Shown: one piece after another, positions 1 to 26,221 of the stretch
Position numbering within the stretch: the stretch's first letter is position 1
How the letters are laid out: every line of letters begins with the position of its first letter
Virus record (IMG/VR): IMGVR_UViG_2617270943_000001
Span: 1 to 26,221 of that record
Length of the DNA: 26,221 nt
Strand: one strand, 5' to 3'
DNA from: a virus
Taxonomy: Duplodnaviria; Heunggongvirae; Uroviricota; Caudoviricetes
Notes under the pieces: model-generated
Seen by the model: the letters and a program-made list of their open reading frames with translations, nothing else
Database searches by the model: none
What the model was told of the DNA's origin: nothing
Program-made: the position numbers and the translations under genes

Positions 1-1164
1 TTACGCCTTCTTTATATCCTCCATAATTCCAGAGTGGGACATATTTGGGACATTATCACCAAAAATGTCGTCTATTTTCCTCGCATGCTCTGTCAAATGA
101 TTAGGCGCAAGGTGAGCATACCTACGAACCATTTCTATGGACTCCCATCCGCCCATTTCCTGAAGCACTGATAATGGGACGCCTGACTGAATCAGCCAGC
201 TTGCCCAGGTGTGTCTGAGGTCATGGAAACGGAAATCTTCAATTCCTGCACGACGACAAGCTGATAGCCATGATGTCTTGCTGTCGATGCGCATCTTCCT
301 GACCGCAGGCGTTGATGTTCCATCTGCTCGCTTAGCCGCCTTGGTATGTACAAACACCCATTTGTGATGCTTGCCTATTTGATCACGCAACACTTTACAG
401 GCGGTATCGTTCAGCGCCACACCAATGGCGCGGTTTGATTTGCTCTCTTCTGGATTCACCCAGGCAACTCGTCGCTGCATGTCGATTTGTTGCCATTCCA
501 GATTTATGATGTTCGACTTTCTCAGACCAGTTGCCAGCGCAAACTTGACGACAGATTTCAGTGGTTCGGGGCACTCATCAATAAGGCGTTTTGCTTCCTC
601 CTTTTCCAGCCATCTGACTCGCTTGTTTCTGACCGCTGGTATCTTGATGACAGGCGCTTTTTCCAGCCACTTCCAGTCGCGTTCTGCAGCACGGAGAATG
701 GCCTTTATCATGGCAAGATGCTTTGCCTTTGTCTGAGTTGATACTGGCTTTGGTTCATAAACAGGCGGTTCTTTACCTTTCCTGATGGCGGCCTGAACTT
801 TCTGTTTCCATATTTCTTTCGTCTTTCTGTTATGCATTCTGCTTACAGCAGAGTAAATCTTTGCCTCCGAGATATCTTTAAGCCTTATACCCTCAAAATG
901 TTCAAGCCAGAACTCAATCCGGCTTTTATCTGAATCGAGAGATTTTTTATCAGCTTTTTCCTCAAGCCATCTTAGGCAGGCCTCTTCAAAAGTGACATCA
1001 GGTAAATCCCCTAGCTTTTCTACTCGCCAGAGTTCTGCTTTTCGCTTGTCGTGCAACTCCTGAGCTTGCCGCTTGTCCTTTGTGCCAAGAGATTCCTTAA
1101 TTCGTTTCCCGCCCGGGAGCGAATACGAGGCATACCATATTTCATTTCTGCGGAAGAGTGACAT
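1..1164 (-). CDS. int: Tyrosine-type site-specific integrase, 387 aa
   Basis: Complete ORF on minus strand; C-terminal HDLRHTWAS...VRRYAHL block matches the tyrosine recombinase box II pattern (His-x-x-Arg...Tyr); sits at the prophage end next to an excisionase-like gene. Stop codon is at window position 1-3, so attL lies outside the window. Confidence 0.9.
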
Positions 1165-1391
1165 TTTCTTTCCTCTGTTATGCCATCACCCGCGCTCACC
1201 TGGACAGTATGCAGCGGAGACTGAAGCGCCGCAATGCAGGCTTGCCGTGTTGTGAGGTAAGGAGATTTTGGCTTGGTTGGATCTTTACGTGTTGCCTGTA
1301 GGCGGCCTGTTCGTATCCAGTTGGTGGCGGTTGGTCTGGATATCTTAAGAAACTGACAGGCCTCATCGAGTGTGAGGCTGTATGATTCCAT
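1020..1391 (-). CDS. xis: Excisionase-like DNA-binding protein (start at internal Met, [31 protein letters not shown])
   Basis: ATG at 1391 (minus) gives an N-terminal helix-turn-helix typical of Xis/AlpA-type proteins, immediately upstream of int. The reading frame stays open to 1020 and so overlaps the int start by 145 nt; true C-terminus not verified. Confidence 0.55.
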
Positions 1392-1641
1392 GGTTACCTC
1401 TGCTTTTTGAACGCATGTCACGTAACTTCTTAATGTGTTCTGCCGTTTCGATCTCTTCTGCTATCCGATCTGCATCAGCTTTATTCACAGGTTCAAAGTC
1501 ATGATTAAAGCGGAACATGCTGGCGATACATGTTCTGCCTTTTCGGATGTAGTGAACTTTGTTGTGGGTAGAACGCAGGATTTTGCAGGGAGTGCCGTGG
1601 TGGTCGACGTACCAGGTGTTAGGAAAAATGATTCTGAACAT
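1363..1641 (-). CDS. Hypothetical small prophage protein, 92 aa
   Basis: ORF in the leftward early operon, co-oriented with neighbours. Product not recognised with certainty. Confidence 0.45.
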   Translation of the reverse strand: MFRIIFPNTWYVDHHGTPCKILRSTHNKVHYIRKGRTCIASMFRFNHDFEPVNKADADRIAEEIETAEHIKKLRDMRSKSRGNHGIIQPHTR

Positions 1642-1688
1642 TTTTACACCTCAGTTGGACGATGTTGAAATTTGCTGCTTTGAGGCCA

Positions 1689-1907
1689 TCACAGTCCCCA
1701 TTGTTTGTTCTTAAGTTCGATCTCCTCCTGGCAACTTGCACAAGTCCGACAACCCTGAACAGCCAGGCGTCTTCGCTCATCTATCGGATCGCCACACTCA
1801 CAACAATGAGTTGCGGATACAGTCTGGTAGTTCAGACGACGCATTTTTATTGCTGTATTGCGCTGTAATTCTTCGATTTCTGATGCCGAATCAATGATGT
1901 CTGCCAT
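1689..1907 (-). CDS. TraR/DksA-family C4-type zinc-finger protein, 72 aa
   Basis: Four-Cys motif CxxC...CxxC (HCCECGDPID...GCRTCASCQ) in a 72-aa phage early protein, typical of TraR/YbiI-like zinc-finger proteins of prophages and plasmids. Confidence 0.7.
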   Translation of the reverse strand: MADIIDSASEIEELQRNTAIKMRRLNYQTVSATHCCECGDPIDERRRLAVQGCRTCASCQEEIELKNKQWGL

Positions 1908-2005
1908 CTTCCATTAATCCCTGAATTGTTGGTTAATACGCTTGAGGATGAATGCGAACAATAAAAAAGGAGCCTGTAGCTCCCTGATGATTTTGCTTTT
2001 CATGT

Positions 2006-2287
2006 TCACCGTTCCTTAAAGACGCCGTTTAACATGCCGATCGCCAGGCTTAAATGAGTCGGTGTGAATCCCATCAGCGTTACCGTTTCGCGGTGCTTCT
2101 TCAGTACGCTACGGCAAATGTCATCGACGTTTTTATCCGGAAACTGCTGTCTGGCTTTTTTGATTTCAGAATTAGCCTGACGGGCAATGCTGCGAAGGGC
2201 GTTTTCCTGCTGAGGTGTCATTGAACAAGTCCCATGTCGGCAAGCATAAGCACACAGAATATGAAGCCCGCTGCCAGAAAAATGCAT
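2006..2287 (-). CDS. Hypothetical small prophage protein (start uncertain; candidate ATGs at 2317, 2287, 2221)
   Basis: ORF in the leftward operon between the zinc-finger gene and exo. No recognisable motif. Confidence 0.35.
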   Translation of the reverse strand: MHFSGSGLHILCAYACRHGTCSMTPQQENALRSIARQANSEIKKARQQFPDKNVDDICRSVLKKHRETVTLMGFTPTHLSLAIGMLNGVFKER

Positions 2288-2297
2288 TCCGTGGTTG

Positions 2298-2489
2298 TCA
2301 TACCTGGTCTCTCTCATCTGCTTCTGCTTTCGCCACCATCATTTCCAGCTTTTGTGAAAGGGATGCGGCTAACGTATGAAATTCTTCGTCTGTTTCTACT
2401 GGTATTGGCACAAACCTGACTCCAATTTGAGCGAGGCTATGTGCCATCTCGATACTCGTTCTTAACTCAACGGGAGATGCTTTGTGCAT
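2298..2489 (-). CDS. Hypothetical small acidic prophage protein, 63 aa
   Basis: Co-oriented ORF tightly packed in the leftward early operon. Function unknown. Confidence 0.4.
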   Translation of the reverse strand: MHKASPVELRTSIEMAHSLAQIGVRFVPIPVETDEEFHTLAASLSQKLEMMVAKAEADERDQV

Positions 2490-2650
2490 ACAGCTCCCCG
2501 TTTATTATTTATCTCCTCAGCCAGCCGCTGTGCTTTCAGGGGATTTCGGATAACAGAAAGGCCGGGAAATACCCAGCCTCGCTTCGTAACGGAGTAGACG
2601 AAAGTGATCGTGCCTACGCGGATATTATCGTGAGGATGTTTCATCGCCAT
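2462..2650 (-). CDS. Hypothetical small prophage protein, 62 aa
   Basis: Start overlaps the exo stop by about 10 nt, a typical phage operon coupling arrangement. Function unknown. Confidence 0.4.
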
Positions 2651-3321
2651 TGCTCCCCAAATACAAAACCAATTTCAGCCAGTGCCTCGTCCATTTTTTC
2701 GATGAACTCCGGCACCATCTCGTCAAAACTCGCTATATACTTTTCATTCCGCTCAATCACGACATAATGCAGGCCTTCACGCTTCATACGCGGGTCATAG
2801 TTGGCAAAGTACCAGGCATCTTTTCGCGTCACCCACATGCTGTACTGCACCTGGGCCATGTAAGCCGATTTTATTGCCTCGAAACCACCGAGCCGGAATT
2901 TCATGAAATCCCGGGAGGTAAACGGGCATTTCAGTTCAAGGCCGTTGCCGTCACTGCATAAACCATCGGGAGAGCAGGCGGTGCGCATACTTTCGTCGCG
3001 ATAGATGATCGGGGATTCAGTAACATTCACGCCGGAAGTAAACTCAAACAGGGCTCTGGCGTCATTCTCGTACTGTTTTCCCCAGGCCAGCGCCTTAGCG
3101 TTAACTTCCGGAGCCACACCGGTGCAAATCTCAGCCAGCAGGGTGTGAAAGTAGGACATTTTCATGTCAGGCCACTTTTTTCCGGAGCGGGGTTTTGCTA
3201 TCACATTGTGAACTTCTGAAGCCGTGATGACGCCGAGTCGTAATTTGTTCCACGCATCATCTCCCTGTTCGACAGCTCTCACGTCGATCCCGGTACGCTG
3301 CAGGATAATGTCCGGTGTCAT
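2641..3321 (-). CDS. exo: Lambda-type exonuclease (Red alpha), 226 aa
   Basis: Translation [24 protein letters not shown]...[10 protein letters not shown] is near-identical over its full length to phage lambda Exo as I recall it; located directly downstream of bet. Confidence 0.95.
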
Positions 3322-4103
3322 GCTGCCACCTTCTGCTCAGTGGCTTTCTGTTTCAGGAATCCAAGAGCTTTCACTGCTTCGGCCTGTGTCAGTTCTGACG
3401 ATGCGCGAATGTCGCGGCGAAATATCTGGGAACAGAGCGGCAATAAGTCGTCATCCCATGTTTTATCCAGGGCGATCAGCAGAGTGTTAATCTCCTGCAT
3501 GGTTTCATCGTTAACCGGAGTGATGTCGCGTTCCGGCTGACGTTCTGCAGTGTATGCGGTATTTTCGACAATGCGCTCGGCTTCATCCTTGTCATAGATA
3601 CCAGCAAATCCGAAGGCGAGACGGGCACACTGAATCATGGCTTTATGCCGTAACATCCGTTTGGGATGCGACTGCCACGGCCCCGTGATTTCTCTGCCTT
3701 CGCGGGTTTTGAATGGTTCGCGGCGGCATTCATCCATCCACTCGGTAACGCAGATCGGATGATTACGGTCCTTGCGGTAAATCCGGCATGTACATGATTC
3801 ATTGTCCTGCTCAAAGTCCATGCCATCAAACTGCTGGTTTTCATTGATGATACGGGACCAGCCATCAACGCCCACCACCGGAACGATGCCGTTCTGCTTG
3901 TCAGGGAAGGCGTAAATTTCTTTCGTCCACGGATTAAGGCCGTACTGGTTGGCGACGATCAACAATGCGATGAACTGCGCATCGCTGGCATCACCTTTAA
4001 ATGCCGTCTGGCGAAGAGTGGTGATCAGTTCCTGTGGGTCGACAGAATCCATGCCGACACGTTCAGCCAGCTTCCCAGCCAGCGTTGCGAGTGCTGTACT
4101 CAT
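3318..4103 (-). CDS. bet: Single-strand annealing protein Bet (Red beta), 261 aa
   Basis: Translation [48 protein letters not shown]... matches lambda Bet; start/stop overlap with exo as in lambda. Confidence 0.95.
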
Positions 4104-4108
4104 CCGTT

Positions 4109-4405
4109 TTATACCTCTGAATCAATATCAACCTGGTGGTGAGCAATGGTTTCAACCATGTACCGGATGTGTTCTGCCATGCGCTCCTGAAACTCAACAT
4201 CGTCATCAAACGCACGGGTAATGGCTTTTTTGCTGGCCCCGTGGCGTTGCAAATGATCGATGCATAGCGATTCAAACAGGTGCTGGGGCAGGCTTTTTTC
4301 CATGTCGTCTGCCAGTTCTGCCTCTTTCTCTTCACGGGCGAGCTGCTGGTAGTGACGCGCCCAGCTCTGAGCCTCAAGACGATCCTGAATGTAATAAGCG
4401 TTCAT
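4109..4405 (-). CDS. gam: Gam, RecBCD inhibitor (short GamS-type form, 98 aa)
   Basis: Translation [37 protein letters not shown]...[10 protein letters not shown] matches lambda Gam from its internal start; AGGAG Shine-Dalgarno upstream of the ATG at 4405. Confidence 0.9.
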
Positions 4406-4481
4406 GGCTGAACTCCTGAAAATGGCTGTGAAAATATCGCCCGCGAAATGCCAGGCTGATTAGGAAAACAGGAAAGGGGGG

Positions 4482-4772
4482 TTAGTGATTCAGGCCGTTA
4501 CCGCGTCCGTCGAGAAAAACTTCCACGAGCAAATCACTGGTATAAGTGCGCTCGATGCCGCGATGCAGATAAAGCCGTCCGCGTAAATTAGCTGATGCAG
4601 TCCAGGTACCATCTTTGTGTTTGACCAGCATTCCTGGCATGACCGCGCCGCGATTAACGGTCTGTGTTCCGTAATGTTGATGAACCATAAAAACTCCTGC
4701 CCGTAAGCTGGGCTGCTGAACATATAGAGACTTCTGCGCATATTCAGGCGGTGGATGGCCGCCGGTTGTCAT
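4482..4772 (-). CDS. Hypothetical protein, first gene downstream of putative pL (96 aa from ATG at 4772; alternative TTG start at 4892 would add an Arg-rich N-terminus)
   Basis: ORF 4482..4892 on minus strand; the internal ATG at 4772 has a GAGG Shine-Dalgarno, whereas the TTG at 4892 has none. Not recognised as any lambda early protein. Confidence 0.35.
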   Translation of the reverse strand: MTTGGHPPPEYAQKSLYVQQPSLRAGVFMVHQHYGTQTVNRGAVMPGMLVKHKDGTWTASANLRGRLYLHRGIERTYTSDLLVEVFLDGRGNGLNH

Positions 4773-4959
4773 AACTAAGCCGCCTCGTTGAAGCGACTGA
4801 GGTATGAAATGTTGAGTTAATTTCAGCTGGTCACACCGACGTTCACGCGTCCGTTTCACCCCTCGCACTCCCCGAAGCCTGCTGAAATTCAAACTGCGGA
4901 TCTAAGCGGTCATCGCAACGGTGAATCAGGTAGTTGCCGTATCGTTGTGTTGTTGCGAT

Positions 4960-5040
4960 GAACTTATTTAAAACTATAGTTGTTTTATCGTCAACAACAA
5001 AAGTTGTTTTATTGGTTGTTTTAGATATAACTGGTTGTAT
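4960..5040 (-). promoter_or_regulatory. Putative pL promoter and OL operators
   Basis: Minus strand reads TTGTTGTTGACGATAAAACAACTATAGTTTTAAAT, almost identical to the pR module TGGTTGTTGACTAAAAACAACCATAGTTTTAATCT. -35 TTGACG at 4994..4989; several GTTGTT/AACAAC half-sites arranged as dyads. Confidence 0.55.
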
Positions 5041-5120
5041 TTAGGATGGATTTATTTTGTGACTTGAATCGCATAGCGATAACTGAAGCGAGGTTATGGT
5101 GGTTTTTTTAACGGTGTGTG

Positions 5121-5152
5121 TGATGAGGGGAGGGCAAAAGAAAACCCGGCAC
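5121..5152 (-). terminator. Putative rho-independent terminator downstream of cI
   Basis: Minus strand has a CCCGG-8 nt-CCGGG hairpin followed by TTTTCTTTT; lies between the cI stop and the pL region. Confidence 0.4.
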
Positions 5153-5283
5153 GGTGACCGGGATTCTTACGCCGTTAGGTAAAGATATTATTGCGGTGGC
5201 TTAATATTACTACCTAGAGCAAAGATAGGAATTAGTTCTTTACTGAATGAGCACAATGCCCAGTTGATAATTTTTAATTGGTA

Positions 5284-5973
5284 CTACCCATGCTTCCTAT
5301 ATGTCTGCGGCATGCTCCCAATAACCTTACCGAAGATGAACACCCGGTTCATCTCGTCTTTCTCGATCGGGTCCCACGGTGAGTAGCTTTTGTTATCAGA
5401 GATGACCAGCAGCTTATCCTTCATCATTTGCAGGCGCTTTACATGGGCTGTGTCGTCGTACAGAAACGCATAGATACCATCACCGTCGAAAGATTTAACT
5501 GTGATATCAACGAACAGCAGATCACCTGGTTCGATCGTTCCTGACATGCTGTCACCACGCACGTTAATGATGCGGATATTTTCCGCCTTCCTACCATCGA
5601 ACATGTGACGAGCATCGTCAAACGAGTACTCAACCGAGCGTAGAACTTCTACAAACTCACGGTTGATGACTCCCGGCCCAGCACTGACTTCTATATCAAG
5701 AACGTCAATCTTGAAGTATTTGGAATGGCTGACAGTTGATTGTATTGGTTGCACTGTACTGTCTGACATATTTCCAACGCCAGAAGATAACCATTCTGCG
5801 CGCACACCCAAAGCGTTCGCGATCTCCACGATTTTAGTTGTTTGATTAGCTTTCCCTGTTTCGATTTTCTGAATAGCAGCCTGGCTAACCCCGACCAAAT
5901 CCCCAAGCGCCTTTTGTGTAAGGCCTCGCGCTAATCTGGCTTCTTTAAGTCTTTCTGAGAGTGTTGTTTTCAT
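5284..5973 (-). CDS. cI: cI-type repressor: N-terminal HTH plus C-terminal S24 (LexA-like) autopeptidase, 230 aa
   Basis: HTH LTQKALGDLVGVSQAAIQKIE; Ala-Gly cleavage site (SAGPG); catalytic Ser (GDSM) and Lys (VKRL). Divergent from the cro-like gene across an operator-rich spacer. ATG at 5973 has no Shine-Dalgarno, consistent with a leaderless PRM transcript as in lambda. Confidence 0.85.
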   Translation of the reverse strand: MKTTLSERLKEARLARGLTQKALGDLVGVSQAAIQKIETGKANQTTKIVEIANALGVRAEWLSSGVGNMSDSTVQPIQSTVSHSKYFKIDVLDIEVSAGPGVINREFVEVLRSVEYSFDDARHMFDGRKAENIRIINVRGDSMSGTIEPGDLLFVDITVKSFDGDGIYAFLYDDTAHVKRLQMMKDKLLVISDNKSYSPWDPIEKDEMNRVFIFGKVIGSMPQTYRKHG

Positions 5974-5979
5974 AGTCCA

Positions 5980-6077
5980 AATGTACAACCAAGGTTTTAT
6001 TCCATCAAACGAAAATGGTTGTTGACTAAAAACAACCATAGTTTTAATCTTGATTCAAATTAACCACGGAGGTTGTT
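5980..6077. promoter_or_regulatory. OR operators with divergent pR and pRM
   Basis: Dyad TGGTTGTT-7 bp-AACAACCA (6017..6039) overlaps a -35 TTGACT (6022..6027), 17-bp spacer and -10 TAATCT (6045..6050). Further ACAACCA/GGTTGTT half-sites at about 5986 and 6071. GGAGG Shine-Dalgarno before the cro ATG. Confidence 0.6.
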
Positions 6078-6308
6078 ATGAACCCAGCTATCAAAACAGC
6101 GATCAATATCGTTGGTTCACAAAAGAAACTGGGCGCTGCTTGCGAAGTTTCACAGCAGGCCGTCTATAAGTGGCTTCACAACAAAGCAAAGGTATCCCCT
6201 GAACATGTCGGCAGCATTGTTACGGCTACTGGTGGAGTAGTGAAGGCATACCAGATTCGCACGGATCTTCCGAAGTTGTTTCCACACACCGAAAAGAACG
6301 CAGCTTAA
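6078..6308 (+). CDS. cro: Cro-like HTH repressor, 76 aa
   Basis: Small HTH protein (GSQKKLGAACEVSQQAVYKWL) transcribed divergently from cI off the pR-like promoter. Confidence 0.75.
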   Translation: MNPAIKTAINIVGSQKKLGAACEVSQQAVYKWLHNKAKVSPEHVGSIVTATGGVVKAYQIRTDLPKLFPHTEKNAA

Positions 6309-6320
6309 ATTTCCATTTCA

Positions 6321-6333
6321 CGCTCTTTAACAA
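6321..6333 (+). promoter_or_regulatory. boxA-like element (candidate nutR component)
   Basis: CGCTCTTTAACAA lies 13 nt after the cro stop and matches the boxA consensus (lambda CGCTCTTA, rrn GCTCTTTAACAA). No convincing boxB hairpin seen downstream. Confidence 0.4.
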
Positions 6334-6377
6334 TAAGCAATCAACTTAACAGTCAATTCAAACTAAAGGAGTCAATT

Positions 6378-6917
6378 ATGCAACCACTTCCATACCAACA
6401 GACTAGCGGATTTAGCCCGACTGCGGTGATAAATCGTTCTCAAACAAAACAGGTGCCAGGCCACGAAAAAATCCGTGATGCCGTCCGCGCCTGGTCGGCT
6501 GTAGATAATCAGGATGTCGTTGCCACACTCATTGTGAATGAGTATCGGGAGCAGGGCGGCGGCACCATCGATTTCCCTGATGATGTCAGCCGTGCACGCC
6601 AGAAGCTGTTCCGCTTCCTCGATAACAAATTCGATTCTGAAAAATACCGAAATAACGTGCGTGAACTGACCCCGGCAATTCTGGCGGTACTAACGCTGGA
6701 ATATCGCGGTTACCTGGTTGAGCAGGATAGCTTCATGGCCAGGTTGGCTGAAATGGAAAAGGAACTCAGTGAGGCAAAACAGGCTGTCATTCTCAACGCA
6801 CCACGCCACCAGAAACTGAAGGAAATTAGTGAAGGTATTGTATCGATGTTTCGTGTGGACCCAGATCTGGCTGGTCCATTGATGGCGATGGTTACTACCA
6901 TGCTGGGGGCGATATGA
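6378..6917 (+). CDS. YdaT-family protein in the cII position, 179 aa
   Basis: Conserved blocks YREQGGG and ELTPAILAVLTLEYR resemble Rac prophage YdaT as I recall it; located between cro and O; AGGAG Shine-Dalgarno. Confidence 0.65.
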   Translation: MQPLPYQQTSGFSPTAVINRSQTKQVPGHEKIRDAVRAWSAVDNQDVVATLIVNEYREQGGGTIDFPDDVSRARQKLFRFLDNKFDSEKYRNNVRELTPAILAVLTLEYRGYLVEQDSFMARLAEMEKELSEAKQAVILNAPRHQKLKEISEGIVSMFRVDPDLAGPLMAMVTTMLGAI

Positions 6918-7003
6918 CAGGTTCAGAAATGGCGAAAGCCGGTCTGCTGGAACAGAACCGACTTTCAGGTGCAAATCGTAACACACTCATTGCGGGAGGA
7001 ATT

Positions 7004-7933
7004 ATGGCAAACACTGCTGAGATATTCAATTTTCCAGTGCCGGATGCGGCACAAAAGGAGCCGCGCGTGGCAGATCTCGATGATGGTTATACGCGCATTG
7101 CAAATGAGTTGCTGGAAGCTGTGATGCTGGCCGGATTAACACAGCACCAGCTTCTGGTCTTCCTGGCTGTCATGCGCAAAACATATGGCTTTAATAAAAA
7201 ACTGGATTGGGTGAGCAACGAGCAACTGTCCGGATTGACCGGGATATTACCGCACAAGTGTTCTGCTGCAAAAAGTGTTCTGGTAAAGCGTGGGATTTTG
7301 ATTCAGAGCGGGCGGAATATCGGTATTAATAATGTGGTCAGTGAATGGTCAACATTACCCGAATCAGGTAAGAAAAATAAAGTTTACCTGAAAGAGGTAA
7401 ATTTACCTGAATCAGGTAAGAAAAGTTTACCCAAATCAGGTAAAGGCGTTTACCCGAATCAGGTAAACACAAAAGACAAACTAACAAAAGACAATATAAA
7501 ACCTTTTTCGTCCGAGAATTCTGGCGAATCCTCTGACCAACCAGAAAACGATCTTCCTGTGGTGAAACCAGATGCTGCAATTCAGAGCGGCAGCAAGTGG
7601 GGGACAGCAGAAGACCTGACCGCCGCAGAGTGGATGTTTGACATGGTGAAGACCATCGCACCATCAGCCAGAAAACCGAATTTTGCAGGGTGGGCTAACG
7701 ATATCCGCCTGATGCGTGAACGTGACGGACGTAACCACCGCGACATGTGCGTGCTTTTCCGCTGGGCATGCCAGGACAACTTCTGGTCCGGTAACGTGCT
7801 AAGTCCGGCCAAACTCCGCGACAAGTGGACCCAACTCGAAATCAACCGTAACAAGCAACAGGCAGGCATGATAGCCAGCAAACCAAAACTCGACCTGACA
7901 AACACTGACTGGATTTACGGGGTGGATTTATGA
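7004..7933 (+). CDS. O: Replication initiator O (start at internal ATG 7004 with GGGAGGA Shine-Dalgarno)
   Basis: C-terminal about 100 aa (AEWMFDMVKTIAPSARKPNFAGWANDIRLMRERDG...TNTDWIYGVDL) is near-identical to lambda O; N-terminal domain is O-like; contains ori iterons internally. Confidence 0.9.
   Translation: MANTAEIFNFPVPDAAQKEPRVADLDDGYTRIANELLEAVMLAGLTQHQLLVFLAVMRKTYGFNKKLDWVSNEQLSGLTGILPHKCSAAKSVLVKRGILIQSGRNIGINNVVSEWSTLPESGKKNKVYLKEVNLPESGKKSLPKSGKGVYPNQVNTKDKLTKDNIKPFSSENSGESSDQPENDLPVVKPDAAIQSGSKWGTAEDLTAAEWMFDMVKTIAPSARKPNFAGWANDIRLMRERDGRNHRDMCVLFRWACQDNFWSGNVLSPAKLRDKWTQLEINRNKQQAGMIASKPKLDLTNTDWIYGVDL
7356..7468 (+). repeat. Origin iterons: five tandem copies of about 18 bp (TTTACCCGAATCAGGTAA-like), followed by an A-rich tract
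   Basis: Direct repeats at about 7356, 7383 (degenerate), 7402, 7426 and 7448 inside O, followed by ACACAAAAGACAAACTAACAAAAGACAATATAAAAC, mirroring the lambda ori layout. Confidence 0.75.
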
Positions 7934-8631
7934 AAAACATCGCCGCACAGATGGTTAACTTTGACCGTGAGCAGATGCGTCGGATCGCCAACAACATGCC
8001 GGAACAGTACGACGAAAAGCCGCAGGTACAGCAGGTAGCGCAGATCATCAACGGTGTGTTCAGCCAGTTACTGGCAACTTTCCCGGCGAGCCTGGCTAAC
8101 CGTGACCAGAATGAACTGAACGAAATCCGCCGCCAGTGGGTGCTGGCTTTTCGGGAAAACGGGATCACCACAATGGAACAGGTTAACGCTGGAATGCGCG
8201 TAGCCCGTCGGCAGAATCGACCATTCCTGCCATCACCCGGGCAGTTTGTCGCCTGGTGCCGGGAAGAAGCATCCGTTACCGCCGGGCTGCCAAACGCCAG
8301 CGAGCTGGTTGATATGGTTTACGAGTATTGCCGGAAGCGCGGGCTGTATCCGGATGCAGAGTCTTATCCGTGGAAATCAAACGCGCACTACTGGCTGGTT
8401 ACCAACCTGTATCAGAACATGCGGGCCAATGCGTTGACTGACGCGGAATTACGGCGCAAGGCTGCCGATGAACTGTCCTGTATGACCGCACGAATTAACC
8501 GTGGTGAGGCTATACCTGAACCAGTAAAACAACTTCCTGTCATGGGCGGTAGACCTCTAAATCGTGCACAGGCTCTGGCGAAGATCGCAGAAATCAAAGC
8601 TAAGTTTGGGCTGAAAGGAGCAAGGGTATGA
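7930..8631 (+). CDS. P: Replication protein P (DnaB helicase loader), 233 aa
   Basis: Translation MKNIAAQMVNFDREQMRRIANNMPEQYDEKPQVQQVAQ... is near-identical to lambda P; ATGA overlap with the O stop. Confidence 0.95.
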   Translation: MKNIAAQMVNFDREQMRRIANNMPEQYDEKPQVQQVAQIINGVFSQLLATFPASLANRDQNELNEIRRQWVLAFRENGITTMEQVNAGMRVARRQNRPFLPSPGQFVAWCREEASVTAGLPNASELVDMVYEYCRKRGLYPDAESYPWKSNAHYWLVTNLYQNMRANALTDAELRRKAADELSCMTARINRGEAIPEPVKQLPVMGGRPLNRAQALAKIAEIKAKFGLKGARV

Positions 8632-8930
8632 CGGGCAAAGAGGCAATTATTCATTACCTGGGGACTCATAAGAAATTCTGTGCGCAGGACGTTGCCGCGG
8701 TAACAGGCGCAACGGTAACCAGCATAAATCAGGCTGCGGCTAAAATGGCACGGGCAGGTCTTCTGGCTATCGAAGGTAAGGTCTGGCGAACGGTGTATTA
8801 CCGGTTTGCTACCAGAGAAGAACGGGAAGGAAAGGTGAGCACGAATCTGATTTTTAAGGAGTGTCGCCAGAGTGCCGCGATGAAACGGGTATTGAGGGTA
8901 TATAAAAGAACATCAATGGGTACACAATGA
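8628..8930 (+). CDS. ren: Ren protein, 100 aa
   Basis: Translation MTGKEAIIHYLGTH...AAKMARAGLL...VWRTVYYRFATREEREGK matches lambda Ren; overlaps the P stop. Confidence 0.85.
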   Translation: MTGKEAIIHYLGTHKKFCAQDVAAVTGATVTSINQAAAKMARAGLLAIEGKVWRTVYYRFATREEREGKVSTNLIFKECRQSAAMKRVLRVYKRTSMGTQ

Positions 8931-8997
8931 TGAAACAGGTGAGTTGAGTTCAAACTGTAGTACAATTCTCTCCAGTTTGAACAGGAAAGAATATTCT

Positions 8998-9330
8998 ATG
9001 AACCCTTATATTTATCTTGGTGGTGCAATACTTGCAGAGGTCATTGGTACAACCTTAATGAAGTTTTCAGAAGGTTTTACACGGTTATGGCCATCTGTTG
9101 GTACAATTATTTGTTATTGTGCATCATTCTGGTTATTAGCTCAGACGCTGGCTTATATTCCTACAGGGATTGCTTATGCTATCTGGTCAGGAGTCGGTAT
9201 TGTCCTGATTAGCTTACTGTCATGGGGACTTTTCGGCCAACGGCTGGACCTGCCAGCCATTATAGGCATGATGTTGATTTGTGCCGGTGTGTTGGTTATT
9301 AATTTATTGTCACGAAGCACACCACATTAA
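8998..9330 (+). CDS. emrE: SMR-family multidrug efflux transporter EmrE, 110 aa
   Basis: Translation MNPYIYLGGAILAEVIGTTLMKFSEGFTRLWPSVG... matches E. coli EmrE (the DLP12-borne gene) with four predicted TM helices; ATG at 8998 preceded by AGGAAAG. Confidence 0.9.
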   Translation: MNPYIYLGGAILAEVIGTTLMKFSEGFTRLWPSVGTIICYCASFWLLAQTLAYIPTGIAYAIWSGVGIVLISLLSWGLFGQRLDLPAIIGMMLICAGVLVINLLSRSTPH

Positions 9331-9361
9331 AAATAATTTGTTTCTAAACGACTAAAATATG

Positions 9362-9394
9362 GAGGCTCTTATATTTATATGAGCCTCGTTTTAT
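9362..9394 (+). terminator. Rho-independent terminator after emrE
   Basis: GAGGCTC-loop-GAGCCTC hairpin followed by GTTTTATGCTTTTTG. Confidence 0.5.
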
Positions 9395-9584
9395 GCTTTT
9401 TGTTAATGTCTTTATTTTTTATGTATTCTTTTGTGCTTTCAAGATTATGGCGTAAGAAAATTGCAATACGATTATTGTTGTATATTCAAGATAATGTGAC
9501 CTTAATTGTCTTTTTAAATAAAAATTAAACAAAATTATATCCCACCACTAAGGTTTATAAAAGCATACGTTAGCAGGTGTCACC

Positions 9585-11111
9585 ATGAAAAAAGCCATAG
9601 CATATATGCGATTTTCATCACCAGGTCAGATGTCTGGCGACTCATTAAACCGACAGAGAAGACTTATTGCTGAATGGTTAAAGGTAAATAGTGATTATTA
9701 TCTTGATACCATAACATATGAAGATTTAGGATTAAGTGCATTCAAAGGAAAGCATGCACAATCAGGAGCTTTTTCGGAATTTTTAGATGCTATAGAGCAT
9801 GGTTATATATTGCCAGGAACTACATTGTTAGTTGAAAGTCTGGACAGACTTTCAAGAGAAAAAGTCGGTGAAGCGATTGAACGTCTGAAATTGATTTTGA
9901 ATCACGGTATTGATGTTATAACTCTTTGCGACAATACAGTCTATAATATTGACTCTTTGAATGAGCCATATTCATTAATAAAAGCCATACTTATAGCACA
10001 AAGGGCAAATGAAGAAAGCGAGATAAAGTCAAGTCGGGTTAAATTATCATGGAAGAAAAAACGGCAGGATGCACTGGAATCAGGTACGATTATGACGGCG
10101 TCTTGTCCGAGATGGCTCTCCTTAGATGACAAAAGAACGGCTTTTGTTCCAGACCCCGACAGGGTGAAAACTATTGAGCTAATTTTTAAACTCAGGATGG
10201 AAAGGCGCTCATTGAATGCAATAGCCAAGTATTTAAATGATCATGCTGTAAAGAATTTCTCAGGAAAAGAAAGTGCATGGGGACCTTCTGTAATTGAAAA
10301 ATTATTAGCGAATAAAGCTCTGATAGGTATATGCGTACCTTCATATCGTGCAAGAGGTAAAGGAATAAGTGAAATCGCTGGCTATTATCCCAGAGTCATA
10401 TCAGATGATTTGTTTTACGCTGTACAGGAAATTCGGTTGGCACCTTTTGGTATTAGCAATAGTAGCAAAAATCCTATGTTGATAAATCTACTTCGAACAG
10501 TTATGAAGTGCGAGGCTTGTGGTAATACCATGATTGTTCATGCGGTATCTAGAAGTTTGCATGGCTATTATGTTTGTCCGATGAGAAGACTGCATCGATG
10601 TGACAGGCCATCAATAAAGAGAGATTTGGTTGATTATAATATCATTAATGAGTTGCTTTTTAATTGTAGTAAAATCCAACCAGTTGAAAACAAGAAAGAT
10701 GCTAATGAAACTTTAGAGTTGAAAATTATTGAGCTCCAGATGAAAATTAATAATTTAATTGCTGCATTATCTGTTGCGCCTGAAGTTACCGCTATAGCAG
10801 AAAAAATCAGAGTATTAGATAAGGAATTACGAAGGGCTTCTGTATCATTAAAAACTTTGAAGAGTAAAGCGGTGAGTTCACTTGGTGATTTTCATGCTAT
10901 TGACTTAACCAGTAAAAATGGGCGAGAGCTATGTCGTACACTTGCCTATAAAACATTCGAAAAAATCATAATCAATACAGATAATAAAACCTGTGATATC
11001 TATTTTATGAATGGCATTGTTTTTAAACACTATCCTTTAATGAAAACAATATCCGCCCAGCAGGCGATAAGTACTCTCAAATATATGGTTGATGGTGAGG
11101 TTTATTTTTGA
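9585..11111 (+). CDS. ybcK: Large serine recombinase (resolvase/invertase-type N-terminal domain with recombinase and zinc-ribbon extension), 508 aa
   Basis: N-terminal AIAYMRFSSPGQ with catalytic-Ser context and LLVESLDRLSR motif; C-terminal CxxC...C cluster; AT-rich codon usage; resembles DLP12 YbcK. Confidence 0.8.
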   Translation: MKKAIAYMRFSSPGQMSGDSLNRQRRLIAEWLKVNSDYYLDTITYEDLGLSAFKGKHAQSGAFSEFLDAIEHGYILPGTTLLVESLDRLSREKVGEAIERLKLILNHGIDVITLCDNTVYNIDSLNEPYSLIKAILIAQRANEESEIKSSRVKLSWKKKRQDALESGTIMTASCPRWLSLDDKRTAFVPDPDRVKTIELIFKLRMERRSLNAIAKYLNDHAVKNFSGKESAWGPSVIEKLLANKALIGICVPSYRARGKGISEIAGYYPRVISDDLFYAVQEIRLAPFGISNSSKNPMLINLLRTVMKCEACGNTMIVHAVSRSLHGYYVCPMRRLHRCDRPSIKRDLVDYNIINELLFNCSKIQPVENKKDANETLELKIIELQMKINNLIAALSVAPEVTAIAEKIRVLDKELRRASVSLKTLKSKAVSSLGDFHAIDLTSKNGRELCRTLAYKTFEKIIINTDNKTCDIYFMNGIVFKHYPLMKTISAQQAISTLKYMVDGEVYF

Positions 11112-11255
11112 GTAATAATCACTTTTTCAACCGTGCTATAGTAAGAAAGTTAGGTAAGTACATTTAGACTGGCCCCCTGAATCTCCAGACAACCAATATC
11201 ACTTAAATAAGTGATAGTCTTAATACTAGTTTTTAGACTAGTCATTGGAGAACAG

Positions 11256-11621
11256 ATGATTGATGTCTTAGGGCCGGAGAAACGCAGACGGCGTACCACA
11301 CAGGAAAAGATCGCAATTGTTCAGCAGAGCTTTGAACCGGGGATGACGGTCTCCCTCGTTGCCCGGCAACATGGTGTAGCAGCCAGCCAGTTATTTCTCT
11401 GGCGTAAGCAATACCAGGAAGGAAGTCTTACTGCTGTCGCCGCCGGAGAACAGGTTGTTCCTGCCTCTGAACTTGCTGCCGCCATGAAGCAGATTAAAGA
11501 ACTCCAGCGCCTGCTCGGCAAGAAAACGATGGAAAATGAACTCCTCAAAGAAGCCGTTGAATATGGACGGGCAAAAAAGTGGATAGCGCACGCGCCCTTA
11601 TTGCCCGGGGATGGGGAGTAA
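11256..11621 (+). CDS. insC: IS2 transposase OrfA (InsC)
   Basis: Translation [47 protein letters not shown]... with HTH; ends just after the AAAAAAG slippery heptamer at 11573..11579. Confidence 0.9.
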
Positions 11622-12484
11622 GCTTAGTCAGCCGTTGTCTCCGGGTGTCGCGTGCGCAGTTGCACGTCATTCTCAGACGAACCGATGACTGGATGGATGG
11701 CCGCCGCAGTCGTCACACTGATGATACGGATGTGCTTCTCCGTATACACCATGTTATCGGAGAGCTGCCCACGTATGGTTATCGTCGGGTATGGGCGCTG
11801 CTTCGCAGACAGGCAGAACTTGATGGTATGCCTGCGATCAATGCCAAACGTGTTTACCGGATCATGCGCCAGAATGCGCTGTTGCTTGAGCGAAAACCTG
11901 CTGTACCGCCATCGAAACGGGCACATACAGGCAGAGTGGCCGTGAAAGAAAGCAATCAGCGATGGTGCTCTGACGGGTTCGAGTTCTGCTGTGATAACGG
12001 AGAGAGACTGCGTGTCACGTTCGCGCTGGACTGCTGTGATCGTGAGGCACTGCACTGGGCGGTCACTACCGGCGGCTTCAACAGTGAAACAGTACAGGAC
12101 GTCATGCTGGGAGCGGTGGAACGCCGCTTCGGCAACGATCTTCCGTCGTCTCCAGTGGAGTGGCTGACGGATAATGGTTCATGCTACCGGGCTAATGAAA
12201 CACGCCAGTTCGCCCGGATGTTGGGACTTGAACCGAAGAACACGGCGGTGCGGAGTCCGGAGAGTAACGGAATAGCAGAGAGCTTCGTGAAAACGATAAA
12301 GCGTGACTACATCAGTATCATGCCCAAACCAGACGGGTTAACGGCAGCAAAGAACCTTGCAGAGGCGTTCGAGCATTATAACGAATGGCATCCGCATAGT
12401 GCGCTGGGTTATCGCTCGCCACGGGAATATCTGCGGCAGCGGGCTTGTAATGGGTTAAGTGATAACAGATGTCTGGAAATATAG
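11579..12484 (+). CDS. insD: IS2 transposase OrfB (InsD; DDE catalytic domain, expressed by -1 frameshift fusion to OrfA)
   Basis: The ORF is in the -1 frame relative to insC and overlaps it by 43 nt; sequence matches IS2 InsD as recalled, with the DDE catalytic core expected for an IS3-family OrfB. Confidence 0.9.
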
Positions 12485-12558
12485 GGGCAAATCCAACATT
12501 AAAATTATCTATCCTGAACGAAGCGTCCTGAGCTATGGTTTTACTATAGAGACTGCCA

Positions 12559-12882
12559 ATGGATGCTGGCGTTCTCGTTCTAGCAGTTCAACAATACCCA
12601 ATCACAAAACAATTCACTGATAACGAACTTTGCACACTCGCCTGGTTATGGCGAGCAGGGAATGTGATGTTAATTACCTACCAGAACGTTACTCCTCTTC
12701 TTCAGGTTGCGGAGCATCGTGAAGCTGGTCGCTTCACTTCTATCGAGCAAGAATATCCCCAGATACTCAATAAGGCACAGGCAATCCTTGCCAGAGAAAC
12801 GGCACATGTAAAATTCCGGCCGTGGCAGGATGATAAGTGGAGTCGAGTTTTGCCGCATTTACGTTCGGATCGATTACAGTAG
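12559..12882 (+). CDS. Hypothetical protein, 107 aa (orphan ORF immediately right of IS2)
   Basis: ORF with ordinary codon usage; no recognisable motif; not a lambda nin-region gene. Confidence 0.4.
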   Translation: MDAGVLVLAVQQYPITKQFTDNELCTLAWLWRAGNVMLITYQNVTPLLQVAEHREAGRFTSIEQEYPQILNKAQAILARETAHVKFRPWQDDKWSRVLPHLRSDRLQ

Positions 12883-13343
12883 ATTCCAATTAACAATGAG
12901 AAACACATAGCCACCCCGTGGTATTGAAACCATATAATGTTGGATTTGAAAACAGATCTTTTTCCATGTATTAATAACTACATCCCCGCGAGTGATTCAA
13001 AAAGGAGGGCCCAATTTTGTCCGAGTTTTTGTATTCCCCCGCATGCCGCTGCGGAGCACTACATCTGAGTGTCTGACTAGGGGATAAAATTAGACTGGAT
13101 AGTGAGAAGAAAGTGGCGTGCTAGGCTGTGCCGAGTGCTACCAGTACACCCTGGGGGTGTGCAGCTTTCGCCGAGACTGTAGTGGGTATCGGTTAATGCA
13201 CGAAAAACCGAGAGGTCAGACAACCAATTTGCCGTAGGATTGTTTCCGGTGCGATACCGGTGTACTAACTGAAAGCAATGCGAAAAAGCATAAACTCGGT
13301 CCTTCAGTCGCCCTACACACTATTTACTAAGAAGGGCTAAAGC

Positions 13344-13700
13344 ATGGATACAATTATCACATGGATGGGAGATCGTCTGTTGGGGTGGATAACAAACAAA
13401 TCCGATCTGCGGCAGAGGGCAATCACTGGATTAACTCCTGCGATTTATTCAACAATTTTATATACTGAAAAATTAAAACGTGGTGAGCCTAATAACCCAA
13501 ACGAAGAAGAAAAACTTTATAGGCTTTGGTATGAAGCGTCTTCCCAAGTCGTAGACTTTGATCGAGAGCTGGCTAAAAGATGTTTAGATAAATCAGAATA
13601 TTGGCTTCATTCTGAATTATATAGCCCTGAGAAAGTTGGAGAGCTAAACATTTCTTTGGTTGGTATGAAGGCAACGCTTGAAGGAATAAAGCACAATTAA
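13344..13700 (+). CDS. Hypothetical protein, 118 aa (AT-rich orphan ORF)
   Basis: ORF with AAGGG Shine-Dalgarno-like sequence upstream, preceded by a GC-rich structured leader; low-GC codon usage suggests foreign origin. Confidence 0.45.
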   Translation: MDTIITWMGDRLLGWITNKSDLRQRAITGLTPAIYSTILYTEKLKRGEPNNPNEEEKLYRLWYEASSQVVDFDRELAKRCLDKSEYWLHSELYSPEKVGELNISLVGMKATLEGIKHN

Positions 13701-13887
13701 AACCTTTGATTTGCGATAATCAACTCGCCATAATCATGTCATCGGAGCCTGAACAACTCCGGTGACTTCTGCGCTAAACGGGGACGTTTATGCGCACACA
13801 CAATCCAAACTCTCTTCTCCCTCCAAAGATGCAGAAATGCACCTGCGATATATTGTATCCAGCGTTTGACCTCTGCGGAGGTGAAGC

Positions 13888-14343
13888 GTGAATCTCCCAC
13901 AAGATGGCATCAAATTACATCGCGGTAACTTCACCGCTATCGGTCGGCAGATCCAGCCTTATCTGGAGGAGGGCAAATGCTTTCGCATGGTGCTTAAACC
14001 GTGGCGTGAGAAACGCAGTCTTTCCCAGAATGCACTCAGCCACATGTGGTACAGCGAAATCAGTGAATACCTCATCAGCAGGGGTAAAACGTTCGCTACT
14101 CCAGCTTGGGTAAAAGATGCTCTCAAACACACATATCTCGGTTATGAAACCAAAGACCTGGTTGATGTTGTAACCGGTGATATCACCACTATCCAGTCGT
14201 TACGCCATACCTCCGATCTTGATACCGGAGAGATGTATGTCTTCCTGTGTAAGGTTGAAGCCTGGGCGGTGAATATTGGCTGCCACCTGACTATTCCGCA
14301 GAGCTGCGAGTTCCAGCTGCTCCGCGACAAGCAGGAGGCGTAA
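13888..14343 (+). CDS. ybcN: NinB-like protein (YbcN family), 151 aa
   Basis: Translation [27 protein letters not shown]...[13 protein letters not shown] matches DLP12 YbcN and the NinB family RSLxQN motif; GTG start. Confidence 0.8.
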
Positions 14344-14513
14344 TGGCTACACCGCTTATTCGTGTCATGAACGGACACATCTACAGAGTACCAGATCGTC
14401 GTAAGCGTAAACCGGAGCTGAAGCCTTCCGAAATACCAACACTGCTCGGATATACCGCCAGCCTGGTTGATAAAAAATGGTTGCGACTGGCAGCAAGGAG
14501 GAATCATGGCTGA
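14343..14513 (+). CDS. ninE: NinE-like small protein, 56 aa
   Basis: ATG overlaps the ybcN stop (TAATG); translation [56 protein letters not shown] resembles NinE. Below the 60-aa ORF-track cutoff, so found by manual translation. Confidence 0.6.
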   Translation: MATPLIRVMNGHIYRVPDRRKRKPELKPSEIPTLLGYTASLVDKKWLRLAARRNHG

Positions 14514-14796
14514 TTTGAGAAAAGCAGCGCGTAGTCGGGAATGCCAGGTAAGAATCCCTGGCGTATGTAATGGCAACCCTGAAACGTCTGTACTGGCACA
14601 TATCCGGCTGACTGGATTGTGCGGCACCGGTACCAAACCGCCAGACCTGATTGCCACCATTGCATGTTCTGCCTGCCACGACGAAATCGACCGCCGCACA
14701 CATTTTGTCGATGCTGCATATGCAAAAGAATGCGCGCTGGAAGGTATGGCGAGAACACAGGTTATCTGGCTGAAAGAGGGGGTTATTAAGGCGTGA
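14506..14796 (+). CDS. ybcO: YbcO-like nin-region protein (Cys-rich, putative nuclease), 96 aa
   Basis: Translation [64 protein letters not shown] matches DLP12 YbcO; overlaps the ninE stop. Confidence 0.75.
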
Positions 14797-15155
14797 ATAC
14801 CTACAGCATCACATTACCCTGGCCTCCGAGCAATAATCGCTATTACCGCCATAATCGCGGGCGCACGCACGTCAGCGCAGAGGGGCAGGCATACCGCGAT
14901 AACGTCGCCCGAATCATTAAAAACGCAATGCTGGATATCGGCCTGGCTATGCCTGTGAAAATCCGCATTGAGTGCCACATGCCGGATCGCCGTCGCCGTG
15001 ACCTGGATAATCTGCAAAAAGCCGCTTTTGACGCACTCACTAAAGCAGGTTTCTGGCTGGATGATGCTCAGGTCGTTGATTACCGCGTTGTGAAGATGCC
15101 TGTTACCAAAGGTGGGAGGCTGGAACTGACCATCACCGAAATGGGGAATGAATGA
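14793..15155 (+). CDS. rusA: Holliday junction resolvase RusA, 120 aa
   Basis: Translation [41 protein letters not shown]... matches RusA; GTG start overlapping the ybcO stop. Confidence 0.9.
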
Positions 15156-15292
15156 TGTTTGAGTTTTATATGGCAGAACGTCTTCGCCACCGCTGGGGGC
15201 GTCTGCGCTTATATCGTTTCCCCGGTTCTGTTTTGACCGATTACCGAATACTGAAGAATTACGCCAAAACCCTGACAGGAGCAGGAGTATGA
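15152..15292 (+). CDS. ylcG: Small protein, 46 aa (YlcG-like)
   Basis: ATGA overlap with the rusA stop; manual translation [46 protein letters not shown]. Position between rusA and Q is as in DLP12. Confidence 0.4.
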
Positions 15293-15377
15293 AGTCAGAG
15301 ATAACAATCAACTAATACTGTTTCGTTGATTTTTGCTTGTAATTGGCGTTCTGGTCTGATTTTTGTGGAGTAAGTTG

Positions 15378-15761
15378 ATGCGTGATATTCAGATGGTTCT
15401 TGAGCGTTGGGGAGCGTGGGCGGCTAATAATCATGAAGATGTGACCTGGTCGTCCATTGCCGCCGGTTTTAAGGGATTAATTACTTCAAAAGTAAAATCT
15501 CGCCCGCAATGTTGTGACGATGACGCGATGATCATTTGCGGGTGCATGGCCCGTCTGAAAAAGAACAACAGCGATTTGCACGATTTATTAGTAGATTATT
15601 ATGTAGTCGGTATGACATTCATGTCACTGGCAGGTAAGCATTGCTGCTCTGATGGTTATATCGGGAAAAGGTTACAGAAGGCTGAGGGCATAATTGAAGG
15701 GATGTTAATGGCATTAGATATCCGGTTAGAGATGGATATCGTTGTTAATAACTCTAATTAA
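15378..15761 (+). CDS. quuD: Late-gene antiterminator Q (phage 82/DLP12 QuuD type), 127 aa
   Basis: Translation [24 protein letters not shown]... with Cys-rich zinc-binding region ([16 protein letters not shown]); positioned after rusA and before the lysis genes. Confidence 0.8.
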
Positions 15762-15785
15762 TACGCCAATTATTTACTAAAAGTT

Positions 15786-15813
15786 ATTAAAAATGGGGCG
15801 TTGAAACGCCCCC
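15786..15813 (-). terminator. Rho-independent terminator (minus strand) downstream of the porin gene
   Basis: GGGGCG-TTGAAA-CGCCCC hairpin followed on the minus strand by a U-run (plus-strand AAAAA at 15789..15793). Confidence 0.55.
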
Positions 15814-15965
15814 AAAAATAAAGGGTAATATATAACAGAAGGTTTGTATAGTTAGAAGCAAGGTTGTGCTTCTAAAGGAAGTGGCTTGAGGGAGCCACTT
15901 ATATGTTGGGGAGGCAAAGCCTCCCACAACATATCTTTTAGTAATCAAATTAGAACTGGTAAACC
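15814..15965 (-). ncRNA. Candidate small RNA between the porin 3' end and the minus-strand terminator (IpeX-like position)
   Basis: Three perfect 8-bp hairpins (15853..15874, 15879..15900, 15901..15934) plus the terminator hairpin in under 180 nt, co-directional with the porin gene. The DLP12 sRNA IpeX is reported at the nmpC 3' end; sequence identity not verified. Confidence 0.25.
15901..15940 (+). terminator. Rho-independent terminator on plus strand (candidate tR' of the late operon)
   Basis: Extended hairpin ATATGTTG-GGGAGGC-AAA-GCCTCCC-ACAACATAT followed by CTTTT, about 140 nt downstream of Q. Confidence 0.5.
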
Positions 15966-17032
15966 ATACCTACAGCAACGATATCATCGGTAGCAACGCC
16001 AGATGCTTTCGTGAAATCGCTCTTATCAATCAGGTTGATTTTGTAGTCAACAAAAGTGGACATATTTTTGTTGAAGTAATAGGTTGCACCTACATCAACA
16101 TATTCAACCAGGTCCTGATCACCCCAAACACCCAAGTCTTTTCCTTTAGAATGCAGGTAAGCAACGGATGGACGCAGGCCGAAGTCGAACTGATATTGTG
16201 CAACAGCTTCGAAGTTTTGTGCTTTGTTGGCAATATGGTTATTACCAAAAACAGTCATGTTCTGGGTTTCAGAATAGGTGGTGGCCAGATAGATGTTGTT
16301 CGCATCATATTTCAGACCAGCTGCCCATACTTCAGCATTTTGACCAGAAGCATTCAGACCGTTGTTACCGTAGATAACCTGATTATTAGTGCGATCAGAT
16401 TTAGCATAGGTTGCACCCACGCCGAATCCTTCATACTCATAAGTAGTTGAGAAACCGAAACCATCGCCATTAGCTTCAGTTACTTCATTTCGGTCATTTT
16501 TGCCCTGATACTGAGCTGCAAAGTTCAGGCCATCAACCAGACCAAAGAAGTCGTTGTTACGATAAGTTGCAACACCTGTGGTGCGACCAGTCATGAATAC
16601 ATCTGTTTGGGTCCAGGTATCGCCACCGAATTCTGGCAGAACGTCAGTCCACGCACCGATGTCGTATGCTACACCGTAGTTACGGCCGTAATCGATTGAG
16701 CCGTAGTCACCGAATTTCAGGCCTGCAAATGCAAGACGGGTTTTGTCTTTGGAGGAACCTTGAGATTCAGCGCGGTTGCCTTTGAATTCATATTCCCACT
16801 GACCGAAACCAGTCAGTTGATCGTTGATTTGGGTTTCACCTTTGAAGCCAAGACGGGCATAAGTAGTATCACCATCATCTGCATCATTAGAGGAGAAGTA
16901 GTGCTTAGCATTAACTTTCCCGTACAGATCCAGCTTGTTACTGTCTTTATTATAAATTTCAGCTGCCTGAGCAGACATCGCCATCAGTACTGATGCAGCT
17001 ACAGCAGAAATTGCCACTGTTAATTTTTTCAT
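15950..17032 (-). CDS. nmpC: General porin of the OmpC/OmpF/PhoE family (NmpC/Lc-type phage-encoded porin), 360 aa
   Basis: Signal peptide [29 protein letters not shown], porin motifs and C-terminal VGMVYQF. Encoded antisense to the late operon between Q and the lysis genes, as in DLP12 and PA-2. Confidence 0.9.
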
Positions 17033-17620
17033 CGTGAGCCCTTTTTTTTGAACTATTATTAAAAAATGATGTCACTGCGCGATAAATATTCATCTAATCA
17101 ATGTGATTATTTCAAGATGTAAGTTTTAGTTTCTCATTTAATTTGTGAAGTAGATCTCTATTTTTATCTGAACTTTTTCTATCGAAACCTATTTATGGCT
17201 CTTATTTGAACAAAAATAAACCTATTAGCTAATTTATATTAATGGCTGTTATTTATGGGGGTTCTATAATTCGGCAGTTTAATTTAAATCAACTAAAAAT
17301 AACGTCTGAAATTATTTATTGGTTATTTGTTGAGGTTTTCTTATGTATTTGTGGTGGAGTTTTGAACACTCGGTAGCATTCTCATAAATATCATTCAGCG
17401 GTTTACGTACGTAAAAAATTGGTTATGCTGTTAAGAGTGGTTACTTCGTCACACAGCTTAAACCCGCCGTCGAGCTGGTTTTTCCATTTTTTGAGTCTCG
17501 ATATTAGCTGATAACTCAATACCTGAGTTATTCACTGACTCCGAGTCTGTTACGTTTCTGCTTTTTTGCGATACGTTGTATTCCCTCAATTTACACCCGC
17601 TTTGTCTGCGAGGTGGGGTT

Positions 17621-17836
17621 ATGAAATCCATGGATAAGTTAACAACGGGTGTCGCCTATGGCACCTCAGCAGGTAGTGCCGGTTACTGGTTTTTACAGCT
17701 GCTCGATAAAGTCACGCCCTCACAGTGGGCAGCAATAGGTGTGCTGGGTAGCCTGGTATTTGGCCTGCTGACGTACCTGACAAACCTTTATTTCAAGATT
17801 AAAGAAGATAAGCGCAAGGCTGCGAGAGGTGAATAA
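17621..17836 (+). CDS. essD: Class II holin (phage 21 S-type pinholin) with dual-start motif MKSM, 71 aa
   Basis: Translation [71 protein letters not shown] matches S21; two TM segments; Met1/Met4 dual start. Confidence 0.85.
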
Positions 17837-18333
17837 TGCCTCCATCATTACGAAAAGCCGTTGCTGCTGCTATTGGTGGCGGAGCAATTGCTATAGCATC
17901 AGTGTTAATCACTGGCCCAAGTGGTAACGATGGTCTGGAAGGTGTCAGCTACATACCATACAAAGATATTGTTGGTGTATGGACTGTATGTCACGGGCAT
18001 ACAGGAAAAGACATCATGCTCGGTAAAACGTATACCAAAGCAGAATGCAAAGCCCTCCTGAATAAAGACCTTGCCACGGTCGCCAGACAAATTAACCCGT
18101 ACATAAAAGTTGATATACCGGAAACAACGCGCGGCGCTCTTTACTTGTTCGTTTACAACGTGGGCGCTGGCAATTTCAGAACATCGACGCTTCTTCGCAA
18201 AATAAACCAGGGCGATATCAAAGGCGCATGTGATCAGCTACGTCGCTGGACATATGCTGGCGGTAAGCAATGGAAAGGTCTCATGACTCGTCGTGAGATT
18301 GAGCGTGAAATCTGTTTGTGGGGTCAGCAATGA
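17836..18333 (+). CDS. rrrD: SAR (signal-anchor-release) endolysin, lysozyme family, 165 aa
   Basis: Gly/Ala-rich N-terminal SAR segment ([20 protein letters not shown]) followed by a lysozyme domain; TAATG overlap with the holin stop. Confidence 0.85.
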
Positions 18334-18797
18334 ACAGAGTAACCGCGATTATCTCCGCTCTGGTTATCTGCATCATCGTCTGCCTGTCATGGGCTGTTAA
18401 TCATTACCGTGATAATGCAATCGCCTACAAAGAACAGCGCGATAACAAGGCCAGTGAACTGGAGAAGGCGAACGCCACCATTACTGACATGCAGCAGCGC
18501 CAGCGTGATGCTGATGCACTCGATGATAAATACACGAAGGAGTTAGCTGATGCGAAAGCTGAAAATGATGCTCTTCGGCGCAAGCTTGATAATGGTGGTC
18601 GGGTGCTCGTCAAAGGAAAATGCCCTGTGCCATCCTCAGCCGAAACCTCCAGCGCCTCCGGCATGGGCAATGATGCCACCGTCGAACTCTCTCCAGTTGC
18701 TGGACGAAACGTTCTCGGTATCCGGGACGGAATTATCCGCGACCAAACAGCACTGAGAACGCTTCAGGAATACATCAGGACGCAATGCCTTCGATGA
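18330..18797 (+). CDS. rzpD: Spanin inner-membrane subunit Rz, 155 aa
   Basis: N-terminal TM segment followed by a coiled-coil-rich periplasmic domain; ATGA overlap with the endolysin stop; Rz1 embedded in the +1 frame. Confidence 0.8.
18550..18756 (+). CDS. rzoD: Spanin outer-membrane lipoprotein subunit Rz1 (embedded within Rz)
   Basis: Lipoprotein signal with VVGC lipobox, then Pro-rich [16 protein letters not shown], entirely inside Rz in a different frame. Confidence 0.7.
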
Positions 18798-18970
18798 TAG
18801 CGATAATTTTACTCATCATCCTTCACATCTGGCTCTGTAGACAGGGTGGTGCTCACTTCTGGAGTGAATCCAGATTAAACATCTCATTGCTGATGCTTGA
18901 TATTGAGCATTTTGCGCGCGGTAAGGGGCTGCGTTGAGATAAGAGCCAGTCATTACAAATACCAGGATTT

Positions 18971-18996
18971 AGCCTCGCATTCGCGGGGCTTTTTAT
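18971..18996 (+). terminator. Rho-independent terminator after the lysis cassette
   Basis: AGCCTCGC-ATTC-GCGGGGCT hairpin (one G-U pair) followed by TTTTTATT. Confidence 0.5.
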
Positions 18997-19288
18997 TGCC
19001 ATTACAAAAGCCACTTCCTACAGAGTGGCTTTGATAATGGCTTATACCCTACACGGGATAACTTAACTGATATCCCTTTTAAAGGATAAAGGTATTCAAG
19101 CCTGACACATCATGCGCTGTATCGTCGCCGTATTCCCGTATTAACAGAGACCGTAGCCCGACGGGGAACTCCTTCTGCGCGAGTGTGTGGGAATAATCAA
19201 AAACGATGCACACCGGGGTTACCGGGTACACATATTTCATCATGCCAGCGAGTCCGGTTCTGGCACGGAAGAAACCGGACGTTATGAT

Positions 19289-19699
19289 TTAGTGCGGAAA
19301 TATTTGTGTAGTGTTCTGAATGTTCTCAGTAAAGAGTAATGAATTATCAAAGGTATAGTAATACCTTTTGTTTTCGTGGATATTTGTAATCCATCTGAAA
19401 ACCCCTGCTGTAGCAAGATTTTTCCTGTATTCGTAAAATGATAACTCTCCTGATTTGAATCCTTTTAAGGTGGCTTCTATAAGGCATTTATTTTTTGAAA
19501 ATCTTACATTTACAACCTTACCCTGTCCTTTTATTAAAACCGTATTATCGTTTTCAAGAACAAGATGAATATTCTCTGTGGCTAAATAGTAAATGTAATG
19601 TGAGACATTGTGACGTTTTAGTTCAGAATAAAACCAGTGATAGTTTAAATTATTTCGCACTTTATCGAATATTTGTTTAAAAATGGCAACCTGAGCCAT
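19289..19699 (-). CDS. ybcV: YbcV-like protein, 136 aa from ATG at 19699
   Basis: Translation [18 protein letters not shown]...[24 protein letters not shown] resembles DLP12 YbcV; GGAAGG Shine-Dalgarno 7 nt upstream; AT-rich; opposite strand to late genes, in the position occupied by bor in lambda. Confidence 0.7.
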
Positions 19700-19755
19700 T
19701 GTAGTACCTTCCATGTGATATGAGGGGTGTAGTCTGCACGATTATCTAAATTGCT

Positions 19756-19989
19756 TCAATCTGGTCTGATCTGTTTTCTGAGCAATTCAGTAATGTCACT
19801 CTTTTCTTTGTTTGCTTCAGGAGAAACTCTTTTTTCTGAGCACAGTCTCCGGCGGCAGGCTTCAATGACCCAGGCTGAGAAATTCCCGGACCCTTTTTGA
19901 TCAAGAGCGATGTTAATTTGTTCAATCATTTGGTTAGGAAAGCGGATGTTGCGGGTTGTTGTTCTGCGGGTTCTGTTCTTCGTTGACAT
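19756..19989 (-). CDS. Small putative ribbon-helix-helix (Arc/CopG-like) DNA-binding protein, 77 aa
   Basis: Basic N-terminus RRTTTRNIRFPNQMIEQINIALD suggests an RHH fold; co-oriented with the ybcV-like gene. Confidence 0.45.
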   Translation of the reverse strand: MSTKNRTRRTTTRNIRFPNQMIEQINIALDQKGSGNFSAWVIEACRRRLCSEKRVSPEANKEKSDITELLRKQIRPD

Positions 19990-20139
19990 GAGGTTGTCCC
20001 GTATTCAGTGTCGCTGATTTGTATTGTCTGAAGTTGTTTTTACGTTAAGTTGATGCAGATCAATTAATACGATACCTGCGTCATAATTGATTATTTGACG
20101 TGGTTTGATGGCGTAGATGCACGTTGTGACATGCAGATG

Positions 20140-20360
20140 ATAATTATTATCATTTTGCGGGTCCTTTCCGGCGATCCGACAGGTTACGGGGCGGCGACCT
20201 CGCGGGTTTTCGCTATTTATGAAAATTTTCCGGTTTAAGGTGTTTCCGTTCTTCTTCGTCGTAACTTAATGTTTTTATTTAAAATACCCCCTGAAAAGAA
20301 AGGAAACGACAGGTGCTGAAAGCGAGCTTTTTGGCCTCTGTCGTTTCCTTTCTCTGTTTT
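20140..20360 (+). other. cos: Lambda-type cos site (cosQ-cosN-cosB); cosN 12-nt cohesive end GGGCGGCGACCT at 20189..20200
   Basis: The sequence ...GATCCGACAGGTTACGGGGCGGCGACCTCGCGGGTTTTCGCTATTTATGAAAATTTTCCGGTTTAAGG... is near-identical to the lambda cos junction with a few substitutions and a 1-bp indel, immediately upstream of nu1. Confidence 0.85.
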
Positions 20361-20377
20361 TGTCCGTGGAATGAACA

Positions 20378-20923
20378 ATGGAAGTCAACAAAAAGCAGCT
20401 GGCTGACATTTTCGGTGCGAGTATCCGTACCATTCAGAACTGGCAGGAACAGGGAATGCCCGTTCTGCGAGGCGGTGGCAAGGGTAATGAGGTGCTTTAT
20501 GACTCTGCCGCCGTCATAAAATGGTATGCCAAAAGGGATGCTGAAATTGAGAACGAAAAGCTGCGCCGGGAGGTTGAAGAACTGCGGCAGGCCAGCGAGG
20601 CAGATCTCCAGCCAGGGACTATTGAGTACGAACGCCATCGACTTACGCGTGCGCAGGCCGACGCACAGGAACTGAAGAATGCCAGAGACTCCGCTGAAGT
20701 GGTGGAAACCGCATTCTGTACTTTCGTGCTGTCGCGGATCGCAGGTGAAATTGCCAGTATTCTCGACGGGATCCCCCTGTCGGTGCAGCGGCGTTTTCCG
20801 GAACTGGAAAACCGACATGTTGATTTCCTGAAACGGGATATCATCAAAGCCATGAACAAAGCAGCCGCGCTGGATGAACTGATACCGGGGTTGCTGAGTG
20901 AATATATCGAACAGTCAGGTTAA
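20378..20923 (+). CDS. nu1: Terminase small subunit Nu1, 181 aa
   Basis: Translation MEVNKKQLADIFGASIRTIQNWQEQGMPVLRGGGKGNEVLYDSAAVIKWYA... is near-identical to lambda Nu1 (NohD-type). Confidence 0.95.
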   Translation: MEVNKKQLADIFGASIRTIQNWQEQGMPVLRGGGKGNEVLYDSAAVIKWYAKRDAEIENEKLRREVEELRQASEADLQPGTIEYERHRLTRAQADAQELKNARDSAEVVETAFCTFVLSRIAGEIASILDGIPLSVQRRFPELENRHVDFLKRDIIKAMNKAAALDELIPGLLSEYIEQSG

Positions 20924-22199
20924 CAGGCTGCGGCATTTTGTCCGCGCCGGGCTTCGCTCACTGTTCAGGCCGGAGCCACAGACCGCCGTTGAATGGGCGG
21001 ATGCTAATTACTATCTCCCGAAAGAATCCGCATACCAGGAAGGGCGCTGGGAAACACTGCCCTTTCAGCGGGCCATCATGAATGCGATGGGCAGCGACTA
21101 CATCCGTGAGGTGAATGTGGTGAAGTCTGCCCGTGTCGGTTATCTGGATTTTTTCAAAGGCGAGATAGGGAAAACCCATCTGGCTCAGGAGCTGTGGACG
21201 CAGATTGATAACGGTCAGCTTGCGCCTGACCTGACTGAAATCAGGACGTCCATAACGGATGTCAGCAATGAAATAACGCAGACCGTCAATAAGAAACTGG
21301 AAGACCAGAGTGCAGCGATCCAGCAGATACAGAAGGTTCAGGTTGATACAAATAATAACCTGAACAGCATGTGGGCAGTGAAGCTGCAGCAGATGCAGGA
21401 CGGACGCCTTTATATTGCGGGTATCGGTGCCGGTATTGAGAACACCCCTGACGGCATGCAGAGTCAGGTGCTGCTGGCAGCAGACAGGATTGCGATGATT
21501 AATCCTGCGAATGGCAACACAAAGCCGATGTTTGTTGGTCAGGGCGATCAGATATTCATGAATGAAGTGTTCCTGAAACGCCTGACGGCCCCCACCATTA
21601 CCAGCGGCGGTAATCCTCCGGCATTTTCCCTGACATCAGACGGGAGACTGACGGCGAAAAATGCGGATATCAGTGGCAGTGTGAATGCGAACTCAGGAAC
21701 GCTCAACAATGTCACGATTAACCAGAACTGTACGATTAAGGGCATGCTGGAGGCGACCCAGGTCAGAGGAGATTTCGTTAAAGCTGTATCAAAAGCCTTC
21801 CCGAAAAAAGTCGGTACATGGGGTAACACGGAAACACCAAACGGTACGGTTACAGTCACCATCAGCGATGATCATAACTTTGACCGCCAGATTATTATTC
21901 CGCCCATTATTTTTAACGGTATAGCGTATGACGATCCGGGGAGCGGAAATAACCCAGGAGGCACGCGATACACGGGTTATGGTTTTGAAGTTCGCAAAAA
22001 CGGCGTATTAATCGCATCCAGAGAAACTAAAGGGGCCATTCCCGGTAGTTACAGTGCAGTTATTGATATGCCCAGTGGCAGGGGAAGCGTCACTCTGGAG
22101 TTTAAGATTTTCCAGAAAGGCAATCAGGGGGCAGGCAATATCACCGACTGTACGGTGATTGTGACCAAAAAAGCCGCTTCCGGCATCAGTATTCGTTGA
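20898..22199 (+). pseudogene. Chimeric in-frame ORF: terminase large subunit A N-terminus (about 82 aa) fused to the C-terminal about 350 aa of tail-tip host-specificity protein J
   Basis: Residues 1-82 (MNISNSQVNRLRHFVRAGLRSLFRPEPQTAVEWADANYYLPKESAYQEGRWETLPFQRAIMNAMGSDYIREVNVVKSARVGY) match lambda A; the remainder (...WAVKLQQMQDGRLYIAGIGAGIENT...SGGNPPAFSLT...VNANSGTLNNVTI...) matches the lambda J C-terminal region; junction near 21144. Start overlaps nu1 by 26 nt as in lambda. Confidence 0.75.
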
Positions 22200-22220
22200 A
22201 ATATTTATAACCCCAATAAA

Positions 22221-22247
22221 GGGCGTCAGGAATGACGCCTTTTTTAT
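22221..22247 (+). terminator. Rho-independent terminator after the J remnant
   Basis: GGGCGTCA-GGAA-TGACGCC hairpin followed by TTTTTTATT. Confidence 0.7.
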
Positions 22248-22269
22248 TGCAGAAAAGCGAGAGGTAATT

Positions 22270-22869
22270 ATGCGTAAAGTTTGTGCAGCAATTTTGTCCG
22301 CAGCCATTTGTCTGGCCGTATCCGGTGCGCCTGCATGGGCGTCTGAACATCAGTCCACGCTGAGCGCGGGGTATCTTCATGCCTCGACGAACGTCCCCGG
22401 CAGCGATGATCTGAACGGGATTAACGTGAAATACCGTTATGAGTTTACGGACACACTGGGGCTGGTGACGTCATTCAGCTATGCAGGAGACAAGAATCGC
22501 CAGCTGACCCGTTACAGCGATACCCGCTGGCATGAAGATTCCGTTCGTAACCGCTGGTTCAGCGTAATGGCGGGGCCGTCTGTGCGCGTGAATGAATGGT
22601 TCAGCGCGTATGCGATGGCGGGTGTAGCTTACAGCCGTGTGTCGACTTTCTCCGGGGATTATCTTCGCGTAACTGACAACAAGGGGAAAAAGCACGATGT
22701 GCTGACCGGAAGTGATGACGGTCGCCACAGCAACACGTCTCTGGCGTGGGGGGCTGGCGTGCAGTTTAACCCGACCGAATCCGTGGCCATTGATATTGCT
22801 TATGAAGGCTCCGGCAGTGGTGACTGGCGCACTGACGGTTTCATCGTGGGTGTCGGTTATAAATTCTGA
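22270..22869 (+). CDS. lom: Lom outer-membrane beta-barrel protein (Ail/Lom family), 199 aa
   Basis: Signal peptide and Ail/Lom-type beta-barrel ending in VGVGYKF; gene order J-lom-stf as in lambda. Confidence 0.9.
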   Translation: MRKVCAAILSAAICLAVSGAPAWASEHQSTLSAGYLHASTNVPGSDDLNGINVKYRYEFTDTLGLVTSFSYAGDKNRQLTRYSDTRWHEDSVRNRWFSVMAGPSVRVNEWFSAYAMAGVAYSRVSTFSGDYLRVTDNKGKKHDVLTGSDDGRHSNTSLAWGAGVQFNPTESVAIDIAYEGSGSGDWRTDGFIVGVGYKF

Positions 22870-22895
22870 TTAGCCAGGTAACACAGTGTTATGAC

Positions 22896-22923
22896 AGCCC
22901 GCCGGTTCAGGCGGGCTTTTTTG
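22896..22923 (+). terminator. Rho-independent terminator after lom
   Basis: AGCCCGCC-GGTTCA-GGCGGGCT hairpin followed by TTTTTTG. Confidence 0.7.
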
Positions 22924-22933
22924 TGGGGTGAAT

Positions 22934-25900
22934 ATGGCAGTAAAGATTTCAGGTGTACTGAAAGACGGCACAGGAAAACCGGTACAGAACTGCACAATCC
23001 AGCTGAAAGCAAAACGTAACAGCACCACGGTGGTGGTGAACACGCTGGCCTCAGAAAATCCGGATGAAGCCGGGCGTTACAGCATGGACGTTGAGTACGG
23101 GCAGTACAGCGTTATTCTGTTGGTGGAGGGATTCCCGCCGTCACATGCCGGGACCATCACCGTGTATGAAGATTCCCGACCCGGTACGCTGAATGATTTT
23201 CTCGGTGCCATGACGGAGGATGATGCCCGTCCTGAGGCACTGCGCCGTTTTGAACTGATGGTGGAAGAGGTGGCGCGTAACGCGTCCGCGGTGGCACAGA
23301 ACACGGCAGCCGCGAAGAAGTCAGCCAGCGATGCCGGCACATCAGCCCGTGAGGCGGCAACCCATGCGACTGATGCTGCAGGCTCAGCACGCGCAGCCAG
23401 CACGTCAGCCGGACAGGCCGCTTCGTCGGCTCAGTCAGCGTCTTCCAGCGCAGGAACGGCATCAACAAAGGCCACTGAAGCGGAAAAAAGTGCTGCCGCT
23501 GCAGAGTCCTCAAAAAGCGCGGCGGTCACCAGTGCCGCTGCGGCGAAAACGTCAGAAACGAATGCGGCAGCGTCACAACAATCAGCAGCCACTTCTGCAT
23601 CCGCCGCGACCACGAAGGCGTCAGAAGCAGCCACCTCAGCCCGGGATGCGGCGGCCTCAAAAGAGGCAGCGAAATCATCAGAAACGAACGCATCATCAAG
23701 CGCCAGTAGTGCCGCTTCCTCGGCAACGGCGGCAGGCAATTCCGCGAAGGCGGCAAAGACGTCTGAGACAAACGCCAGGTCTTCTGAAACGGCAGCGGGA
23801 CAGAGCGCCTCGGCTGCGGCAGGCTCAAAAACAGCGGCTGCGTCGTCTGCCAGTGCCGCGTCAACAAGTGCCGGGCAGGCCTCAGCCAGTGCCACCGCCG
23901 CCGGAAAATCGGCAGAAAGCGCCGCATCGTCTGCTTCAACAGCCACAACGAAGGCTGGCGAAGCCACTGAACAGGCCAGCGCAGCAGCAAGGTCTGCTTC
24001 CGCAGCGAAGACATCCGAGACGAACGCGAAAGCGTCGGAAACCAGCGCAGAATCCTCAAAAACGGCTGCCGCATCGTCCGCCAGTTCGGCGGCGTCATCG
24101 GCATCATCGGCGTCTGCTTCAAAAGATGAGGCGACCAGACAAGCGTCCGCAGCGAAGGGCAGCGCCACGACGGCATCCACGAAGGCGACAGAGGCAGCTG
24201 GCAGTGCGACGGCGGCAGCACAGAGCAAAAGTACGGCGGAATCCGCGGCAACGCGCGCCGAGACAGCGGCAAAACGGGCAGAGGATATTGCATCCGCCGT
24301 GGCGCTTGAGGATGCAAGTACGACGAAAAAGGGGATAGTACAGCTCAGCAGTGCGACCAACAGTACGTCTGAAACGCTGGCGGCAACGCCAAAGGCAGTA
24401 AAATCAGCCTATGACAATGCAGAGAAACGTCTGCAGAAAGACCAGAACGGCGCTGATATACCCGATAAGGGACGCTTCCTGAACAACATTAACGCGGTCA
24501 GTAAAACAGACTTTGCTGATAAGCGTGGTATGCGTTATGTGCGGGTTAACGCTCCTGCAGGTGCAACATCTGGAAAATATTACCCTGTTGTTGTTATGCG
24601 TTCTGCTGGCTCAGTAAGCGAACTGGCATCAAGGGTCATTATCACCACGGCAACGCGAACCGCAGGCGATCCGATGAATAACTGCGAGTTTAACGGATTT
24701 GTTATGCCTGGTGGCTGGACTGACAGGGGGCGTTATGCTTATGGAATGTTCTGGCAATATCAAAACAATGAACGAGCCATCCACTCAATAATGATGAGTA
24801 ATAAGGGCGATGATTTGCGCTCTGTGTTCTATGTTGATGGCGCTGCTTTCCCTGTTTTTGCGTTTATCGAAGATGGCCTGTCAATATCCGCACCTGGTGC
24901 TGATCTCGTTGTTAATGATACGACCTATAAGTTTGGGGCAACAAATCCGGCGACTGAATGTATCGCGGCGGACGTTATCCTTGATTTTAAGAGTGGGCGT
25001 GGTTTTTATGAGTCTCATTCGTTAATCGTTAACGATAACTTGTCGTGCAAAAAACTTTTTGCCACAGACGAAATTGTAGCGCGTGGTGGTAATCAGATTC
25101 GAATGATAGGTGGGGAGTATGGGGCATTATGGCGTAATGATGGCGCTAAAACTTACCTGCTGCTTACCAATCAAGGTGATGTTTATGGTGGCTGGAATAC
25201 ATTAAGACCGTTTGCTATTGATAACGCAACCGGCGAACTGGTTATTGGAACCAAACTGTCCGCAAGTCTGAACGGTAATGCATTAACAGCAACAAAGCTG
25301 CAAACGCCAAGACGGGTTTCTGGTGTTGAGTTTGATGGTTCCAAAGATATTACTTTAACCGCCGCGCATGTGGCTGCTTTTGCCAGAAGGGCAACGGATA
25401 CATATGCCGATGCGGATGGTGGCGTTCCCTGGAATGCCGAATCAGGCGCTTATAATGTCACCCGCTCTGGCGACAGCTATATTCTGGTTAACTTCTATAC
25501 CGGAGTCGGAAGTTGCCGGACCTTGCAGATGAAGGCGCATTACAGAAATGGTGGTCTGTTCTACCGTTCTTCAAGAGACGGTTATGGTTTTGAGGAAGAC
25601 TGGGCAGAAGTTTATACCTCGAAAAATCTTCCACCAGAAAGCTACCCAGTCGGCGCACCAATCCCGTGGCCATCAGATACCGTTCCGTCTGGTTATGCCC
25701 TGATGCAGGGGCAGACTTTTGACAAATCTGCTTACCCGAAACTTGCAGCCGCTTATCCGTCAGGCGTGATCCCTGATATGCGTGGCTGGACGATTAAGGG
25801 CAAACCTGCCAGTGGTCGGGCCGTATTGTCTCAGGAACAGGACGGCATTAAATCGCATACCCACAGCGCCAGCGCATCCAGTACAGATTTGGGGACGAAA

Positions 25901-26221
25901 ACCACATCGTCGTTTGATTACGGCACTAAATCCACGAATAACACTGGTGCGCATACCCATAGTTTAAGTGGCAGCACGAATGCAGCTGGTAATCACAGCC
26001 ATAGAGATGGCCGTCGATTTAACCCCAGTGTTTTTAAAGATACTTATCAATATGGTTATACAAGCTCAGGTCAAAATACCTGGGGTGTACAAGGCTCAGT
26101 AGGTATGTCTACGGGGTGGTTAGCTAATACCAGTACAGATGGTAATCATAGCCACTCACTGTCCGGCACAGCAGCATCTGCAGGTGCACACGCGCATACT
26201 GTCGGTATTGGTGCTCATACG
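22934..26221 (+). CDS. stf: Side tail fibre protein (Stf-like), 3'-partial; at least 1096 codons open to the window end
   Basis: Manual translation from ATG 22934 ([30 protein letters not shown]...) stays open to 26221; long Ala/Ser/Thr-rich repetitive region; C-terminal HxH motifs ([26 protein letters not shown]) typical of phage long tail fibres. Absent from the ORF track because no stop codon lies within the window. Confidence 0.8.

Follow-up and report, generated by a model that had tools for sequence, protein, structure and literature searches.

The five small genes that lie between xis and exo, at positions 1363-2650 of the window (the whole analysed stretch of 26,221 nt, IMG/VR record IMGVR_UViG_2617270943_000001), most probably constitute the exo-xis region of a lambda-like prophage, including a role of Orf73 at host RNA polymerase (RNAP) and a set of small modulators; the probability of this reading is estimated at about 0.88. 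The cluster is, with similarly high confidence, the promoter-distal part of the early-left operon of a lambdoid E. coli prophage of the DLP12/argU type, and its five ORFs are real, conserved genes under purifying selection. The exo-xis block of lambda-like E. coli prophages is already known and well studied. In lambda and the Shiga-toxin phages it already has a name and a map, deletions have been made and part of the structures solved, and a mechanism has been published for its zinc-finger protein; the block therefore carries little weight as a discovery. The practical value lies in the correct names and boundaries, such as the starts that give orf61 71 aa and orf60a 60 aa, for genes that are labelled 'hypothetical' in databases. 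The one truly uncharacterised component is the DUF4222 gene, for which the recurrent TraR-like neighbour could guide a small experiment.

Gene content and boundaries

The minus strand of 1363-2650 is tiled by exactly five ORFs, and the ORF listing together with the flanking xis and exo genes confirms the preliminary description, which had reported five small early-left ORFs at this place. The features of the region are as follows.

1020..1391, minus strand: xis, excisionase, 123 aa, downstream boundary of the cluster
1363..1641, minus strand: DUF4222 gene, 92 aa, last gene ahead of xis
1689..1907, minus strand: orf73, 72 aa, TraR-family C4 zinc-finger protein, allele of lambda Orf73
1914..2009, minus strand: candidate small ORF, 31 aa, GTG start, in the orf61-orf73 gap
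1967..1985, minus strand: hairpin with T-run, predicted terminator t2, between orf61 and orf73
2006..2221, minus strand: orf61, 71-aa core (mechanically listed ORF 2006..2317, 103 aa)
2298..2489, minus strand: orf63, 63 aa, DUF1382
2462..2644, minus strand: orf60a, 60 aa, DUF1317 (mechanically listed ORF 2462..2650, 62 aa)
2558..2580, minus strand: hairpin, predicted terminator t1, inside orf60a
2641..3321, minus strand: exo, lambda exonuclease, upstream boundary of the cluster

Four of the five ORFs score above the Pfam gathering threshold (DUF4222, 69 bits; zf-dskA_traR, 37; DUF1382, 108; DUF1317, 134), and all five match PHROG families, each at E<=4e-26. The four ORFs other than the zinc-finger gene, previously left as unrecognised, are all recognised, three of them as lambda orf60a, orf63 and orf61 and the fourth as a DUF4222 gene of the RgdR family. 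When conservation was checked, all five ORFs proved to be conserved, with dN/dS values well below 1 (0.05-0.40 against relatives), that is, with synonymous change in excess. Internal stops are absent from four of the genes (6-19 alleles checked per gene), and homologues of the cluster genes remain recognisable in other genera at 37-65% identity. The lambda counterparts are translated, as reported from ribosome profiling (PMC8614690, PMC9239242).

Prophage context and mosaic structure

The cluster genes lie on the same strand and are overlapping or closely spaced. On the downstream side, Xis matches the excisionase family phrog_2907 over the whole profile (E=4.4e-46) and Pfam HTH_17, and its score with the NCBIfam model 'excise' is 27.7 against a cut-off of 28.8; the xis gene shares 145 nt with int and 29 nt with the DUF4222 gene. 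On the upstream side, Exo shares 219 of 226 residues (97%) with lambda Exo. The complete operon order reads kil-gam-bet-exo-orf60a-orf63-orf61-orf73-DUF4222-xis-int, and the Kil homologue of the window is found outside the five-gene cluster, at 4482..4892.

From 1712 to at least 3393, DNA identity to lambda is 96%. On sequence comparison, the block is a mosaic in which lambda-type DNA extends rightward from 1712, the DUF4222 module occupies about 1404-1711, and xis-int of the DLP12 type lies to the left. The characterisation of the region as variable accessory DNA thus holds for the DUF4222 end only and does not apply to orf60a-orf63-orf61-orf73, which form a conserved block (PMC8614690). Escherichia phage ev243 is 100% identical over 1000-2800, and PhiR34_1 is, like ev243, a near-identical inducible phage. 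Matches were obtained to 332 phage records, and of 5426 complete E. coli genomes, 3440 carry cluster-like DNA. The prophage in the window, which has a terminase-tail-fibre fusion, looks defective or cryptic, and for this reason the cluster genes may rarely be expressed.

The TraR-like zinc-finger protein Orf73

The assignment of a TraR/DksA-type C4 zinc-finger protein, of a family that binds RNAP, was borne out, since the protein is 85% identical (as reported; 62 of 72 residues) to lambda Orf73, for which RNAP binding has been shown (PMC9239242). It matches PF01258 (zf-dskA_traR) at 37.3 bits (cut-off 24.9) and phrog_54, 'DksA-like zinc-finger protein', at E=3.6e-26, and with the narrower NCBIfam model TIGR02419 (TraR subfamily) it scores 53.9 bits, slightly under the cut-off of 59.7. 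The TraR chains 5w1s_M and 6n57_M of the PDB were also matched, and the protein aligns to TraR from end to end. The gene has a dN/dS of 0.16-0.18.

The residues on which the activity of such proteins depends can be traced individually. [quoted passage not shown] Additional cysteines at positions 36 and 53 are also present in lambda Orf73; the two extra cysteines may, as its authors suggest, explain the failure of lambda Orf73 to activate promoters (PMC9239242). In the phmmer alignment, R46 and R47 correspond to R48/R49 of TraR, which make the rim-helix and beta' Si3 contacts (motifs named in PMC9239242). The C-terminal 12 residues are unlike those of lambda (EEIELKNKQWGL here versus EDLELISKQRGSK in lambda), and the divergence of about the last 8 codons stems from a recombination junction; in TraR it is the C-terminal helix that contacts the beta Si1 insertion of RNAP.

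Lambda Orf73 slows growth; it binds RNAP and, with no need for ppGpp, inhibits the promoters of rRNA and ribosomal-protein genes. It is active alone in vitro, and phage yield is 3-4 times higher with it, a gain that is lost in the D3A/D6A mutant (PMC9239242). The published reports on orf73 conflict, one describing a pro-lytic (PMC9239242) and the other a pro-lysogenic effect (PMC8614690). The protein of the window is an allele of lambda Orf73, and from this close homology we infer that it acts in the secondary channel of RNAP.

The genes orf60a, orf63 and orf61

The two genes that follow exo are nearly invariant relative to lambda. Orf60a matches PF07026 (DUF1317) at E=2e-39, with 59 of the 60 profile positions covered, and shares 59 of 62 residues (95%) with its lambda counterpart, and Orf63 matches PF07131 (DUF1382) at E=3e-31 over 60 of 60 positions and is identical to lambda Orf63 in 60 of 63 residues (95%). 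The dN/dS values are 0.11-0.25 for orf60a and 0.1-0.4 for orf63. An NMR structure of Orf63 has been solved (PDB 8DSB; PMC10869804), and the protein of the window matches this entry (8dsb_A) at E=2e-33; a PDB sequence search with Orf60a gave no match. The ATG of orf60a at 2644 overlaps the exo stop codon as ATGA and has a GGGGAG box 8 nt upstream, and the most likely start of the gene is this position, giving 60 aa. The genetics of orf60a, orf63 and orf61 in lambda have been published (PMC6213356, PMC5575149).

The orf61 ORF matches phrog_303 (E=3.6e-43) and has no Pfam match above threshold. The 103-aa frame carries a TGA at codon 10 in 19 of 21 related alleles, the stops in its alleles are all located upstream of the 71-aa core, and its first 32 codons are not conserved as coding sequence. 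Divergent homologues from Klebsiella, Enterobacter and Citrobacter all start at the 'MTPE..' methionine, and 71 aa is likewise the length annotated by PGAP and in phage 21. The start is therefore placed, as the most likely one, at 2221, giving 71 aa. The gene is intact in the window, whereas an additional A in an A6 run puts the copy of reference lambda out of frame. This frameshift calls for caution in lambda genetics and may be the reason why deletion of orf61 has weaker effects in lambda than in phi24B. A homeodomain-like fold has been proposed for Orf61 (PMC8614690). The single-sequence structure model predicts three helices (pLDDT 78) and had no significant Foldseek match in the PDB, the best one being at E=1.2 and a homeodomain appearing only at E=3 with a TM score of 0.34. 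The PDB sequence search with Orf61 returned ankyrin-repeat word matches only, which were judged spurious.

The 31-aa ORF, terminators and promoters

In the gap between orf61 and orf73, the GTG start of a 31-aa ORF overlaps the orf61 stop as GTGA; lambda has an ATG start at this place and a copy that is 94% identical, and the ORF is annotated as CPT_21_39 in phage 21. Its dN/dS of 0.2-0.95 comes from very few changes. Ribosome profiling of a 31-aa peptide in the exo-xis block is cited by PMC8614690, and a literature search on the 31-aa lambda peptide 'orf2313' yielded only the review mentioning it.

Two hairpins of the block correspond to t1 and t2, the predicted terminators of lambda and phi24B (PMC4195576). 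The stem at 1967..1985 is identical to that of lambda and its sequence is t2 in Table 4 of that paper, with a fold z-score of only -1.7; the hairpin at 2558..2580 folds at -18.5 kcal/mol (z=-2.0), and its stem-loop and tail are those of t1. The conserved block is expressed from pL (PMC8614690, PMC4195576), and a predicted pL with operator repeats is located at about 4955-5012. A scan for sigma-70 promoters gave fewer sites in 900-2800 than in shuffled sequences, with none on the minus strand and one on the plus strand, and at the position of the published predicted promoter p1 the -10 box is weakened (TTTTATTGT). The CII-type pattern TTGYN6TTGY of a pI-like promoter does not occur in the region and is not enriched in the window. 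Between the predicted pL and kil no ORF of an N-type antiterminator was found that could account for read-through past the two predicted terminators. The leader from the predicted pL to kil, searched for a put-like antitermination RNA, has an unremarkable fold (z=-0.85), and Rfam gave nothing at gathering scores in the whole window or at E<=1 in 900-5400.

The DUF4222 gene

The last gene ahead of xis has a GAGGTG ribosome-binding site 5 nt ahead of its ATG and a dN/dS of 0.14-0.35. Its product matches PF13973 at 69.4 bits against a cut-off of 27 (E=1.9e-19) and phrog_285 at E=3e-38, and its residues 80-92 lie past the recombination junction near 1404-1412. RgdR (ECs1581) itself matches PF13973 (82 bits, E=2e-23) and is 24% identical to the protein of the window. 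RgdR is a cryptic-prophage regulator that activates LEE1 and represses motility, and only non-specific DNA binding has been reported for it; its residues 20-22 (RGD) are needed for activation of type III secretion by the ED1a variant (PMC3378721). In the broad DUF4222 alignment (A2) this RGD aligns with P-N-T in the window, so the motif is not conserved. The protein is best regarded as a distant relative of RgdR that, more weakly inferred from this analogy, may change host transcription in a similar way.

The AlphaFold model (pLDDT 85) predicts a small beta-barrel of five strands and, behind it, a helix at residues 54-81; the C-terminal helix is basic. Comparison of the model with the PDB and BFVD returned generic small barrels only (PWWP, KOW, SH3, DUF1653), all at E>=0.001; these matches are not significant and were rejected as homology. 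A sequence search of the PDB with the protein gave no match.

Proposed role and alternative explanations

In the exo-xis reading, Orf73 would enter the secondary channel of host RNAP with its N-terminal helix, whose tip carries DxxDxA, and, like F TraR and lambda Orf73, would switch off the promoters of rRNA and ribosomal-protein genes with no need for ppGpp. Such a shutdown may slow the growth of the host and raise phage yield. The products of orf60a, orf63 and orf61 would act as small modulators, as in lambda and phi24B, where they favour lytic over lysogenic development and faster prophage induction. For the DUF4222 protein, non-specific DNA binding as in RgdR, with altered host transcription, may be suggested more tentatively. 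An anti-restriction or defence function, which had also been considered for these genes, finds no evidence in the PADLOC models, with which five of the six scanned proteins had no match and Orf73 had one weak match below the noise level (E=0.007).

A different role of the DUF4222 gene would be that of an RgdR-like regulator of lysogenic conversion, which is expressed from the resident prophage and acts on motility, adhesion or secretion of the host and not on phage development. RgdR, a DUF4222 protein as well, is encoded in a cryptic prophage, from which it activates LEE1 and represses motility (PMC3378721); E. coli prophages very often carry the DUF4222 gene, and the window resembles a cryptic prophage yet keeps this gene intact. 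However, identity to RgdR is low, the RGD is replaced by P-N-T, and RgdR comes from another kind of element, the P4-related prophage Sp7, where it adjoins a primase gene. Moreover, the DUF4222 gene of the window is part of the early-left operon, follows orf73 at a distance of 47 nt and has no promoter-like site upstream; without a promoter of its own it should therefore be silent under cI repression. Such a role is considered unlikely.

It is quite doubtful, too, that DUF4222 and Orf73 form a two-protein module acting on RNAP or the nucleoid. Among 16 divergent DUF4222 loci (Escherichia, Klebsiella, Enterobacter, Citrobacter, Salmonella, Lelliottia, Pseudocitrobacter), an orf73-like gene is present upstream on the same strand in 14, despite differing integrase types, and in Klebsiella phage ST101-KPC2phi6.1 the two genes abut; a genome scan with a narrower DUF4222 alignment (A1) gave 11 loci. 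The barrel of the model is also of the general SH3/KOW/Tudor kind, but its Foldseek matches are not significant, the best having E=0.014, and shared ancestry can account for the synteny, since related prophages simply have both genes in the end region of one operon. Each gene also occurs alone, orf73 without DUF4222 in lambda and DUF4222 without orf73 in POCJ13-type phages, and lambda Orf73 needs no partner in vitro (PMC9239242). There is accordingly little chance that DUF4222 is a partner or second arm of Orf73 in host takeover, retargeting RNAP or the nucleoid early after induction; if true, this partnership would be the first mechanism for the large DUF4222/RgdR family. Hardly credible is the explanation that some of the five ORFs are chance frames in conserved regulatory DNA such as terminators and promoters. 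A published predicted promoter and two predicted terminators are indeed located in the block, coding conservation is absent from the first 32 codons of the long (103-aa) orf61 frame, and the 31-aa ORF is indistinguishable from conserved terminator sequence. For the five main ORFs, however, low dN/dS, stops that are absent or upstream of the orf61 core, and homologues in other genera refute this explanation; Orf63 folds and its structure is solved, and translation of the lambda counterparts is documented. The 31-aa ORF stays a candidate. The exo-xis region with the Orf73 role at RNAP therefore remains the preferred reading.

Comparison with known systems

[quoted passage not shown] As published, these four genes followed by ea22 form the conserved block (PMC8614690). 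In the window, by contrast, ea22, the fifth member, is missing along with ea8.5 and orf55, and the DUF4222 gene stands in their place; a tblastn search of the window with lambda Ea22 gave nothing better than E=3.8, and ea8.5 and orf55 had no match either. Lambda differs further in its orf61, which carries a +1 frameshift, and in its xis and int, for which the window has the DLP12/argU type; orf73 of the window ends in recombinant sequence.

F-plasmid TraR has in common with Orf73 of the window a length of about 72 aa, DxxDxA, CxxC-17-CxxC and the arginine pair, although identity is only 31%. RgdR of EHEC O157:H7 (Sp7/CP-933C) resembles the DUF4222 protein in its domain, its size (99 against 92 aa), its basic C-terminal tail and its prophage location. 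Its gene, however, adjoins a primase gene of a P4-related element, and the DUF4222 gene of the window is located between orf73 and xis in a lambdoid early operon. In coliphage 21 (OL657228), a further ORF of 110 aa follows the TraR-like gene, ahead of DUF4222, the DUF4222 protein is the 79-aa form, and xis and int are different, with an icd attachment site. Its genes nevertheless follow the same order on the same strand, exo-orf60a-orf63-orf61-small ORF-TraR-like gene-…-DUF4222-xis-int, and their proteins are 86-99% identical to those of the window.

Organization and conservation of the cluster

The cluster was correctly placed by the preliminary description: according to the ORF listing and family matches, five ORFs tile 1363-2650, with the excisionase on the left and exo on the right.

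Features of the cluster and its flanks (ORF bounds from the ORF listing)
1..1164, integrase gene, overlapped by the excisionase ORF
1020..1391, excisionase ORF, 123 aa (phrog_2907 end to end, E=4e-46; Pfam HTH_17)
1363..1641, minus, DUF4222 gene, 92 aa; dN/dS 0.14-0.35
1689..1907, minus, orf73, 72 aa; dN/dS 0.16-0.18 vs lambda and phage 21; 62/72 residues identical to lambda
1914..2009, candidate 31-aa ORF spanning t2, with a GTG start overlapping the orf61 stop
1985..1967, coding (minus) strand, hairpin and T-run (t2); fold z-score -1.7, modest
2006..2317, minus, orf61 (mechanical ORF), 103 aa; dN/dS 0.05-0.27
2298..2489, minus, orf63, 63 aa; dN/dS 0.1-0.4; 60/63 residues identical to lambda
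2462..2650, minus, orf60a (mechanical ORF), 62 aa; dN/dS 0.11-0.25; 59/62 residues identical to lambda
2580..2558, coding (minus) strand, hairpin and T-run (t1); fold z-score -2.0, modest
2641..3321, exo, right of the cluster; beyond it lie bet, gam and a Kil homologue; 219/226 Exo residues identical to lambda

The excisionase ORF shares 145 nt with int and 29 nt with the DUF4222 gene; it is without annotation in phage ev243, and a RefSeq genome keeps only a 66-nt pseudogene fragment.

All five cluster ORFs matched PHROG families (E<=4e-26), and four exceeded the Pfam gathering score (DUF4222, 69 bits; zf-dskA_traR, 37; DUF1382, 108; DUF1317, 134), with no Pfam family above threshold for the orf61 ORF. 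When the window was compared with 80 viral contigs and more distant phages and genomes, synonymous changes predominated in all five genes, and elements of Klebsiella, Enterobacter, Citrobacter and Salmonella still encode recognizable homologues (37-65% protein identity). The low dN/dS and the homologues in other genera therefore exclude a general lack of conservation, which the preliminary description had named as the finding that would count against it.

Identity with the exo–xis block of lambda

Over window positions 1000-2800, Escherichia phage ev243 has the same sequence (100% identity), and 332 phage records match. Between window position 1712 and at least 3393, identity to lambda DNA is 96% with a single gap, and the 63-aa Orf63 matched PDB chain 8dsb_A (E=2e-33); an NMR structure of lambda Orf63 has been reported (PMC10869804). 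The order orf60a-orf63-orf61-orf73 after exo is the conserved block of the exo–xis region, known in lambda and in the Shiga-toxin phages phi24B and 933W, where it is transcribed from the early-left promoter pL (PMC8614690; PMC4195576). The lambda ORFs are translated, as judged by ribosome profiling (cited in PMC8614690 and PMC9239242), and loss of orf60a, orf61 or orf63 by deletion alters the balance between lysis and lysogeny and makes prophage induction slower, phi24B being affected more than lambda (PMC6213356; PMC5575149). Orf60a, orf63 and orf61, previously listed as unrecognized together with the fifth ORF, are thus lambda block genes, and the fifth encodes a DUF4222 protein. The label of a variable region holds for the DUF4222 end only and does not fit the four conserved genes. 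The cluster is already known.

Among related viral contigs (L004-L083), orf63, and sometimes also orf61, is absent from a sizeable minority of otherwise near-identical loci, so that the conserved block is itself prone to internal deletions. The loci without orf63 still carry orf60a, orf73 and DUF4222.

Gene starts and the frameshift in lambda orf61

For orf60a, the most likely start is 2644: its ATG overlaps the exo stop there as ATGA, with GGGGAG 8 nt upstream. The 103-aa orf61 ORF has TGA as its codon 10 in 19 of 21 related alleles. Distant homologues conserve the protein only from the methionine equivalent to residue 33 onward ('MTPE..'), and the glycine codons before this methionine would serve as a ribosome-binding site; both PGAP and the curated phage 21 record give 71 aa. 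For these reasons, orf61 is most likely 2006..2221 (71 aa), starting at 2221. Reference lambda has one more A than the window in an A6 run (window 2156-2161; lambda locus ~3168-3174), which frameshifts orf61 and splits the gene, in agreement with the remark that lambda Orf61 looks truncated (PMC8614690). The annotated 61-aa lambda 'orf61' therefore consists mostly of a non-conserved leader plus ~23 residues of the true 71-aa protein. Only one full-span match among the fetched loci had a gap, presumably lambda. The frameshift may be a reason for the weaker orf61-deletion phenotypes of lambda.

The stem-loop sequences of both hairpins are those of predicted terminators t1 and t2 of lambda/phi24B (PMC4195576). 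Lambda also has the candidate 31-aa ORF, there starting with ATG, and the phage 21 annotation includes it; its few substitutions relative to relatives fit either coding or non-coding DNA. Neither Rfam families nor defence-system models were matched.

Orf73 as a TraR-family protein

The 72-aa protein is, by sequence, a TraR-family member, as had been proposed: its alignment with F-plasmid TraR chains 5w1s_M and 6n57_M is full-length, and it is 85% identical to lambda Orf73, although it falls just below the cut-off of the narrower NCBIfam TraR model (53.9 vs 59.7 bits). The N-terminal D3-x-x-D6-x-A8, the cysteines C35xxC38-17-C56xxC59, the arginine pair R46 R47 and the two additional cysteines (36, 53) that set lambda Orf73 apart are kept, and all features called functionally important are present (PMC9239242). 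For lambda Orf73, binding of the purified protein to RNA polymerase has been demonstrated, as has inhibition of rRNA and ribosomal-protein promoters, both in vitro and in vivo. Lambda Orf73 also complements a dksA-null strain, makes the host grow more slowly and increases phage yield 3-4-fold, an increase that a D3A/D6A mutant does not give (PMC9239242). Because of its identity and conserved motifs, the window protein most likely works in the same way. A recombination junction at 1712 separates off its last ~8 codons, which are unlike lambda. Among the Orf73-like proteins examined (L084-L099), Cys53 (window 1749-1751; G-C-x-x-C-x-x-C) is conserved in all seven genera and may therefore be functional rather than incidental; Cys36 is restricted to E. 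coli lambda-type alleles.

Prophage context and early-left control

Cluster-like DNA occurs in 3440 of 5426 complete E. coli genomes, 1728 of which cover at least 80% of the cluster. In E. coli KSC207, the identical cluster adjoins intD and a tRNA-Arg gene, which is the DLP12-type site.

Features outside the cluster
~4955-5012, predicted pL with two operator-like repeats (4972-5012), just downstream of the cI-type repressor gene
5284..6039, cI-type repressor gene
8944..9330, SMR/QacE-type efflux gene
9585..11111, large serine recombinase
11211..12484, insertion-sequence transposase pair
15950..17032, outer-membrane porin gene
20898-22199, 433-aa ORF joining ~82 N-terminal residues of the terminase large subunit to the C-terminal ~350 of a tail-fibre protein, followed by lom

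The first ORF after predicted pL is the Kil homologue. Since no ORF of at least 30 aa was found on the minus strand of 4775-5283, between the repressor gene and the Kil homologue, an N-type antiterminator gene is absent there. The leader had neither an unusual fold nor a hit in Rfam; Escherichia phage Turner carries an identical segment (100%), and that of PhiR34_1 is 99.7% identical. The 433-aa fusion suggests that head and tail genes were deleted and that the prophage is defective like DLP12. The segment 8944-12484 follows replication genes O and P and a Ren-like gene, and presumably resembles the emrE-ybcK part of DLP12.

The DUF4222 protein

The 92-aa protein stands where lambda has ea22, ea8.5 and orf55, of which no counterpart was found in the window. 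Its core extends to about residue 79, and the codons for residues 80-92 lie past a second mosaic junction (~1404-1412), where many relatives diverge. In the AlphaFold model (pLDDT 85), five strands form a small barrel and a long helix (54-81) follows; Foldseek searches of PDB and BFVD gave no significant match, and all hits were generic small barrels. Enterobacteriaceae homologues carry only the name 'DUF4222 domain-containing protein'. The one studied member found is RgdR (ECs1581; DUF4222 confirmed at E=2e-23) of EHEC prophage Sp7, an activator of the LEE1 promoter and a repressor of motility whose DNA binding is non-specific (PMC3378721; PMC10877973). The window protein shares 24% identity with it over 75 residues, with P-N-T aligned to its RGD motif. 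Upstream of DUF4222 and on its strand, 14 of 16 divergent loci have an Orf73-like gene; integrase type varies widely among these loci. This pairing could be functional or could reflect mere shared position at the operon end; lambda has orf73 without DUF4222, whereas POCJ13-type phages have DUF4222 without orf73.

Follow-up and report, generated by a model that had tools for sequence, protein, structure and literature searches.

A predicted 14-bp operator type in the immunity region of a lambdoid Escherichia coli prophage

In phage lambda, three operators lie 23–24 bp apart, and the −10 hexamer of the repressor promoter pRM stands 6 nt before the leaderless cI ATG (TAGATT-N6-ATG). The repressor and Cro of phage 434 have a recognition-helix sequence in common. 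The 434 operators are 14 bp long, with 5+5 contacted bp around 4 central bp that are not contacted (reference operator ACAATNNNNATTGT), and the operator centre tunes affinity (PMC1636474).

We describe a region of a 26,221-bp stretch of viral DNA (positions 1 to 26,221 of IMG/VR record IMGVR_UViG_2617270943_000001; the whole stretch is termed the window). The region is very probably the switch that controls immunity in a lambdoid E. coli prophage, one in which cI and cro diverge around a tripartite right operator region (OR), the early-left promoter carries a left operator region (OL) and the repressor sites have the form ACAAC-N4-GTTGT. The 434 repressor is the closest solved homologue of the N-terminal domain of the window cI, and the operators of the two phages have the outer ACAA...TTGT and the 5+4+5 layout in common (PMC1636474).

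This immunity region is found in 1521 of 5426 complete E. coli genomes (28%), O157:H7 included. The original prediction of a distinct immunity specificity is supported as regards the classical lambdoid phages, in that the N-terminal domain and OR are common to only six sequenced phages, all recent records. A literature search covering related phages, RdgA operators and ACAAC/GTTGT operators found no description of these operators.

Genes and proteins of the region

The cI and cro genes diverge, and three 14-bp sites fall within the 104-bp intergenic region. A second operator region with the same site type is at the early-left promoter, where O_L1 and O_L2 flank the TTGACG −35 hexamer, upstream of kil, gam, bet and exo. 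The features, in order of coordinates, are:

4966..4971, minus strand: pL −10, TTAAAT, 17-nt spacer, predicted start near A4959; read from sequence
4970..4983, minus strand: O_L1, predicted 14-bp operator ACAACTATAGTTTT, 1 mismatch, between pL −35 and −10; window scan
4989..4994, minus strand: pL −35, TTGACG; read from sequence
4994..5007, palindromic, no strand: O_L2, predicted operator, perfect 14-bp ACAACAAAAGTTGT, 1-bp overlap with pL −35; window scan
5025..5038, minus strand: possible O_L3, ACAACCAGTTATAT, left half alone at consensus; sequence reading
5145..5162, minus strand: intrinsic terminator downstream of cI, CCCGG..CCGGG then TTTTCTTTT; terminator scan
5284..5973, minus strand: cI, 229 aa, HTH_3 N-terminal domain and S24 autocleavage domain; Pfam and PDB search
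5980..5985, minus strand: pRM −10, TACATT, 6 nt before the cI ATG
5985..5998, no strand: O_R3, predicted operator ACAACCAAGGTTTT, 1 mismatch, in the pRM spacer, centre −18.5 from the cI ATG; window scan
6003..6008, minus strand: pRM −35, TTGATG, 17-nt spacer, adjoins O_R2; TTG invariant in the anchored alignment
6009..6022, no strand: O_R2, predicted operator ACGAAAATGGTTGT, 2 mismatches, both in the pRM-side half, centre −42.5 from the cI ATG; window scan
6022..6027, plus strand: pR −35, TTGACT, in the 9-bp O_R2–O_R1 spacer; read from sequence, kept in relatives
6032..6045, plus strand: O_R1, predicted operator ACAACCATAGTTTT, 1 mismatch, between pR −35 and −10; window scan
6045..6050, plus strand: pR −10, TAATCT, 17-nt spacer, predicted start near 6057; read from sequence
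6063..6076, no strand: candidate fourth site ACCACGGAGGTTGT, 1 mismatch, with the cro Shine-Dalgarno GGAG as its centre; window scan
6078..6308, plus strand: cro, 76 aa, YdaS / P22-Cro-like family; Pfam

The repressor has 229 aa (5973..5287 plus the stop codon), not the 230 given originally. Its Pfam matches are Peptidase_S24 (1.2e-18) and HTH_3 (5.4e-13), and its translation contains the recognition helix VSQAAIQK together with Ala98-Gly99, Ser142 (GDSM) and Lys179 (VKRL), which predict autocleavage. In a PDB search with phmmer, residues 5–68 aligned ungapped with residues 2–65 of the 434 repressor (E 4.5e-9), with 24 identities in 64 positions as counted by eye. Cro matches YdaS_toxin in Pfam (6.6e-16), with P22_Cro under the family cutoff; its best PDB match, the Cro protein 3bd1, is weak (E 0.0096). 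Cro and cI are of different fold families, yet the recognition helix of Cro, VSQQAVYKW, is a near copy of that of cI.

Within this group of phages the Cro helix is VSQQAVYKW or VSQAAVQKW. In a sister group whose cI helix is VAQPTIWR, the Cro helix is VAQPTVWRW and the O_R3 position carries ATACG-N4-CGTAT. Because the two helices and the half-site co-vary, and because the arms are kept while centres and spacers diverge, we read the half-sites as the signature of a protein–DNA interface and not of shared descent alone.

Definition of the operator

The pL and pR promoter–operator modules had been described as near-identical, and they are: minus strand 5000..4966 (TTGTTGTTGACGATAAAACAACTATAGTTTTAAAT) and plus strand 6017..6051 (TGGTTGTTGACTAAAAACAACCATAGTTTTAATCT) agree in about 28 of 31 aligned columns, as counted by eye, and differ by a single 1-nt gap (roughly 90% identity). 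A repeat search returned a 19-nt arm pair (4968–4986 and 6029–6047, 95% complementary) and a 29-nt pair (72%). In both modules the −35 hexamer (TTGACG at pL, TTGACT at pR) lies within a GTTGTT...AACAAC inverted repeat, as originally noted, with spacing N7 at OR (6018–6036) and N8 at OL (4979–4998). The extra half-sites said to flank both regions are real (GTTGT at 4944, 4949, 5015, 5034, 5963 and 6072); in all, GTTGT/ACAAC pentamers number seven in 4944–5038 and five in 5963–6076, against a window-wide background of about 0.2 per 100 bp.

Most likely, a repressor dimer binds 14-bp sites with the consensus ACAAC-N4-GTTGT. As with 434, one helix-turn-helix would read each outer 5 bp, and the base sequence of the central 4 bp would go unread. 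Scanning the window yields five sites with at most one mismatch to this consensus, where a first-order Markov model expects 0.87; all five fall in OL or OR. The only perfect site, O_L2, compares with an expectation of 0.035. Relatives that share the recognition helix VSQAAIQK, among them prophages of other enterobacterial genera, provided 35 OR regions; 12 of these belong to Pectobacterium-like loci, so that the regions cannot be counted as phylogenetically independent. In them the inward N4 arrangement was found 25 times without a mismatch and 73 times when one mismatch was allowed, and all other inward spacings between N0 and N12 together gave one perfect pair. An alignment of 14 representatives with <85% identity, anchored on the cI ATG alone, carries about 2 bits on ACAAC and GTTGT, 0.2–0.8 bit on the four central columns, and no conservation beyond the 14-mer.

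OL behaves likewise. Relatives in Kosakonia, Enterobacter, Serratia, Morganella, Pantoea, Rosenbergiella and Erwinia have a perfect O_L2 and an O_L1 of the form ACAAC-N4-GTTTT, 23–24 bp apart, with TTGAC between them and with operator centres that vary from phage to phage. Among 80 IMG/VR copies of the same immunity type, polymorphism falls almost entirely in centres and spacers and is rare in the arms. This architecture and its conservation are direct observations. If the 14-mer is the binding unit, GTTGTTGACTAAAAACAAC with its outer halves scrambled should bind repressor weakly or not at all.

The recognition sequence proposed originally stands in part: the GTTGT/ACAAC pentamer is retained as the probable repressor half-site, but the outward GTTGTT-N7/8-AACAAC dyad is not the unit, its spacing differing between OL and OR. 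We consider it improbable that one dimer occupies this dyad, enclosing the −35 hexamer so that operator and −35 coincide. The long inverted repeat is real at OR (9-bp arms, 6015–6039) and the dyad recurs at OL and in the OR regions of relatives (counted from pentamer to pentamer, N9 11 times and N10 three times). However, its spacing is 1 bp off between OL and OR of the same phage, and also among relatives; such a change displaces the half-sites by 3.4 Å and 36°, a shift that a dimer of fixed geometry could accommodate only poorly. The dyad also leaves unexplained O_L2, the isolated perfect 14-mers at the pRM position of relatives, the 434-type homology and the conserved outer halves GTTTT (6041–6045) and ACGAA (6009–6013). 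Since the inward N4 unit is constant in spacing and the outward spacing is variable, we read the dyad as the inner half-sites of adjacent O2 and O1 operators; it is because the pR and pL −35 hexamers sit in the O2–O1 spacers that these strong inner halves resemble one dyad.

Two further readings look away from the 14-mer. The pentamers might be promoter or spacer sequence left by duplication of a module, with the repressor binding elsewhere or otherwise, for example at direct repeats of AGTTGTTTTAT. The overall pL/pR similarity fits such a duplication, and a direct-repeat family of this kind, D1, does exist (4972–4988, 4996–5012 and 5830–5846), yet we hold this reading to be very unlikely: the arms are kept across genera as centres and spacers diverge, and the half-site switches together with both recognition helices in the sister group. 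A lambda-like 17-bp palindrome, AAAAC-N7-GTTTT, would take in AAAACAACCATAGTTTT at 6029–6045 and AAAACAACTATAGTTTT at 4986..4970; both O1 regions of the window do read AAAAC...GTTTT with 5-bp complementary arms, which the arms of an inverted repeat (I2) cover. We give this palindrome scarcely any credence, as the 3 nt before ACAAC vary in relatives (gatt, aatg, aaat, taaa), the anchored alignment ends its conservation at the 14-mer, and neither O_L2, O_R3 nor the perfect sites of relatives fit the pattern. It is the unconserved flanks in relatives that lead us to reject both this palindrome and the D1 repeats in favour of the 14-bp site.

With the 14-bp site as the unit, operator centres fall at 6038.5, 6015.5 and 5991.5 in OR (23 and 24 bp apart) and at 4976.5 and 5000.5 in OL (24 bp apart). 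The central GC fraction is 0.18–0.25 (A/T-rich) in the O1 sites and O_L2 against 0.50 in O_R3. Relatives have an ACAAC-N4-GTTTT site of the O_L1 kind 23–24 bp past O_L2, and the arms of O_L1 are invariant in 28 OL haplotypes; the O_L2 position holds a perfect palindrome with a varying centre in 15 relatives; and O_R1 is kept as ACAAC-N4-GTTTT with an A/T-rich centre in 19. Most relatives have a perfect ACAAC-N4-GTTGT at the O_R3 position. The position and spacing of O_R2 are also kept, and one group (L024, L025, L035 and L055) swaps its weak and strong halves with the site unmoved; having both mismatches in one half, O_R2 could act as a half-site relying on cooperativity. Neither the window scan nor the OL haplotypes contained a complete 14-mer for a third OL operator, only lone half-sites, of which 5015–5019 is polymorphic in the population and 5034–5038 is mostly kept; the status of O_L3 is accordingly uncertain.

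The promoter-proximal half of O1 deviates from the consensus by G-to-T (GTTTT), and this deviation is conserved across relatives. Reading it as supplying the first T of the −10 hexamer fits pL (TTAAAT from operator position 13) and fails at pR (TAATCT from position 14).

Counted from the predicted pR start, the candidate fourth site is near +12; its centre and that of O_R1 are 31 bp apart. In 17 relatives the same place has a 14-mer that departs from the consensus at one position or none (six distinct sequences, differing in the position of the mismatch), and no polymorphism was seen in the window site among 21 OR haplotypes. The separation from O_R1 amounts to three helical turns.

Promoters and the cI transcript

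A consensus promoter scan called none of pR, pL and pRM, whose −10 hexamers match consensus at 3–4 of 6 positions; it made one call (plus strand, 4953–4980), and shuffled sequences give more (mean 3.7). We therefore assigned promoters by positional conservation in relatives. All relatives keep TTGAC in the O2–O1 spacer, and the sequence 6 nt past their pL −10 position is CATCAGCAGGACG, which we take to be that of the lambda pL +1 region. At the pR −10 offset relatives have TATTCT, TATATT or TAATAT. A hairpin at 6015–6039, flagged as terminator-like on both strands, was read as the inner halves of O_R2 and O_R1 and not as a terminator. No Rfam family reached threshold in the whole window. Over its first 240 nt, the predicted pL transcript folds no more stably than shuffles do (z = 0.26); its one conspicuous feature is an 8-bp stem at the 5′ end.

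The window pRM reads TTGATG-N17-TACATT-N6-ATG. As had been noticed, the cI start has no Shine-Dalgarno sequence, the 6 nt before the ATG (5973, minus strand) being TGGACT. The pattern TTGnnn-N17-TAnnnT-N6/7-ATG recurs in 30 of 31 unique relatives with no Shine-Dalgarno-like tetramer (6 nt from TAnnnT to ATG in 27 cases, 7 nt in three), and since this geometry is so conserved, the cI mRNA made from pRM is probably leaderless, in agreement with the earlier suggestion.

From the arrangement of sites we infer binding, cooperativity, activation and transcript ends as follows. Repressor on O1 and O2 would occlude pR and pL; on O_R2, centred at −42.5 and adjoining the pRM −35, it would probably activate pRM, whose transcription would give the leaderless cI mRNA. 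O_R3, inside pRM, would provide negative autoregulation and is the likely target of Cro. Induction would follow from RecA-stimulated self-cleavage by the S24 domain.

Pectobacterium loci and the described phages

Certain Pectobacterium loci are chromosomal and are not the immunity switch of a complete phage. They encode an N-terminal domain 68–75% identical to that of the window cI, with an identical helix VSQAAIQK, and their pRM, of the same leaderless geometry, bears an ACAAC-N4-GTTGT without mismatch. TTGACA and ACAACTATAGTTTT, the sequence of the window O_L1, lie upstream of a Mor-family gene. No cro gene was found in loci L003–L014. We presume these loci to be RdgA/RdgB, an S24 repressor controlling a Mor-family activator, on the strength of an annotation match and one paper (PMC13566846), and not of a sequence comparison with the published proteins.

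It is possible, if somewhat doubtful, that two proposals hold jointly: that the fourth operator at 6063–6076 is functional, its non-contacted centre being the cro Shine-Dalgarno, and that in Pectobacterium the repressor–operator module now serves, after domestication, as an SOS-responsive, RdgA-like switch of a Mor-family activator. If so, repressor or Cro at the fourth site would act as a further roadblock or build a higher-order complex of a kind not described for lambda, 434 or P22, and the RdgA operator would be given by prediction, with ACAACCTAGGTTGT and ACAACTATAGTTTT as candidate targets.

An operator definition with coordinates makes superinfection immunity groups predictable from sequence. 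The half-sites ACAAG/T, ACAAC and ATACG, each with its repressor and Cro helix, form a natural specificity series for the 434-type helix-turn-helix. We see no conceptual gain here beyond the lambda/434 paradigm.

The region appears to work like that of 434 but is not imm434. The recognition helices differ (TTQQSIEQ in 434, VSQAAIQK in the window), with Gln28 kept, Gln29 replaced by Ala and Gln33 by Lys, and operator position 5 is an invariant C, unlike in 434. The window region thus does not have the helix and operator set of imm434 specificity, and the 10 records that match both the N-terminal domain and OR do not include one of phage 434. The 434 Cro has a fold paralogous to the repressor N-terminal domain, whereas the window Cro is YdaS / P22-Cro-like and no homologue of it; in both phages, Cro and repressor nevertheless have a recognition-helix sequence in common. 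Further differences from 434 are the conserved GTTTT half in O1 and the possible fourth site over the cro Shine-Dalgarno.

The likeness to lambda lies in divergent cI and cro genes, three operators 23–24 bp apart, a pRM −10 hexamer 6 nt before a cI ATG that is probably leaderless, and an S24 cleavage domain. O_R3, O_R2 and O_R1 are near −19, −42 and −66 from the pRM start, the same distances as in lambda. The lambda operators are 17 bp long, in contrast to the 14 bp of the window sites, and the N-terminal domains are unrelated in sequence. Unlike lambda, the window phage has no rexAB between cI and pL and no N gene between pL and kil, and the position of cII is taken by a YdaT-family protein.

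The probable operator unit and its predicted promoters

Three independent lines of evidence, from the window, from its relatives and from the proteins, point to the 14-bp inward palindrome ACAAC-N4-GTTGT, and not an outward GTTGTT/AACAAC dyad, as the recognition unit of this repressor. The 26 kb contain one perfect site (4994-5007) and four with one mismatch (starting at 4970, 5985, 6032 and 6063), and at ≤1 mismatch none lies outside OL and OR; simulated first-order Markov sequences gave a chance expectation of 0.87 such sites per window.

Predicted operators, promoters and genes of the immunity region
4970-4983, O_L1, predicted operator
4994-5007, O_L2, predicted operator
5985-5998, O_R3, predicted operator
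6009-6022, O_R2, predicted operator; two mismatches, filling the series centred at 6038.5, 6015.5 and 5991.5
6032-6045, O_R1, predicted operator
6063-6076, candidate fourth operator, ACCACGGAGGTTGT; one mismatch from consensus, its non-contacted centre being GGAG, the Shine-Dalgarno of cro
4994..4966, minus, predicted pL: TTGACG (4994..4989)-N17-TTAAAT (4971..4966)
6022-6050, plus, predicted pR: TTGACT (6022-6027)-N17-TAATCT (6045-6050)
6008..5973, minus, predicted pRM: TTGATG (6008..6003)-N17-TACATT (5985..5980)-N6-ATG (5973)
5973..5284, minus, cI: 229 aa, HTH_3 N-terminal domain and S24 peptidase domain
6078-6308, plus, cro: YdaS / P22-Cro-like family

The original prediction of near-identical pL and pR modules was borne out: both 35-mers are present (5000..4966, minus; 6017..6051, plus), matching in ∼28 of 31 alignment columns with one 1-nt gap, and a repeat search returned a 19-nt arm pair, 95% complementary. 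GTTGT/ACAAC pentamers number seven in 4944-5038 and five in 5963-6076, versus 58 across the whole 26 kb. Both -35 hexamers, TTGACG and TTGACT, do lie within GTTGTT...AACAAC. The half-site had been read correctly and its pairing had not: the outward spacing is N8 at OL and N7 at OR, and in OR regions of relatives it is split between N9 and N10 (pentamer to pentamer). With the 14-mer as the unit, the outward dyad consists of the right half of O2 and the left half of the neighbouring O1, and the -35 hexamer occupies the 9-10-bp spacer that separates these two operators.

The weak half of O_R2 (ACGAA) is on its pRM-proximal side and is itself conserved. O1 sites always have GTTTT instead of GTTGT, for which we found no account that fits both promoters. 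At OL no full third site is recognizable, only lone half-sites at 5015-5019, which is polymorphic, and 5034-5038. Within cI, an operator-like 14-mer with two mismatches, ACGATTTTAGTTGT (5828-5841, codons for TTKIV), has the same weak half as O_R2, and Pectobacterium loci carry a one-mismatch version at the same codons (L003-L014, position 2633); it may be a coincidence of codons for a conserved peptide.

The site at 6063-6076, which lies past the predicted pR start at a distance of 31 bp from O_R1, may act as a fourth operator. Seventeen relatives preserve it at ≤1 mismatch, the mismatch position varying, and we put its being functional at about even odds.

A generic promoter scan called none of pR, pL and pRM, which are assigned here from conservation. 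With TGGACT directly before its ATG, cI lacks a Shine-Dalgarno, as had been noted, and the leaderless cI mRNA proposed from this is supported by comparison: TTGnnn-N17-TAnnnT without a Shine-Dalgarno-like tetramer precedes the ATG in 30 of 31 unique relatives, at 6 nt (27) or 7 nt (3). Lambda pRM likewise has TAGATT-N6-ATG, its mRNA beginning at the AUG. The centres of O_R3, O_R2 (which adjoins the -35) and O_R1 lie at -18.5, -42.5 and -65.5 from the cI ATG, which we take to be close to the lambda layout. Some relatives have CATCAGCAGGACG, the sequence of the lambda pL +1 region, after the pL module; this places the predicted pL start of the window near A4959.

Conservation of half-site and recognition helix

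One genome per species was scanned with the N-terminal 75 residues of cI, returning 78 loci; about 35 retain the recognition helix VSQAAIQK at a domain identity of only 50-84%. In the OR regions of these ∼35 relatives the inward ACAAC-N4-GTTGT has 25 perfect occurrences and 73 at ≤1 mismatch, versus a single perfect pair for all the remaining inward spacings between N0 and N12. An alignment of 14 representatives (<85% identity), anchored solely on the cI ATG and without motif selection, gave the consensus TTGa......AcAACc...GTTGTA..TT......ATG, with arms at ∼2 bits and the four central columns at 0.2-0.8 bit. Downstream of cI, relatives from seven genera have a perfect palindrome and, 23-24 bp on, ACAAC-N4-GTTTT with TTGAC in between, which is the O_L2/-35/O_L1 module of the window; the centres vary from phage to phage. 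Among 80 IMG/VR copies of the same immunity type, polymorphisms fall in centres and spacers, almost never in arms.

Among solved structures the cI N-terminal domain is best matched by 434 repressor (E 4.5e-9, with no gaps over 64 residues) and 434 Cro. In a sister group, whose cI helix is VAQPTIWR, the O_R3 position is occupied by ATACG-N4-CGTAT: the geometry is unchanged, the half-site is not. The Cro helix is nearly that of the partner cI: VSQQAVYKW or VSQAAVQKW with VSQAAIQK, and VAQPTVWRW with VAQPTIWR. Since both helices and the half-site switch between the two groups, helix and half-site co-vary in two proteins. The sister group (L029-L050; Enterobacter, Kluyvera, Citrobacter and others) carries ATACGCAAGCGTAT ∼32 bp upstream of cI. 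Two records, L024 (titled Chryseobacterium sp. 18061) and L030 (a Parachlamydiaceae MAG, 1652-bp contig), place enterobacterial-type cI/cro regions under unrelated phyla, likely through contamination or mis-binning.

Gene order and spread of the immunity region

The region is part of a lambdoid E. coli phage; bases 4400-6400 share 99.4-99.7% identity with the Escherichia phages PhiR34_1 and Turner. The order is minus-strand exo-bet-gam-kil, pL/OL, cI, OR, cro, a YdaT-family protein in the cII position, then O and P. The N-terminal domain plus OR is common to only six phage records, each with a recent accession number; the same segment occurs in 1521 of 5426 complete E. coli genomes and at least 573 IMG/VR contigs. 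Our literature searches found no paper on the operators of this immunity region.

Between pL and kil (4482-4960) there is no N-like gene, the sole family match being Kil (residues 60-136 of the ORF at 4482-4892). An 8-10-bp stem (4961..4952 paired to 4919..4910) opens the predicted pL transcript, whose 240-nt leader folds no more stably than shuffles and has no Rfam match.

From the cI stop to OL (5008-5283) the window is empty apart from a terminator, whereas lambda has rexAB there. Otherwise near-identical prophages (H3-H5, L159) carry cargo in this space: an ASCH-domain protein and a 353-aa hypothetical protein in O157:H7 EC4115 (L159 4028-5444), and genes annotated GevT/GevA in PhiR47_2. 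The space resembles an insertion hotspot for morons or defence genes. In the EC4115 prophage (NC_011353 2969103-2981423) an IS1203-family element interrupts replication gene P, after which come ren, emrE and ybcK, as in the right arm of the window; the repressor may thus persist in defective prophages. Phages Lambda_4C10, 4A7, 1W, 3W and D2 (H6-H13) are ∼92% identical to the window from gam into the C-terminal part of cI (as far as ∼5736), with no match to its cI N-terminal domain or OR; this indicates that recombination within cI, at the boundary between its domains, has exchanged the immunity specificity.

Proposed switch and comparison with known systems

Sites, spacing, conservation, domain content and promoter geometry were observed here, and from 434 and lambda we infer the regulatory steps. 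Repressor dimers on O1 and O2 would occlude pR and pL, and on O_R2 would activate pRM; O_R3 would serve autorepression and be the site that Cro prefers. Prophage induction would follow from RecA-stimulated cleavage at Ala98-Gly99 (Ser142, Lys179).

In Pectobacterium, chromosomal loci (L009 of Pectobacterium carotovorum, positions 3590-3660 and 2476-2489; also L003-L014) code for a repressor whose helix, VSQAAIQK, is the same as here, and have perfect ACAAC-N4-GTTGT at a leaderless pRM-like promoter. There TTGACA and ACAACTATAGTTTT, which is identical to the O_L1 of the window, lie upstream of a Mor-family gene (Pfam 4.4e-40). These look like the RdgA/RdgB pectin-lyase regulatory pair, which if true predicts the RdgA operator. 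The operator finding for the window is solid and of use for annotation and for study of HTH specificity, though no surprise to a specialist.

In 434, OR and OL each have three 14-bp sites. Every site has 5+5 contacted bp, a conserved outer 4+4 and, at its centre, four bp that are not contacted but modulate affinity (reference operator ACAATNNNNATTGT; PMC1636474), A/T-rich centres giving higher affinity. Centre GC fractions of 0.18 (O_R1), 0.22 (O_L1) and 0.25 (O_L2) versus 0.50 (O_R3) hint at a 434-like ranking of affinities. O_L2, ACAACAAAAGTTGT, the only operator site in the window with ACAA in both halves, also fits the 434 rule ACAA-N6-TTGT, and its centre AAAA ranks best for the 434 geometry (Table 1 of PMC1636474); 434 repressor might therefore bind O_L2 alone among the window sites. 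The region is not a member of imm434, from which its recognition helix, half-site position 5 and Cro family all differ; by analogy, it appears to work like a 434-type switch in a lambda-like promoter layout.

Follow-up and report, generated by a model that had tools for sequence, protein, structure and literature searches.

Results

Genes and signals of the early region

The window, that is, the whole stretch of DNA analysed here, is 26,221 nucleotides long (positions 1 to 26,221 of IMG/VR record IMGVR_UViG_2617270943_000001). It represents the 26-kb early and lysis half of a temperate, lambda/DLP12-like phage. Over the 2.6 kb of its immunity region (4400-7000) it shares 99.4% identity with Escherichia phage PhiR34_1 (PV340559), an accession for which we found no publication, and it is also very similar there to phages PhiR5_1, PhiR47_2, PhiR26_1, IdasGreatGrand and Turner. 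The features on which the analysis rests are the following.

1-1164, - strand: int
1958-1985, - strand: hairpin and U tract resembling an intrinsic terminator, within the pL operon (dG -10.2, z -3.3)
2641-3321, - strand: exo
3318-4103, - strand: bet
4109-4405, - strand: gam
4482-4772, - strand: kil-like gene, first of the pL operon, in the usual place of N (phrog_294 at 1.9e-38)
4773-4958, - strand: pL leader, without boxA, boxB or put
about 4994-4966, - strand: pL with AACAAC-type operators, -35 TTGACG and -10 TTAAAT (read from the sequence)
5284-5976, - strand: cI repressor with HTH and S24 peptidase domains (phrog_4 at 6e-73, PF00717, PF01381)
6015-6050, + strand: oR/pR, operator palindrome ATGGTTGTT..AACAACCAT, -35 TTGACT at 6022-6027 and -10 TAATCT at 6045-6050 (read from the sequence)
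6078-6308, + strand: cro, a YdaS-family HTH protein of 76 aa (PF15943 at 6.6e-16, phrog_35 at 4e-26)
6309-6377, + strand: untranslated cro-ydaT spacer of 69 nt, containing boxA and the ydaT Shine-Dalgarno sequence AAGGAG
6321-6333, + strand: boxA, CGCTCTTTAACAA
6378-6917, + strand: ydaT, a YdaT-type CII analogue and the first gene after boxA (phrog_163 at 1e-65, PF06254 at 1.7e-28)
6914-8930, + strand: O, P and ren
9362-9402, + strand: hairpin and U tract resembling an intrinsic terminator, 3' of an emrE-like moron and on the path from pR to Q (dG -13.6 kcal/mol, z -4.0)
15363-15761, + strand: Q-type late antiterminator (phrog_79 at 4e-53)
17576-18797, + strand: lysis genes

Q is the sole recognisable antitermination protein of the window. 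The interval from ren to Q is filled by DLP12-like morons and an IS3-family insertion, whose transposase pair orfA/orfB (phrog_151/157; 11211-12484, + strand) sits between a ybcK-like recombinase and an Ant-like ORF. This insertion in the rightward early operon is not found at that place in PhiR34_1. An insertion sequence on the path from pR to Q would normally be polar. Q is separated from the holin, just like in DLP12, by an OmpD/NmpC-like porin gene of 360 aa (15950-17032, - strand). The hairpin at 9362-9402 is present in PhiR34_1 and in 16 other loci, and both terminator-like hairpins (9362-9402, + strand; 1958-1985, - strand) are common to relatives.

The AACAAC-type pL operators recur in Salmonella phage UPF_BP1 and in loci L089, L091, L087 and L292. 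A hotspot for cargo separates the cI terminator from pL (L007-L086; PhiR47_2, PhiR5_1, 4A7). In many loci the conserved pL leader lies 750-1600 bp farther from cro, and annotated relatives carry GevT/GevA, HipA/HipD or ASCH-domain genes within the immunity region, in 4A7 directly between cI and the leader.

A consensus boxA between cro and ydaT

The initial annotation described a textbook boxA immediately after cro, and this description proved exact. The element CGCTCTTTAACAA (6321-6333, + strand) starts 12 nt past the cro stop (6308) and ends 45 nt before the ydaT start (6378). The gamma-proteobacterial boxA consensus is GYTCTTTAANA, in which C4 is critical (Baniulyte 2017); the window matches it at every position, C4 included, over the 11-mer GCTCTTTAACA at 6322-6332, and is also a perfect match to the 12-mer GCTCTTTAACAA. 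It is close, too, to CGCTCTT(T)A, the boxA consensus of lambda-type nut sites. It is of the rrn/phage-21 form: the boxA of phage 21 is that of E. coli rrn, and NusB-S10 binds this form more tightly than the lambda boxA (PMC3177189). No other match to GYTCTTTAANA occurs in the whole window. In shuffled windows, 0.15 consensus matches are expected per window on both strands (at least one match in 13 of 100 shuffles), and the expectation for a sense match inside the 69-nt spacer falls to about 2e-4 (0.15 x 69/52442).

The boxA lies outside every ORF of at least 40 aa, downstream of pR and cro, and is presumably transcribed from pR. The RNA around it is unstructured, as folds of the spacer and the 5' end of ydaT were no better than those of shuffled sequences (z +0.63, +1.15 and -0.76). 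The 78 nt at 6282-6359 contain 22 C and 7 G and form the most C-rich and G-poor stretch near the start of the right operon; windows of this kind around the spacer rank at about the 99th percentile of the whole window. In this respect the spacer offers a generic rut-like context that resembles lambda nutR/tR1. The ydaT Shine-Dalgarno sequence is strong and lies 27 nt downstream of boxA. The boxA core GCUCUUU (6322-6328) can pair with this AAGGAGU (6359-6366), and this pairing is seen in both the MFE and the centroid structure when the spacer is folded alone, although it is weak (-3.3 kcal/mol, z -0.76).

Rfam scans of the window at gathering thresholds and at permissive ones returned noise only. 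Among the E. coli strains listed from CFT073 onward by Baniulyte et al. (Table S2), the locus was not identified; the prophage boxA entries for these strains lie 3 nt before cII/C1 genes, and two entries for a 'hypothetical protein' lie at 31 nt.

The partners of a nut site are missing

In folds of 6290-6400, of 6309-6480 and of the isolated spacer, no boxB hairpin was found next to boxA, and the cro-ydaT spacer holds no tR1-like hairpin either. The 45 nt 3' of boxA have an MFE of -1.5 kcal/mol, versus -18 to -23 kcal/mol for the same region with two hairpins in relatives. Nor is there a second boxA after pL: none was found at up to 2 mismatches, and the - strand of 4400-5000 is devoid of a GCTCTTW core. 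The pL leader has no significant fold (z -0.35). Among 20 early ORFs, PHROGs and Pfam profiles gave no match to N or Nun, and tblastn of nine N types taken from relatives and of HK022 Nun against the window gave only matches with E above 0.1. The absence of boxB, of a boxA in the pL leader and of a recognisable N protein, all reported in the initial annotation, is thus borne out.

It had also been proposed that N might be present in a highly divergent form. This is not supported: the pL operon opens with kil, none of the early ORFs is similar to any of the ten N/Nun types, and the one arginine-rich stretch is non-coding. The latter came from a six-frame scan of the early region for N-terminal arginine-rich motifs (ARM) which, besides out-of-frame ORFs overlapping other genes, flagged a single candidate, the in-frame extension of kil MKRTRERRCDQ (4859-4773, - strand). 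We rejected this stretch, MKRTRERRCDQLK (4773-4859, - strand), as an N-type ARM: across 53 variants, its substitutions do not favor third codon positions, the frame is broken by a 5-nt insertion in one locus (L023), and the Arg codons derive from a CG-rich hairpin. Codon-position bias of substitutions in kil begins near 4740. Translation of kil probably starts at 4688, in which case the pL leader would measure about 270 nt.

As lambdoid phages without N may rely on put RNAs, a covariance model was built from five of them (HK022 putL and putR, HK639 putL, UPF_BP1 putL and putR). All five are recovered at E<=1e-22, and a putL outside the training set is found, at 5e-14, in locus L123, described below. 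In the window the best match has an E value of 0.5, lies inside gene O and is not credible. Weak matches to the model fall at one homologous site in the 5' part of gene O, in the window (7037-7111, + strand, E 0.5), in L003 (3472-3546, E 0.019) and in L002 (6981-7055, E 2.5), probably by chance. The phage of the window is therefore left with a lone boxA, N, put and nutL all being absent.

The boxA occupies the position of nutR in relatives

Diverged cro homologues (41, with 49-84% protein identity) were collected from species-representative genomes. About 17 of the 41 are followed, 7-25 nt past the cro stop, by a boxA-like element. The consensus is perfect in 6 of 16 such elements after cro in relatives, so that a perfect consensus is not special to the window. 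In ten relatives examined in detail, boxA lies 7-8 nt past the cro stop, a boxB-like hairpin follows 4-9 nt after it, then a second hairpin, an AT-rich run and a lambda-type cII. The spacer is 102-115 nt long in these N-dependent relatives, versus 69 nt in the window. Relatives also carry boxA and boxB just after pL on the opposite strand, followed by an ORF with an N-type ARM; examples are a P22-type nutL with N (L102) and a lambda-type N (L107). Locus L292 has the same AACAAC-type operators as the window, together with a canonical nutR.

By position, the window boxA is homologous to the nutR boxA of N-dependent relatives from the same cro/operator family. The lineage of the window has lost N and nutL, together with the two hairpins, which account for about 40 nt. 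A chance origin of the 13-mer can be dismissed. Random expectation is 0.15 copies of the 11-mer consensus per window, yet here all 13 nt agree, on the sense strand, in a 69-nt spacer and at the place of the boxA-like element of some 17 diverged relatives, a positional homology which effectively refutes this origin.

Homology with the phages that share ydaT stops exactly at the ydaT ATG, hence the spacer belongs to the immunity cassette. In the closest cro relatives of the window, from Kosakonia and Enterobacter (L089, about 1039, - strand; L091, about 2153, - strand), the operators are of the same type and the pL leader starts like that of HK639, then carries TGCTTTTTAACAACATG, a boxA in which T replaces the critical C4, with no N-like ORF downstream. 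L091 has no boxA after cro.

Distribution and variation of the cassette

Of 5426 complete E. coli genomes, 1507 contain the cro-boxA-ydaT cassette (at least 80% query coverage and at least 94% identity), and it is 94-100% identical wherever it is found. Selection on boxA was sought in IMG/VR loci anchored on the end of cro and the start of ydaT, initially 80 and then 119. The 119 loci contain 6 spacer haplotypes, and a single substitution inside boxA, found as a singleton. With such uniformity, conservation of boxA says nothing about selection, and the test is underpowered. The sole natural substitution in boxA (L067/L210) is A to G, a purine exchange at position 9, and a structural comparison between Aquifex and E. 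coli suggests that purine exchange is tolerated there (PMC3177189). Another haplotype combines a 12-nt duplication, ACTGATTAACAG, just 3' of an unchanged boxA with a G-to-A change in the Shine-Dalgarno sequence (L003 at 2732-2812, L133, L138, L216, L219 and L228). A scan of viral contigs for GCTCTTTAACAATC gave a cro context for 4 among the 120 matches listed.

Sister phages with and without boxA

Four isolated phages, 4A7, PhiR68_2, PhiR70_1 and Perceval (type B below), share with the window the pL leader-kil segment and the ydaT-O-P-ren segment at about 94-97% identity, and have a different immunity cassette. The pL leader of the window is about 96% identical to that of 4A7. Their cro-ydaT spacer is 30 nt long, and their early regions contain no boxA at up to 2 mismatches, no N and no put. 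The gene ydaT follows a different, boxA-less cro in 4A7, and likewise in HK639, where no boxA was found after cro. Since sister phages on the same backbone lack it, boxA is dispensable for that backbone.

A lone right-operon boxA is found once more in L123, a prophage of Candidatus Pantoea communis. It carries an HK022-type putL (2444-2524, - strand, E 5e-14), neither putR nor N, and a perfect boxA, CGCTCTTTAACAAT (3731-3744, + strand), 15 nt after cro and followed by a structured spacer of 267 nt. L123 is a second, independent N-less lineage with such an element.

Discussion

A boxA without an N system

Because boxB, the tR1-like hairpin, nutL and the N gene have all been lost, the boxA of the window is no longer part of an N system. 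The initial annotation left three options for it: a highly divergent N, a different mechanism, or a relic. The last two both survive in a sharper form, now with homology to the nutR position added.

We tentatively favor the view that this is a genuine boxA, derived from a lambda/P22-type nutR and orphaned, which is still competent as a stand-alone Nus-loading site with an accessory effect. As RNA polymerase leaves cro, NusB-S10 would bind boxA on the pR transcript and, with NusA, NusG and SuhB, would form an N-independent complex like those at rrn and at CRISPR-array leaders. This complex would mask the RNA from Rho or outrun it at the cro-ydaT junction and farther downstream, with no action on intrinsic terminators, so that the most likely consequence would be a mild, N-independent protection from Rho. 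Whereas the sequence, position, lack of partners and ancestry of boxA are shown by the sequences, Nus binding and the anti-Rho effect are proposed here by analogy. A stand-alone boxA recruits SuhB and Nus factors and blocks Rho at CRISPR arrays (PMC7665894), it also acts in the suhB mRNA (Baniulyte 2017), and at rrn reporters as at CRISPR arrays the Nus/SuhB complex on boxA keeps Rho-dependent termination down (PMC7665894; Baniulyte 2017). For NusB-S10 to bind a consensus boxA, N is not required (PMC3177189).

The retention of a perfect boxA after cro in the N-less L123 supports a stand-alone role, and the strong intrinsic-type terminator at 9362-9402, between boxA and Q, speaks against it. 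Complexes of the rrn type counter Rho, and are not expected to read through strong intrinsic terminators. In addition, translation coupling through the strong ydaT Shine-Dalgarno sequence may by itself already exclude Rho. Such an effect would be accessory and not essential, given that boxA is missing from sister phages whose downstream operon is the same. For the same reason, and since a boxA-only complex counters Rho and not the terminator at 9362-9402, processive antitermination in the rightward operon, which the initial annotation suggested, is not established.

Nearly as likely as an active stand-alone boxA is an inert relic, carried along with cro after the loss of N, nutL and boxB, which may bind NusB-S10 without consequence and has not yet had time to decay. 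Type-B sisters and HK639 manage without boxA, and the near identity of cassette copies (94-100%) leaves little time for decay; yet the adjacent hairpins were lost while boxA stayed intact, and L123, in a second N-less lineage, kept a perfect copy as well. The natural variant with an altered boxA (L067/L210) fits an inert element, as do intrinsic-type terminators in both early operons that are beyond a boxA-only complex. On the other hand, a consensus boxA in accessible, untranslated RNA has sufficed for Nus recruitment, with a measurable effect, in every bacterial context tested (PMC7665894; Baniulyte 2017).

A stronger claim can be formulated. Phages devoid of N and put must pass the terminator-like sites at 9362-9402 (+ strand) and 1985-1958 (- strand) to reach Q and int/xis. 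It could be that the immunity cassette, carried by over a quarter of complete E. coli genomes, has its delayed-early operon driven by an N-independent boxA-Nus-SuhB complex of the rrn/CRISPR type. On a wider scale, the lambda-like group without N and put (PhiR34_1, 4A7/Bievrevirus and relatives) could pass the intrinsic-type terminators of both early operons by a yet-unrecognised mechanism. We regard this claim as doubtful.

Attenuation and hidden partners

A role opposite to protection is conceivable, as in suhB. Nus factors bound to boxA would loop the RNA to RNA polymerase and hinder access of ribosomes to the ydaT Shine-Dalgarno sequence; less of the CII analogue would be translated, and Rho would terminate within ydaT, in a Nus-dependent, tR1-like checkpoint tuning the choice between lysis and lysogeny. 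The 45 nt from boxA to the ydaT ATG are within the range of working suhB repression (up to 100 nt of inserted spacer), and lambda N is autoregulated from nutL some 200 nt upstream (Baniulyte 2017). However, the suhB boxA lies in a 5' UTR and not behind a translated gene, and the same ydaT is regulated without boxA in type-B phages. The rut-like spacer and a weak complementarity of boxA to the ydaT Shine-Dalgarno sequence would fit such a checkpoint, but this Shine-Dalgarno sequence is strong, and its pairing with boxA amounts to just -3.3 kcal/mol (z -0.76). We hold attenuation to be improbable.

Still less probable, to the point of being very hard to credit, is a partner that escaped recognition, be it an N that has diverged very far or a novel protein or RNA of the phage, which would work together with boxA as a nut site of non-canonical type. 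N proteins are short and evolve quickly, the N analogue of mEp021 is encoded in the right operon, and several small ORFs have no assigned function; yet the type-B phages possess all the candidate ORFs and have no boxA. No coding ORF bears an ARM, the stretch upstream of kil (4859-4773) being non-coding, and the ten N/Nun types gave no match by tblastn. The terminator-like sites at 9362-9402 and 1985-1958 must be passed somehow, which would suit such a partner, whereas the lack of any hairpin near boxA and of a second boxA does not.

Relation to known systems

The nutR sites of lambda, P22 and phage 21, which N reads with NusA/B/E/G, share with the window element their location, after cro and before a CII-type gene, and their class of boxA sequence, the form of phage 21 and rrn being GCTCTTTAACA. 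They differ in having boxB and N, as the window has no boxB, tR1-like hairpin, nutL or N, and a spacer about 40 nt shorter. Like the boxA of rrn and of CRISPR leaders, the window has a consensus boxA without a phage cofactor, placed ahead of a long transcription unit in RNA that is accessible and untranslated. Those elements, however, protect untranslated RNAs, whereas the genes downstream of the window boxA are translated, and the element is not kept in sister phages. In the suhB 5' UTR, as in the window, boxA and the start codon of a regulatory gene are no more than 50 nt apart, and the complex at the suhB boxA can repress translation of the nearby gene and provoke Rho termination (Baniulyte 2017). 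That boxA follows a promoter, whereas the window boxA is phage-borne and located behind a translated gene.

The put RNAs of HK022 and HK639 solve the same problem in N-less lambdoids with RNA only, and the window has no sequence or structure resembling them. Such RNAs are nonetheless present within this immunity family. UPF_BP1, whose operators and cro are related to those of the window, has putL after pL and putR exactly at the place of the window boxA. HK639 has an annotated putL, and L123 combines putL with a boxA after cro.

Significance

The element of the window can be described as a nut site of which only boxA is left or, in other terms, as a stand-alone boxA carried by a phage. If it is active, the phage keeps using the host Nus machinery after the loss of N, as an intermediate between N-dependent antitermination and N-free early regulation, and a phage case would join the short list of stand-alone boxA targets (rRNA, suhB and CRISPR arrays). 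Should the N-independent boxA-Nus-SuhB complex indeed drive the pR operon, this would be the first known case of a phage exploiting host Nus factors with no phage-encoded antiterminator involved. Prophages with this cassette abound in E. coli, O157:H7 and other clinical strains among them, so that whatever boxA did to Rho-mediated silencing or to induction would be widespread. An inert element, in turn, would make the locus a clean case of modular nut-site decay, and a warning against inferring N-type antitermination from boxA alone. Either way, N-less lambdoids are usually assumed to use HK022-type put RNA (PMC12315714), and this assumption fails for the group formed by PhiR34_1, 4A7 and their relatives.

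Follow-up and report, generated by a model that had tools for sequence, protein, structure and literature searches.

The gene at positions 6378–6917 raises a question of function: its database names describe a toxin, its place between a cro-like gene and replication gene O is that of a cII regulator and, if it is a regulator, the DNA sites from which it acts have to be located. It lies on the plus strand of the window, by which we mean the whole stretch of 26,221 nt that was analysed, and both the ORF list and the sequence itself give an ATG start, a strong upstream Shine–Dalgarno sequence and a product of 179 aa. RefSeq calls this product 'toxin YdaT domain-containing protein', and the relevant Pfam names are YdaT_toxin ('Bacterial toxin YdaT') and YdaS_toxin. 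The gene and its neighbours are as follows.

2641–3321, minus strand: exo
3318–4103, minus strand: bet
4109–4405, minus strand: gam
about 4485–4688, minus strand: kil
most likely 5284–5973, minus strand: cI-type repressor gene (HTH and S24 peptidase), divergent from the cro-like gene
6078–6308, plus strand: cro-like gene of the YdaS family, 76 aa (PF15943, E=6.6e-16; P22_Cro, E=8e-5; PHROG_35)
6366–6371, plus strand: AAGGAG, the Shine–Dalgarno sequence of cII, 6 nt before the ATG (direct reading of the sequence)
6378–6917, plus strand: cII gene of the phi80 type, YdaT family, 179 aa (ORF with Shine–Dalgarno sequence, Pfam, PHROG and AlphaFold2 model)

For the repressor gene, the ORF list runs from 5284 to 6039 and the RefSeq protein starts MKTTLSE. 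Downstream of cII, Pfam recognizes lambda-type O (PF04492, E=2.4e-33) and P (PF06992, E=8e-62), which are followed by ren, emrE and ybcK, and the region around cII is a complete lambdoid early region. Between kil and cI we found no cIII or N gene, and that interval holds only a pL-like promoter and operator-like repeats. A near-identical locus is present in Escherichia coli MS6198, where the element adjoins tRNA-Arg/intD (argU), and we therefore regard the element as a full-length DLP12-family lambdoid prophage. The 1.8-kb immunity segment is carried by 2305 of 5426 complete E. coli genomes.

The family of the protein is clear from profile matches. It hits PF06254 (YdaT_toxin, DUF1019) over residues 67–154 with E=1.7e-28 (99.3 bits against a cut-off of 21), and residues 17–179 align with the whole of PHROG_163, 'CII-like transcriptional activator' (profile positions 1–168 of 168, E=1.1e-65). 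Comparison with Rac YdaT by hhalign gave a probability of 97.4% (E=1e-11), and a sequence search of the PDB matched the YdaT structures 8BT1 and 3C4R weakly (E=0.006 and 0.016, respectively); for lambda CII (PF05269, Phage_CII) there was no Pfam match at E≤1, and the hhalign probability was 1.5%. When phage genomes were searched by tblastn, the closest relatives were the 'CII-like transcriptional activator' of phage Turner (99.4% identity) and 'cII' proteins in 15 other E. coli phage records (94–99%), followed by CobraSix (72%), mEp237 CII (66%), phi80 cII (65.6%) and the cII proteins of HK225 and HK639 (51%). The resemblance to phi80 cII (PHI80_49, 180 aa) extends over the full length, with N- and C-terminal extensions in both proteins, and the order of genes in phi80 is identical (cI, cro-like gene 30, cII, M3 or oop-like RNA, O-like gene 15); the immunity module (cI, cro and operators) differs, and the cro–cII spacer is 69 bp here as against 30 bp in phi80. 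From the profile, structural and homologue matches and from this gene order we conclude that the gene product is a phi80-type cII, a branch of the YdaT family. The clade, as referred to below, comprises mEp237, HK225, HK639, CobraSix and Klebsiella prophages as well as phi80, and belongs to PHROG_163.

These results uphold the original prediction of a 179-aa gene with YdaT similarity, whose reading frame was exact, and the YdaT relationship, for which a profile search had been proposed as the check, is found in both profile and structural comparisons. The further statement that a YdaT-family protein replaces cII between cro and O was right about the slot but not about the replacement, since the protein is phi80-type cII itself and its phi80 counterpart is so annotated. 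The gene encodes a DNA-binding lysogeny regulator and not a toxin, one that is already known, already annotated and very common in E. coli. We take the phi80 cII gene to have been defined genetically, in addition to its GenBank annotations. A literature search on phi80 cII genetics yielded no open-access primary paper, and in the searchable literature we found no experiment on the 179-aa protein or on any member of the phi80 clade.

The predicted structure is that of a transcription factor. The AlphaFold2 model (mean pLDDT 78) has a disordered N terminus (residues 1–25) followed by helices at residues 29–43, 45–58, 70–82, 88–104, 107–113, 119–138, 143–160 and 162–177, of which α1–α5 form a POU-like HTH domain (residues 29–113) with the recognition helix at 70–82, and α6 (119–138) is a long helix. 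Foldseek comparison with the PDB returned 3c4r_A and 8bt1 (probability 1.00, TM 0.64–0.70, rmsd 3.1–3.6 Å, 25–26% identity) and nothing except YdaT structures below E=1. In an alignment of the 179-aa protein with Rac YdaT (140 aa) and ten phage homologues, R79 is invariant, including in Rac YdaT, where it corresponds to R57, a residue essential for DNA binding; the H56A/R57A substitution in Rac YdaT abolishes binding (PMC11879457). Within the phi80-cII clade the recognition helix is almost invariant from R72 to N83.

Relative to Rac YdaT, the same alignment gives the protein an N-terminal extension of 28 aa and a C-terminal extension of about 38 aa (PRHQKLKEISEGIVSMFRVDPDLAGPLMAMVTTMLGAI). The former is 25–28 aa long and disordered across the clade; the latter is modelled as two extra helices, α7 (143–160) and α8 (162–177), with pLDDT of about 84–90. 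Both are conserved in every phi80-type cII that we examined and are therefore features of the clade, so that the extended C-terminal region reported earlier for this copy is real but typical of its relatives and not copy-specific. Lambda CII carries an FtsH degron at its C terminus, and it is a matter of speculation whether the C-terminal extension serves as a comparable stability tag; the simplest guess is that α7 and α8 extend the tetramerization bundle. The YdaT proteins of Rac (E. coli K-12) and CP-933P (O157:H7) share with the 179-aa protein the Pfam family, the HTH fold, the long α6 and the DNA-binding arginine, but are only about 25–31% identical to it, are 140–141 aa long, lack the 28-aa N-terminal extension and have a disordered tail in place of α7 and α8, the residues past the oligomerization helix of CP-933P YdaT being disordered (PMC9986795).

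What is known of YdaT comes from those two prophages. From genetic context, YdaS and YdaT have been argued to be equivalents of Cro and CII rather than a toxin–antitoxin (TA) pair (PMC5917428). CP-933P YdaT, described as homologous to phi80 CII, activates the silent leftward promoter PRE933P and is not toxic (PMC8630535). Crystallography shows YdaT as a tetramer with POU-like HTH domains and a four-helix bundle, and the tetramer recognizes TTGATT-N6-AATCAA (PMC9986795). Rac YdaT recognizes ATGATTCATGAAAATCAA, a site overlapping the start codon of its own gene, and raises racR expression 29-fold in a YdaT-box-dependent manner (PMC11879457). The view taken in the original prediction, that YdaT proteins are CII-like regulators and not toxins, accords with all four reports (PMC5917428, PMC8630535, PMC9986795, PMC11879457).

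If the protein acts as CII, a binding site and a leftward promoter are to be expected near the gene. A scan for the published box with up to three mismatches gave only weak matches near cII, at 6327–6344 and 6050–6067, and the candidate site emerged only when homologous loci were compared.

6426–6443, no strand assigned: predicted CII/YdaT box GTGATAAATCGTTCTCAA, dyad TGA-N10-TCA, in cII codons 17–22 (comparison of homologous loci)
6400–6405, minus strand: TAGTCT, predicted −10 hexamer of a leftward pRE-like promoter, in cII codons 8–10

The comparison used 70 loci from different Enterobacteriaceae species, encoding proteins of 39–74% identity, which together with the phage loci provided 67 unique 5′ sequences and 30 unique boxes. 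A dyad of the YdaT-box form occupies +48 to +65 of the cII ORF in every phi80-type locus: T2, G3, A4, T15 and C16 do not vary, 29 of the 30 unique boxes have A17, and the spacer is variable. Conservation reaches synonymous positions, in that codon 21 ends in T in 67 of 67 sequences although at least six residues are encoded there (N, A, S, C, Y and F among them), Ile18 is written as the rare ATA (58 sequences) or ATT (9) and never as ATC, and residue 17 is M, L or V with a codon that is always xTG. The hexamer behaves in the same way; codon 9 ends in T in 67 of 67 sequences across six residues (N, S, D, G, T and I), codon 10 starts with A in every sequence, as the TAnnnT count implies, and a minus-strand TAnnnT stands exactly 20 nt from the box in 73 of 73 phi80-type sequences, with 11 different hexamers, although such homologue counts overstate independence, the sequences being phylogenetically related. 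Part of the DNA conservation could be explained by protein constraint on the M/L/V-I and x-Q/H residues. Among 54 distinct E. coli alleles, 82 of the 540 sites of the gene vary and none of the 24 box and −10 positions does. A scan of viral contigs returned only copies of 95–99% identity, which are of no use for covariation and served as a population check.

The box remains constant among phages whose cI, cro and operator modules differ, and it thus travels with cII and not with the repressor. In the phi80 clade the box is at +48 and the −10 at +23, as here, although the dyad of the present copy (GTGATA…TCTCAA) is weaker than that of several relatives; it retains just the TGA/TCA core, 4 of its 12 half-site positions being different from the published consensus. 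From its conservation we infer that the box is bound by the 179-aa protein. The TAGTCT hexamer is weak and lacks a −35, as would be expected of an activator-dependent promoter, but for that reason the promoter is also not recognizable on its own. Transcription is predicted to start leftward near 6393 and to be activated from the box, and as the box centre lies about 41.5 bp upstream of that start, the classical class II position, activation of the class II type is predicted.

An equal box, followed after the same 20-nt gap by a leftward TAnnnT, occurs in Rac (TATGAT at NC_000913 1420651–1420656, with a predicted start near 1420644), in a CP-933P-like phage (TATGAT, read by hand, as the strict core of our script missed its box) and in a Klebsiella ST405 phage (TAGCAT); Chris1 (TATTAT) and Aeromonas pAEv1818 (TAACAT), also read by hand, have matching geometry. 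The Rac and CP-933P loci thus have in common with the phi80 type a box of this form at the start of the gene, the hexamer at 20 nt and a position after YdaS/Cro, but in them the box overlaps the start codon, whereas here it begins 48 nt inside the ORF. In the published Rac model the promoter that is activated, PracR4, is not next to the box but some 190 bp away (PMC11879457), and a term search of that article turned up no mapping of a YdaT-dependent start. Our comparative results suggest that the distance-activation model for Rac be re-examined.

Other candidate sites fared less well. The direct repeat AGTCAATT (6351–6358 and 6370–6377), of which the second copy falls between the cII Shine–Dalgarno sequence and the ATG, was considered as a CII site and rejected as not being a feature of the family, because the cro–cII spacer that holds both copies is 2–30 bp in other members of the clade. 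It had been proposed that cII-like direct repeats be sought upstream of cI and int; this proposal did not bear fruit, the relevant site being an inverted repeat, and the lambda-type TTGCN6TTGC was found in the window once (25513; 2.2 expected by chance) and nowhere near cI, cII or int. Being no more frequent than chance predicts and unconnected with cI or int, this match was discarded. Upstream of int, position-weight scanning of the window revealed no pI-type box; the best candidate there (1501–1518) was rejected for its poor right half and the lack of a TAnnnT at 20 nt.

A second site was found far downstream of cII.

13706–13734, plus strand: second, perfect box TTGATTTGCGATAATCAA (13706–13723) with −10 CATAAT (13729–13734), the box forming the −35 and spacer of a rightward promoter

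This is the only perfect TTGATT-N6-AATCAA in the window, and the promoter occupies the gap before orf33-ybcN-ninE-ybcO-rusA-ylcG-Q (upstream of ninB–Q). Its position-weight score of 13.8 is not significant alone (maxima of shuffled sequences averaged 12.7, the largest being 17.2), and support for it comes from conservation across phages; no further credible box came from the same scan of the window. In phage 82, HK639, CobraSix and KO-TP1 the half-sites and the −10 are kept where the spacer varies and the sequence further upstream is unrelated, while phi80 and HK225 have a perfect TTGATA-N6-TATCAA at the equivalent place, before a ninB-like gene, and mEp237 has a related site. The phage 82 record X92588 annotates there a putative −35, a putative −10 and a hairpin as 'possible regulator-binding site'. 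Occupancy of the DNA from −35 to −18 would be expected to repress the promoter and therefore to lower transcription toward Q, and the promoter is a candidate for repression by CII. The predicted outcome resembles that of the CII-dependent paQ in lambda. Every complete phage genome that shares the second-box segment by megablast also has a phi80-type cII, although linkage of the two modules may account for this.

Family membership, fold, gene position, the conserved box and the spacing from box to hexamer are observations of the present study, and the explanation that best fits the evidence overall, to which we give a probability of roughly 0.8, is that the protein is a CII-equivalent HTH factor of the YdaT family which activates a pRE through the box and probably represses the nin/Q promoter, and that it is not a toxin. 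We propose that phi80-type CII would be made from the rightward early transcript, after cro, would most likely oligomerize through its long helices as YdaT tetramers do, and would bind the inverted repeat nTGATw-N6-wnTCAn within its own codons 17–22 (6426–6443). Positioned there, at about −41.5 from a leftward start with the weak −10 TAGTCT (6405–6400, codons 8–10), it would act as a class II activator of the pRE-like promoter. The transcript so produced would run antisense to the ribosome-binding site of cII and to cro before continuing into cI, as does the lambda pRE RNA. Phi80-type CII probably also represses the promoter toward the late-gene activator Q through the box at 13706–13723.

The strongest alternative is that the protein binds DNA as a member of the YdaT family but is mainly a repressor or roadblock, acting, for example, on the nin/Q promoter and on its own translation, does not activate cI and deserves the label cII by position only. 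The perfect box at 13706–13723 lies across the −35 and spacer of a promoter close to the consensus, as a repressor site would, and a tetramer on 6426–6443, inside the cII coding region, could block transcription from pR. Moreover, YdaT has been termed the equivalent of a 'CII repressor' (Acta Cryst D; PMC9986795), and CP-933P YdaT had no effect on PRM, PR or PL (PMC8630535). This alternative, however, leaves the invariant leftward TAnnnT at 20 nt, kept through synonymous sites, without an explanation, and strong box-dependent activation of leftward reporters has been measured for both Rac (29-fold) and CP-933P (PMC11879457, PMC8630535). Repressor and activator roles are also not mutually exclusive, and we consider it unlikely that the protein is chiefly a roadblock.

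The likeness to lambda is one of position and arrangement. Both genes occupy the slot between cro and O, both are followed by an oop-type antisense RNA and a pO promoter (a candidate RNA and a pO-like promoter here), and in both a pRE-type promoter is embedded in the 5′ end of cII (predicted here), with activation of repressor synthesis as the expected role. The proteins differ in length (97 aa in lambda, 179 aa here) and have no detectable sequence relationship, and lambda CII binds the direct repeat TTGCN6TTGC, whereas the site here is a predicted inverted repeat. Lambda has, in addition, a cIII gene and a pI-type site, neither of which was found here; with no box near int and no cIII or N gene, the analogy with lambda is incomplete.

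It is tempting to extend the scheme to the whole family. We suggest tentatively, at somewhat less than even odds, that all YdaT-type CII proteins (phi80 clade, Rac and CP-933P) may share a single undescribed promoter design, in which the box stands at −41.5 of a leftward promoter, and that the phi80-type protein may also shut off the ninB…Q promoter through a box spanning −35 to −18. Were this so, the −10 and activator site would lie within the first 22 or so cII codons in the phi80 clade and in the ydaS–ydaT junction in Rac and CP-933P, a design different from the published Rac model of 'activation from 190 bp away', and DLP12-type phages that lack N would have a lysis–lysogeny switch with two targets, turning cI up and Q down.

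That the protein is instead the toxin of a YdaS/YdaT TA pair, as the Pfam and RefSeq names have it, we consider very improbable. Overexpression of Rac YdaT does lead to filamentation and death (PMC11879457), but the same report accounts for this toxicity by activated transcription of rcsA, the CP-933P protein is without toxicity (PMC8630535), and the TA assignment is the output of a prediction algorithm and lacks experimental support (PMC5917428). The fold, a POU-like HTH DNA-binding domain with an oligomerization helix (AlphaFold2, Foldseek; PMC9986795), and the occupation of the cII slot in an otherwise complete lambdoid early region also speak against a toxin. Type II TA toxins are defined by an enzymatic or target-poisoning fold and by neutralization by an antitoxin; what we find is a transcription-factor fold of the HTH type in the context of phage immunity. 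As a gene call, identification of a phi80-type CII is correct but ordinary, the protein being known and encoded by more than 40% of complete E. coli genomes. In practice it is useful as a correction of annotation, since the RefSeq name 'toxin' misleads surveys of TA and defence systems, and what is added here is a testable map of promoters and operators, consisting of the box at 6426–6443, the −10 at 6400–6405 and the nin/Q box at 13706–13723.

It is scarcely credible, finally, that translation of this CII starts at codon 17, which is GTG here and ATG in most homologues, with the first 16 codons as untranslated regulatory DNA and the 179-aa length as an artefact, for although the PHROG_163 profile starts at residue 17, residues 1–25 are disordered in the AlphaFold2 model, the old phi80 record X13065 annotates a cII of 132 aa and the Rac and CP-933P YdaT proteins begin at the box, it is the ATG at 6378 that has an optimally spaced AAGGAG while codon 17 has no Shine–Dalgarno sequence, 20 of 67 homologues have a Leu codon (CTG or TTG) at position 17, of which CTG, as in Klebsiella phages, is no start codon, the reading frame together with M1, L4 and Q7 is conserved across the clade, and modern phi80, HK and mEp annotations take the long form.

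The junction between cII and O has features in common with those of lambda and phi80.

6926–6994, minus strand: candidate oop/M3-like antisense RNA between cII and O, with a hairpin at 6934–6966
7001–7029, minus strand: pO-like promoter TTGAAT-17-CATAAT, TG-extended, its −10 overlapping the ATG of O at 7004
7004–7933, plus strand: replication gene O, probable true start 7004

The hairpin folds with −24.1 kcal/mol (z=−2.8), and the phi80 and HK639 records annotate an M3/oop-like RNA at the equivalent place. Rfam at its gathering thresholds gave no match in the window, and the candidate RNA thus depends on promoter, hairpin and synteny. The arrangement in which the pO-like −10 overlaps the start codon is conserved with lambda pO/O, phi80 and HK639. 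The PHROG_277 profile begins at residue 31 of the long O ORF and, as the starts of phi80 gene 15 and lambda O align there too, O most likely starts at 7004. RefSeq and some phage records start O at the ATG at 6914, which overlaps the cII stop codon (ATGA); this upstream ATG is probably not used, and the longer O probably an over-extension.

A second YdaT-type box lies upstream of the orf33-ybcN/ninB...rusA-Q genes, within a rightward promoter that is a candidate for repression by CII and for the control of Q. The features concerned, in the window and in comparison loci outside it (handles beginning with L; L012 is Rac of Escherichia coli K-12), are as follows.

13706-13734, rightward: promoter with -10 CATAAT, whose -35 and spacer consist of the perfect YdaT-type dyad TTGATTTGCGATAATCAA; counterparts at L171 119-136, L173 3399-3416 and L167 50-78
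~13738-13770, 3' of this promoter: leader-RNA hairpin; L171 ~150-185
L012 2652-2695 (NC_000913 1420651-1420694): Rac YdaT-box and leftward -10

The dyad-bearing promoter is conserved in phages 82, HK639, CobraSix, KO-TP1, phi80 and HK225, and in the phage database it is confined to genomes that carry a phi80-type cII. The stem of the leader hairpin varies among phages (CCGGAG/CTCCGG in the window versus CTGCCAG/CTGGCAG in phi80); the loop, CCTGAACAAC, is conserved. The phage 82 record (X92588) marks this hairpin as a 'possible regulator-binding site'. In appearance the hairpin resembles RNA elements of the boxB or put kind; a comparison with Rfam gave no match.

In Rac, a good leftward -10, TATGAT, is found exactly 20 nt from the published YdaT-box, a geometry identical to that of all phi80-type loci. 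This shared spacing suggests, from sequence, that YdaT may activate a proximal promoter in Rac, instead of or besides the published PracR4, located 190 bp away.

Further features of the window are these.

4690-5284: region between kil and cI, with operator-like repeats ACAAC/GTTGT
about 4960-4995, minus strand: pL-like promoter TTGACG...TTTAAAT
5162-5145: intrinsic terminator 3' of cI
5985-6049: operator region between cI and cro
86-bp gap within 6914-7003, minus strand: pO-like promoter and oop/M3-like RNA
8998-9330: emrE, multidrug efflux gene
9585-11111: ybcK, serine recombinase

The cI-cro operator region contains an 18-nt direct repeat in two copies (ACAACCAAGGTTTTATTC and, 47 bp away, ACAACCATAGTTTTAATC) and a perfect 9-bp inverted repeat (ATGGTTGTT/AACAACCAT), and these repeats are probably the CI/Cro operators of this prophage's immunity type. 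Neither an N nor a cIII gene was found between kil and cI, a region whose content is limited to the promoter, repeats and terminator listed. RefSeq and the annotation of phage Turner probably place the start of O, downstream of cII, at the wrong codon, ATG 6914, which overlaps the stop codon of cII. Both the profile match of O and its alignment across phages begin at ATG 7004, which is preceded by the Shine-Dalgarno sequence GGGAGGA.

A pair of IS3-family transposases encoded in overlapping frames, of 136 and 301 aa (11211-12484), is inserted between ybcK and a C-terminal fragment of a P22 antirepressor (12559-12882); the E. coli MS6198 prophage lacks this pair but is otherwise collinear with the window. 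The position of emrE and ybcK directly 3' of ren is shared with K-12 DLP12. The free-living phage Turner has the same emrE/QacE-like gene after ren, and thus the emrE cargo travels on active phages.

Follow-up and report, generated by a model that had tools for sequence, protein, structure and literature searches.

In phage lambda, ren and ninB lie 73 bp apart with no cargo between them, and this interval contains a hairpin and T-run that we take to be tR2. The moron concept in lambdoid phages describes cargo of deviating GC content located between conserved genes. In the 26,221-nt stretch of viral DNA analyzed here (the window), the same junction holds cargo, including a putative RNA gene.

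The DLP12 prophage of Escherichia coli K-12, with the order renD-emrE-ylcJ-ybcK-ybcL-ybcM-ylcH-ybcN, resembles the window in two segments. It has ren', emrE, ylcJ, and ybcK in the same position and order (window 8717-11150, 96.9% identity), and from 13705 onward it shares ylcH-ybcN-ninE-ybcO-rusA (97.6% identity). Between these segments, DLP12 carries ybcL-ybcM where the window has IS2, an antirepressor remnant, the RNA, and orf118. K-12 additionally has an IS3 within ren, and its prophage is defective, whereas the window retains int, exo/bet/gam, cI, O, P, lysis, and terminase genes. Escherichia phage Turner (PP925837), a surface-water isolate, is collinear with the window from cII to past Q at 97.6-99% identity and shares emrE, ybcK, the remnant ORF, the RNA block, and orf118, but it lacks IS2, and its record calls the RNA block two hypothetical ORFs.

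In the window, emrE, the YbcK recombinase, a recent IS2, and a gene remnant are already known cargo. The new part is a conserved folded RNA of ~330 bases 5' of orf118, unannotated where checked.

Borders and composition of the region

The gap between ren and the YbcN/NinB-like gene holds emrE, ylcJ, ybcK, IS2, a 107-aa ORF, a non-coding block, and orf118, with the following features.

8628-8930, + strand: ren (PHROG 142 Ren-like, E=1.8e-41)
8948-8982, no strand: inverted repeat between ren and emrE (repeat search)
8998-9330, + strand: emrE, small multidrug resistance (SMR) efflux transporter (Pfam PF00893 Multi_Drug_Res, E=3e-35)
9379-9528, + strand: ylcJ, intact, 49-aa small protein (Pfam PF23688 YlcJ, E=2.4e-35)
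9585-11111, + strand: ybcK, 508-aa large serine recombinase (Pfam Resolvase, Recombinase, Zn_ribbon_recom)
11165-12495, + strand: IS2 (IS3 family), 1331 bp (sequence reading; RefSeq "IS3-like element IS2 family transposase")
12559-12882, + strand: 3' remnant of a rha/ant-type antirepressor gene, 107-aa ORF (only Pfam PF10548 P22_AR_C, E=1.1e-15)
12946-12975, + strand: putative promoter-like motif of the RNA (TTGAAA, 18 nt, ATTAAT, with TG upstream)
12982-13309, + strand: structured RNA of ~330 nt, unannotated (domain 1, 12982-13085; domain 2, 13093-13309)
13313-13343, + strand: linker with hairpin GCCCU...AGGGC overlapping the orf118 ribosome-binding site (3' end of alignment A3)
13344-13700, + strand: orf118, small all-helical protein of an uncharacterised family (AlphaFold2 pLDDT 79.8, four helices)
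13705-13891, + strand: conserved right flank (nin promoter-like site, 13706-13734; ylcH/orf33, 13790-13891)

The element list of an earlier sequence-only reading did not include ylcJ.

Homology to relatives stops at ~8903, within the last ren codons, and restarts at 13702-13705 (blastn breakpoints). The last ~9 ren codons form the left flank of the variable region and diverge from lambda and PhiR5_1 from ~8897-8904. The right border of the cargo slot is the conserved nin promoter region at ~13705, from which K-12, PhiR5_1, and phage 82 are again homologous to the window. The promoter-like site in this flank was also picked up by a promoter scan, ylcH/orf33 leads into ybcN (start at 13888), and the phage 82 record (X92588) annotates -35/-10 signals together with orf33/orf151. 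The YbcN/NinB-like gene (13888-14343) matched NCBIfam PRK09741 (E=2e-83) and reached only 22.2 bits with Pfam NinB, under the 23.8 cut-off.

The sequence-only reading had remarked that ren and ninB, nearly adjacent in lambda, are separated here, which agrees with the lambda spacing and with our finding all of the elements that it listed. The region that it delimited as 8931-13887 also stands, although its exact ends move to the homology breaks given above. The sharp compositional shift that it described is real but partial. The AT-rich parts (GC of 0.417 in emrE, 0.247 in ylcJ, 0.359 in ybcK, and 0.381 in orf118) amount to about half of the 4.8 kb, and outside the region just 3% of 400-nt segments reach the mean AT-richness of emrE-ybcK. 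GC is 0.531 in IS2, 0.469 in the antirepressor remnant ORF, and 0.511 in the RNA block, so that the supposed GC-rich block lies only slightly above the average of the whole window (0.475).

Origin of the cargo

We interpret 8904-13704 as a mosaic cargo slot at the replication/nin boundary of a DLP12-type lambdoid (pro)phage of E. coli, and we give this multi-event explanation as a whole, including the functions that we infer for the RNA, orf118, and YbcK, a probability of about 0.7. Comparison with relatives, among them some lacking the insert, splits the region into separate modules. In addition to the two segments shared with K-12, PhiR5_1 matches the window up to 8903, then at 12572-12864, and again from 13702 onward; Klebsiella phage Kp4856-1 shares just 12956-13310 plus ninB, and MB56, like Turner, is collinear with the window apart from IS2. 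PhiR5_1 and IdasGreatGrand are without any emrE-ybcK. In IdasGreatGrand, where a longer ORF of 202 aa fills the antirepressor position, the RNA and orf118 come next, an order that we take to be the ancestral arrangement. The proposal that the ren/nin junction is a cargo slot is borne out by functional close relatives, which carry differing cargo past ybcK: ybcL-ybcM in K-12 DLP12 and PhiR34_1, an esterase on the reverse strand in phage 4A7, and the antirepressor remnant, RNA, and orf118 here and in Turner.

Because relatives share differing sub-segments with differing breakpoints, the region is not one island. The sequence-only reading had envisaged a single AT-rich island of ~5 kb, acquired as a unit between ren and ninB, and the lambda gap of merely 73 bp and the distinct AT-richness of emrE, ylcJ, ybcK, and orf118 would fit such an event. 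This is contradicted by the independent distributions and breakpoints of the sub-segments, by the separate and recent arrival of IS2, and by the average or higher GC of IS2, the antirepressor remnant, and the RNA. Moreover, the full emrE-ylcJ-ybcK module occurs in 1399 of 5426 E. coli genomes, compared to 159 of 5426 for the RNA block, which is always present in a single copy. We therefore regard acquisition as a unit as highly improbable.

The 107-aa ORF, counted earlier as one of two orphans, is no orphan; orf118 remains one. Domain searches on these ORFs returned P22_AR_C for the 107-aa ORF, which also has a PHROG match to the Ant C-terminus and aligns solely to the last ~300 nt of the PhiR5_1 Rha gene (250 aa). 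IdasGreatGrand and PhiR5_1 have the whole antirepressor gene. In the window, the right-hand joint of the emrE-ybcK module truncated this gene, of which the 3' end survives. IS2, which contains an A6G slippery site, later transposed into the spacer 53 nt past ybcK, generating the 5-bp target duplication ACATT (11160-11164 and 12496-12500). This insertion is recent: IS2-free relatives (L002, L003) are collinear across the joint, and among the matches listed only two genomes (H3, H4) gave a single-piece 100% match spanning the IS2 position.

The emrE-ylcJ-ybcK module

The low-GC emrE-ylcJ-ybcK module is already annotated in DLP12 of E. coli K-12 and is carried by viable lambdoid phages as well; 12 phage records contain it in full. 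The emrE gene, a homologue of K-12 b0543, is RefSeq-annotated in identical loci and would act in lysogenic conversion through efflux of cations and quaternary ammonium compounds. YbcK shares its domain architecture and active-site motif (RFSSPGQ) with large serine recombinases, which comprise phage integrases, TnpX/TndX transposases, and XisF-type excisases. It matched PHROG 95 integrase (E=5e-120) and, far under the cut-off, NCBIfam XisF (E=6.5e-13), and it has no close solved structure. In contrast to these enzymes, ybcK is not at a prophage end, no att sites can be recognised, and prophages of unrelated types carry it as a lone cargo gene in their accessory slots. Orthologues of ~509 aa are found in other Enterobacterales at 41-61% identity, and orthologues lie in accessory positions of one Mu-like, one P2-like, and one lambdoid prophage. 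The phage possesses its own tyrosine integrase (1-1164). YbcK is probably a catalytically competent single-gene cargo of accessory prophage positions rather than the prophage integrase.

It is unlikely that emrE-ylcJ-ybcK constitutes a small mobile element moved by YbcK, or an invertible switch under its control, even though YbcK has all three large-serine-recombinase domains with the active-site motif, the composition of the module is foreign, and an inverted repeat marks its left edge. This repeat (perfect 10-nt ends; 13-nt arms, 92% complementary; 9-nt spacer) is unique within the window, where zero are expected by chance, and is possibly a hairpin or a protein-binding site. However, neither a second copy nor flanking direct or inverted repeats were found, repeat searches and orthologue comparison revealed no recombination or target sites of YbcK, and the position of the module is fixed among the relatives examined. 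The orthologues from other genera lack emrE, and DNA similarity to them begins exactly at the ATG, and consequently no conserved element ends are seen around ybcK.

A conserved two-domain RNA precedes orf118

The non-coding block between the remnant ORF and orf118 (~12883-13343), described as structured in the sequence-only reading, is the most interesting and the new part of the region. Comparative evidence identifies within it a conserved two-domain RNA of ~330 nt, placed downstream of the remnant and followed by orf118. Its many G-U pairs assign it to the + strand. Hosts are lambdoid prophages of E. coli, Klebsiella, Enterobacter, and Obesumbacterium, as well as a probable Salmonella contig, and in comparison to Klebsiella phage Kp4856-1 only the RNA segment of the block is conserved (78%). 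None of the 40 matches listed has an annotated feature over the block, and searches of the block for Rfam families, tRNA/tmRNA, and conserved ORFs gave no match; a 61-aa frame seen in Klebsiella is broken by a stop codon in the window.

The RNA core is represented by 33 distinct sequences of 70-100% identity. In the RNAalifold consensus of 85 pairs, 96.7% of cells are paired, compared to 33-46% in slid controls, and compensatory double changes affect 19 pairs (92 cells), compared to 3-7 pairs (7-13 cells). None of 500 shuffles reached the observed value, the tested structure being derived from the same sequences as the test. Eight added sequences, close relatives of those already in the set, retain 79-85 of the 85 pairs. 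All members of the family are from Enterobacterales and at least 70% identical, a narrow range that leaves few independent lineages as the source of the covariation. The single-sequence folding energy is not unusual (z = -0.29 vs shuffled), and support for the structure comes instead from the comparative evidence.

We consider it very doubtful that the block is what remains of a protein-coding gene after decay, or that it acts at the DNA level, for example as a recombination linker or binding array. Phage records miscall it as two tiny ORFs, it sits at a module boundary, and in domain 1 a frame of 16-19 codons starts from a UUG preceded by a Shine-Dalgarno-like AAGGAGG. Nevertheless, its substitutions compensate one another within helices and do not cluster at third codon positions, only the + strand tolerates G-U pairs, and stops and 1-nt indels disrupt every longer frame.

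We propose that the RNA is a discrete gene, which would be transcribed from its own sigma-70-like promoter; promoter, ends, and expression in the lysogen are predictions. The sole conserved columns 5' of the RNA are TTGnA and GT.T..AT (alignment A2), forming the motif TTGnA...TGnTnnAT. A consensus promoter scan did not call the site at 12946-12975, whose hexamers are imperfect. In most lineages, the RNA would end at an intrinsic terminator, presumably at the same spot as tR2 in lambda. Terminators of the form CCGCC-loop-GGCGG-U7-8 follow the RNA variants with 178-aa cargo and with 176/183-aa cargo and the one variant without cargo. Comparison of the tails of all variants places the linker hairpin of the window where most homologues have the terminator. 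Invariant unpaired stretches within a covarying scaffold suggest that the RNA may bind a protein or ligand as a folded molecule, rather than acting as a simple base-pairing sRNA. As the terminator is missing in the lineage of the window, the RNA may double there as the 5' leader of orf118, the ribosome-binding site of which would sit in the hairpin. Similar RNAs precede different cargo and divergent RNAs precede the same cargo; the cargo directly 3' of the RNA may have been swapped repeatedly through recombination.

A possible, though doubtful, alternative is that the RNA is a cis-regulatory leader, riboswitch- or attenuator-like, gating whichever cargo ORF follows, by termination in most lineages and, equally tentatively, by masking of the ribosome-binding site in the orf118 lineage. 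Wherever the sequence extends far enough, a same-strand ORF begins 30-115 nt past domain 2, a separate promoter would hardly fit into the 20-50 nt that follow the terminator, the 3' end is of two types (terminator or hairpin over the ribosome-binding site), and the RNA stays while the cargo changes. However, close same-strand ORFs are the default in the tightly packed nin operon and so do not discriminate between a leader and an autonomous RNA. On inspection of the alignment and tails, we could not identify an alternative pairing that would serve as antiterminator, nor any overlap of the 3' hairpin with the helix that closes domain 2. The cargo families have uncharacterised functions and no relationship to one another, a two-domain RNA of 330 nt is large for a leader, and one lineage (L055) keeps RNA and terminator with an ordinary-looking next gene 113 nt downstream.

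Defence cargo, suggested earlier for this junction, remains a guess because no defence family matched above chance among ren, ylcJ, ybcK, the antirepressor remnant, orf118, and four cargo proteins of RNA homologues (one weak PADLOC match, E=0.006). These four proteins matched no Pfam or NCBIfam family. The layout of promoter, structured non-coding RNA, terminator, and small AT-rich orphan protein within a prophage resembles type III toxin-antitoxin (ToxIN-like) systems and AbiF/RCd22, a system of C. difficile prophages (PMC12373285), and in our reading of the sequences, hydrophobic helices at a terminus or an RxxxxH motif can be seen in some of the cargo proteins. It seems quite unlikely, though, that the downstream protein is toxic and paired with the RNA as its antitoxin-like counterpart in an abortive-infection module. 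Unlike in those systems, tandem repeats are absent from the RNA, one RNA stands in front of at least five unrelated cargo families, which fits poorly with a specific RNA-protein antitoxin, and the window copy lacks the terminator. No Abi_2, ToxN, or HEPN family was matched, no cargo protein matched PADLOC or, above chance, Pfam, and orf118 relatives occur without the RNA (L116, L153).

For orf118, the structure prediction proposed for orphan ORFs gave the four helices listed above, with no significant match in fold and family searches. Its own family comprises 21 clusters in Enterobacterales, and 351 remote cluster representatives were recovered at E<=0.001.

Mosaic make-up of the ren-to-ninB interval

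Both the ORF map and near-identical RefSeq loci identify the window as a lambdoid prophage of the type of DLP12, the cryptic prophage of E. coli K-12. Its gene order is int, exo/bet/gam, cI, cro, YdaT-type cII, O, P, ren, cargo, ylcH-ybcN-ninE-ybcO-rusA-ylcG-quuD, porin gene, lysis genes, and terminase. Except for one IS2, Escherichia phage Turner, isolated from surface water, matches the window at 97.6-99% identity from cII (6378) to past Q (~15991), and the arrangement is therefore that of a functional phage type and not only of a decayed remnant. The relevant features are the following.

1-1164, tyrosine integrase of the phage itself
8628-8930, ren (PHROG 142)
8998-9330, emrE
9379-9528, ylcJ (Pfam YlcJ)
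9585-11111, ybcK, large serine recombinase
11165-12495, IS2 (IS3 family, 1331 bp)
12559-12882, ORF of 107 aa
~12883-13343, gene-free block
12982-13309 (+), structured RNA, with domain 1 at 12982-13085 and domain 2 at 13093-13309
13344-13700, orf118
13888, start of the YbcN/NinB-like gene
15950-17032 (-), porin gene

All of the elements that the sequence-only reading had named between ren and ninB lie where it had placed them, with the exception that it overlooked ylcJ. Its use of lambda as a near-adjacent reference was correct, given that only 73 bp separate the end of ren from ninB in lambda. The gene at 13888 scores 22.2 bits against Pfam NinB, for which the cut-off is 23.8, and falls into the YbcN subfamily by NCBIfam (E=2e-83); genes of this type are labelled NinB in several phage records.

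The interval had been described as a single AT-rich insertion of about 5 kb with sharp shifts in composition. Such shifts are present for emrE (GC 0.417), ylcJ (0.247), ybcK (0.359), and orf118 (0.381) by comparison to 0.475 for the window, and just 3% of the 400-nt windows elsewhere reach the mean AT content of emrE-ybcK. By contrast, no AT enrichment is seen in IS2 (0.531), the 107-aa ORF (0.469), or the non-coding block (0.511), the last of which, previously termed GC-rich, lies only slightly above the window average. The notion of one insertion event did not survive pairwise blastn comparisons with relatives, in which differing breakpoints demonstrate a mosaic. K-12 DLP12 has the segments 8717-11150 and 13705 onward in common with the window, with ybcL-ybcM in between, and PhiR34_1 has the same arrangement as K-12. 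Phage 4A7 carries emrE-ylcJ-ybcK followed by a reverse-strand esterase. Phage PhiR5_1 matches the window up to 8903, then only at 12572-12864, and again from 13702 onward, and its slot contains different small ORFs along with a complete Rha gene (250 aa) and an ORF of 169 aa. In IdasGreatGrand, emrE-ybcK is missing, the antirepressor position is occupied by an ORF of 202 aa, and the same non-coding block and orf118 come next. The proposal of a hotspot holds, as three or more alternative cargos occupy the slot. Its "defence" label is backed by no match: PADLOC-DB 2.0 contained no defence family for ren, ylcJ, ybcK, the 107-aa ORF, or orf118.

The left border lies inside the final codons of ren, the C terminus of which departs from lambda and PhiR5_1 from ~8897. 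The right border is a conserved TTGATT...CATAAT promoter-like region upstream of ylcH/orf33, where the phage 82 record annotates -35/-10 signals. These two borders therefore delimit a variable segment at 8904-13704. Within it, the 107-aa ORF is not an orphan as had been supposed. Based on its matches, which comprise only the P22_AR_C domain and the PHROG Ant C-terminal family, we identify it as the 3' remnant of an rha/ant antirepressor gene, truncated by the joint with the emrE-ybcK module.

The IS2 event is demonstrated by the IS2 ends, an A6G slippery site at 11573, and an ACATT 5-bp target duplication on both sides. The terminal inverted repeats can be aligned only with a 1-nt gap, which is normal for IS2. 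RefSeq names IS2 in matching loci, and relatives without it are collinear across the joint. This is a recent, incidental, and routine transposition, 53 nt past the ybcK stop codon. Among the matches listed, one-piece alignments over the full query that include the IS2 position come from only two complete E. coli genomes. In the closest RefSeq relative, strain DXMF6-3R, IS2 is located elsewhere, between orf118 and ylcH, and an IS1 is present at the quuD end.

Several observations concern the wider prophage. Prophages of this DLP12-like type are frequent IS targets. The porin gene of the window, between Q and the lysis genes, is intact (360 aa) and annotated as an OmpC-type porin in identical loci; it is the counterpart of nmpC, which is broken by IS5 in K-12 DLP12. 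In a phage contig that carries the RNA described below (L066, 1108-3600 in oriented coordinates), the upstream genes include, by reading of their translations, a ParB-like, a DGQHR-motif (DndB-like), and a DUF550-like one, and in phages of this type the replication-to-nin interval holds other accessory genes too.

The emrE-ylcJ-ybcK module and the YbcK recombinase

The emrE-ybcK part is already known and annotated from K-12 and is textbook annotation in DLP12-type prophages. The window has the synteny ren > emrE > ylcJ > ybcK, and 8717-11150 is 96.9% identical to K-12, where the homologous genes include b0543-b0544 (blastn). The emrE product is an SMR transporter of about 110 aa, in which the Multi_Drug_Res domain (PF00893, E=3e-35) spans residues 3-94 of 110. 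Of 5426 complete E. coli genomes, 1399 carry the full module; emrE alone is found in 3698, and 12 phage records contain the module.

The single notable site around the module, between the ren stop and emrE, is an inverted repeat, GTTCAAACTGTAG / CTCCAGTTTGAAC, at 8948-8982, with perfect 10-nt ends, 13-nt arms at 92%, and a 9-nt spacer. It is common to K-12 DLP12 by way of the homologous segment, and no second copy is present in the window. The repeat might bind a regulator, form a hairpin in the transcript, or be a target of a recombinase.

YbcK has the full domain set of a large serine recombinase, namely the resolvase catalytic domain (PF00239), the recombinase domain (PF07508), and the zinc ribbon (PF13408), all above cut-offs, and retains the active-site motif YMRFSSPGQ at residues 7-15; a phmmer search of the PDB gave no match. 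Orthologues of the same length (~509 aa) and 41-61% identity occur in Atlantibacter, Yersinia, Pantoea, Erwinia, Kluyvera, Citrobacter, and others. Three contexts were examined, and in each the gene is in an accessory position: at the end of a Mu-like prophage adjoining smpB, in a P2-like prophage between a tail-fibre assembly gene (plus autotransporter) and ogr, and in a lambdoid prophage between a ParB-like gene and KilA-N/Q. Proteins of this class are normally read as integrases, and the recurrence of YbcK-type members as lone cargo in the accessory slots of three prophage architectures is odd. A role of YbcK as the integrase or transposase of an element with defined ends is not supported, since there are no flanking repeats in the window and no conserved flanks in the orthologues, and nucleotide similarity among orthologues begins exactly at the ATG. 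Because of this ATG-bounded similarity, the lack of flanking repeats, and the tyrosine integrase that the phage itself encodes, we conclude that YbcK is probably a conserved single-gene cargo. The lone YbcK-type genes of Atlantibacter, Yersinia, and Pantoea (L148, L149, and L151, respectively) have upstream gene-free stretches of 300-480 nt, and their flanks are not conserved. Both in E. coli and in Atlantibacter, ybcK is far more AT-rich than its surroundings.

A conserved structured RNA in the gene-free block

The island itself is ordinary, and its value lies in a by-product. The structured non-coding block that had been suspected is a conserved structured RNA according to comparative evidence. 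The family is new and belongs to the broad class of phage and prophage structured RNAs of unknown function.

Klebsiella phage Kp4856-1 has only 12956-13310 (78% identity) and ninB in common with the region, and in the pairwise alignment long invariant runs alternate with variable runs. Pattern scans of IMG/VR and metagenomes, together with contigs encoding orf118 homologues, provided ~100 loci with 33 distinct core sequences, down to 70% identity. The hosts include E. coli, Klebsiella, Enterobacter bugandensis, and Obesumbacterium proteus, and a further contig, carrying isrJ, is probably from Salmonella. RNAalifold applied to an alignment of 19 sequences predicted 85 pairs in two domains, 12982-13085 and 13093-13309. 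We compared this structure with controls in which the partner was slid by 1-3 columns.

Pairing in the proposed structure and with the partner slid by 1-3 columns
Cells paired: 96.7% in the proposed structure; 33-46% slid
Pairs changed on both sides: 19 in the proposed structure; 3-7 slid
Cells changed on both sides: 92 in the proposed structure; 7-13 slid

Not one of 500 shuffles reached the observed percentage of cells paired, either of the double-change counts, or the covariation score, and the observed value for further pair types was reached in 25 of 500. Eight added sequences, all close to sequences already used, kept 79-85 of the 85 pairs. At many positions A-U and G-U interchange or a G-U is fixed, a pattern compatible with the + strand alone. 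There is no conserved ORF: the 61-aa frame of the Klebsiella copy meets a stop codon in the window, and there are indels of 1 nt. Compensatory changes, G-U pairs specific to one strand, and the lack of a conserved ORF are together the features of a structured non-coding RNA. Single-sequence folding energies on both strands were unremarkable (z about -0.2 to -0.3), and the case thus rests on the comparative evidence.

Rfam 15 gave no match at gathering or permissive thresholds (up to E<=5), either to the window copy of the block or to five divergent homologues, ARAGORN identified no tRNA or tmRNA in it, and a literature search by RNA sequence strings and keywords retrieved nothing relevant. A scan of genome contigs for an invariant 18-mer, covering one genome per species and thus missing strain-specific prophages, returned only chance matches in unrelated phyla, none of which fitted an nhmmer profile of the RNA. 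The metagenome scan added only close relatives. The block is present in 159 of 5426 complete E. coli genomes, always as a single copy; no annotated feature covers it among the 40 matches listed, and the Turner and IdasGreatGrand records split it into two hypothetical ORFs. A conserved RNA of ~330 nt with good covariation support has thus been left unannotated or mis-called as tiny ORFs, even though lambdoid phages of E. coli are some of the most thoroughly studied genomes. About 3% of complete E. coli genomes carry it, as do the growable phages Turner, IdasGreatGrand, and Kp4856-1, and its function is therefore directly testable.

Two sequence resemblances were noted within the RNA. The strands of the first helix (12982-12992 and 13079-13090) resemble the E. 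coli type I-E repeat GAGTTCCCCGCGCCAGCGGGGATAAACCG of the K-12 CRISPR array, sharing TTTATCCCCGC / GGGGATAAA, which may be chance; GGGGATAAA is the form in the window, with TTTATCCCCGC and GGGGATGAACC in divergent homologues. We did not adopt mimicry of a CRISPR repeat, as this is a single post-hoc match of 9-11 nt that is weakened in the variants from the isrJ-carrying contig (L062) and from locus L108. Second, domain 1 contains, at ~13003-13080, a perfect Shine-Dalgarno-like AAGGAGG and, 8 nt further on, a UUG from which a frame of 16-19 codons leads to a conserved UGA. A peptide is unlikely, considering that all three codon positions are invariant and that a 1-nt deletion shifts the frame in two lineages.

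RNA ends, exchangeable cargo, and possible roles

Upstream of the RNA, conservation is confined to TTGnA and a TGnTnnAT-like element 17-18 nt after it. These are plausibly a sigma-70 promoter, from which transcription would start near 12982; a simple consensus promoter scan did not flag the motif. At the other end, variants with the 178-aa or 176/183-aa cargo and the cargo-less variant possess a classic intrinsic terminator (CCGCC-loop-GGCGG followed by 7-8 U). The window lineage lacks it, and a hairpin, GCCCU...AGGGC, overlaps the ribosome-binding site of orf118 (ATG at 13344). These two kinds of 3' end, a terminator in most lineages versus a hairpin over the ribosome-binding site in that of the window, would suit a riboswitch or other cis-regulatory leader. 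However, there is no recognisable switching helix, and the downstream genes are unrelated orphans; we consider a leader function possible but unlikely. The RNA is followed by one of five unrelated protein families or by no cargo, starting 30-115 nt past domain 2.

Cargo behind the RNA
orf118, no terminator: E. coli, Enterobacter, Obesumbacterium, and two IMG/VR contigs
178-aa protein whose two termini are hydrophobic helices: five or more RNA lineages, among them the most divergent
176-183-aa protein of Klebsiella, containing an RxxxxH motif
93-aa protein
177-aa protein
No cargo, in one lineage: only an ordinary-looking next gene past the terminator

Very similar RNAs are accompanied by differing cargo and divergent RNAs by the same cargo, and the genes 3' of the RNA have therefore been exchanged repeatedly by recombination. 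The RNA is retained where no cargo follows it, and relatives of orf118 occur at loci that lack the RNA. None of the cargo proteins matched Pfam, PADLOC, or NCBIfam, and in PHROGs they matched only unnamed families. orf118 likewise has no Pfam, PADLOC, or NCBIfam family, and its PHROGs are unnamed and of unknown function.

Relatives of orf118 at 51-79% identity form 21 clusters in Enterobacterales. A profile search found 351 remote cluster representatives (E<=0.001), mostly of 120-135 aa and with no Pfam domain; the two distant relatives examined (P0016 and P0142) are both encoded in prophages, close to the integrase end. From the family alignment, AlphaFold2 predicted a generic four-helix bundle (pLDDT 79.8), for which Foldseek found no significant neighbour (best E about 0.3, including de novo designed helical bundles). 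Weak matches to HEPN toxins were rejected, as orf118 has no conserved Rx4-6H motif. In many E. coli prophages, the orf118 behind the RNA is shortened to 66 aa. This variant (L012, L014, L008, and ~20 other IMG/VR loci) has the N-terminal half of orf118 (82% identity) and a different end, and corresponds to a PHROG of its own, 8527; some copies carry a frameshift near codon 15.

An RNA with a small ORF close behind it might also suggest an antitoxin. Any nin operon would show a close same-strand ORF, however, and its presence thus does not discriminate between models. In type III toxin-antitoxin systems, the antitoxin RNA consists of tandem repeats, processed by the toxin, of which there are none at 12900-13350, and neither orf118 nor the alternative cargo matched the families of the endoribonuclease toxins ToxN, AbiQ, CptN, TenpN, or Abi_2 in Pfam, PADLOC, or NCBIfam. 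An antitoxin-like role fits poorly and is improbable, given that a single RNA stands ahead of many unrelated proteins and lacks repeats.

We favor a different interpretation. The RNA would be a discrete gene product made from its own promoter and, in most phages, would end at the terminator, in the place where lambda has what we take to be tR2. Because invariant unpaired stretches are positioned in a covarying scaffold, the folded RNA is likely to bind a protein or ligand rather than to act as a seed-type sRNA, and in the window it may double as the 5' leader of orf118. With a probability of about one in four, 12982-13309 is the first member of a novel family of large RNAs with two domains, confined to lambdoid phages of Enterobacterales, each acting as a sensor/regulatory module or RNA-protein particle at the head of a swappable cassette and controlling small proteins of a toxic or defence type, orf118 among them. 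If true, this would be an RNA-controlled accessory cassette, undescribed for lambda-like phages.

Rfam matches of other kinds lie outside the feature in the comparison loci: STnc100 downstream of Q in Klebsiella phage Kp4856-1 (L005 7010-7146), and a tRNA and isrJ adjoining the L062 prophage (L062 620-691 and 1075-1148).

What the first reader, a model, noticed from the sequence alone, without database searches (positions are those of the whole stretch)
8998..11111. Efflux gene emrE paired with a large serine recombinase: possible remnant of a nested mobile element
Large serine recombinases normally integrate or excise their own element. Finding one next to a drug-efflux cargo gene inside a prophage that already has a tyrosine integrase suggests a second element nested in the prophage, or a recombinase recruited for inversion or excision control. 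No flanking att-like repeats were identified by eye.
Basis: inference. Interest (0 to 1): 0.4.

Follow-up and report, generated by a model that had tools for sequence, protein, structure and literature searches.

The report
emrE and orphan serine recombinase YbcK
This is the long-annotated emrE–ylcJ–ybcK accessory block of DLP12/lambda-like E. coli prophages: a drug-efflux gene followed by an intact large serine recombinase of unknown target, with no sign that the two form a nested mobile element.

Summary
8998-9330 encodes EmrE (SMR pump) and 9585-11111 encodes a 508-aa large serine recombinase (LSR), the E. coli K-12 protein YbcK. Both lie in a low-GC stretch between ren and the nin genes of a defective lambdoid prophage that has its own tyrosine integrase (1-1164).

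The block is common and already annotated. It occurs in about 1,400 of 5,426 complete E. coli genomes and in 12 isolated, viable lambda-like phages, always as P-ren-emrE-ylcJ-ybcK.

The "remnant of a nested element" reading is only partly supported:
- The two genes are separable. About 2,250 genomes carry emrE without ybcK, and YbcK relatives in other genera never have emrE.
- No att-like inverted or direct repeats exceed chance, and the right edge of the ybcK segment differs between contexts.
- ybcK is not decaying. Its catalytic residues are invariant, 85 of 86 sampled alleles are intact, and dN/dS is about 0.07.

YbcK-family genes recur as solitary genes in accessory zones of phages, plasmids and a conjugative element across Enterobacterales. 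In the three contexts where an integrase could be seen (this window, phage Turner, Pantoea L010), the phage has a separate tyrosine integrase.

Best reading: two independent accessory cassettes. emrE is a lysogen-expressed moron. YbcK is an active-looking orphan LSR that is silenced in lysogens, and its DNA substrates remain unknown.

The parts
1..1164 (-). IntD-like tyrosine integrase of the host prophage (context: the prophage's own integrase)
   Evidence: 387-aa ORF, Pfam Phage_integrase E=5.5e-47
8628..8930 (+). ren (Ren-like exclusion protein); last conserved phage gene to the left of the block
   Evidence: PHROG 142 at 1.8e-41. Homology with Stx-phage ren ends at about 8903
8921..9338 (+). 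emrE cassette as a mosaic segment (promoter/leader, CDS, 8 bp of 3' flank)
   Evidence: This exact stretch is the only part shared (about 90-92% identity) with the ybcK-less emrE-ybcL-ybcM islet next to fliE. About 2,250 genomes break at 9337/9338
8948..8982 (+). 13-nt inverted repeat upstream of emrE (GTTCAAACTGTAG ... CTCCAGTTTGAAC); emrE-associated, not an LSR att site
   Evidence: pair I13, 92% complementary. It is conserved with emrE in locus L002, which lacks ybcK
8998..9330 (+). emrE CDS, SMR proton-coupled multidrug/QAC efflux pump
   Evidence: Pfam PF00893 3e-35; PHROG 1395 'moron' 5e-58; 98-100% identical to annotated EmrE
9339..9584 (+). AT-rich (28% GC) leader of ybcK. It contains the hairpin and ylcJ, and corresponds to the untranslated region reported to hold a Rho/NusG-dependent terminator (t_ybcK) in K-12
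   Evidence: GC. Left mosaic breakpoint. Rho-dependent termination upstream of ybcK from PMC4150792
9362..9387 (+). Stem-loop GAGGCTC..GAGCCTC followed by a T-rich tract: probable intrinsic terminator after emrE
   Evidence: pair I24. RNA fold gives -15.5 kcal/mol, z=-2.6. It was not flagged by the simple terminator scan, whose loop criterion it fails
9379..9528 (+). ylcJ, 49-aa hydrophobic small ORF
   Evidence: Pfam YlcJ 2.4e-35. It is frameshifted in the near-identical strain DXMF6-3R and in phage Turner, so it is probably dispensable
9585..11111 (+). ybcK, intact 508-aa large serine recombinase: catalytic domain about 1-127, long helix E 128-166, recombinase domain about 178-285, Zn ribbon about 300-345, coiled coil about 346-430, C-terminal beta-rich part 444-508
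   Evidence: Pfam, PHROG, alignment A1, AlphaFold model and Foldseek hits to full-length serine integrases. dN/dS about 0.07
11112..11164 (+). Short 3' flank that travels with ybcK; beyond it the sequence differs between phage lineages
11165..12495 (+). IS2 insertion (unrelated later event) with 5-bp target duplication ACATT (11160-11164 and 12496-12500)
   Evidence: It is absent at this spot from phages Turner and Perceval, from K-12 and from 80 IMG/VR loci
12559..12882 (+). P22AR_C-domain ORF (truncated Ant/Roi-like); first gene of the variable stretch between ybcK and ybcN/ninB
   Evidence: Pfam P22_AR_C 1e-15; PHROG 7640 and 245. It is one of four alternative right-hand contexts

Best explanation
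The interval is the emrE-ylcJ-ybcK accessory block that DLP12-type and lambda-like E. coli phages carry between ren and the nin genes of the early-right operon. It consists of two independent cassettes, not one nested element.

(1) emrE is a self-contained moron: its own leader, the CDS, then a terminator hairpin. It is expressed in the lysogen and exports cationic compounds by proton antiport. This function is established knowledge for EmrE and is inferred here from 98% identity.

(2) ybcK encodes an intact large serine recombinase with every catalytic and DNA-binding module. It is not the integrase of this prophage; the tyrosine integrase at 1-1164 fills that role. It is insulated from emrE transcription by the hairpin and by a published Rho/NusG-dependent terminator in its AT-rich leader. 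It should therefore be silent in lysogens and be made mainly when N-antiterminated PR transcription runs through after induction (inferred).

It is kept by strong purifying selection in viable phages, so it most likely performs serine-recombinase chemistry (cut, 180-degree subunit rotation, religation at a 2-bp core) on sites that are not arranged as flanking repeats around the block. Those sites are still unidentified.

Shown: identity, architecture, intactness, selection, distribution, mosaic boundaries, absence of flanking repeats. Inferred: expression logic and catalytic activity. Unknown: substrates and biological role.
For: Gene identities and domains. Fold: AlphaFold mean pLDDT 78.8; Foldseek full-length hits to serine integrase-att complexes, PhiC31, Bxb1 and the A118-type LSR (E 3e-19 to 4e-11). 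Catalytic residues: in 17 family members down to 41% identity, R9, S11, D87, R88, R91, the helix-E motif and four Zn-ribbon Cys are invariant, and S11 aligns with the TP901-1 RVS motif. Selection: 85 of 86 alleles are intact 508-aa ORFs and median dN/dS is 0.073. Prevalence: the junction is intact in 1,402 of 5,426 complete E. coli genomes and in 12 isolated phages. Fixed position: all 80 IMG/VR loci show P-ren-emrE-ylcJ-ybcK on the left and four alternative right contexts. Separability: emrE occurs alone next to fliE with ybcL-ybcM, and no emrE or ylcJ lies beside YbcK relatives in other genera. Other recombinases: a tyrosine integrase is in the window, and phage Turner has a tyrosine Int, a small invertase and YbcK. 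Silencing and expression: PMC4150792 reports Rho/NusG-dependent termination upstream of ybcK; PMC9928086 reports EmrE as a Perceval moron, and no recombinase is mentioned in that paper's text. Hairpin fold. Low GC.
Against: No substrate site was found, so recombinase activity is inferred from sequence only. The simple scans found no convincing sigma-70 promoter for either gene above shuffle expectation. A clean 2,083-bp presence/absence difference (ylcJ+ybcK+about 310 bp) between K-12 DLP12 and the fliE-side emrE-ybcL islet could still reflect an old insertion of a ybcK unit. In other genera, near-identical ybcK-type units sit in unrelated contexts, which hints at mobility of its own. One paper reports a physiological phenotype (sabinene tolerance) for ybcK overexpression and deletion that this model does not explain (PMC7181518).
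Confidence: 0.6

Rival explanations
1. One reading: emrE and ybcK together are the remnant of a second mobile element, mobilised by the serine recombinase, that inserted into the prophage and carried emrE as cargo.
For: The low-GC stretch of about 8921-11160 contrasts with roughly 50-57% GC in the flanks. The block lies between conserved phage genes and its left edge coincides with the ren stop codon. In other genera, YbcK relatives often sit beside cargo genes such as an autotransporter, umuDC, or SDR/methyltransferase genes.
Against: emrE and ybcK have different distributions and a sharp internal breakpoint at 9338. emrE never accompanies YbcK relatives elsewhere. No terminal inverted or direct repeats exceed chance (best inverted repeat 8 bp; the 9-bp direct repeat has an expected count of about 1). 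The right boundary is not constant. The block is never seen at another site in 80 viral loci or in the sampled E. coli genomes. ybcK is intact and constrained, so it is not a relic.
Confidence: 0.1
2. ybcK, with its short flanks, is itself a minimal self-mobile unit: a single-gene serine-recombinase element that inserts into accessory zones of phages and plasmids. emrE is merely its neighbour.
For: The YbcK clade is scattered across different positions of unrelated elements: the nin region, the position after the tail-fibre assembly gene at prophage ends, plasmids, and a conjugative element. In Pantoea loci L018 and L028, only the gene plus about 220 bp upstream and about 60 bp downstream is shared at 94% identity in unrelated contexts. 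L010/L023 and L006/L013 behave similarly. There is a 2,083-bp indel between K-12 and locus L002. The E. coli-proximal members keep a low GC (0.36-0.43).
Against: There are no conserved or inverted terminal motifs within or between loci. E. coli shows no second insertion site among the sampled genomes and loci. The same pattern is produced by ordinary moron shuffling through illegitimate recombination. The ends of the shared unit differ between comparisons.
Confidence: 0.12
3. YbcK is a second integrase or an excision controller for the phage, for example integration at a secondary attB, or excision or inversion of a prophage segment.
For: It has full serine-integrase architecture. Some relatives lie at a prophage end next to host genes: ssrA in L006, lepA in L091, purB in L017.
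Against: Every sampled E. coli locus (80 IMG/VR loci and the rows listed) has the gene internal to the prophage with phage DNA on both sides, so no prophage permuted at a site near ybcK was seen. The window, phage Turner and Pantoea L010 all have a tyrosine integrase. No inverted or direct site pairs occur in the window or in the complete Turner genome. Turner already has a Pin-like invertase beside its tail fibre genes. Prophages at tRNA/tmRNA 3' ends are typical of tyrosine integrases (established knowledge).
Confidence: 0.08
4. YbcK has been co-opted for a role other than mobility, such as attacking or rearranging competing phage or plasmid DNA, or a regulatory or physiological role in the host.
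For: The gene is strongly conserved in phages that do not need it for integration. It sits in accessory zones where defence and exclusion genes cluster, next to ren. Small serine recombinases PinQ and PinR were recently linked to phage defence (PMC12529663). A sabinene-tolerance phenotype is reported (PMC7181518).
Against: There is no PADLOC match for YbcK or its neighbours. The published Rho-dependent silencing in lysogens argues against a constitutive host-protective role. There is no direct evidence.
Confidence: 0.1

Closest known systems
emrE-ylcJ-ybcK of E. coli K-12 cryptic prophage DLP12 (and of phages 4A7, Perceval, Turner, 1W/3W/D2)
   Same: Same genes, order, orientation and position after P-ren. 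YbcK is 97.8% and EmrE 98% identical at protein level; the DNA is about 97% identical.
   Different: Here the right flank is the P22AR_C/orf13344 type rather than K-12's ybcL-ybcM, and an IS2 has landed 49 bp after ybcK. K-12 instead has an IS3 in ren.
Phage serine integrases (PhiC31, Bxb1, TP901-1, A118/LI Int)
   Same: Same domain order (catalytic domain, helix E, recombinase domain, Zn ribbon with embedded coiled coil). The catalytic Ser/Arg/Asp set is conserved. Foldseek gives full-length matches with E 3e-19 to 4e-11.
   Different: Sequence is very distant: no PDB hit by phmmer, and TP901-1 only at E=0.013 with a profile. The gene is internal to the prophage and not next to a phage-host junction. 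The phage uses a tyrosine integrase. No attP-like site was identified and no RDF is known.
Serine-recombinase transposons and cassettes (Tn4451 TnpX, Tn5397 TndX, SCCmec Ccr)
   Same: A large serine recombinase associated with resistance or accessory cargo inside another mobile element. This resemblance is recalled from general knowledge, not tested against their sequences.
   Different: No defined ends, no terminal inverted repeats, no alternative insertion sites in E. coli, and cargo and recombinase are evolutionarily separable.
Small serine DNA invertases of prophages (Pin, Gin, Cin, PinQ/PinR)
   Same: Shares the serine-recombinase catalytic domain, and some YbcK relatives lie just after tail-fibre assembly genes, where invertases usually sit (PHROG 125 hit 2e-21).
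   Different: 508 aa with recombinase, Zn-ribbon and coiled-coil domains instead of about 190 aa with a C-terminal HTH. No inverted sites or invertible segment. Phage Turner carries a separate small invertase.
Lambdoid phage morons (bor, lom, sitABCD, and EmrE in Perceval)
   Same: Low-GC, self-contained genes lying between conserved phage modules. EmrE is explicitly reported as a Perceval moron (PMC9928086).
   Different: ybcK is not reported as expressed in lysogens and is Rho-silenced, so it is moron-like in placement only.

Membership tests
Large serine recombinase (serine integrase) family | N-terminal resolvase-type catalytic domain with nucleophilic Ser and the conserved Arg/Asp residues | tested here: met
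   Pfam Resolvase 7e-19. R9, S11, D87, R88 and R91 are invariant in 17 homologues, and S11 aligns to the TP901-1 RVS motif.
Large serine recombinase (serine integrase) family | Recombinase domain plus zinc-ribbon domain with four Cys | tested here: met
   Pfam PF07508 2e-14 and PF13408 1e-7. C309, C312, C331 and C339 are invariant.
Large serine recombinase (serine integrase) family | Coiled-coil motif embedded in the C-terminal domain and an overall LSR fold | tested here: met
   The AlphaFold model has helices 346-364, 367-397 and 402-430. Foldseek gives full-length hits to serine integrase/att complexes, PhiC31, Bxb1 and 4KIS, all with probability 1.00.
Large serine recombinase (serine integrase) family | Cognate att sites (imperfect dyads around a 2-bp core), usually adjacent to the gene | tested here: inconclusive
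   No repeat or dyad above chance was found in 8880-9600 against 11090-11500, in the whole window, or in the Turner genome. No flank motif is conserved across 21 loci. A single unpaired attP-like site cannot be recognised without a partner.
Large serine recombinase (serine integrase) family | Catalyses integration, excision or transposition | not testable with these tools
   Needs in vivo or in vitro recombination assays.
Discrete LSR-mobilised element carrying emrE (nested element) | Recombinase and cargo co-inherited as one unit with constant ends | tested here: not met
   emrE occurs without ybcK in about 2,250 genomes with a break at 9337/9338, and YbcK relatives never have emrE. The right edge differs between the K-12, Perceval and Turner lineages.
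Discrete LSR-mobilised element carrying emrE (nested element) | Occurrence at more than one insertion site, or filled/empty site pairs with att-like junctions | tested here: not met
   All 80 IMG/VR loci and all listed E. coli genomes show the same P-ren-emrE-ylcJ-ybcK position. The only filled/empty pair (K-12 against L002) concerns ybcK alone, at about 90% flank identity, with no att-like symmetry.
Small serine DNA invertase (Pin/Gin/Hin type) | Protein of about 190 aa with a C-terminal HTH, acting on inverted sites that flank an invertible segment | tested here: not met
   YbcK is 508 aa with LSR domains. No inverted site pairs were found.
SMR family transporter EmrE | Four-TM protein of about 110 aa matching the SMR profile, with the essential membrane-embedded Glu14 | tested here: met
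   Pfam PF00893 3e-35 over residues 3-94. The sequence MNPYIYLGGAILAEV... has E14. It is 98% identical to K-12 EmrE.
Phage moron (autonomous accessory unit) | Lies between conserved phage modules with deviant composition and is dispensable for the phage | tested here: met
   GC is 28-42% against 47.5%. Many lambdoid and Stx phages go from ren to the nin genes without the block.
Phage moron (autonomous accessory unit) | Expressed from its own promoter in the lysogen | not testable with these tools
   The literature reports this for emrE (PMC9928086) and reports Rho-dependent silencing for ybcK (PMC4150792). The promoter scan here was uninformative.

The most novel reading that the evidence does not exclude
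YbcK-family proteins are a distinct Enterobacterales clade of large serine recombinases. They would behave either as single-gene, self-inserting units that colonise accessory zones of phages, plasmids and conjugative elements, or as phage-encoded recombinases made during lytic growth that act in trans on other DNA. Either case would be a role for serine integrases outside classical prophage integration. It would also explain why the gene is kept under strong purifying selection in phages that, where an integrase could be seen, have a separate tyrosine integrase.
Probability: 0.15. Interest if true: 0.6.

Novelty: already known. Interest (0 to 1): 0.25.

Why it matters
As a genome feature it is ordinary. 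The emrE-ybcK neighbourhood is annotated in E. coli K-12 and in many phages, and EmrE is one of the best-studied transporters.

What remains open is YbcK. It is an intact, strongly constrained large serine recombinase present in about a quarter of complete E. coli genomes and in viable lambda-like phages, and its function and DNA targets are unknown. Finding its sites would add a Gram-negative serine recombinase, distant from the usual PhiC31/Bxb1 toolbox, to genome-engineering reagents. It could also show why some temperate phages carry a second or third site-specific recombinase. The phage-borne emrE is a reminder that temperate phages move a QAC/cation efflux determinant between E. coli strains.

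Tried and rejected
- **Flanking att-like repeats.** I ran a custom diagonal scan on the IS2-less reconstruction and the repeat finder with a 7-nt seed. Only 7-9-bp matches appeared. The 9-bp direct repeat ACATTAAAA (9324 and 11160) has an expected count of about 1 and partly coincides with the IS2 target duplication, so I rejected it.
- **The 15-nt inverted repeat 9686-9700 / 11113-11127.** One arm lies inside ybcK, and it is one of 31 comparable pairs in 2.5 kb of AT-rich DNA. I treated it as noise.
- **Conserved flank motifs or terminal repeats across 21 YbcK-clade loci.** None were found.
- **Long-range site pairs.** None were relevant in the whole window or in the complete genome of phage Turner.
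- **Rfam scan of 8500-13900.** No hits.
- **PADLOC defence models.** No hits for YbcK, EmrE, YlcJ, Ren or the two downstream ORFs.
- **PDB sequence search.** It found no meaningful homologue: none by phmmer, and the top profile hits were spurious RING2 matches on the Zn ribbon. Fold comparison was needed instead.
- **An integron-like idea** (cassettes captured just downstream of ybcK). I considered it because the variable region starts right after the gene. I rejected it because the variants differ at several points, not at one site.
- **Tail-fibre invertase idea.** It was prompted by relatives lying after tail-fibre assembly genes. I rejected it because other genes intervene (autotransporter, umuDC), no opposed gene segments exist, and Turner has its own small invertase.
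- **Literature.** Searches found no functional study of YbcK as a recombinase.
Full report
**Observation.**
- 8998-9330 (+) encodes a 110-aa SMR transporter (Pfam Multi_Drug_Res 3e-35). It is 98% identical to K-12 EmrE and keeps Glu14.
- 9585-11111 (+) encodes a 508-aa protein with the Resolvase, Recombinase and Zn_ribbon_recom domains of a large serine recombinase. It also matches PHROG 95 'integrase' at 5e-120.
- A 49-aa ORF, ylcJ, lies between them at 9379-9528.
- The window is a lambdoid prophage. It holds a tyrosine integrase at 1-1164 (-), exo/bet, a CI-like repressor, O (6914-7933), P (7930-8631) and ren (8628-8930). After the block come a NinB-like gene (13888-14343), a porin and lysis genes.
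- An ORF fusing the terminase N-terminus to the tail-tip J C-terminus (20898-22199) shows that the prophage is defective.
- GC falls to 28-42% between about 8930 and 11200, against 47.5% for the window.

**Identity.** This is the emrE-ylcJ-ybcK block known from the K-12 cryptic prophage DLP12.
- The 2.7-kb region matches annotated emrE/ylcJ/ybcK at 96-99.8% identity. At least 80% of it is present in 1,399 of 5,426 complete E. coli genomes.
- A junction probe (9250-9760) is intact in 1,402 genomes.
- Twelve isolated lambda-like phage records (Turner, Perceval, 4A7, Lambda_4C10, 1W, 3W, D2 and PhiR phages) carry it. It is therefore compatible with a fully functional phage.
- In 80 IMG/VR viral contigs the left context never changes: P-ren-emrE-ylcJ-ybcK. 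The stretch between ybcK and ybcN/ninB comes in four versions: P22AR_C only, with orf13344 added (as here), with an alpha/beta hydrolase added, or a 268-bp piece plus ybcL-ybcM as in K-12.
- An IS2 (11165-12495, target duplication ACATT) has inserted 49 bp after ybcK in this window only.

**Are the two genes one unit? No.**
- The stretch 8921-9338 (emrE with its leader and 8 bp of 3' flank) is the only part shared with a second emrE locus. That locus is about 90% identical and is found in about 2,250 genomes.
- There, emrE is followed directly by ybcL-ybcM in a small islet between fliE and yedF. The islet looks like a decayed nin-region remnant. Homology to the window stops at 9337/9338.
- Compared with that islet, K-12 has an extra 2,083 bp (ylcJ, ybcK and about 310 bp) between emrE and ybcL.
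- In the window lineage, however, similarity to K-12 fades within 40-90 bp after the ybcK stop. The ybcK segment therefore has no constant right end.
- None of about 20 YbcK-clade loci from other genera contains emrE or ylcJ.

**Is the recombinase a relic? No.**
- In an alignment of 17 family members down to 41% identity, R9, S11, D87, R88 and R91 (motifs YxRFS and ESLDRLSRE), the helix-E motif and four zinc-ribbon cysteines are invariant. S11 aligns with the nucleophile motif of the TP901-1 integrase.
- Of 86 E. coli alleles sampled, 85 are intact 508-codon ORFs. Median dN/dS is 0.073, and 0.06-0.10 for the window against K-12, Perceval and Turner.
- An AlphaFold model (mean pLDDT 78.8) shows a catalytic domain, a long helix E, a recombinase domain, a zinc ribbon, a three-helix coiled coil and a C-terminal beta-rich part.
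- Foldseek aligns the model full-length to serine integrase-att complexes, PhiC31, Bxb1 and the Listeria LSR-DNA complex, with E from 3e-19 to 4e-11.
- By sequence the family is far from all solved LSRs.

**Are there att sites or rearrangements?**
- The 13-nt inverted repeat at 8948-8982 travels with emrE even where ybcK is absent, so it belongs to emrE's leader.
- The hairpin at 9362-9387 looks like emrE's terminator.
- No flank motif is conserved among 21 YbcK-clade loci, and none has terminal repeats.
- No site pairs exist in the window or in the complete Turner genome.
- Turner encodes a tyrosine integrase, a small Pin-like invertase next to its tail-fibre genes, and YbcK. Integration and tail-fibre inversion are thus already provided for.

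**The wider family.**
- Full-length relatives (37-61% identity) are confined to Enterobacterales: Atlantibacter, Yersinia, Erwinia, Pantoea, Ewingella, Citrobacter, Kluyvera and Lonsdalea. Beyond them only generic LSRs at about 30-35% identity are found.
- The relatives are solitary genes in accessory zones:
  - the nin region of lambdoid prophages, for example Pantoea L010 (which has its own tyrosine integrase) and Atlantibacter L013;
  - just after tail-fibre or assembly genes at prophage ends, next to ssrA, lepA or purB, or separated from them by an autotransporter or umuDC;
  - beside a shufflon-type pilV-like gene in a conjugative element;
  - among metabolic or efflux genes on Pantoea and Duffyella plasmids.
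- Some near-identical copies share only the gene plus about 60-220 bp of flank in otherwise unrelated contexts (L018/L028 at 94%). In Ewingella a umuDC+LSR block is 93% identical between prophages whose tail genes are 63-67% identical.
- This fits ordinary moron shuffling. It also leaves room for self-mobility, but no ends can be defined.

**Regulation and literature.**
- Both genes point the same way as the PR early-right operon.
- PMC4150792 reports a Rho/NusG-dependent terminator in the untranslated region upstream of ybcK, with ybcK mRNA rising in rho and nusG mutants.
- PMC9928086 lists EmrE as a moron of phage Perceval that is induced in DMEM, and does not mention a recombinase.
- PMC7181518 calls ybcK function-unknown and reports that its overexpression raises, and its deletion lowers, sabinene tolerance in BL21(DE3).
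- No paper in the library tests YbcK as a recombinase. PADLOC and Rfam give nothing.

**Conclusion.**
- The best-supported reading is two independent accessory cassettes in the ren-nin variable zone. emrE is a lysogen-expressed efflux moron. YbcK is an intact orphan large serine recombinase, silenced in lysogens and probably made after induction, whose substrates are unknown.
- The nested-element reading is only partly supported: the DNA looks foreign, but there is no unit, there are no ends, and there is no decay. The inversion or excision-control reading has no support.
- The residual interest lies in what YbcK recombines.

Noticed in passing
window 11165-12495: A complete IS2 with the 5-bp target duplication ACATT lies 49 bp downstream of ybcK. 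It is absent at this position from related phages, from K-12 and from 80 IMG/VR loci, so it is a recent private insertion.
   Followed up: yes
window 20898-22199: A single ORF joins a terminase gpA N-terminal fragment to the tail-tip protein J C-terminus. This implies deletion of the head and most tail genes, so the prophage is defective like DLP12.
   Followed up: partly
L002 6001-8150 (E. coli GN04133, between fliE and yedF): About 2,250 complete E. coli genomes carry a second, roughly 90%-identical emrE in a fixed chromosomal islet: emrE-ybcL-ybcM, then IS200 and a truncated SRAP gene. It has no ybcK and looks like a fossil lambdoid nin region.
   Followed up: partly
window 9379-9528: ylcJ is intact here but frameshifted in the 99.9%-identical strain DXMF6-3R and in phage Turner. 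The small ORF overlaps the emrE terminator hairpin and may not be under protein-level constraint.
   Followed up: partly
L176 (phage Turner) 5212-6375, 11795-12385, 43488-45014: One viable lambda-like phage encodes three site-specific recombinases: a tyrosine integrase, a small serine invertase beside its tail-fibre genes, and the large serine recombinase YbcK.
   Followed up: partly
L015/L016 8064-11935; L018/L028 about 9780-11583: In Ewingella a 3.9-kb umuDC+LSR block is 93% identical between prophages whose flanking tail genes are only 63-67% identical. In Pantoea the LSR gene with about 220 bp upstream and about 60 bp downstream is 94% identical in unrelated contexts. Both are sharp module boundaries with no recognisable repeats.
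   Followed up: partly
L093 8145-11530 (Citrobacter koseri): A YbcK relative lies divergently next to a 555-aa protein with a faint Shufflon_N (PilV-like) match, in a region that also has TraD and MobA/MobL genes. Shufflons normally use a tyrosine recombinase.
   Followed up: no
L175 3244-4000 (E. coli HS-01 DLP12): This DLP12 copy matches the junction probe only from window 9605 onward, so it lacks emrE, ylcJ and the first bases of ybcK homology. The cause (deletion, replacement or assembly error) was not examined.
   Followed up: no
window 7355-7471: Three to four roughly 22-nt direct or palindromic repeats (TTACCCGAATCAGGTAAGAAAA) lie inside the O gene. They are most likely the ori iterons of the lambdoid replication origin.
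   Followed up: no

Follow-up and report, generated by a model that had tools for sequence, protein, structure and literature searches.

A structured RNA next to a variable cargo slot in a DLP12-type lambdoid prophage of Escherichia coli

Introduction

Several described systems come close to parts of the prophage locus analysed here. Antirepressors of the Bro-N/P22AR_C type combine an N-terminal Bro-N domain with P22AR_C, the C-terminal domain of P22 Ant. Morons are accessory genes carried as cargo between conserved phage genes. Type III toxin–antitoxin loci (ToxIN-type) are laid out as promoter, RNA, intrinsic terminator and protein gene, with tandem repeats in the RNA. Effector-associated domains reportedly follow a logic, put forward by the Aravind group, in which a constant N-terminal domain is joined to swappable C-termini (TIR, membrane-spanning or hydrolase). 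Finally, the phage protein families PHROG 12412, 8527 and 28881 are catalogued without functional annotation.

We analysed a 26,221-nt stretch of DNA (IMG/VR record IMGVR_UViG_2617270943_000001; hereafter the window), in which two short ORFs and the non-coding block between them touch on each of these systems. The newest object at the locus is the RNA encoded between the two ORFs. Below we describe the remains of an antirepressor-type gene, this RNA, the uncharacterised 118-aa protein encoded after it and the variable slot in which that gene resides, and weigh how far these elements belong together.

Results

Locus setting and IS2

The window is a DLP12-type lambdoid prophage of Escherichia coli with the gene order ybcK, IS2, 107-aa ORF, non-coding block, 118-aa ORF, ylcH-like mini-ORF, ybcN, ninE, ybcO and rusA. 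The large serine recombinase gene ybcK occupies positions 9585–11111. IS2 (11165–12495, + strand, 1331 bp) contains insC/insD-type ORFs (11211–11621 and 11579–12484) and has copies of a 5-bp target duplication, ACATT, on either side (11160–11164 and 12496–12500); its exact junctions were obtained by comparison with the IS2-free strain MB56. Its right end lies 63 bp short of the ATG with which the 107-aa ORF begins, and the element is treated here as context only, outside the feature proper. The exact IS2 junction had no match in complete RefSeq E. coli genomes. Without IS2, the same arrangement recurs in 95 complete E. coli genomes (99.9% identity) and also in two phage isolates, Turner and IdasGreatGrand. 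On the right, the interval is bordered by the ylcH-like 33-aa ORF (13790–13891, +) and ybcN (13888–14343, +), as annotated by RefSeq in the identical MB56 region, and a ybcN-type gene lies downstream of variable cargo in most related loci.

The initial annotation had described two orphan small ORFs in a cargo hotspot, one of 107 aa (12559–12882, +) to the right of IS2 and one of 118 aa (13344–13700, +) with low G+C content. Both are in the ORF list with these lengths and coordinates, the comparison with MB56 confirms the position relative to IS2, and the 118-aa ORF, at 38% G+C, is indeed poorer in G+C than the window (47%) and the upstream block (50%). The orphan status holds for the 118-aa ORF, which is a real, selected and uncharacterised gene; it does not hold for the 107-aa ORF, as shown below by its Pfam match and its 202-aa relative.

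The 107-aa ORF is a truncated antirepressor-type gene

The 107-aa ORF is a 5'-truncated gene of the Bro-N + P22AR_C (antirepressor) family in which the P22AR_C domain alone is left. Its product matches Pfam P22AR_C (PF10548) with E = 1.1e-15 and 57.9 bits (cut-off 22.4), residues 15–85 aligning to positions 3–73 of the 73-position profile, and antirepressor PHROGs match it always via their C-terminal ends. It is 85% identical to residues 101–202 of the 202-aa O157:H7 prophage protein WP_001415151.1, which is encoded at the syntenic position and consists of Bro-N (residues 15–101) and P22AR_C. Bro-N itself gave no Pfam match in the 107-aa product, which falls short of the full length of ~200–250 aa. 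Intact alleles of 202 or 249 aa are located directly 5' of the same RNA and 118-aa gene on five IMG/VR contigs, and other contigs retain merely the last 24–28 codons of the antirepressor-type gene.

The start of the ORF bears the marks of this truncation. Its ATG and the next three codons are off the ancestral frame, which a 1-nt deletion then restores, and no clear ribosome-binding site could be read from the sequence in front of it. DNA homology to the intact alleles stops at or just upstream of the ATG; beyond this point any remaining similarity is degenerate and interrupted by indels. In O104:H4 the ORF, truncated in the same way, is broken by an internal stop, and shorter variants of the ORF are present among protein clusters. 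The lineage of the window has replacements at otherwise invariant positions (MLITYQ for MLTACQ). Relative to the nearest intact allele, dN/dS is 0.39, compared with 0.07–0.21 among intact alleles; with seven non-synonymous and five synonymous changes the numbers are small, and the higher value is at most suggestive. The truncated alleles are not mutual closest relatives in their 3' part and form a mosaic with intact alleles, so that recombination with the latter, rather than selection, can explain why many copies are still open. IS2 was considered as the cause of the truncation and rejected: it neither created nor truncated the ORF, because IS2-free strains carry an identical one. The 107-aa ORF is thus most likely an inert remnant, judging from its sequence and that of its relatives.

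A structured RNA lies between the two ORFs

The non-coding interval downstream of the 107-aa ORF encodes an unannotated structured RNA of ~330–350 nt (~12981–13330, +; nhmmer envelope 12976–13330), delimited by conservation, consensus fold and covariation. The RNAalifold consensus fold of 15 distinct sequences has 93 pairs, with outermost helices formed by 12981–12987 with 13080–13086 and by 13093–13098 with 13304–13309. Across the alignment, 97.4% of cells are paired and changes on both sides occur at 20 pairs, compared with 2–4 in slid controls; the covariation score is 0.263 versus ~0.055 in the control, and none of 500 shuffles reached the observed values. The many G-U pairs in the fold identify the + strand as the RNA strand. 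Single-sequence folding of the block was unremarkable (z-scores of -0.29 and -0.15), and it is therefore covariation that supports the structure, thermodynamics alone giving no support. The 'structured block' of the initial annotation has in this way turned out to be a genuine structured RNA.

The block (~350 nt, 50% G+C) is ~78–82% identical upstream of every close homologue of the 118-aa gene and is also present in Klebsiella phages that do not have this gene. Identity is ~80% even between lineages whose adjacent 118-aa genes have saturated synonymous sites, i.e. the block is far more conserved than the synonymous sites of its neighbour, and where the 118-aa ORF has decayed the RNA is 98% intact. 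It is found in ~3% of the complete E. coli genomes as well as in Klebsiella, Enterobacter and Obesumbacterium phages; the RNA pattern had 0 matches in species-representative genomes. Searches of the window against Rfam 15 gave no match at the gathering threshold, and a permissive search of positions 12400–13950 returned one chance-level match (E = 8.9). No tRNA or tmRNA was detected in the block by ARAGORN, no repeats were found by Tandem Repeats Finder in 12480–13900, and RefSeq has no annotation at the RNA in the 159 E. coli genomes that contain it. The record of phage Turner annotates two small ORFs inside the block, which are probably spurious. A 19-codon ORF within the RNA (Shine–Dalgarno AAGGAGG and UUG start) was also considered and set aside, because its substitutions are explained by RNA pairing no less well than by coding.

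The RNA has its own function: it persists whatever the cargo, where cargo is missing and beside a decayed 118-aa gene. Candidate roles are those of a trans-acting RNA, a leader or a gate controlling the slot that follows.

Putative promoter, terminators and translation signals

A sigma-70-like site (12946–12974, +) precedes the RNA, with -35 TTGAAA at 12946–12951, a 17-nt spacer and -10 TATTAA at 12969–12974. In all 15 diverged variants, the GTTG of the -35 element and a -10 element of the type T(T/A)(T/A)AAT stand at a fixed distance from CCCCGCGAG and from the first conserved base, even though the flanks differ. We infer that this site is the RNA promoter, from which transcription is predicted to start near 12981–12983. 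A consensus promoter/terminator scanner did not call this promoter and returned no convincing terminator.

Intrinsic terminators follow the RNA in 19 of 51 downstream contexts, including all those with 2-TM or 183-aa cargo (see below). A T-run after the RNA was found in none of the 29 contexts that carry the 118-aa gene or its truncated form. The sole promoter-like site upstream of the 118-aa gene is that of the RNA, and a Shine–Dalgarno-like AAGAAGGG (13329–13336, +) can be read 7 nt before its ATG. Together, the putative RNA promoter, the missing terminator and this Shine–Dalgarno-like site indicate that the transcript of the RNA most likely also serves as mRNA for the 118-aa protein, probably in the lysogen as well. 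No terminator was found after 13700.

The 118-aa gene and its protein family

The 118-aa gene (13344–13700, +), situated between the RNA and ybcN, is a genuine, uncharacterised gene under purifying selection. Its homologues are full length with 51–79% identity (Obesumbacterium, Enterobacter and unnamed assemblies) and share 44 invariant columns. Nei–Gojobori dN/dS is 0.06–0.12 between clades, where synonymous sites are saturated, and 0.16–0.30 within the Enterobacter-type clade. The protein is matched end to end by phrog_12412 (4.9e-71), its truncated form corresponding to phrog_8527 and a distant branch to phrog_28881. Neither Pfam, NCBIfam nor PADLOC-DB v2 contained a match to it (for PADLOC, neither ORF had one at E ≤ 1), and a PDB sequence search with the family profile gave none. 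The structure prediction proposed in the initial annotation yielded an AlphaFold2 model of a soluble protein, a bundle of four helices with a mean pLDDT of 80; the modelled fold is a generic four-helix bundle, and Foldseek found no viral model similar to it at E ≤ 0.001. A reading as HPt or CheA P1 was rejected, identity being 7–13% with no Hpt Pfam match and no invariant histidine, which leaves a generic four-helix resemblance only.

The gene has the features of a moron: it lies between conserved phage genes, deviates in G+C content and is swapped or truncated in related phages. About a third of the E. coli RNA carriers have a truncated, decaying copy, which shows it to be dispensable. The viable phages Turner and IdasGreatGrand carry the gene. 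The close family had 0 relatives in species-representative genomes, and all 24 close relatives in IMG/VR are RNA-adjacent and have no terminator. More distant homologues occupy other prophage cargo sites: one with 51% identity is encoded between holE-like and xis/int genes of another prophage without the RNA, and one with 25% identity in a Klebsiella phage (ST101-KPC2phi6.3), where the lysis and the terminase genes flank it. The 118-aa gene accordingly behaves as a mobile single-gene moron.

A profile search with ten homologues (cut-off E ≤ 0.001) extended the family to 351 cluster representatives, most of them stand-alone proteins of 115–140 aa. An alignment of 50 sequences has T37, Y40, W62, K83 and W87 as invariant residues, with no histidine among them, and was too diverse to find loci with. 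PADLOC returned just two stray weak matches on 50 members of the wider family. One longer member (P0073) has the family domain in its N-terminal ~100 residues (hhalign probability 99.2%) and TIR_2 at its C-terminus (3.8e-18), and other longer members have several transmembrane helices or a hydrolase-like region C-terminally. The TIR and transmembrane fusion relatives are distant (~26% identity) and their organisms of origin unassigned; no fused relatives were found in Enterobacterales. Three distant stand-alone members are encoded in accessory contexts, one of them in an integrative element beside HNH and methylase genes, with no constant partner gene beside the three. The fusion pattern is typical of conflict-system proteins and offers the sole functional clue, an indirect one, for the 118-aa protein.

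A cargo slot between the RNA and ybcN

A census of phage, IMG/VR, metagenome and genome records yielded 51 distinct contexts downstream of the RNA. The 118-aa gene occupies 17 of these and its truncated, decaying form 12, in all cases without a terminator; two further contexts with an uncharacterised 177-aa protein and one with a 93-aa + 162-aa pair also have none. Terminators are present in front of a 178-aa protein with one transmembrane helix at each end (2-TM; ten contexts), an uncharacterised 183-aa protein (seven contexts), the ordinary nin gene DUF1367 without any cargo (one context) and unclassified content (one context). Cargo behind the RNA is thus of at least five unrelated types, or missing altogether. 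Where a terminator is present, the next gene begins 25–50 nt on, a gap too short to hold a separate promoter. Proposals that the 183-aa protein is HEPN-like and the 177-aa protein PIN-like were dropped because they stood on short motifs alone.

Prophages without the RNA have cargo in the same interval as well: that of O157:H7 encodes a HEPN protein (matching the PADLOC candidate PDC-M28A) with a 133-aa partner, and that of O104:H4 an uncharacterised 169-aa protein. Apart from this HEPN protein, no alternative cargo protein matched Pfam or PADLOC. The interval from the antirepressor-type gene to ybcN is therefore a true cargo hotspot, as the initial annotation had proposed, in which the 118-aa gene is a passenger that can be exchanged for several others and, in one phage lineage, the RNA forms the left border of the slot. 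A literature search on the accessions, PHROG identifiers, nin-region RNAs and ybcN hotspots found nothing relevant.

The two ORFs are distributed independently

Of 5426 complete E. coli genomes, 839 contain sequence similar to the 107-aa region; in at least 351 of these it is the truncated form and shares the upstream junction. The RNA block that always precedes the 118-aa gene is present in 159 of the 5426. Given these independent distributions, the two ORFs are not a system.

Discussion

Our preferred reading, to which we assign a probability of about 0.6, is that the locus holds three independent things: a remnant of an antirepressor-type gene, a separate structured RNA gene and a 118-aa accessory gene of the moron type. 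On this reading the antirepressor-type gene would have been deprived of the N-terminal Bro-N domain as it became joined to the DLP12-type ybcK/emrE segment. The RNA gene would be expressed from its own sigma-70-like promoter and, in most phage lineages, end at an intrinsic terminator. In the lineage with the 118-aa gene this terminator is absent and a putative ribosome-binding site directly follows, so the protein is most likely produced from the RNA transcript, presumably also in the lysogen. The helical bundle would then act by protein–protein binding in a conflict between phages or between phage and host (exclusion, defence or counter-defence), and not as an enzyme. An accessory protein of the lysogen with a part in phage conflict is our best guess for the 118-aa product, by analogy with the domain fusions. 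The superinfection-exclusion, anti-defence or toxin role suggested by the initial annotation found no backing in matches to known families of these kinds; it amounts to a guess from location and distant domain fusions.

The initial annotation implied that both ORFs and the block form a single undescribed multi-gene system, and the three are indeed neighbours with a common orientation, both in the window and in 95 E. coli genomes. We regard such a system as extremely unlikely, since sequence of the 107-aa region (839 genomes) and the RNA (159 genomes) are distributed in a way that contradicts it, the 107-aa ORF is a truncation product, and the RNA and 118-aa gene are also found behind intact 202/249-aa alleles, 24-codon stubs and unrelated genes. 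Continued function of the 107-aa ORF as a stand-alone P22AR_C protein, which might for example modulate full-length antirepressors of co-resident prophages, is a separate matter. The open form is common (most copies are open, clusters have 28–224 members and PHROG 7640 covers the full length), PGAP annotates it as a protein and its dN/dS against other alleles is below 1. Such a function nevertheless appears unlikely in view of the start codon, which is off the ancestral frame and has no clear ribosome-binding site, the lineage-specific replacements at otherwise invariant positions and the known stop-containing and shorter variants; mosaicism with intact genes means that recombination can account for the open frame.

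A closer tie between RNA and protein has to be weighed for the remainder of the locus. The RNA and the 118-aa protein might be one functional unit, either as a cis-acting leader or sensor that gates an effector or as an RNA antitoxin to a toxic protein in the manner of type III systems. The RNA is found immediately 5' of every close homologue of the gene, and alternative cargo starts 25–50 nt past the terminator and depends on read-through, a layout shared by attenuator-controlled genes and ToxIN-type loci. Yet the same RNA stands ahead of at least five unrelated proteins and, in one locus, of no cargo; the 51%-identical homologue between holE-like and xis/int genes does without it; it has no tandem repeats; and it is 98% intact beside the decayed ORF. 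The terminator stems vary in sequence between variants, and no conserved alternative pairing was seen around them, as judged by eye and not computed. A functional pairing is possible, but the promiscuity of the RNA, the RNA-free homologue and the lack of conserved alternative pairing weaken it, and we consider a single RNA–protein unit doubtful. In a broader variant the RNA would act in cis as a sensor or leader, with its terminator serving as the gate for a series of interchangeable effectors (the 118-aa bundle and the 2-TM, 183-aa and 177-aa proteins). This we hold to be improbable; if it were true, the RNA and slot would make up an RNA-controlled plug-in cassette for exclusion or abortive infection in lambdoid prophages, the gate having been removed in the 118-aa lineage. 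The protein could also be a counter-defence decoy of the phage, a stand-alone N-terminal domain that blocks host TIR or membrane effectors by heterotypic binding; this proposal is modelled on domain-only viral inhibitors of death-fold signalling. The 99.2% hhalign match to the first 100 residues of a protein that ends in TIR_2, the recurrence of this domain with multi-transmembrane or hydrolase-like C-termini and the small size and phage-borne nature of the gene would suit a decoy. With fused relatives merely ~26% identical, of unassigned origin and none found in Enterobacterales, and with most family members being stand-alone and not obviously phage-borne, we consider it quite improbable.

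Recognition of the 107-aa ORF as a gene remnant removes one false lead. A new structured RNA of ~330 nt, described in no database, would be notable in itself in phages as well studied as the lambdoid ones, and its fixed place before swappable cargo provides a handle for finding and testing new accessory functions of prophages. The 118-aa protein, a member of an uncharacterised family of helical domains, is a reasonable candidate for an adaptor or inhibitor in a conflict system.

Compared with the known systems, the 107-aa ORF shares the whole P22AR_C domain and the prophage map position with Bro-N/P22AR_C antirepressors but differs from them in having no Bro-N domain and a new, out-of-frame start, which makes it a fragment and not a representative of the family architecture. 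The 118-aa protein belongs to PHROG 12412 and its relatives 8527 and 28881, and since these families have no functional annotation, membership is silent on mechanism. Sister loci share the order of promoter, RNA, intrinsic terminator and protein gene with type III toxin–antitoxin loci, whereas the RNA described here is one complex fold, the window has no terminator after it, and the proteins encoded downstream are related neither to each other nor to known type III toxins. Like effector-associated domains, the 118-aa domain is small, all-helical and homologous to the N-termini of TIR_2, multi-transmembrane and hydrolase-like proteins; unlike them, it is matched by no Pfam model of such domains, stands alone in the window and has no partner NTPase or sensor nearby. 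With phage morons, the cargo of the slot has in common that it is low in G+C, lies between conserved phage genes and is transcribed in the direction of the early genes.

A conserved structured RNA in the early-right region of DLP12-type phages

We delineated a structured RNA of approximately 330–350 nt with strong covariation (12981–13330, plus strand), which lies between the 107-aa ORF (12559–12882, plus strand), a P22AR_C remnant, and the gene of a 118-aa predicted four-helix-bundle protein (13344–13700, plus strand). It is preceded by a promoter-like site (12946–12974, plus strand), is closed by an intrinsic terminator in most lineages, carries no annotation and had no match in Rfam. Of 5426 complete E. 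coli genomes, 159 carry the RNA, and prophages of Klebsiella, Enterobacter, and Obesumbacterium have it as well. A complete IS2 (11165–12495) with a 5-bp duplication (ACATT) occupies the spacer between the large serine recombinase gene ybcK and the 107-aa ORF; its exact junction had no match among complete RefSeq E. coli genomes.

Within the RNA, at 13003–13075 (plus strand), a conserved AAGGAGG is followed 8 nt later by the UUG start of a 19-codon frame (LSEFLYSPACRCGALHLSV) that is open in 14 of 15 variants. Changes across this frame are explained at least as well by RNA pairing as by coding. The frame ends in an invariant GUCUGAC (13072–13078) that is complementary to an equally invariant GUCAGAC (13207–13213), and this complementarity may represent a long-range or pseudoknot contact.

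The phage isolates Escherichia phage Turner (L002, PP925837.1) and PP925829.1 have the DLP12-type early-right region in full: ren, emrE/qacE, ybcK, the 107-aa ORF, the RNA and the 118-aa gene, the genes from ybcN to quuD, and a gene for an ompC-like porin. Therefore, DLP12-like phages bearing such cargo still appear to be viable.

Variable cargo downstream of the RNA

In a widespread lineage, which includes loci L046, L020, L022, and L049 among others and some 59 E. coli genomes with an RNA identity of 95–99%, the 118-aa gene has shrunk to 59–66 codons through a deletion of approximately 137 nt and many replacements, while the RNA is still approximately 98% identical. The commonest cargo outside E. 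coli is a 178-aa protein with a transmembrane helix at each end (MNEAWAAITAGVIAAAAGG...; loci L074, L057, L036, L089, L092, and others). Its gene immediately follows the RNA terminator in every case, its two subtypes share only about 49% identity, and neither Pfam nor PADLOC yielded a match. Another cargo, of 183 aa, is encoded in Klebsiella phage Kp4856-1 (L003, 5416–5967) and at loci L037, L083, L094, L097, and L099. HEPN and other profiles did not match this protein; its Rx4H-like motif RLRHNLLH hints at a possible HEPN-like resemblance.

The 118-aa domain family has no Pfam model. Its members include the N-terminal modules of longer metagenomic proteins (P0073, P0054, P0062, P0117, P0168, P0153, and P0161), whose C-termini are TIR, TIR-like, multi-transmembrane or alpha/beta-hydrolase-like. 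This pattern suggests a family of effector-associated domains that has not been described before.

Follow-up and report, generated by a model that had tools for sequence, protein, structure and literature searches.

Few large RNAs with a conserved tertiary structure occur in bacteria and phages, and most of them have proved to be ribozymes, riboswitches, or unusual particles. Phage HK022 carries short put sites adjoining both early promoters, and AvcI is one of the non-repetitive exceptions among type III antitoxin RNAs. The small RNAs of Escherichia coli prophages are short, Hfq-type, seed-pairing molecules with Rfam models (10.64898/2026.05.13.724894). GOLLD and ROOL sit in prophages (Weinberg et al. 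2017, PMC5737381), and a 2025 cryo-EM study describes them as forming RNA-only homo-oligomers (PMC12286853). Here we analyzed a 26,221-nucleotide stretch of viral DNA (IMG/VR record IMGVR_UViG_2617270943_000001, referred to here as the window), which its gene calls identify as a DLP12-like lambdoid prophage of E. coli. Our data suggest, with moderate confidence, that a 332-nt block in its nin region encodes an autonomous structured non-coding RNA, a 'moron' that is optional in the nin region of Enterobacterales lambdoid prophages.

Within the nin region, the block is flanked by a P22-antirepressor remnant on its 5' side and by orf118 on its 3' side (Table 1). The original prediction described a GC-rich, hairpin-dense non-coding block at 12950-13343 that held no ORF of 60 aa or more and read straight into orf118. 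We found the non-coding block at this position, with the longest ORFs across 12950..13343 being 48 aa (minus strand), 43 aa, and 39 aa, and in the window it does run directly into orf118. The conserved unit lies inside the predicted interval but is narrower, comprising only the core listed in Table 1. The description of a GC-rich block in an AT-rich island is mildly true but the contrast is small, since G+C content is 0.48 for 12950-13343 and 0.51 for the core, compared to 0.44 in the upstream flank, 0.415 in the downstream flank, and 0.475 in the window as a whole. Base composition contrasts strongly in two other places, where G+C content is 0.60-0.64 with high AT skew at approximately 23.0-24.4 kb and 0.31-0.40 over ybcK (9200-11100). 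RefSeq carries no annotation beneath the block, and two phage records place two spurious small ORFs across it. The truncated antirepressor ORF stands immediately 5' of the promoter-like motif of the RNA. Farther upstream, the IS2-like insertion is absent from otherwise identical DLP12-type loci, in which the gap between ybcK and the antirepressor remnant is 112 nt; the two forms of the locus differ by 1336 bp, which is consistent with IS2 together with a 5-bp target duplication.

Table 1. Genes, putative signals, and predicted RNA elements at the locus (positions in the window; empty cells, no entry)
Feature	Position	Strand	Details
emrE, then ybcK (serine recombinase)	9585..11111 (ybcK)		Gene order of window
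IS2-like (IS3-family) insertion	~11150-12485		Two overlapping transposase ORFs, 11211..11621 and 11579..12484
P22-type antirepressor remnant, 107 aa	12559..12882		C-terminal domain only, PF10548, E = 1e-15
Promoter-like motif	12946..12975	+	TTGAAA (12946-12951), 17-18 nt spacer, AT-rich TATTAA/ATTAAT (12969-12975)
Putative structured-RNA core, 332 nt	12982..13313	+	Starts ATCCCCGCGAG, ends CAGTCGCCC; conservation boundaries, alignments A1-A7
5' domain	12982..13085	+	Closed by P1 (12982-12987 with 13080-13085); RNAalifold, pair counts
P2, long hairpin in 5' domain	12988-13042	+	Contains Shine-Dalgarno-like AAGGAGG
P3, hairpin in 5' domain	13047-13055 with 13064-13071	+	One- and two-sided changes
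P3 loop CACUAC, kissing-loop 5' partner	13057..13062	+	Pairs with 13179-13184
PK2 pseudoknot, 5' strand UCUGAC	13072..13077	+	Long-range, pairs with 13215-13220
3' domain	13093..13309	+	Closed by P4 (13093-13098 with 13304-13309); pair counts
P5	13109-13114 with 13164-13169	+	3' domain
P5a	13115-13142	+	3' domain
P5b	13144-13150 with 13156-13162	+	3' domain
P6	13170-13178 with 13185-13193	+	3' domain
P6 loop GUAGUG, kissing-loop 3' partner	13179..13184	+	Pairs with 13057-13062
P7	13207-13212 with 13295-13300	+	3' domain
PK2 pseudoknot, 3' strand GUCAGA	13215..13220	+	Within motif GAGAGGUCAGACAACCAA
P8, variable hairpin	13246-13250 with 13256-13260	+	Other hairpin in its place in some lineages
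P9	13278-13281 with 13288-13291	+	3' domain
Linker from core to orf118, 30 nt	13314..13343	+	No terminator
orf118	13344..13700	+	Conserved four-helix bundle, phrog_12412
Downstream gene order			orf118, ylcH, ybcN/ninB (13888..), ninE, ybcO, rusA, quuD

Conservation across relatives had been named as a test of the candidate, and we found homologues of the block in several Enterobacterales genera. Conservation sets in sharply at 12982 (ATCCCCGCGAG) and stops at 13313 (CAGTCGCCC). Type-1 cores are 330-333 nt long with hardly any indels and share 72-100% identity; 166 of 334 columns are invariant among 33 aligned sequences, as are approximately half of the unpaired positions. A divergent subgroup, referred to here as type 2 (L275, L269, L268, and others), retains the core in its 5' domain and middle and is strongly diverged in the 3' quarter. 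Among complete E. coli genomes, 159 of 5426 carry the block, mostly at 96-100% identity, and one different prophage carries it at 83% identity. Phage carriers comprise two E. coli phages and two Klebsiella phages (78% identity), and motif scans and profile searches recovered 64 + 12 loci in IMG/VR and 26 metagenomic contigs. Furthermore, look-ups of neighboring proteins identified prophage carriers in Obesumbacterium proteus, Enterobacter bugandensis, and Kosakonia. There was no true match among the 185,579 species representatives of GTDB, and the block was not found in the plasmids of PLSDB. The Rfam scan that had been suggested for this block gave no family match: at the gathering threshold Rfam 15 matched nowhere in the window, and at E values up to 10 the sole match in 12400-13900 was a chance snoRNA hit outside the block. 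ARAGORN called no tRNA or tmRNA genes in the window.

Our data indicate that the block is not significantly hairpin-dense when judged from its own sequence (MFE z = -0.79 on the plus strand and -0.19 on the minus strand). The single-sequence fold is no better than that of shuffled sequences, and the structural support comes entirely from comparison with relatives. The fold model was built with RNAalifold and manual refinement and consists of two domains; pairings in which the partners were slid by 1-3 columns served as controls. Across 31-33 distinct sequences, the modelled pairs form in 93-98% of cells compared to 33-46% in the shifted controls. Among the 33 distinct type-1 sequences, 97.3% of cells are standard pairs (35-42% shifted), there are 28 two-sided pair changes (3-8 shifted), and the covariation score is 0.221 (0.04-0.06 shifted); with the divergent subtypes added, 93.5% of cells are paired (35-44% shifted) and two-sided changes rise to 34 (6-13 shifted), although these covariation counts overstate the number of independent events since the sequences are mosaics of a few lineages. 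The covariation analysis that had been called for thus found compensatory changes in many helices. The cells contain 282 G-U compared to 8 A-C combinations, an excess which establishes the plus strand as the folded one. Together, cross-genus conservation, near-fixed length, compensatory changes, two tertiary contacts, and strand-specific G-U pairs strongly support the original prediction of a structured RNA.

Comparative analysis shows the 5' and 3' domains of the predicted fold to be locked together by a kissing loop and a pseudoknot (PK2). The 6-bp kissing loop between P3 and P6 occurs in five covarying versions (CACUAC/GUAGUG, CGCAAC/GUUGCG, CACCAC/GUGGUG, CAUCAC/GUGAUG, and CGUAAC/GUUACG), with 99-100% of cells paired and two-sided change at three pairs. 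PK2, also 6 bp, is paired in 99.5% of cells and likewise has three pairs with two-sided change. It is invariant in the first 31 sequences (GUCUGAC/GUCAGAC) and takes compensatory forms in L260-type sequences (GUCUGAU/GAUCAGAU) and in type 2 (GUCCGGC/GCCGGAC). The motif that contains its 3' strand, GAGAGGUCAGACAACCAA, is identical in the first 31 unique cores and varies solely in the L260-type and type 2 sequences.

Of the individual hairpins first pointed out in the sequence, ACACC/GGTGT (13146-13150 with 13156-13160, part of P5b) and CCGGT/ACCGG (P8) are borne out by covariation. The third, CCGC..GCGG near 13047, is not, as it would require a loop of one base, which is impossible on steric grounds, and these bases instead make up the 5' strand of P3. 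In L273/L276, C-G pairs of P1 have changed to U-A and U-G, and P5, P5a, P5b, P6, and P7 contain 3-5 pairs with two-sided change apiece. The innermost pairs of P2 (P2a, 12988-12990 with 13040-13042) are broken in type 2, which makes the P2a part of the model uncertain, and 13222-13277 is only loosely modelled. Apparent breaks of P4 in alignment A7 result from a one-column alignment shift. P9 resembles boxB (AUGC-GAAAAA-GCAU), a candidate that we rejected because its loop varies (GAAAAC, GAAACA, GAAUAC), which argues against a strict protein site. A CsrA sponge was rejected as well, since inspection found approximately five GGA motifs, the number expected by chance. Lastly, a 12-nt complementarity between 13093-13104 and ninB (14187-14198) is lineage-specific and is thus regarded as a chance match.

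The block had also been suggested to be a degraded gene. A defective prophage with a truncated antirepressor gene and an IS2-like insertion close by is a setting in which the block could be a protein-coding gene in decay or, alternatively, an element acting at the DNA level, for instance an origin or a protein-binding array. However, 72-100% conservation across genera with hardly any indels argues against both, and the compensatory changes and strand-specific G-U pairs indicate an RNA. Variable columns are split 49/43/47 by codon position and thus lack codon periodicity, no ORF is common to all variants, some relatives contain in-frame stops, and the small ORFs of the block have no match in Pfam. 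At the level of sequence, the pseudogene reading is effectively refuted, and we give decay or a DNA-level element hardly any credence. A 19-codon ORF (13017-13076) was rejected as coding, given that its substitutions fall 5/4/4 by codon position and that an in-frame TGA is present in L006, L015, and L016. The RNA contains a near-perfect Shine-Dalgarno-like AAGGAGG at 13002-13008 with the UUG of this frame 8 nt on (13017), and the UGA stop (13074-13076) falls in a pseudoknot strand. Since the Shine-Dalgarno-like sequence, the spacing, and the UUG are conserved although the frame is without coding constraint, ribosome binding could compete with folding.

We found the TTGAAA-17-TATTAA that had been noted at 12946-12974, and all lineages retain this bipartite motif as TTGAAA-like and TTTAAT-like hexamers 17-18 nt apart. 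A gap of 6-7 nt separates the second hexamer from the core, and transcription is predicted to start near the core. Relatives keep TTGAAA, TTGAAT, TTGTAT, or TTGATA together with TTTAAT, TTAAAT, or TTATAT at equal spacing while the spacer varies freely, and such retention of the hexamers around a freely varying spacer is the signature of a promoter. A simple sigma-70 consensus scan did not call the motif, as one of two consensus bases is missing from its -10, the A at position 2 or the T at position 6. Just 5' of it lie a second TTGAAA (12924-12929) and a perfect TATAAT (12933-12938), which are too closely spaced to belong to a single promoter; the TATAAT is not kept in other lineages, which have CCATATGTTG instead. 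Another promoter-like sequence, TTGATT-17-CATAAT, falls within a conserved inverted repeat, TTGATT...AATCAA (13706-13734 in the window, 11899-11927 in L056), in the ylcH/ninB leader of every lineage, just 3' of the RNA module.

Most relatives contain a strong intrinsic terminator that starts 6-9 nt past the core and consists of CCGCC-loop-GGCGG or CCACC-GAAA-GGTGG followed by 6-9 T, with L010 and type 2 having the alternative stem CCACC/GGUGG. The lineage of the window and four others have no terminator, and orf118 follows after approximately 30 nt. We infer that the RNA would be transcribed rightward from its own sigma-70-like promoter and that in most relatives it would stop at the strong terminator a few bases past the core, yielding a transcript of approximately 355 nt. 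Since the terminator is missing in the DLP12-type lineage of the window, the RNA would there form the 5' part of the orf118 transcript.

Location in the early-right operon, directly 5' of a strong terminator and of ninB...Q, raises the question of whether the RNA acts like put, that is, in cis on its RNA polymerase, allowing it to pass one or more terminators and reach Q. The lack of a recognizable N gene between cI and gam in phage Turner (PP925837) would be in line with such processive antitermination. However, each phage carries a single copy that lies far from pR, the RNA has approximately five times the size of put, nin regions that are nearly identical may have or lack it, and the DLP12/Turner lineage contains the RNA but no terminator after it. 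We consider this model very unlikely.

The RNA is always located just upstream of ninB or its positional equivalent, in the same orientation, while the flanking genes vary. Upstream genes differ widely among loci, and the next gene is, depending on the lineage, orf118, a 178-aa 2-TM protein, a 176-183-aa protein, a 95-aa protein, DUF1367, or none. L275, L274, L270, and L272 have no partner gene, and the ninB leader comes right behind the terminator. Among 80 loci with 97-99% identical NinB only 19 contain the RNA, and a weak relative was found in none. Our data indicate that in the lineage of the window orf118 is probably co-transcribed with the RNA and is not an obligate partner. The RNA is found 5' of orf118 homologues at 69-79% identity but not of a 51% homologue. 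Similarly, the cassette of RNA, terminator, and 2-TM gene is kept down to 57% protein identity, and more distant 2-TM homologues are without the RNA; the profiles of orf118 and of the 2-TM protein are unrelated. Persistence of the RNA with orf118 (to 69%) and with the terminator and 2-TM gene (to 57%) could reflect functional coupling rather than mere linkage.

Several observations concern the neighboring genes themselves. The orf118 family is very small, with 21 clusters from Enterobacterales, and its product, a generic four-helix bundle, has no significant match in the PDB. In approximately 59 E. coli genomes, orf118 has an internal deletion of approximately 140 bp while the upstream RNA is intact at 96-98% identity. 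The 176-183-aa protein that follows the RNA and terminator in a Klebsiella phage (L003 4416-4967) and in some IMG/VR contigs (L278 and L267) belongs to phrog_27260, has no family match, and contains RLRHNLLH, which by inspection resembles the HEPN Rx4H nuclease motif. In Kosakonia sp. MUSA4 (L263 1-1319), genes for an AAA_21 ATPase and a RloB-domain protein lie directly 5' of the RNA module. This gene pair is typical of anti-phage systems, and its position next to the RNA suggests that the nin-region slot is a defence or accessory hotspot. None of the neighbors called at any locus contains a reverse-transcriptase domain (retron/DRT).

The order of promoter, structured RNA, terminator 6-9 nt past the closing helix, and gene is a classic attenuator layout, and a riboswitch-like leader had been one of the options in the original prediction. 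As a cis-acting leader or attenuator, the folded RNA would gate transcription or translation into orf118, the 2-TM protein, or the ninB-Q operon in response to a ligand, a protein, or a phage signal, and a toxic downstream gene may be gated, as is reportedly the case for the AbiD1 abortive-infection leader in Lactococcus. Indeed, the RNA is the 5' UTR of orf118 in the window and four other lineages, the element is always 5' of the nin operon in the same orientation, and the orf118 and 2-TM cassettes persist over deep divergence. On the other hand, inspection found no antiterminator pairing of the core that covaries with the terminator, and the CCACC/GGUGG stem of L010 and type 2 occurs without a matching change in the core. 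An antiterminator between ACUAC in the linker and the P6 loop was rejected, as inspection found no covariation between them. The leader is further weakened by terminators that follow the RNA in most relatives, by downstream genes that are mutually unrelated or absent, and by distant orf118 and 2-TM homologues that exist without the RNA. The layout and the persistent cassettes keep this model alive, and we regard it as a tentative possibility.

The layout of promoter, RNA, terminator, and toxin is also that of toxIN- and AvcID-type loci, and the RNA might accordingly be an antitoxin or regulator of an adjacent toxic effector in a type III-like toxin-antitoxin (TA) or abortive-infection module. 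Several neighbors are suggestive in this respect: UniRef gives the name SLATT 2-TM effector to a homologue that shares 41% identity with the 2-TM protein, the RHNLLH motif of the Klebsiella downstream protein resembles HEPN Rx4H, and one locus adjoins the AAA_21 and RloB genes. However, tandem repeats were not detected in the RNA, and no downstream protein has a match in SLATT, PADLOC, Pfam, or NCBIfam. We rejected the 2-TM protein as a SLATT protein, as this assignment derives only from the UniRef name of the 41% homologue while Pfam, NCBIfam, and PADLOC are negative, and a BFVD fold search with the 2-TM protein was uninformative. One RNA that precedes at least five unrelated downstream proteins, or none, is a poor fit to specific RNA-protein neutralization. 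The type III-like model is quite unlikely and, together with the put-like model, belongs to the less likely explanations.

We therefore return to the autonomous RNA. A promoter-like motif of its own, a terminator, and variable flanks are the marks of an independent gene ('moron'), here read from the sequence; counting against autonomy, the RNA of the window is physically the 5' leader of orf118, with no terminator. The RNA is large and fixed in length, has unpaired stretches that do not vary, and makes two long-range contacts, all of which argues for a compact three-dimensional fold that binds something, and not for a seed-pairing sRNA. The sRNA option of the original prediction is accordingly apt in that this appears to be a separate RNA gene, but at approximately 332 nt with a complex tertiary fold the RNA is atypical of base-pairing small RNAs. 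Most likely, the RNA would act in trans as a folded molecule that binds a protein or small ligand, as scaffold or decoy, rather than as a base-pairing sRNA or a gene-specific leader. Such an RNA might give the prophage or its lysogen an accessory advantage, for instance in conflicts of phages with their host or with other phages.

A bolder proposal, which we find doubtful, is that the RNA is the first of a new class of functional RNAs in E. coli phages, large and with tertiary structure, and works on its own as sensor, gate, or catalyst. In one version, the RNA may sense an infection or physiological cue and thereby govern whether toxic effectors or the nin-Q late-switch genes are reached by read-through; in another, it may build a higher-order particle through its loop-loop contact. 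Lambda-like phages of E. coli form the phage-host system that is understood best, and with phage Turner as an intact carrier, function is directly testable. Our data suggest that accessory 'moron' slots in the nin region can house RNA genes that are overlooked by protein-centred annotation.

Searching the literature by sequence strings and by topic returned no description of the RNA, and the IMG/VR catalogue of candidate structured RNAs (PMC10690425) could include it as an unnamed candidate. Compared to described systems, it shares with the prophage sRNAs DicF, IpeX, Pas, AgvB/AsxR, and STnc100 a non-coding gene with promoter and terminator in lambdoid prophages, but at approximately 332 nt with conserved tertiary structure it matches none of their Rfam models. 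HK022 put is likewise a structured RNA of a lambdoid phage, in the early operon upstream of terminators, whereas the present RNA differs in length (332 nt compared to approximately 70 nt), in copy number, in its location in the nin region and not next to pL/pR, and in its optional presence. Riboswitches and attenuators also combine a multi-helix core, invariant junction nucleotides, a kissing loop, a pseudoknot, and a terminator close behind, yet the genes downstream of the present RNA are functionally incoherent or absent, and it apparently has its own promoter and is a mobile unit. The type III TA RNAs (ToxI, AvcI, and abiF-motif RNA) have the same order of promoter, RNA, intrinsic terminator, and protein gene in one orientation on mobile elements, whereas the present RNA is without tandem repeats and precedes unrelated proteins or none, among which no toxin family was recognized. 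GOLLD and ROOL are similar in being large, intricate non-coding RNAs of temperate phages and prophages, with loop-loop contacts. In contrast to them, the present RNA is much smaller (332 nt), belongs to lambdoid phages of Enterobacterales at a fixed site 5' of ninB, has no sequence or structure match in Rfam 15, and has a kissing loop that may be intra- or intermolecular. We place the RNA in a new family among the orphan structured RNAs of mobile elements, a category already known, with a modest chance that it represents something mechanistically new.

Follow-up and report, generated by a model that had tools for sequence, protein, structure and literature searches.

The gap between the Q antiterminator gene and the porin gene of this prophage contains a cluster of four hairpins, and the question raised by the locus is which transcript these hairpins serve. 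An earlier note on this DNA had offered two readings of the central part of the cluster, namely, a possible homolog of the small RNA IpeX on the minus strand and a qut or pause structure of a plus-strand late unit. In the present study, we examined the cluster within the window, i.e., the whole 26,221-nt stretch of viral DNA that was analyzed. We conclude that the hairpin cluster is very probably IpeX itself, the 3' untranslated region, approximately 166 nt in length, of the mRNA for the prophage porin (nmpC/lc), transcribed from the minus strand.

The genes on both sides of the cluster are convergent. The Q antiterminator gene (15378..15761, plus strand) was assigned to the Q21 family (Pfam PF06530, E = 3.5e-53) and faces IpeX; genomes with an identical sequence label it quuD. 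The prophage porin gene (15950..17032, minus strand) is of the nmpC/lc type, and its 360-aa reading frame is intact (ORF list; Pfam Porin_1, E = 3.6e-152). The porin region is 91.7% identical at the DNA level to that of lc in phage PA-2. The two genes leave a gap of 188 bp, and the hairpins are located inside this gap. Read on the strand of Q, the cluster starts 34 nt past the Q stop codon, which describes its position only. A holin gene of the phage-21 type follows beyond the porin gene and is itself followed by a lysozyme gene. The gene order quuD, porin, essD/rrrD is common to the window and DLP12. In K-12, the porin homolog (nmpC) is interrupted by IS5, 58 nt upstream of its stop codon. 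With its intact porin gene, this prophage can, like PA-2, express IpeX from the promoter of that gene. As read from the sequence, IpeX would be the 3' end of the porin transcript in this prophage.

We performed an inverted-repeat search of the window and folded a 168-nt stretch as RNA, with 200 dinucleotide shuffles per strand as a control. Four stable hairpins were identified at 15795-15934, between Q and the porin gene, and are described here for the minus strand. The hairpin nearest to Q, hp1 (15795-15812; GGGGCGTT/AACGCCCC), has a perfect repeat of 8 nt, forms seven pairs in the fold, and has an energy of -12.5 kcal/mol. It is followed by hp2 (15852..15875; TTAGAAGCA/TGCTTCTAA), a stem-loop with a perfect repeat of 9 nt, 9 bp, and -9.6 kcal/mol, and by hp3 (15879..15900; AAGTGGCT/AGCCACTT), a stem-loop with a perfect repeat of 8 nt, 8 bp, and -10.4 kcal/mol. 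The 5' stem-loop of IpeX, hp4 (15901..15934), consists of 8 and 7 bp separated by a 1-nt bulge, with the loop UUU and -22.2 kcal/mol. All four inverted repeats previously described in this gap were recovered; however, their stems measure 7-9 bp and, in one case, 15 bp, instead of the 6-8 bp given at that time. The minus-strand fold had an energy of -58.5 kcal/mol (z = -7.6) and the plus-strand fold -66.1 kcal/mol (z = -8.0), and 0/200 shuffles were as good on either strand. Because the repeats are perfect palindromes, the fold is strong on both strands and, therefore, uninformative on the strand.

In the 5'-to-3' direction of the minus-strand RNA, IpeX comprises a short AU-rich leader (15935-15952, unpaired in the fold), hp4, hp3, hp2, an unpaired spacer of 39 nt, and the terminator hp1. 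Together with the U5 that follows it, hp1 forms the Rho-independent terminator of the porin/IpeX transcript (15790..15812, minus strand), based on the terminator scan and the fold, and the U-rich CCCUUUAUUUUU directly precedes this terminator on the minus strand. The outermost hairpins had been proposed to be two opposed terminators. This is supported for hp1, which with its T5 was called as a minus-strand terminator; hp4 with its CTTTT was not called. Since only CTTTT follows hp4 on the plus strand, this hairpin would terminate transcripts leaving Q weakly at most, and it may stop some of these plus-strand transcripts. The remark that the central hairpins, hp2 and hp3, are without a U-run on either strand is true by sequence.

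The IpeX homolog of the window is 166 nt in length (15787..15952, minus strand) and begins with the porin stop codon TAA, takes in all four hairpins, and ends where the U-run of the terminator ends. The mature ipeX of K-12 has been placed at NC_000913.3 574365-574531 on the reverse strand, with a length of 167 nt (PMC8313858, supplement table). This interval begins at the T of the nmpC stop codon and corresponds, base for base, to minus-strand positions 15952-15787 of the window. The two sequences are about 95-96% identical, with seven base differences within 167 nt, all of which are confined to the leader, the bulge, the loops, and the part of the spacer that does not belong to the antisense segment described below. 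An alignment with the K-12 DLP12 nmpC-quuD gap showed a mean column identity of 98% over 232 columns, and the phage PA-2 sequence after lc (J02580.1) was 95.2% identical over 186 nt. The arrangement of IpeX, with the porin stop codon, a Rho-independent terminator, and an adjacent Q gene, is also present here. The suggestion of a possible IpeX homolog was, therefore, borne out more fully than it had been worded: this is the ipeX locus itself, the same locus as that of DLP12 and PA-2, with the same four hairpins and spacer. The element is already known, and what we confirm is the observation of the cluster and the IpeX half of its interpretation. Rfam did not assist in this identification. In a search of the whole window at gathering thresholds and of 15600-16150 at E values up to 10, only chance-level matches were obtained (traJ_5, AniS, and others; E > 1), and no IpeX model was among the Rfam matches. 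Furthermore, ipeX is absent from the annotation of the K-12 RefSeq record examined.

An abstract published in 2006 by Castillo-Keller et al. reportedly described the repression of OmpC and OmpF by IpeX, with OmpA as an unaffected control. According to the same abstract, Hfq is said to be required for the ompF effect only, and no complementarity was reportedly found to the ompC region required for inhibition. More recent articles describe IpeX as a 167-nt RNA of DLP12 that is made from the porin promoter within the porin transcript, needs processing, and controls OmpC (PMC12197685), and list both ompC and ompF as repressed (PMC5069750; PMC7177473). IpeX has been treated as Hfq-independent, without a mapped interaction (PMC8313858), and a review stated that its mechanism does not rely on complementarity alone (PMC12197685).

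A megablast search detected the region in 2502 of 5426 complete E. coli genomes (~46%), with 1-3 copies in each and a median of 1. Identity was 98-100% in each of the best 80 porin loci on viral contigs, and all phage records (36/36) were at least 93.6% identical. In a set of porin loci taken from 80 genome contigs that represent many enterobacterial species, IpeX was found only in E. coli and E. albertii. The 91 copies collected represented 27 distinct variants, and we aligned 14 of these, which comprised repeated or finished-genome variants, four single metagenomic variants, and the E. albertii variant (89% identity). The alignment leaves out thirteen singleton metagenomic variants, several of which carry clustered G-run changes that resemble assembly errors.

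The stems and part of the spacer are far more conserved than the remaining unpaired positions. Variable columns accounted for 10/78 of the paired positions and 2/29 of the spacer segment at IpeX nt 106-134, versus 23/55 of the other unpaired positions (Fisher P = 0.0002 and P = 0.0009, respectively, against this last class). Across the 14 variants, 98.7% of the cells in the four stems were paired, with 97.3% in hp3. The hp1 stem was invariant and its loop variable, and substitutions in hp4 were located in the bulge and loop. One compensatory change was detected, from C-G to U-A at the apical pair of hp4 in E. albertii. In six cells at three sites, A-U or U-A changed to G.U, which pairs only in the minus-strand RNA, while one cell favors the plus strand. 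Two of the pairs in hp2 are replaced in some variants by G.U wobbles, which only the minus-strand RNA can form. In the shuffle control, 57/500 were as good as the observed stem substitutions, which makes these substitutions weak evidence. Covariation was underpowered because no variant is less than 89% identical and a single compensatory pair was detected.

The conserved part of the spacer coincides with a match to a known target of IpeX. This match emerged blind, in a search of IpeX against the porin loci of the 80 enterobacterial genome contigs for distant homologs. The only non-homologous matches were 15-nt reverse complements, which immediately preceded the start codon in many chromosomal genes of the ompC type and fell on the ribosome-binding site in every case. 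We computed the pairing by seed enumeration with opening energies, by shuffling the spacer, and by cofolding. The antisense segment (15816..15844, minus strand) is located in the unpaired spacer, corresponds to IpeX nt 106-134 when the base that follows the stop codon is numbered 1 (nt 110-138 in K-12 IpeX), and is single-stranded in both the MFE and centroid folds. Within it, 15830-15844 (AACCUUCUGUUAUAU, IpeX nt 106-120) pairs with K-12 ompC -21..-7 (AUAUAACAGAGGGUU) over 15 contiguous bp with one G.U, and the resulting helix covers the ompC Shine-Dalgarno sequence GAGGG. The neighboring stretch 15816-15824 (IpeX nt 126-134) pairs with ompC -31..-23 and contributes 9 further bp. The predicted energy of the extended IpeX-ompC duplex is -26.4 kcal/mol. 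For the 15-bp helix alone, the hybridization energy is -18.5 kcal/mol and the net energy is -11.2 kcal/mol after both RNAs have been opened. When the spacer was compared with ompC -30..+10, the energy was -25.0 kcal/mol; 0/3000 dinucleotide shuffles of the spacer were as low, and the run length had a P value of 0.001.

The target side of this match is nearly constant: the ompC leader was at least 99% identical in 5362 of 5371 matching E. coli genomes. On the IpeX side, two singleton metagenomic variants were changed inside the antisense segment, one to a G.U pair and the other so that the 9-bp helix carries a mismatch. In a study of in vivo accessibility, IpeX nt 128-142 (ACCCUUUAUUUUUGG) was designated as the likely functional region (PMC8313858), and this region overlaps the 3' half of the antisense segment. 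On the plus strand, the segment reads AAATAAAGG[GTAA]TATATAACAGAAGGTT, and ompC -31..-7 reads AAATAAAGGCATATAACAGAGGGTT. The former is a near-copy of the latter, with a 4-nt insertion and one transition, which suggests that the segment arose by the capture of an inverted fragment of the host ompC leader. The site was possibly missed earlier because the single G.U splits the match into exact runs of 10 and 4. The predicted ompC pairing may, then, have been overlooked, may have been reported elsewhere, or may not be sufficient alone.

The match to ompF is weaker. IpeX nt 120-129 (15821-15830) pairs with ompF -14..-5 to form 10 bp on the Shine-Dalgarno sequence, with a net energy of -8.5 kcal/mol. 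Against shuffles, this match is marginal (P = 0.27 for run length and 0.03 for energy) because the spacer is AU- and pyrimidine-rich. No comparable pairing was detected by seed enumeration and shuffles in the start regions of ompA and the phage porin. In the four leaders tested, the energy gained by cofolding with full-length IpeX was -21.6 kcal/mol for ompC, -18.4 for ompF, -7.7 for ompA, and -5.3 for the phage porin. According to the cofolding model, this ranking would fit the pattern reportedly described in 2006, in which OmpC and OmpF are repressed and OmpA is not.

Based on these predictions, we propose the following mechanism. The IpeX tail would pair with the ompC leader, either while still attached to the complete porin mRNA or once it has been cut off within the AU-rich leader, close to the stop codon. 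As to release by RNase E, the only feature visible in the sequence is this unpaired AU-rich leader at 15935-15952. The spacer at 15816-15844, bound to ompC -31 to -7, would cover the Shine-Dalgarno sequence and block ribosome binding, and the overlapping 10-nt stretch would act likewise, but more weakly, on ompF. The long ompC duplex may make Hfq dispensable, and the description of IpeX as Hfq-independent would fit this duplex because of its length. The shorter ompF match would need help, for which the U-rich stretch before hp1 and the U5 tail may be available. A U-rich stretch before a terminator hairpin together with a U tail is the usual Hfq-binding arrangement. While hp1 would terminate transcription, hp2-hp4 most likely stabilize the processed RNA and the end of the upstream porin mRNA. 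Since the start region of the phage porin has no site, a lysogen would swap the host porin for the phage porin. In PA-2, porin replacement also removes OmpC, the receptor of the phage itself. Taken jointly, the inference that pairing with ompC and ompF blocks ribosomes, that the phage porin escapes, and that the 5' hairpins stabilize the RNA appears to us to be reasonably probable. We are more tentative, and somewhat doubtful, about the stricter claim that IpeX is a conventional antisense RNA, in which the tail of the phage porin mRNA would occlude the ompC Shine-Dalgarno sequence with 24 bp and this would explain both Hfq independence and the escape of the phage porin.

A different account accepts the IpeX identity and regards the complementarity as incidental. 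The hairpins would then serve only as a terminator and to stabilize the 3' end, and the effects on OmpC and OmpF would occur without pairing, for example, by the titration of a factor, which is reportedly what the original IpeX authors proposed. The review statement that complementarity does not solely explain the mechanism is in line with this account, and the 2006 abstract is said to agree; moreover, the effects of IpeX were reportedly first seen with multicopy clones. The composition of the spacer also gives rise to long runs of pairing with AU-rich leaders by chance (means of 8-9 bp in the shuffles). However, the ompC duplex is outside all 3000 shuffles and is located exactly on the Shine-Dalgarno sequence of a known target, the segment is conserved like a stem even though it is unpaired and is accessible in vivo, and ompA and the phage porin are without matches. 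We consider incidental complementarity to be unlikely. The pairing that we favor instead provides a simple and testable hypothesis, a 24-bp antisense match to the ompC ribosome-binding region, for a mechanism that has been described as unclear. If the pairing is real and unreported, it would settle how IpeX works and suggest that its seed was captured from a host leader fragment.

Other alternatives concern the strand and nature of the cluster itself. A plus-strand late unit would have pR' just after Q, the central hairpins as qut or pause structures, hp4 as tR', and a small RNA like 6S or StxS as its product; the earlier note had likewise put forward hp4 as a candidate tR'. A late regulatory unit following Q is a general rule according to the Q21 structural paper, and lambda and Stx phages place it immediately downstream of Q. 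Furthermore, hp4 is a strong hairpin followed by CTTTT, and the plus strand contains, by eye, TTGAAA-N19-TAATAT at 15801-15831 and a -10-like TATAGT at 15847-15852. However, the mapped pR' of the closest characterized Q is homologous to a different part of the window. The Q protein here is 78-81% identical to the Q proteins of Stx phages, including 933W, and the Stx-phage pR' start was located 258 nt upstream of tR' by dRNA-seq (PMC7547250). The tR' of the Sakai Stx2a prophage (GCCAGCCTCCCCCAGTGGCTGGCTTTTTT) has its end near 1,266,602, which places the pR' start near 1,266,345, just after TTTACG-N16-TATCAT, a motif that overlaps the end of the 144-aa Q gene. The region homologous to this 933W/Sakai pR' region is a block at 17402..17483 on the plus strand of the window, with the -35 element TTTACG (17402-17407), the -10 element TATGCT (17424-17429), and the conserved box AAGAGTGGTTAC (17433-17444). 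This block is situated past the porin gene, with the porin promoter region on one side and the holin gene on the other, and is the probable late promoter pR' of the prophage. The same block is located after reverse-oriented inserts in two other phages, PhiR40_1 and mEp390. In contrast, 15762-15949 showed no detectable similarity to any Q-downstream region tested. The promoter scan called no plus-strand sigma-70 site in the cluster, but it also misses the pR' block; the motif found by hand has a spacer of 19 nt. We had considered TTGAAA/TAATAT and TATAGT as pR' and a pause element, and dropped them on the homology at 17402-17483. The wobble substitutions in the stems also favor a minus-strand RNA. 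With the pR' homolog beyond the porin gene, the porin-IpeX cassette is an insert that separates Q from the probable pR', and the late unit is not located at the cluster; the plus-strand reading is, in our opinion, highly improbable. The location of the late promoter of this Q type beyond a reverse-oriented porin insert corrects the assumption that pR' directly follows Q.

The hairpins may also have a role in addition to that in IpeX. If hp1 and hp4 are convergent back-to-back terminators, hp4 would shield the porin gene from antisense transcription. The stability of hp4 (-22 kcal/mol) and the following T-run, with 4 T here and 5 T in K-12, are consistent with this, and the annotators of mEp390 marked a bidirectional terminator between Q and the reverse-oriented gene. 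However, hp4 was not called by the terminator scan, and its T-run, which varies between 3 and 5 T, is down to 3 T in the variant PSUO2, which also bears on its proposed function as tR'. N-modified polymerase from pR reads through terminators and would pass hp4 regardless. This additional role is rather doubtful. It is far less probable still that the hairpins are REP-like dispersed palindromes or that the region encodes the 53-aa ORF at 15787-15948 on the minus strand, even though a REP-finding tool lists a REP within ipeX and the 53-aa ORF is in the ORF list; we regard this as the least probable of the alternatives. Dispersal is at odds with the occurrence of the region at 1-3 places per genome, with a median of 1, and with the location of every examined copy beside a prophage porin gene and Q. 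The ORF has a TTG start right next to the porin stop codon, and its frame spans four perfect hairpins. Single-base indels among the variants (columns 9, 14, and 137) would break this frame, which rules the ORF out.

IpeX, as read here, may be compared with several known systems. MicC and MicF have the same targets and, if our inference holds, act on the same principle, with an unpaired stretch at or near the porin ribosome-binding site. However, they have no sequence relationship with IpeX; they are free-standing genes with their own promoters and need Hfq (PMC7177473), whereas IpeX forms the end of a phage porin mRNA and has been described as Hfq-independent (PMC8313858). RNAs of the CpxQ and SroC type, which are derived from 3' untranslated regions, are closer in organization: IpeX likewise shares the terminator of its parental mRNA and has a conserved unpaired seed just upstream of it, and processing from a longer precursor has also been reported for IpeX (PMC12197685). 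It differs from them in its location on a prophage insert, in its greater length, and in having more structure, with three additional hairpins at the 5' end. Lambda 6S RNA and StxS are likewise small structured RNA regions beside Q in lambdoid prophages (PMC7547250); however, IpeX is on the opposite strand and not homologous to them, and the pR' block is at 17402-17483. Similar to IpeX, the RNA InvR of Salmonella SPI-1 was acquired horizontally and represses a major porin of the core genome (PMC5069750). In contrast to IpeX, InvR has its own promoter under HilD, is Hfq-dependent, is not a 3' untranslated region, and has an unrelated sequence.

OmpC and OmpF affect antibiotic entry and phage adsorption. 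The NCBI pipeline never labels IpeX and names the phage porin 'OmpC', and a regulator of the two major porins is thus overlooked by anyone who reads these genomes. Nothing is annotated under the region in any matching complete E. coli genome. All copies with an examined context are located between a prophage porin gene labeled 'ompC' and a Q gene labeled quuD. In a genome with an identical copy, the module is in a lambda-like prophage adjoining ybhC.

The antiterminator gene of the window, QuuD (Q; 15378-15761, plus strand), encodes 127 amino acids versus 144 for Q of the Stx phages 933W and Sakai (locus L006, 1201-1635), in which the extra C-terminal codons are overlapped by pR', the Q-dependent late promoter. 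Since nucleotide similarity to other Q genes ends at window 15710-15737, shortly 5' of the Q stop codon, sequence comparison places the left boundary of the insert carrying the porin gene and IpeX inside the end of the ancestral Q gene. A plus-strand terminator-like hairpin was also called at 15717-15740, within the last Q codons (GATATCC...GGATATC followed by GTTGTT); it is probably a chance match.

A candidate pR' of this prophage was found at window 17402-17483 on the plus strand. This block is not located directly 3' of Q; it lies past the reverse-oriented porin insert. The block, a homologue of the pR' mapped in Stx phages, contains TTTACG-N16-TATGCT and the conserved box AAGAGTGGTTAC. 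We consider that it is probably the late promoter of this prophage. A hairpin at 17461-17483 is the homologue of the first Stx-phage hairpin and has a mismatch in its stem. The terminator scan made no call between the pR' block and the holin start at 17621, and a convincing tR' (the terminator of pR') was not found in this interval.

The sister phage Lambda_ev087 (88% DNA identity) carries a different reverse-oriented insert 3' of Q, namely, the lipocalin gene Blc; the protein identity of this sister-phage Q to the window Q is 87.5%, as measured for 1H12. A strong plus-strand terminator, AGCCAGCCTCCCCAAAGGCTGGTTTTTTTT, is present ahead of the Blc insert (locus L004, 2894-3050) and is similar both to tR' of the Stx phages and to the 3' portion of their short pR'-to-tR' RNA, StxS. 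The 2.5 kb of Lambda_ev087 examined yielded no TTTACG promoter block.

IpeX itself was found in E. coli and E. albertii only. In the porin loci from 80 enterobacterial genome contigs (L090-L169), the core ATATAACAGAGGGTT of the ompC leader, immediately 5' of the start codon (approximately 15 nt upstream), is the same in many genera, including Enterobacter, Buttiauxella, Lelliottia, Yokenella, Dryocola, and Scandinavium. Since this core is identical, an IpeX-type seed, which is antisense to the leader over the Shine-Dalgarno sequence, would match ompC in many Enterobacteriaceae.

None of the approximately 2500 genomes (all RefSeq matches) carries an annotation over IpeX, and the K-12 RefSeq record lists micF and lacks ipeX. 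The NCBI pipeline labels the prophage porin (15950-17032, minus strand) 'ompC: porin OmpC'. This gene is intact in the window, whereas nmpC is split by IS5 in K-12. In the laboratory phage 434 isolate 434B (locus L005, 908-4499), Q, IpeX, nmpC (likewise split by IS5), and the lysis genes are all present in the DLP12 form of K-12, in a stretch flagged by the depositors as a region of non-homology; therefore, this stretch was apparently acquired through recombination with the cryptic prophage of the host.
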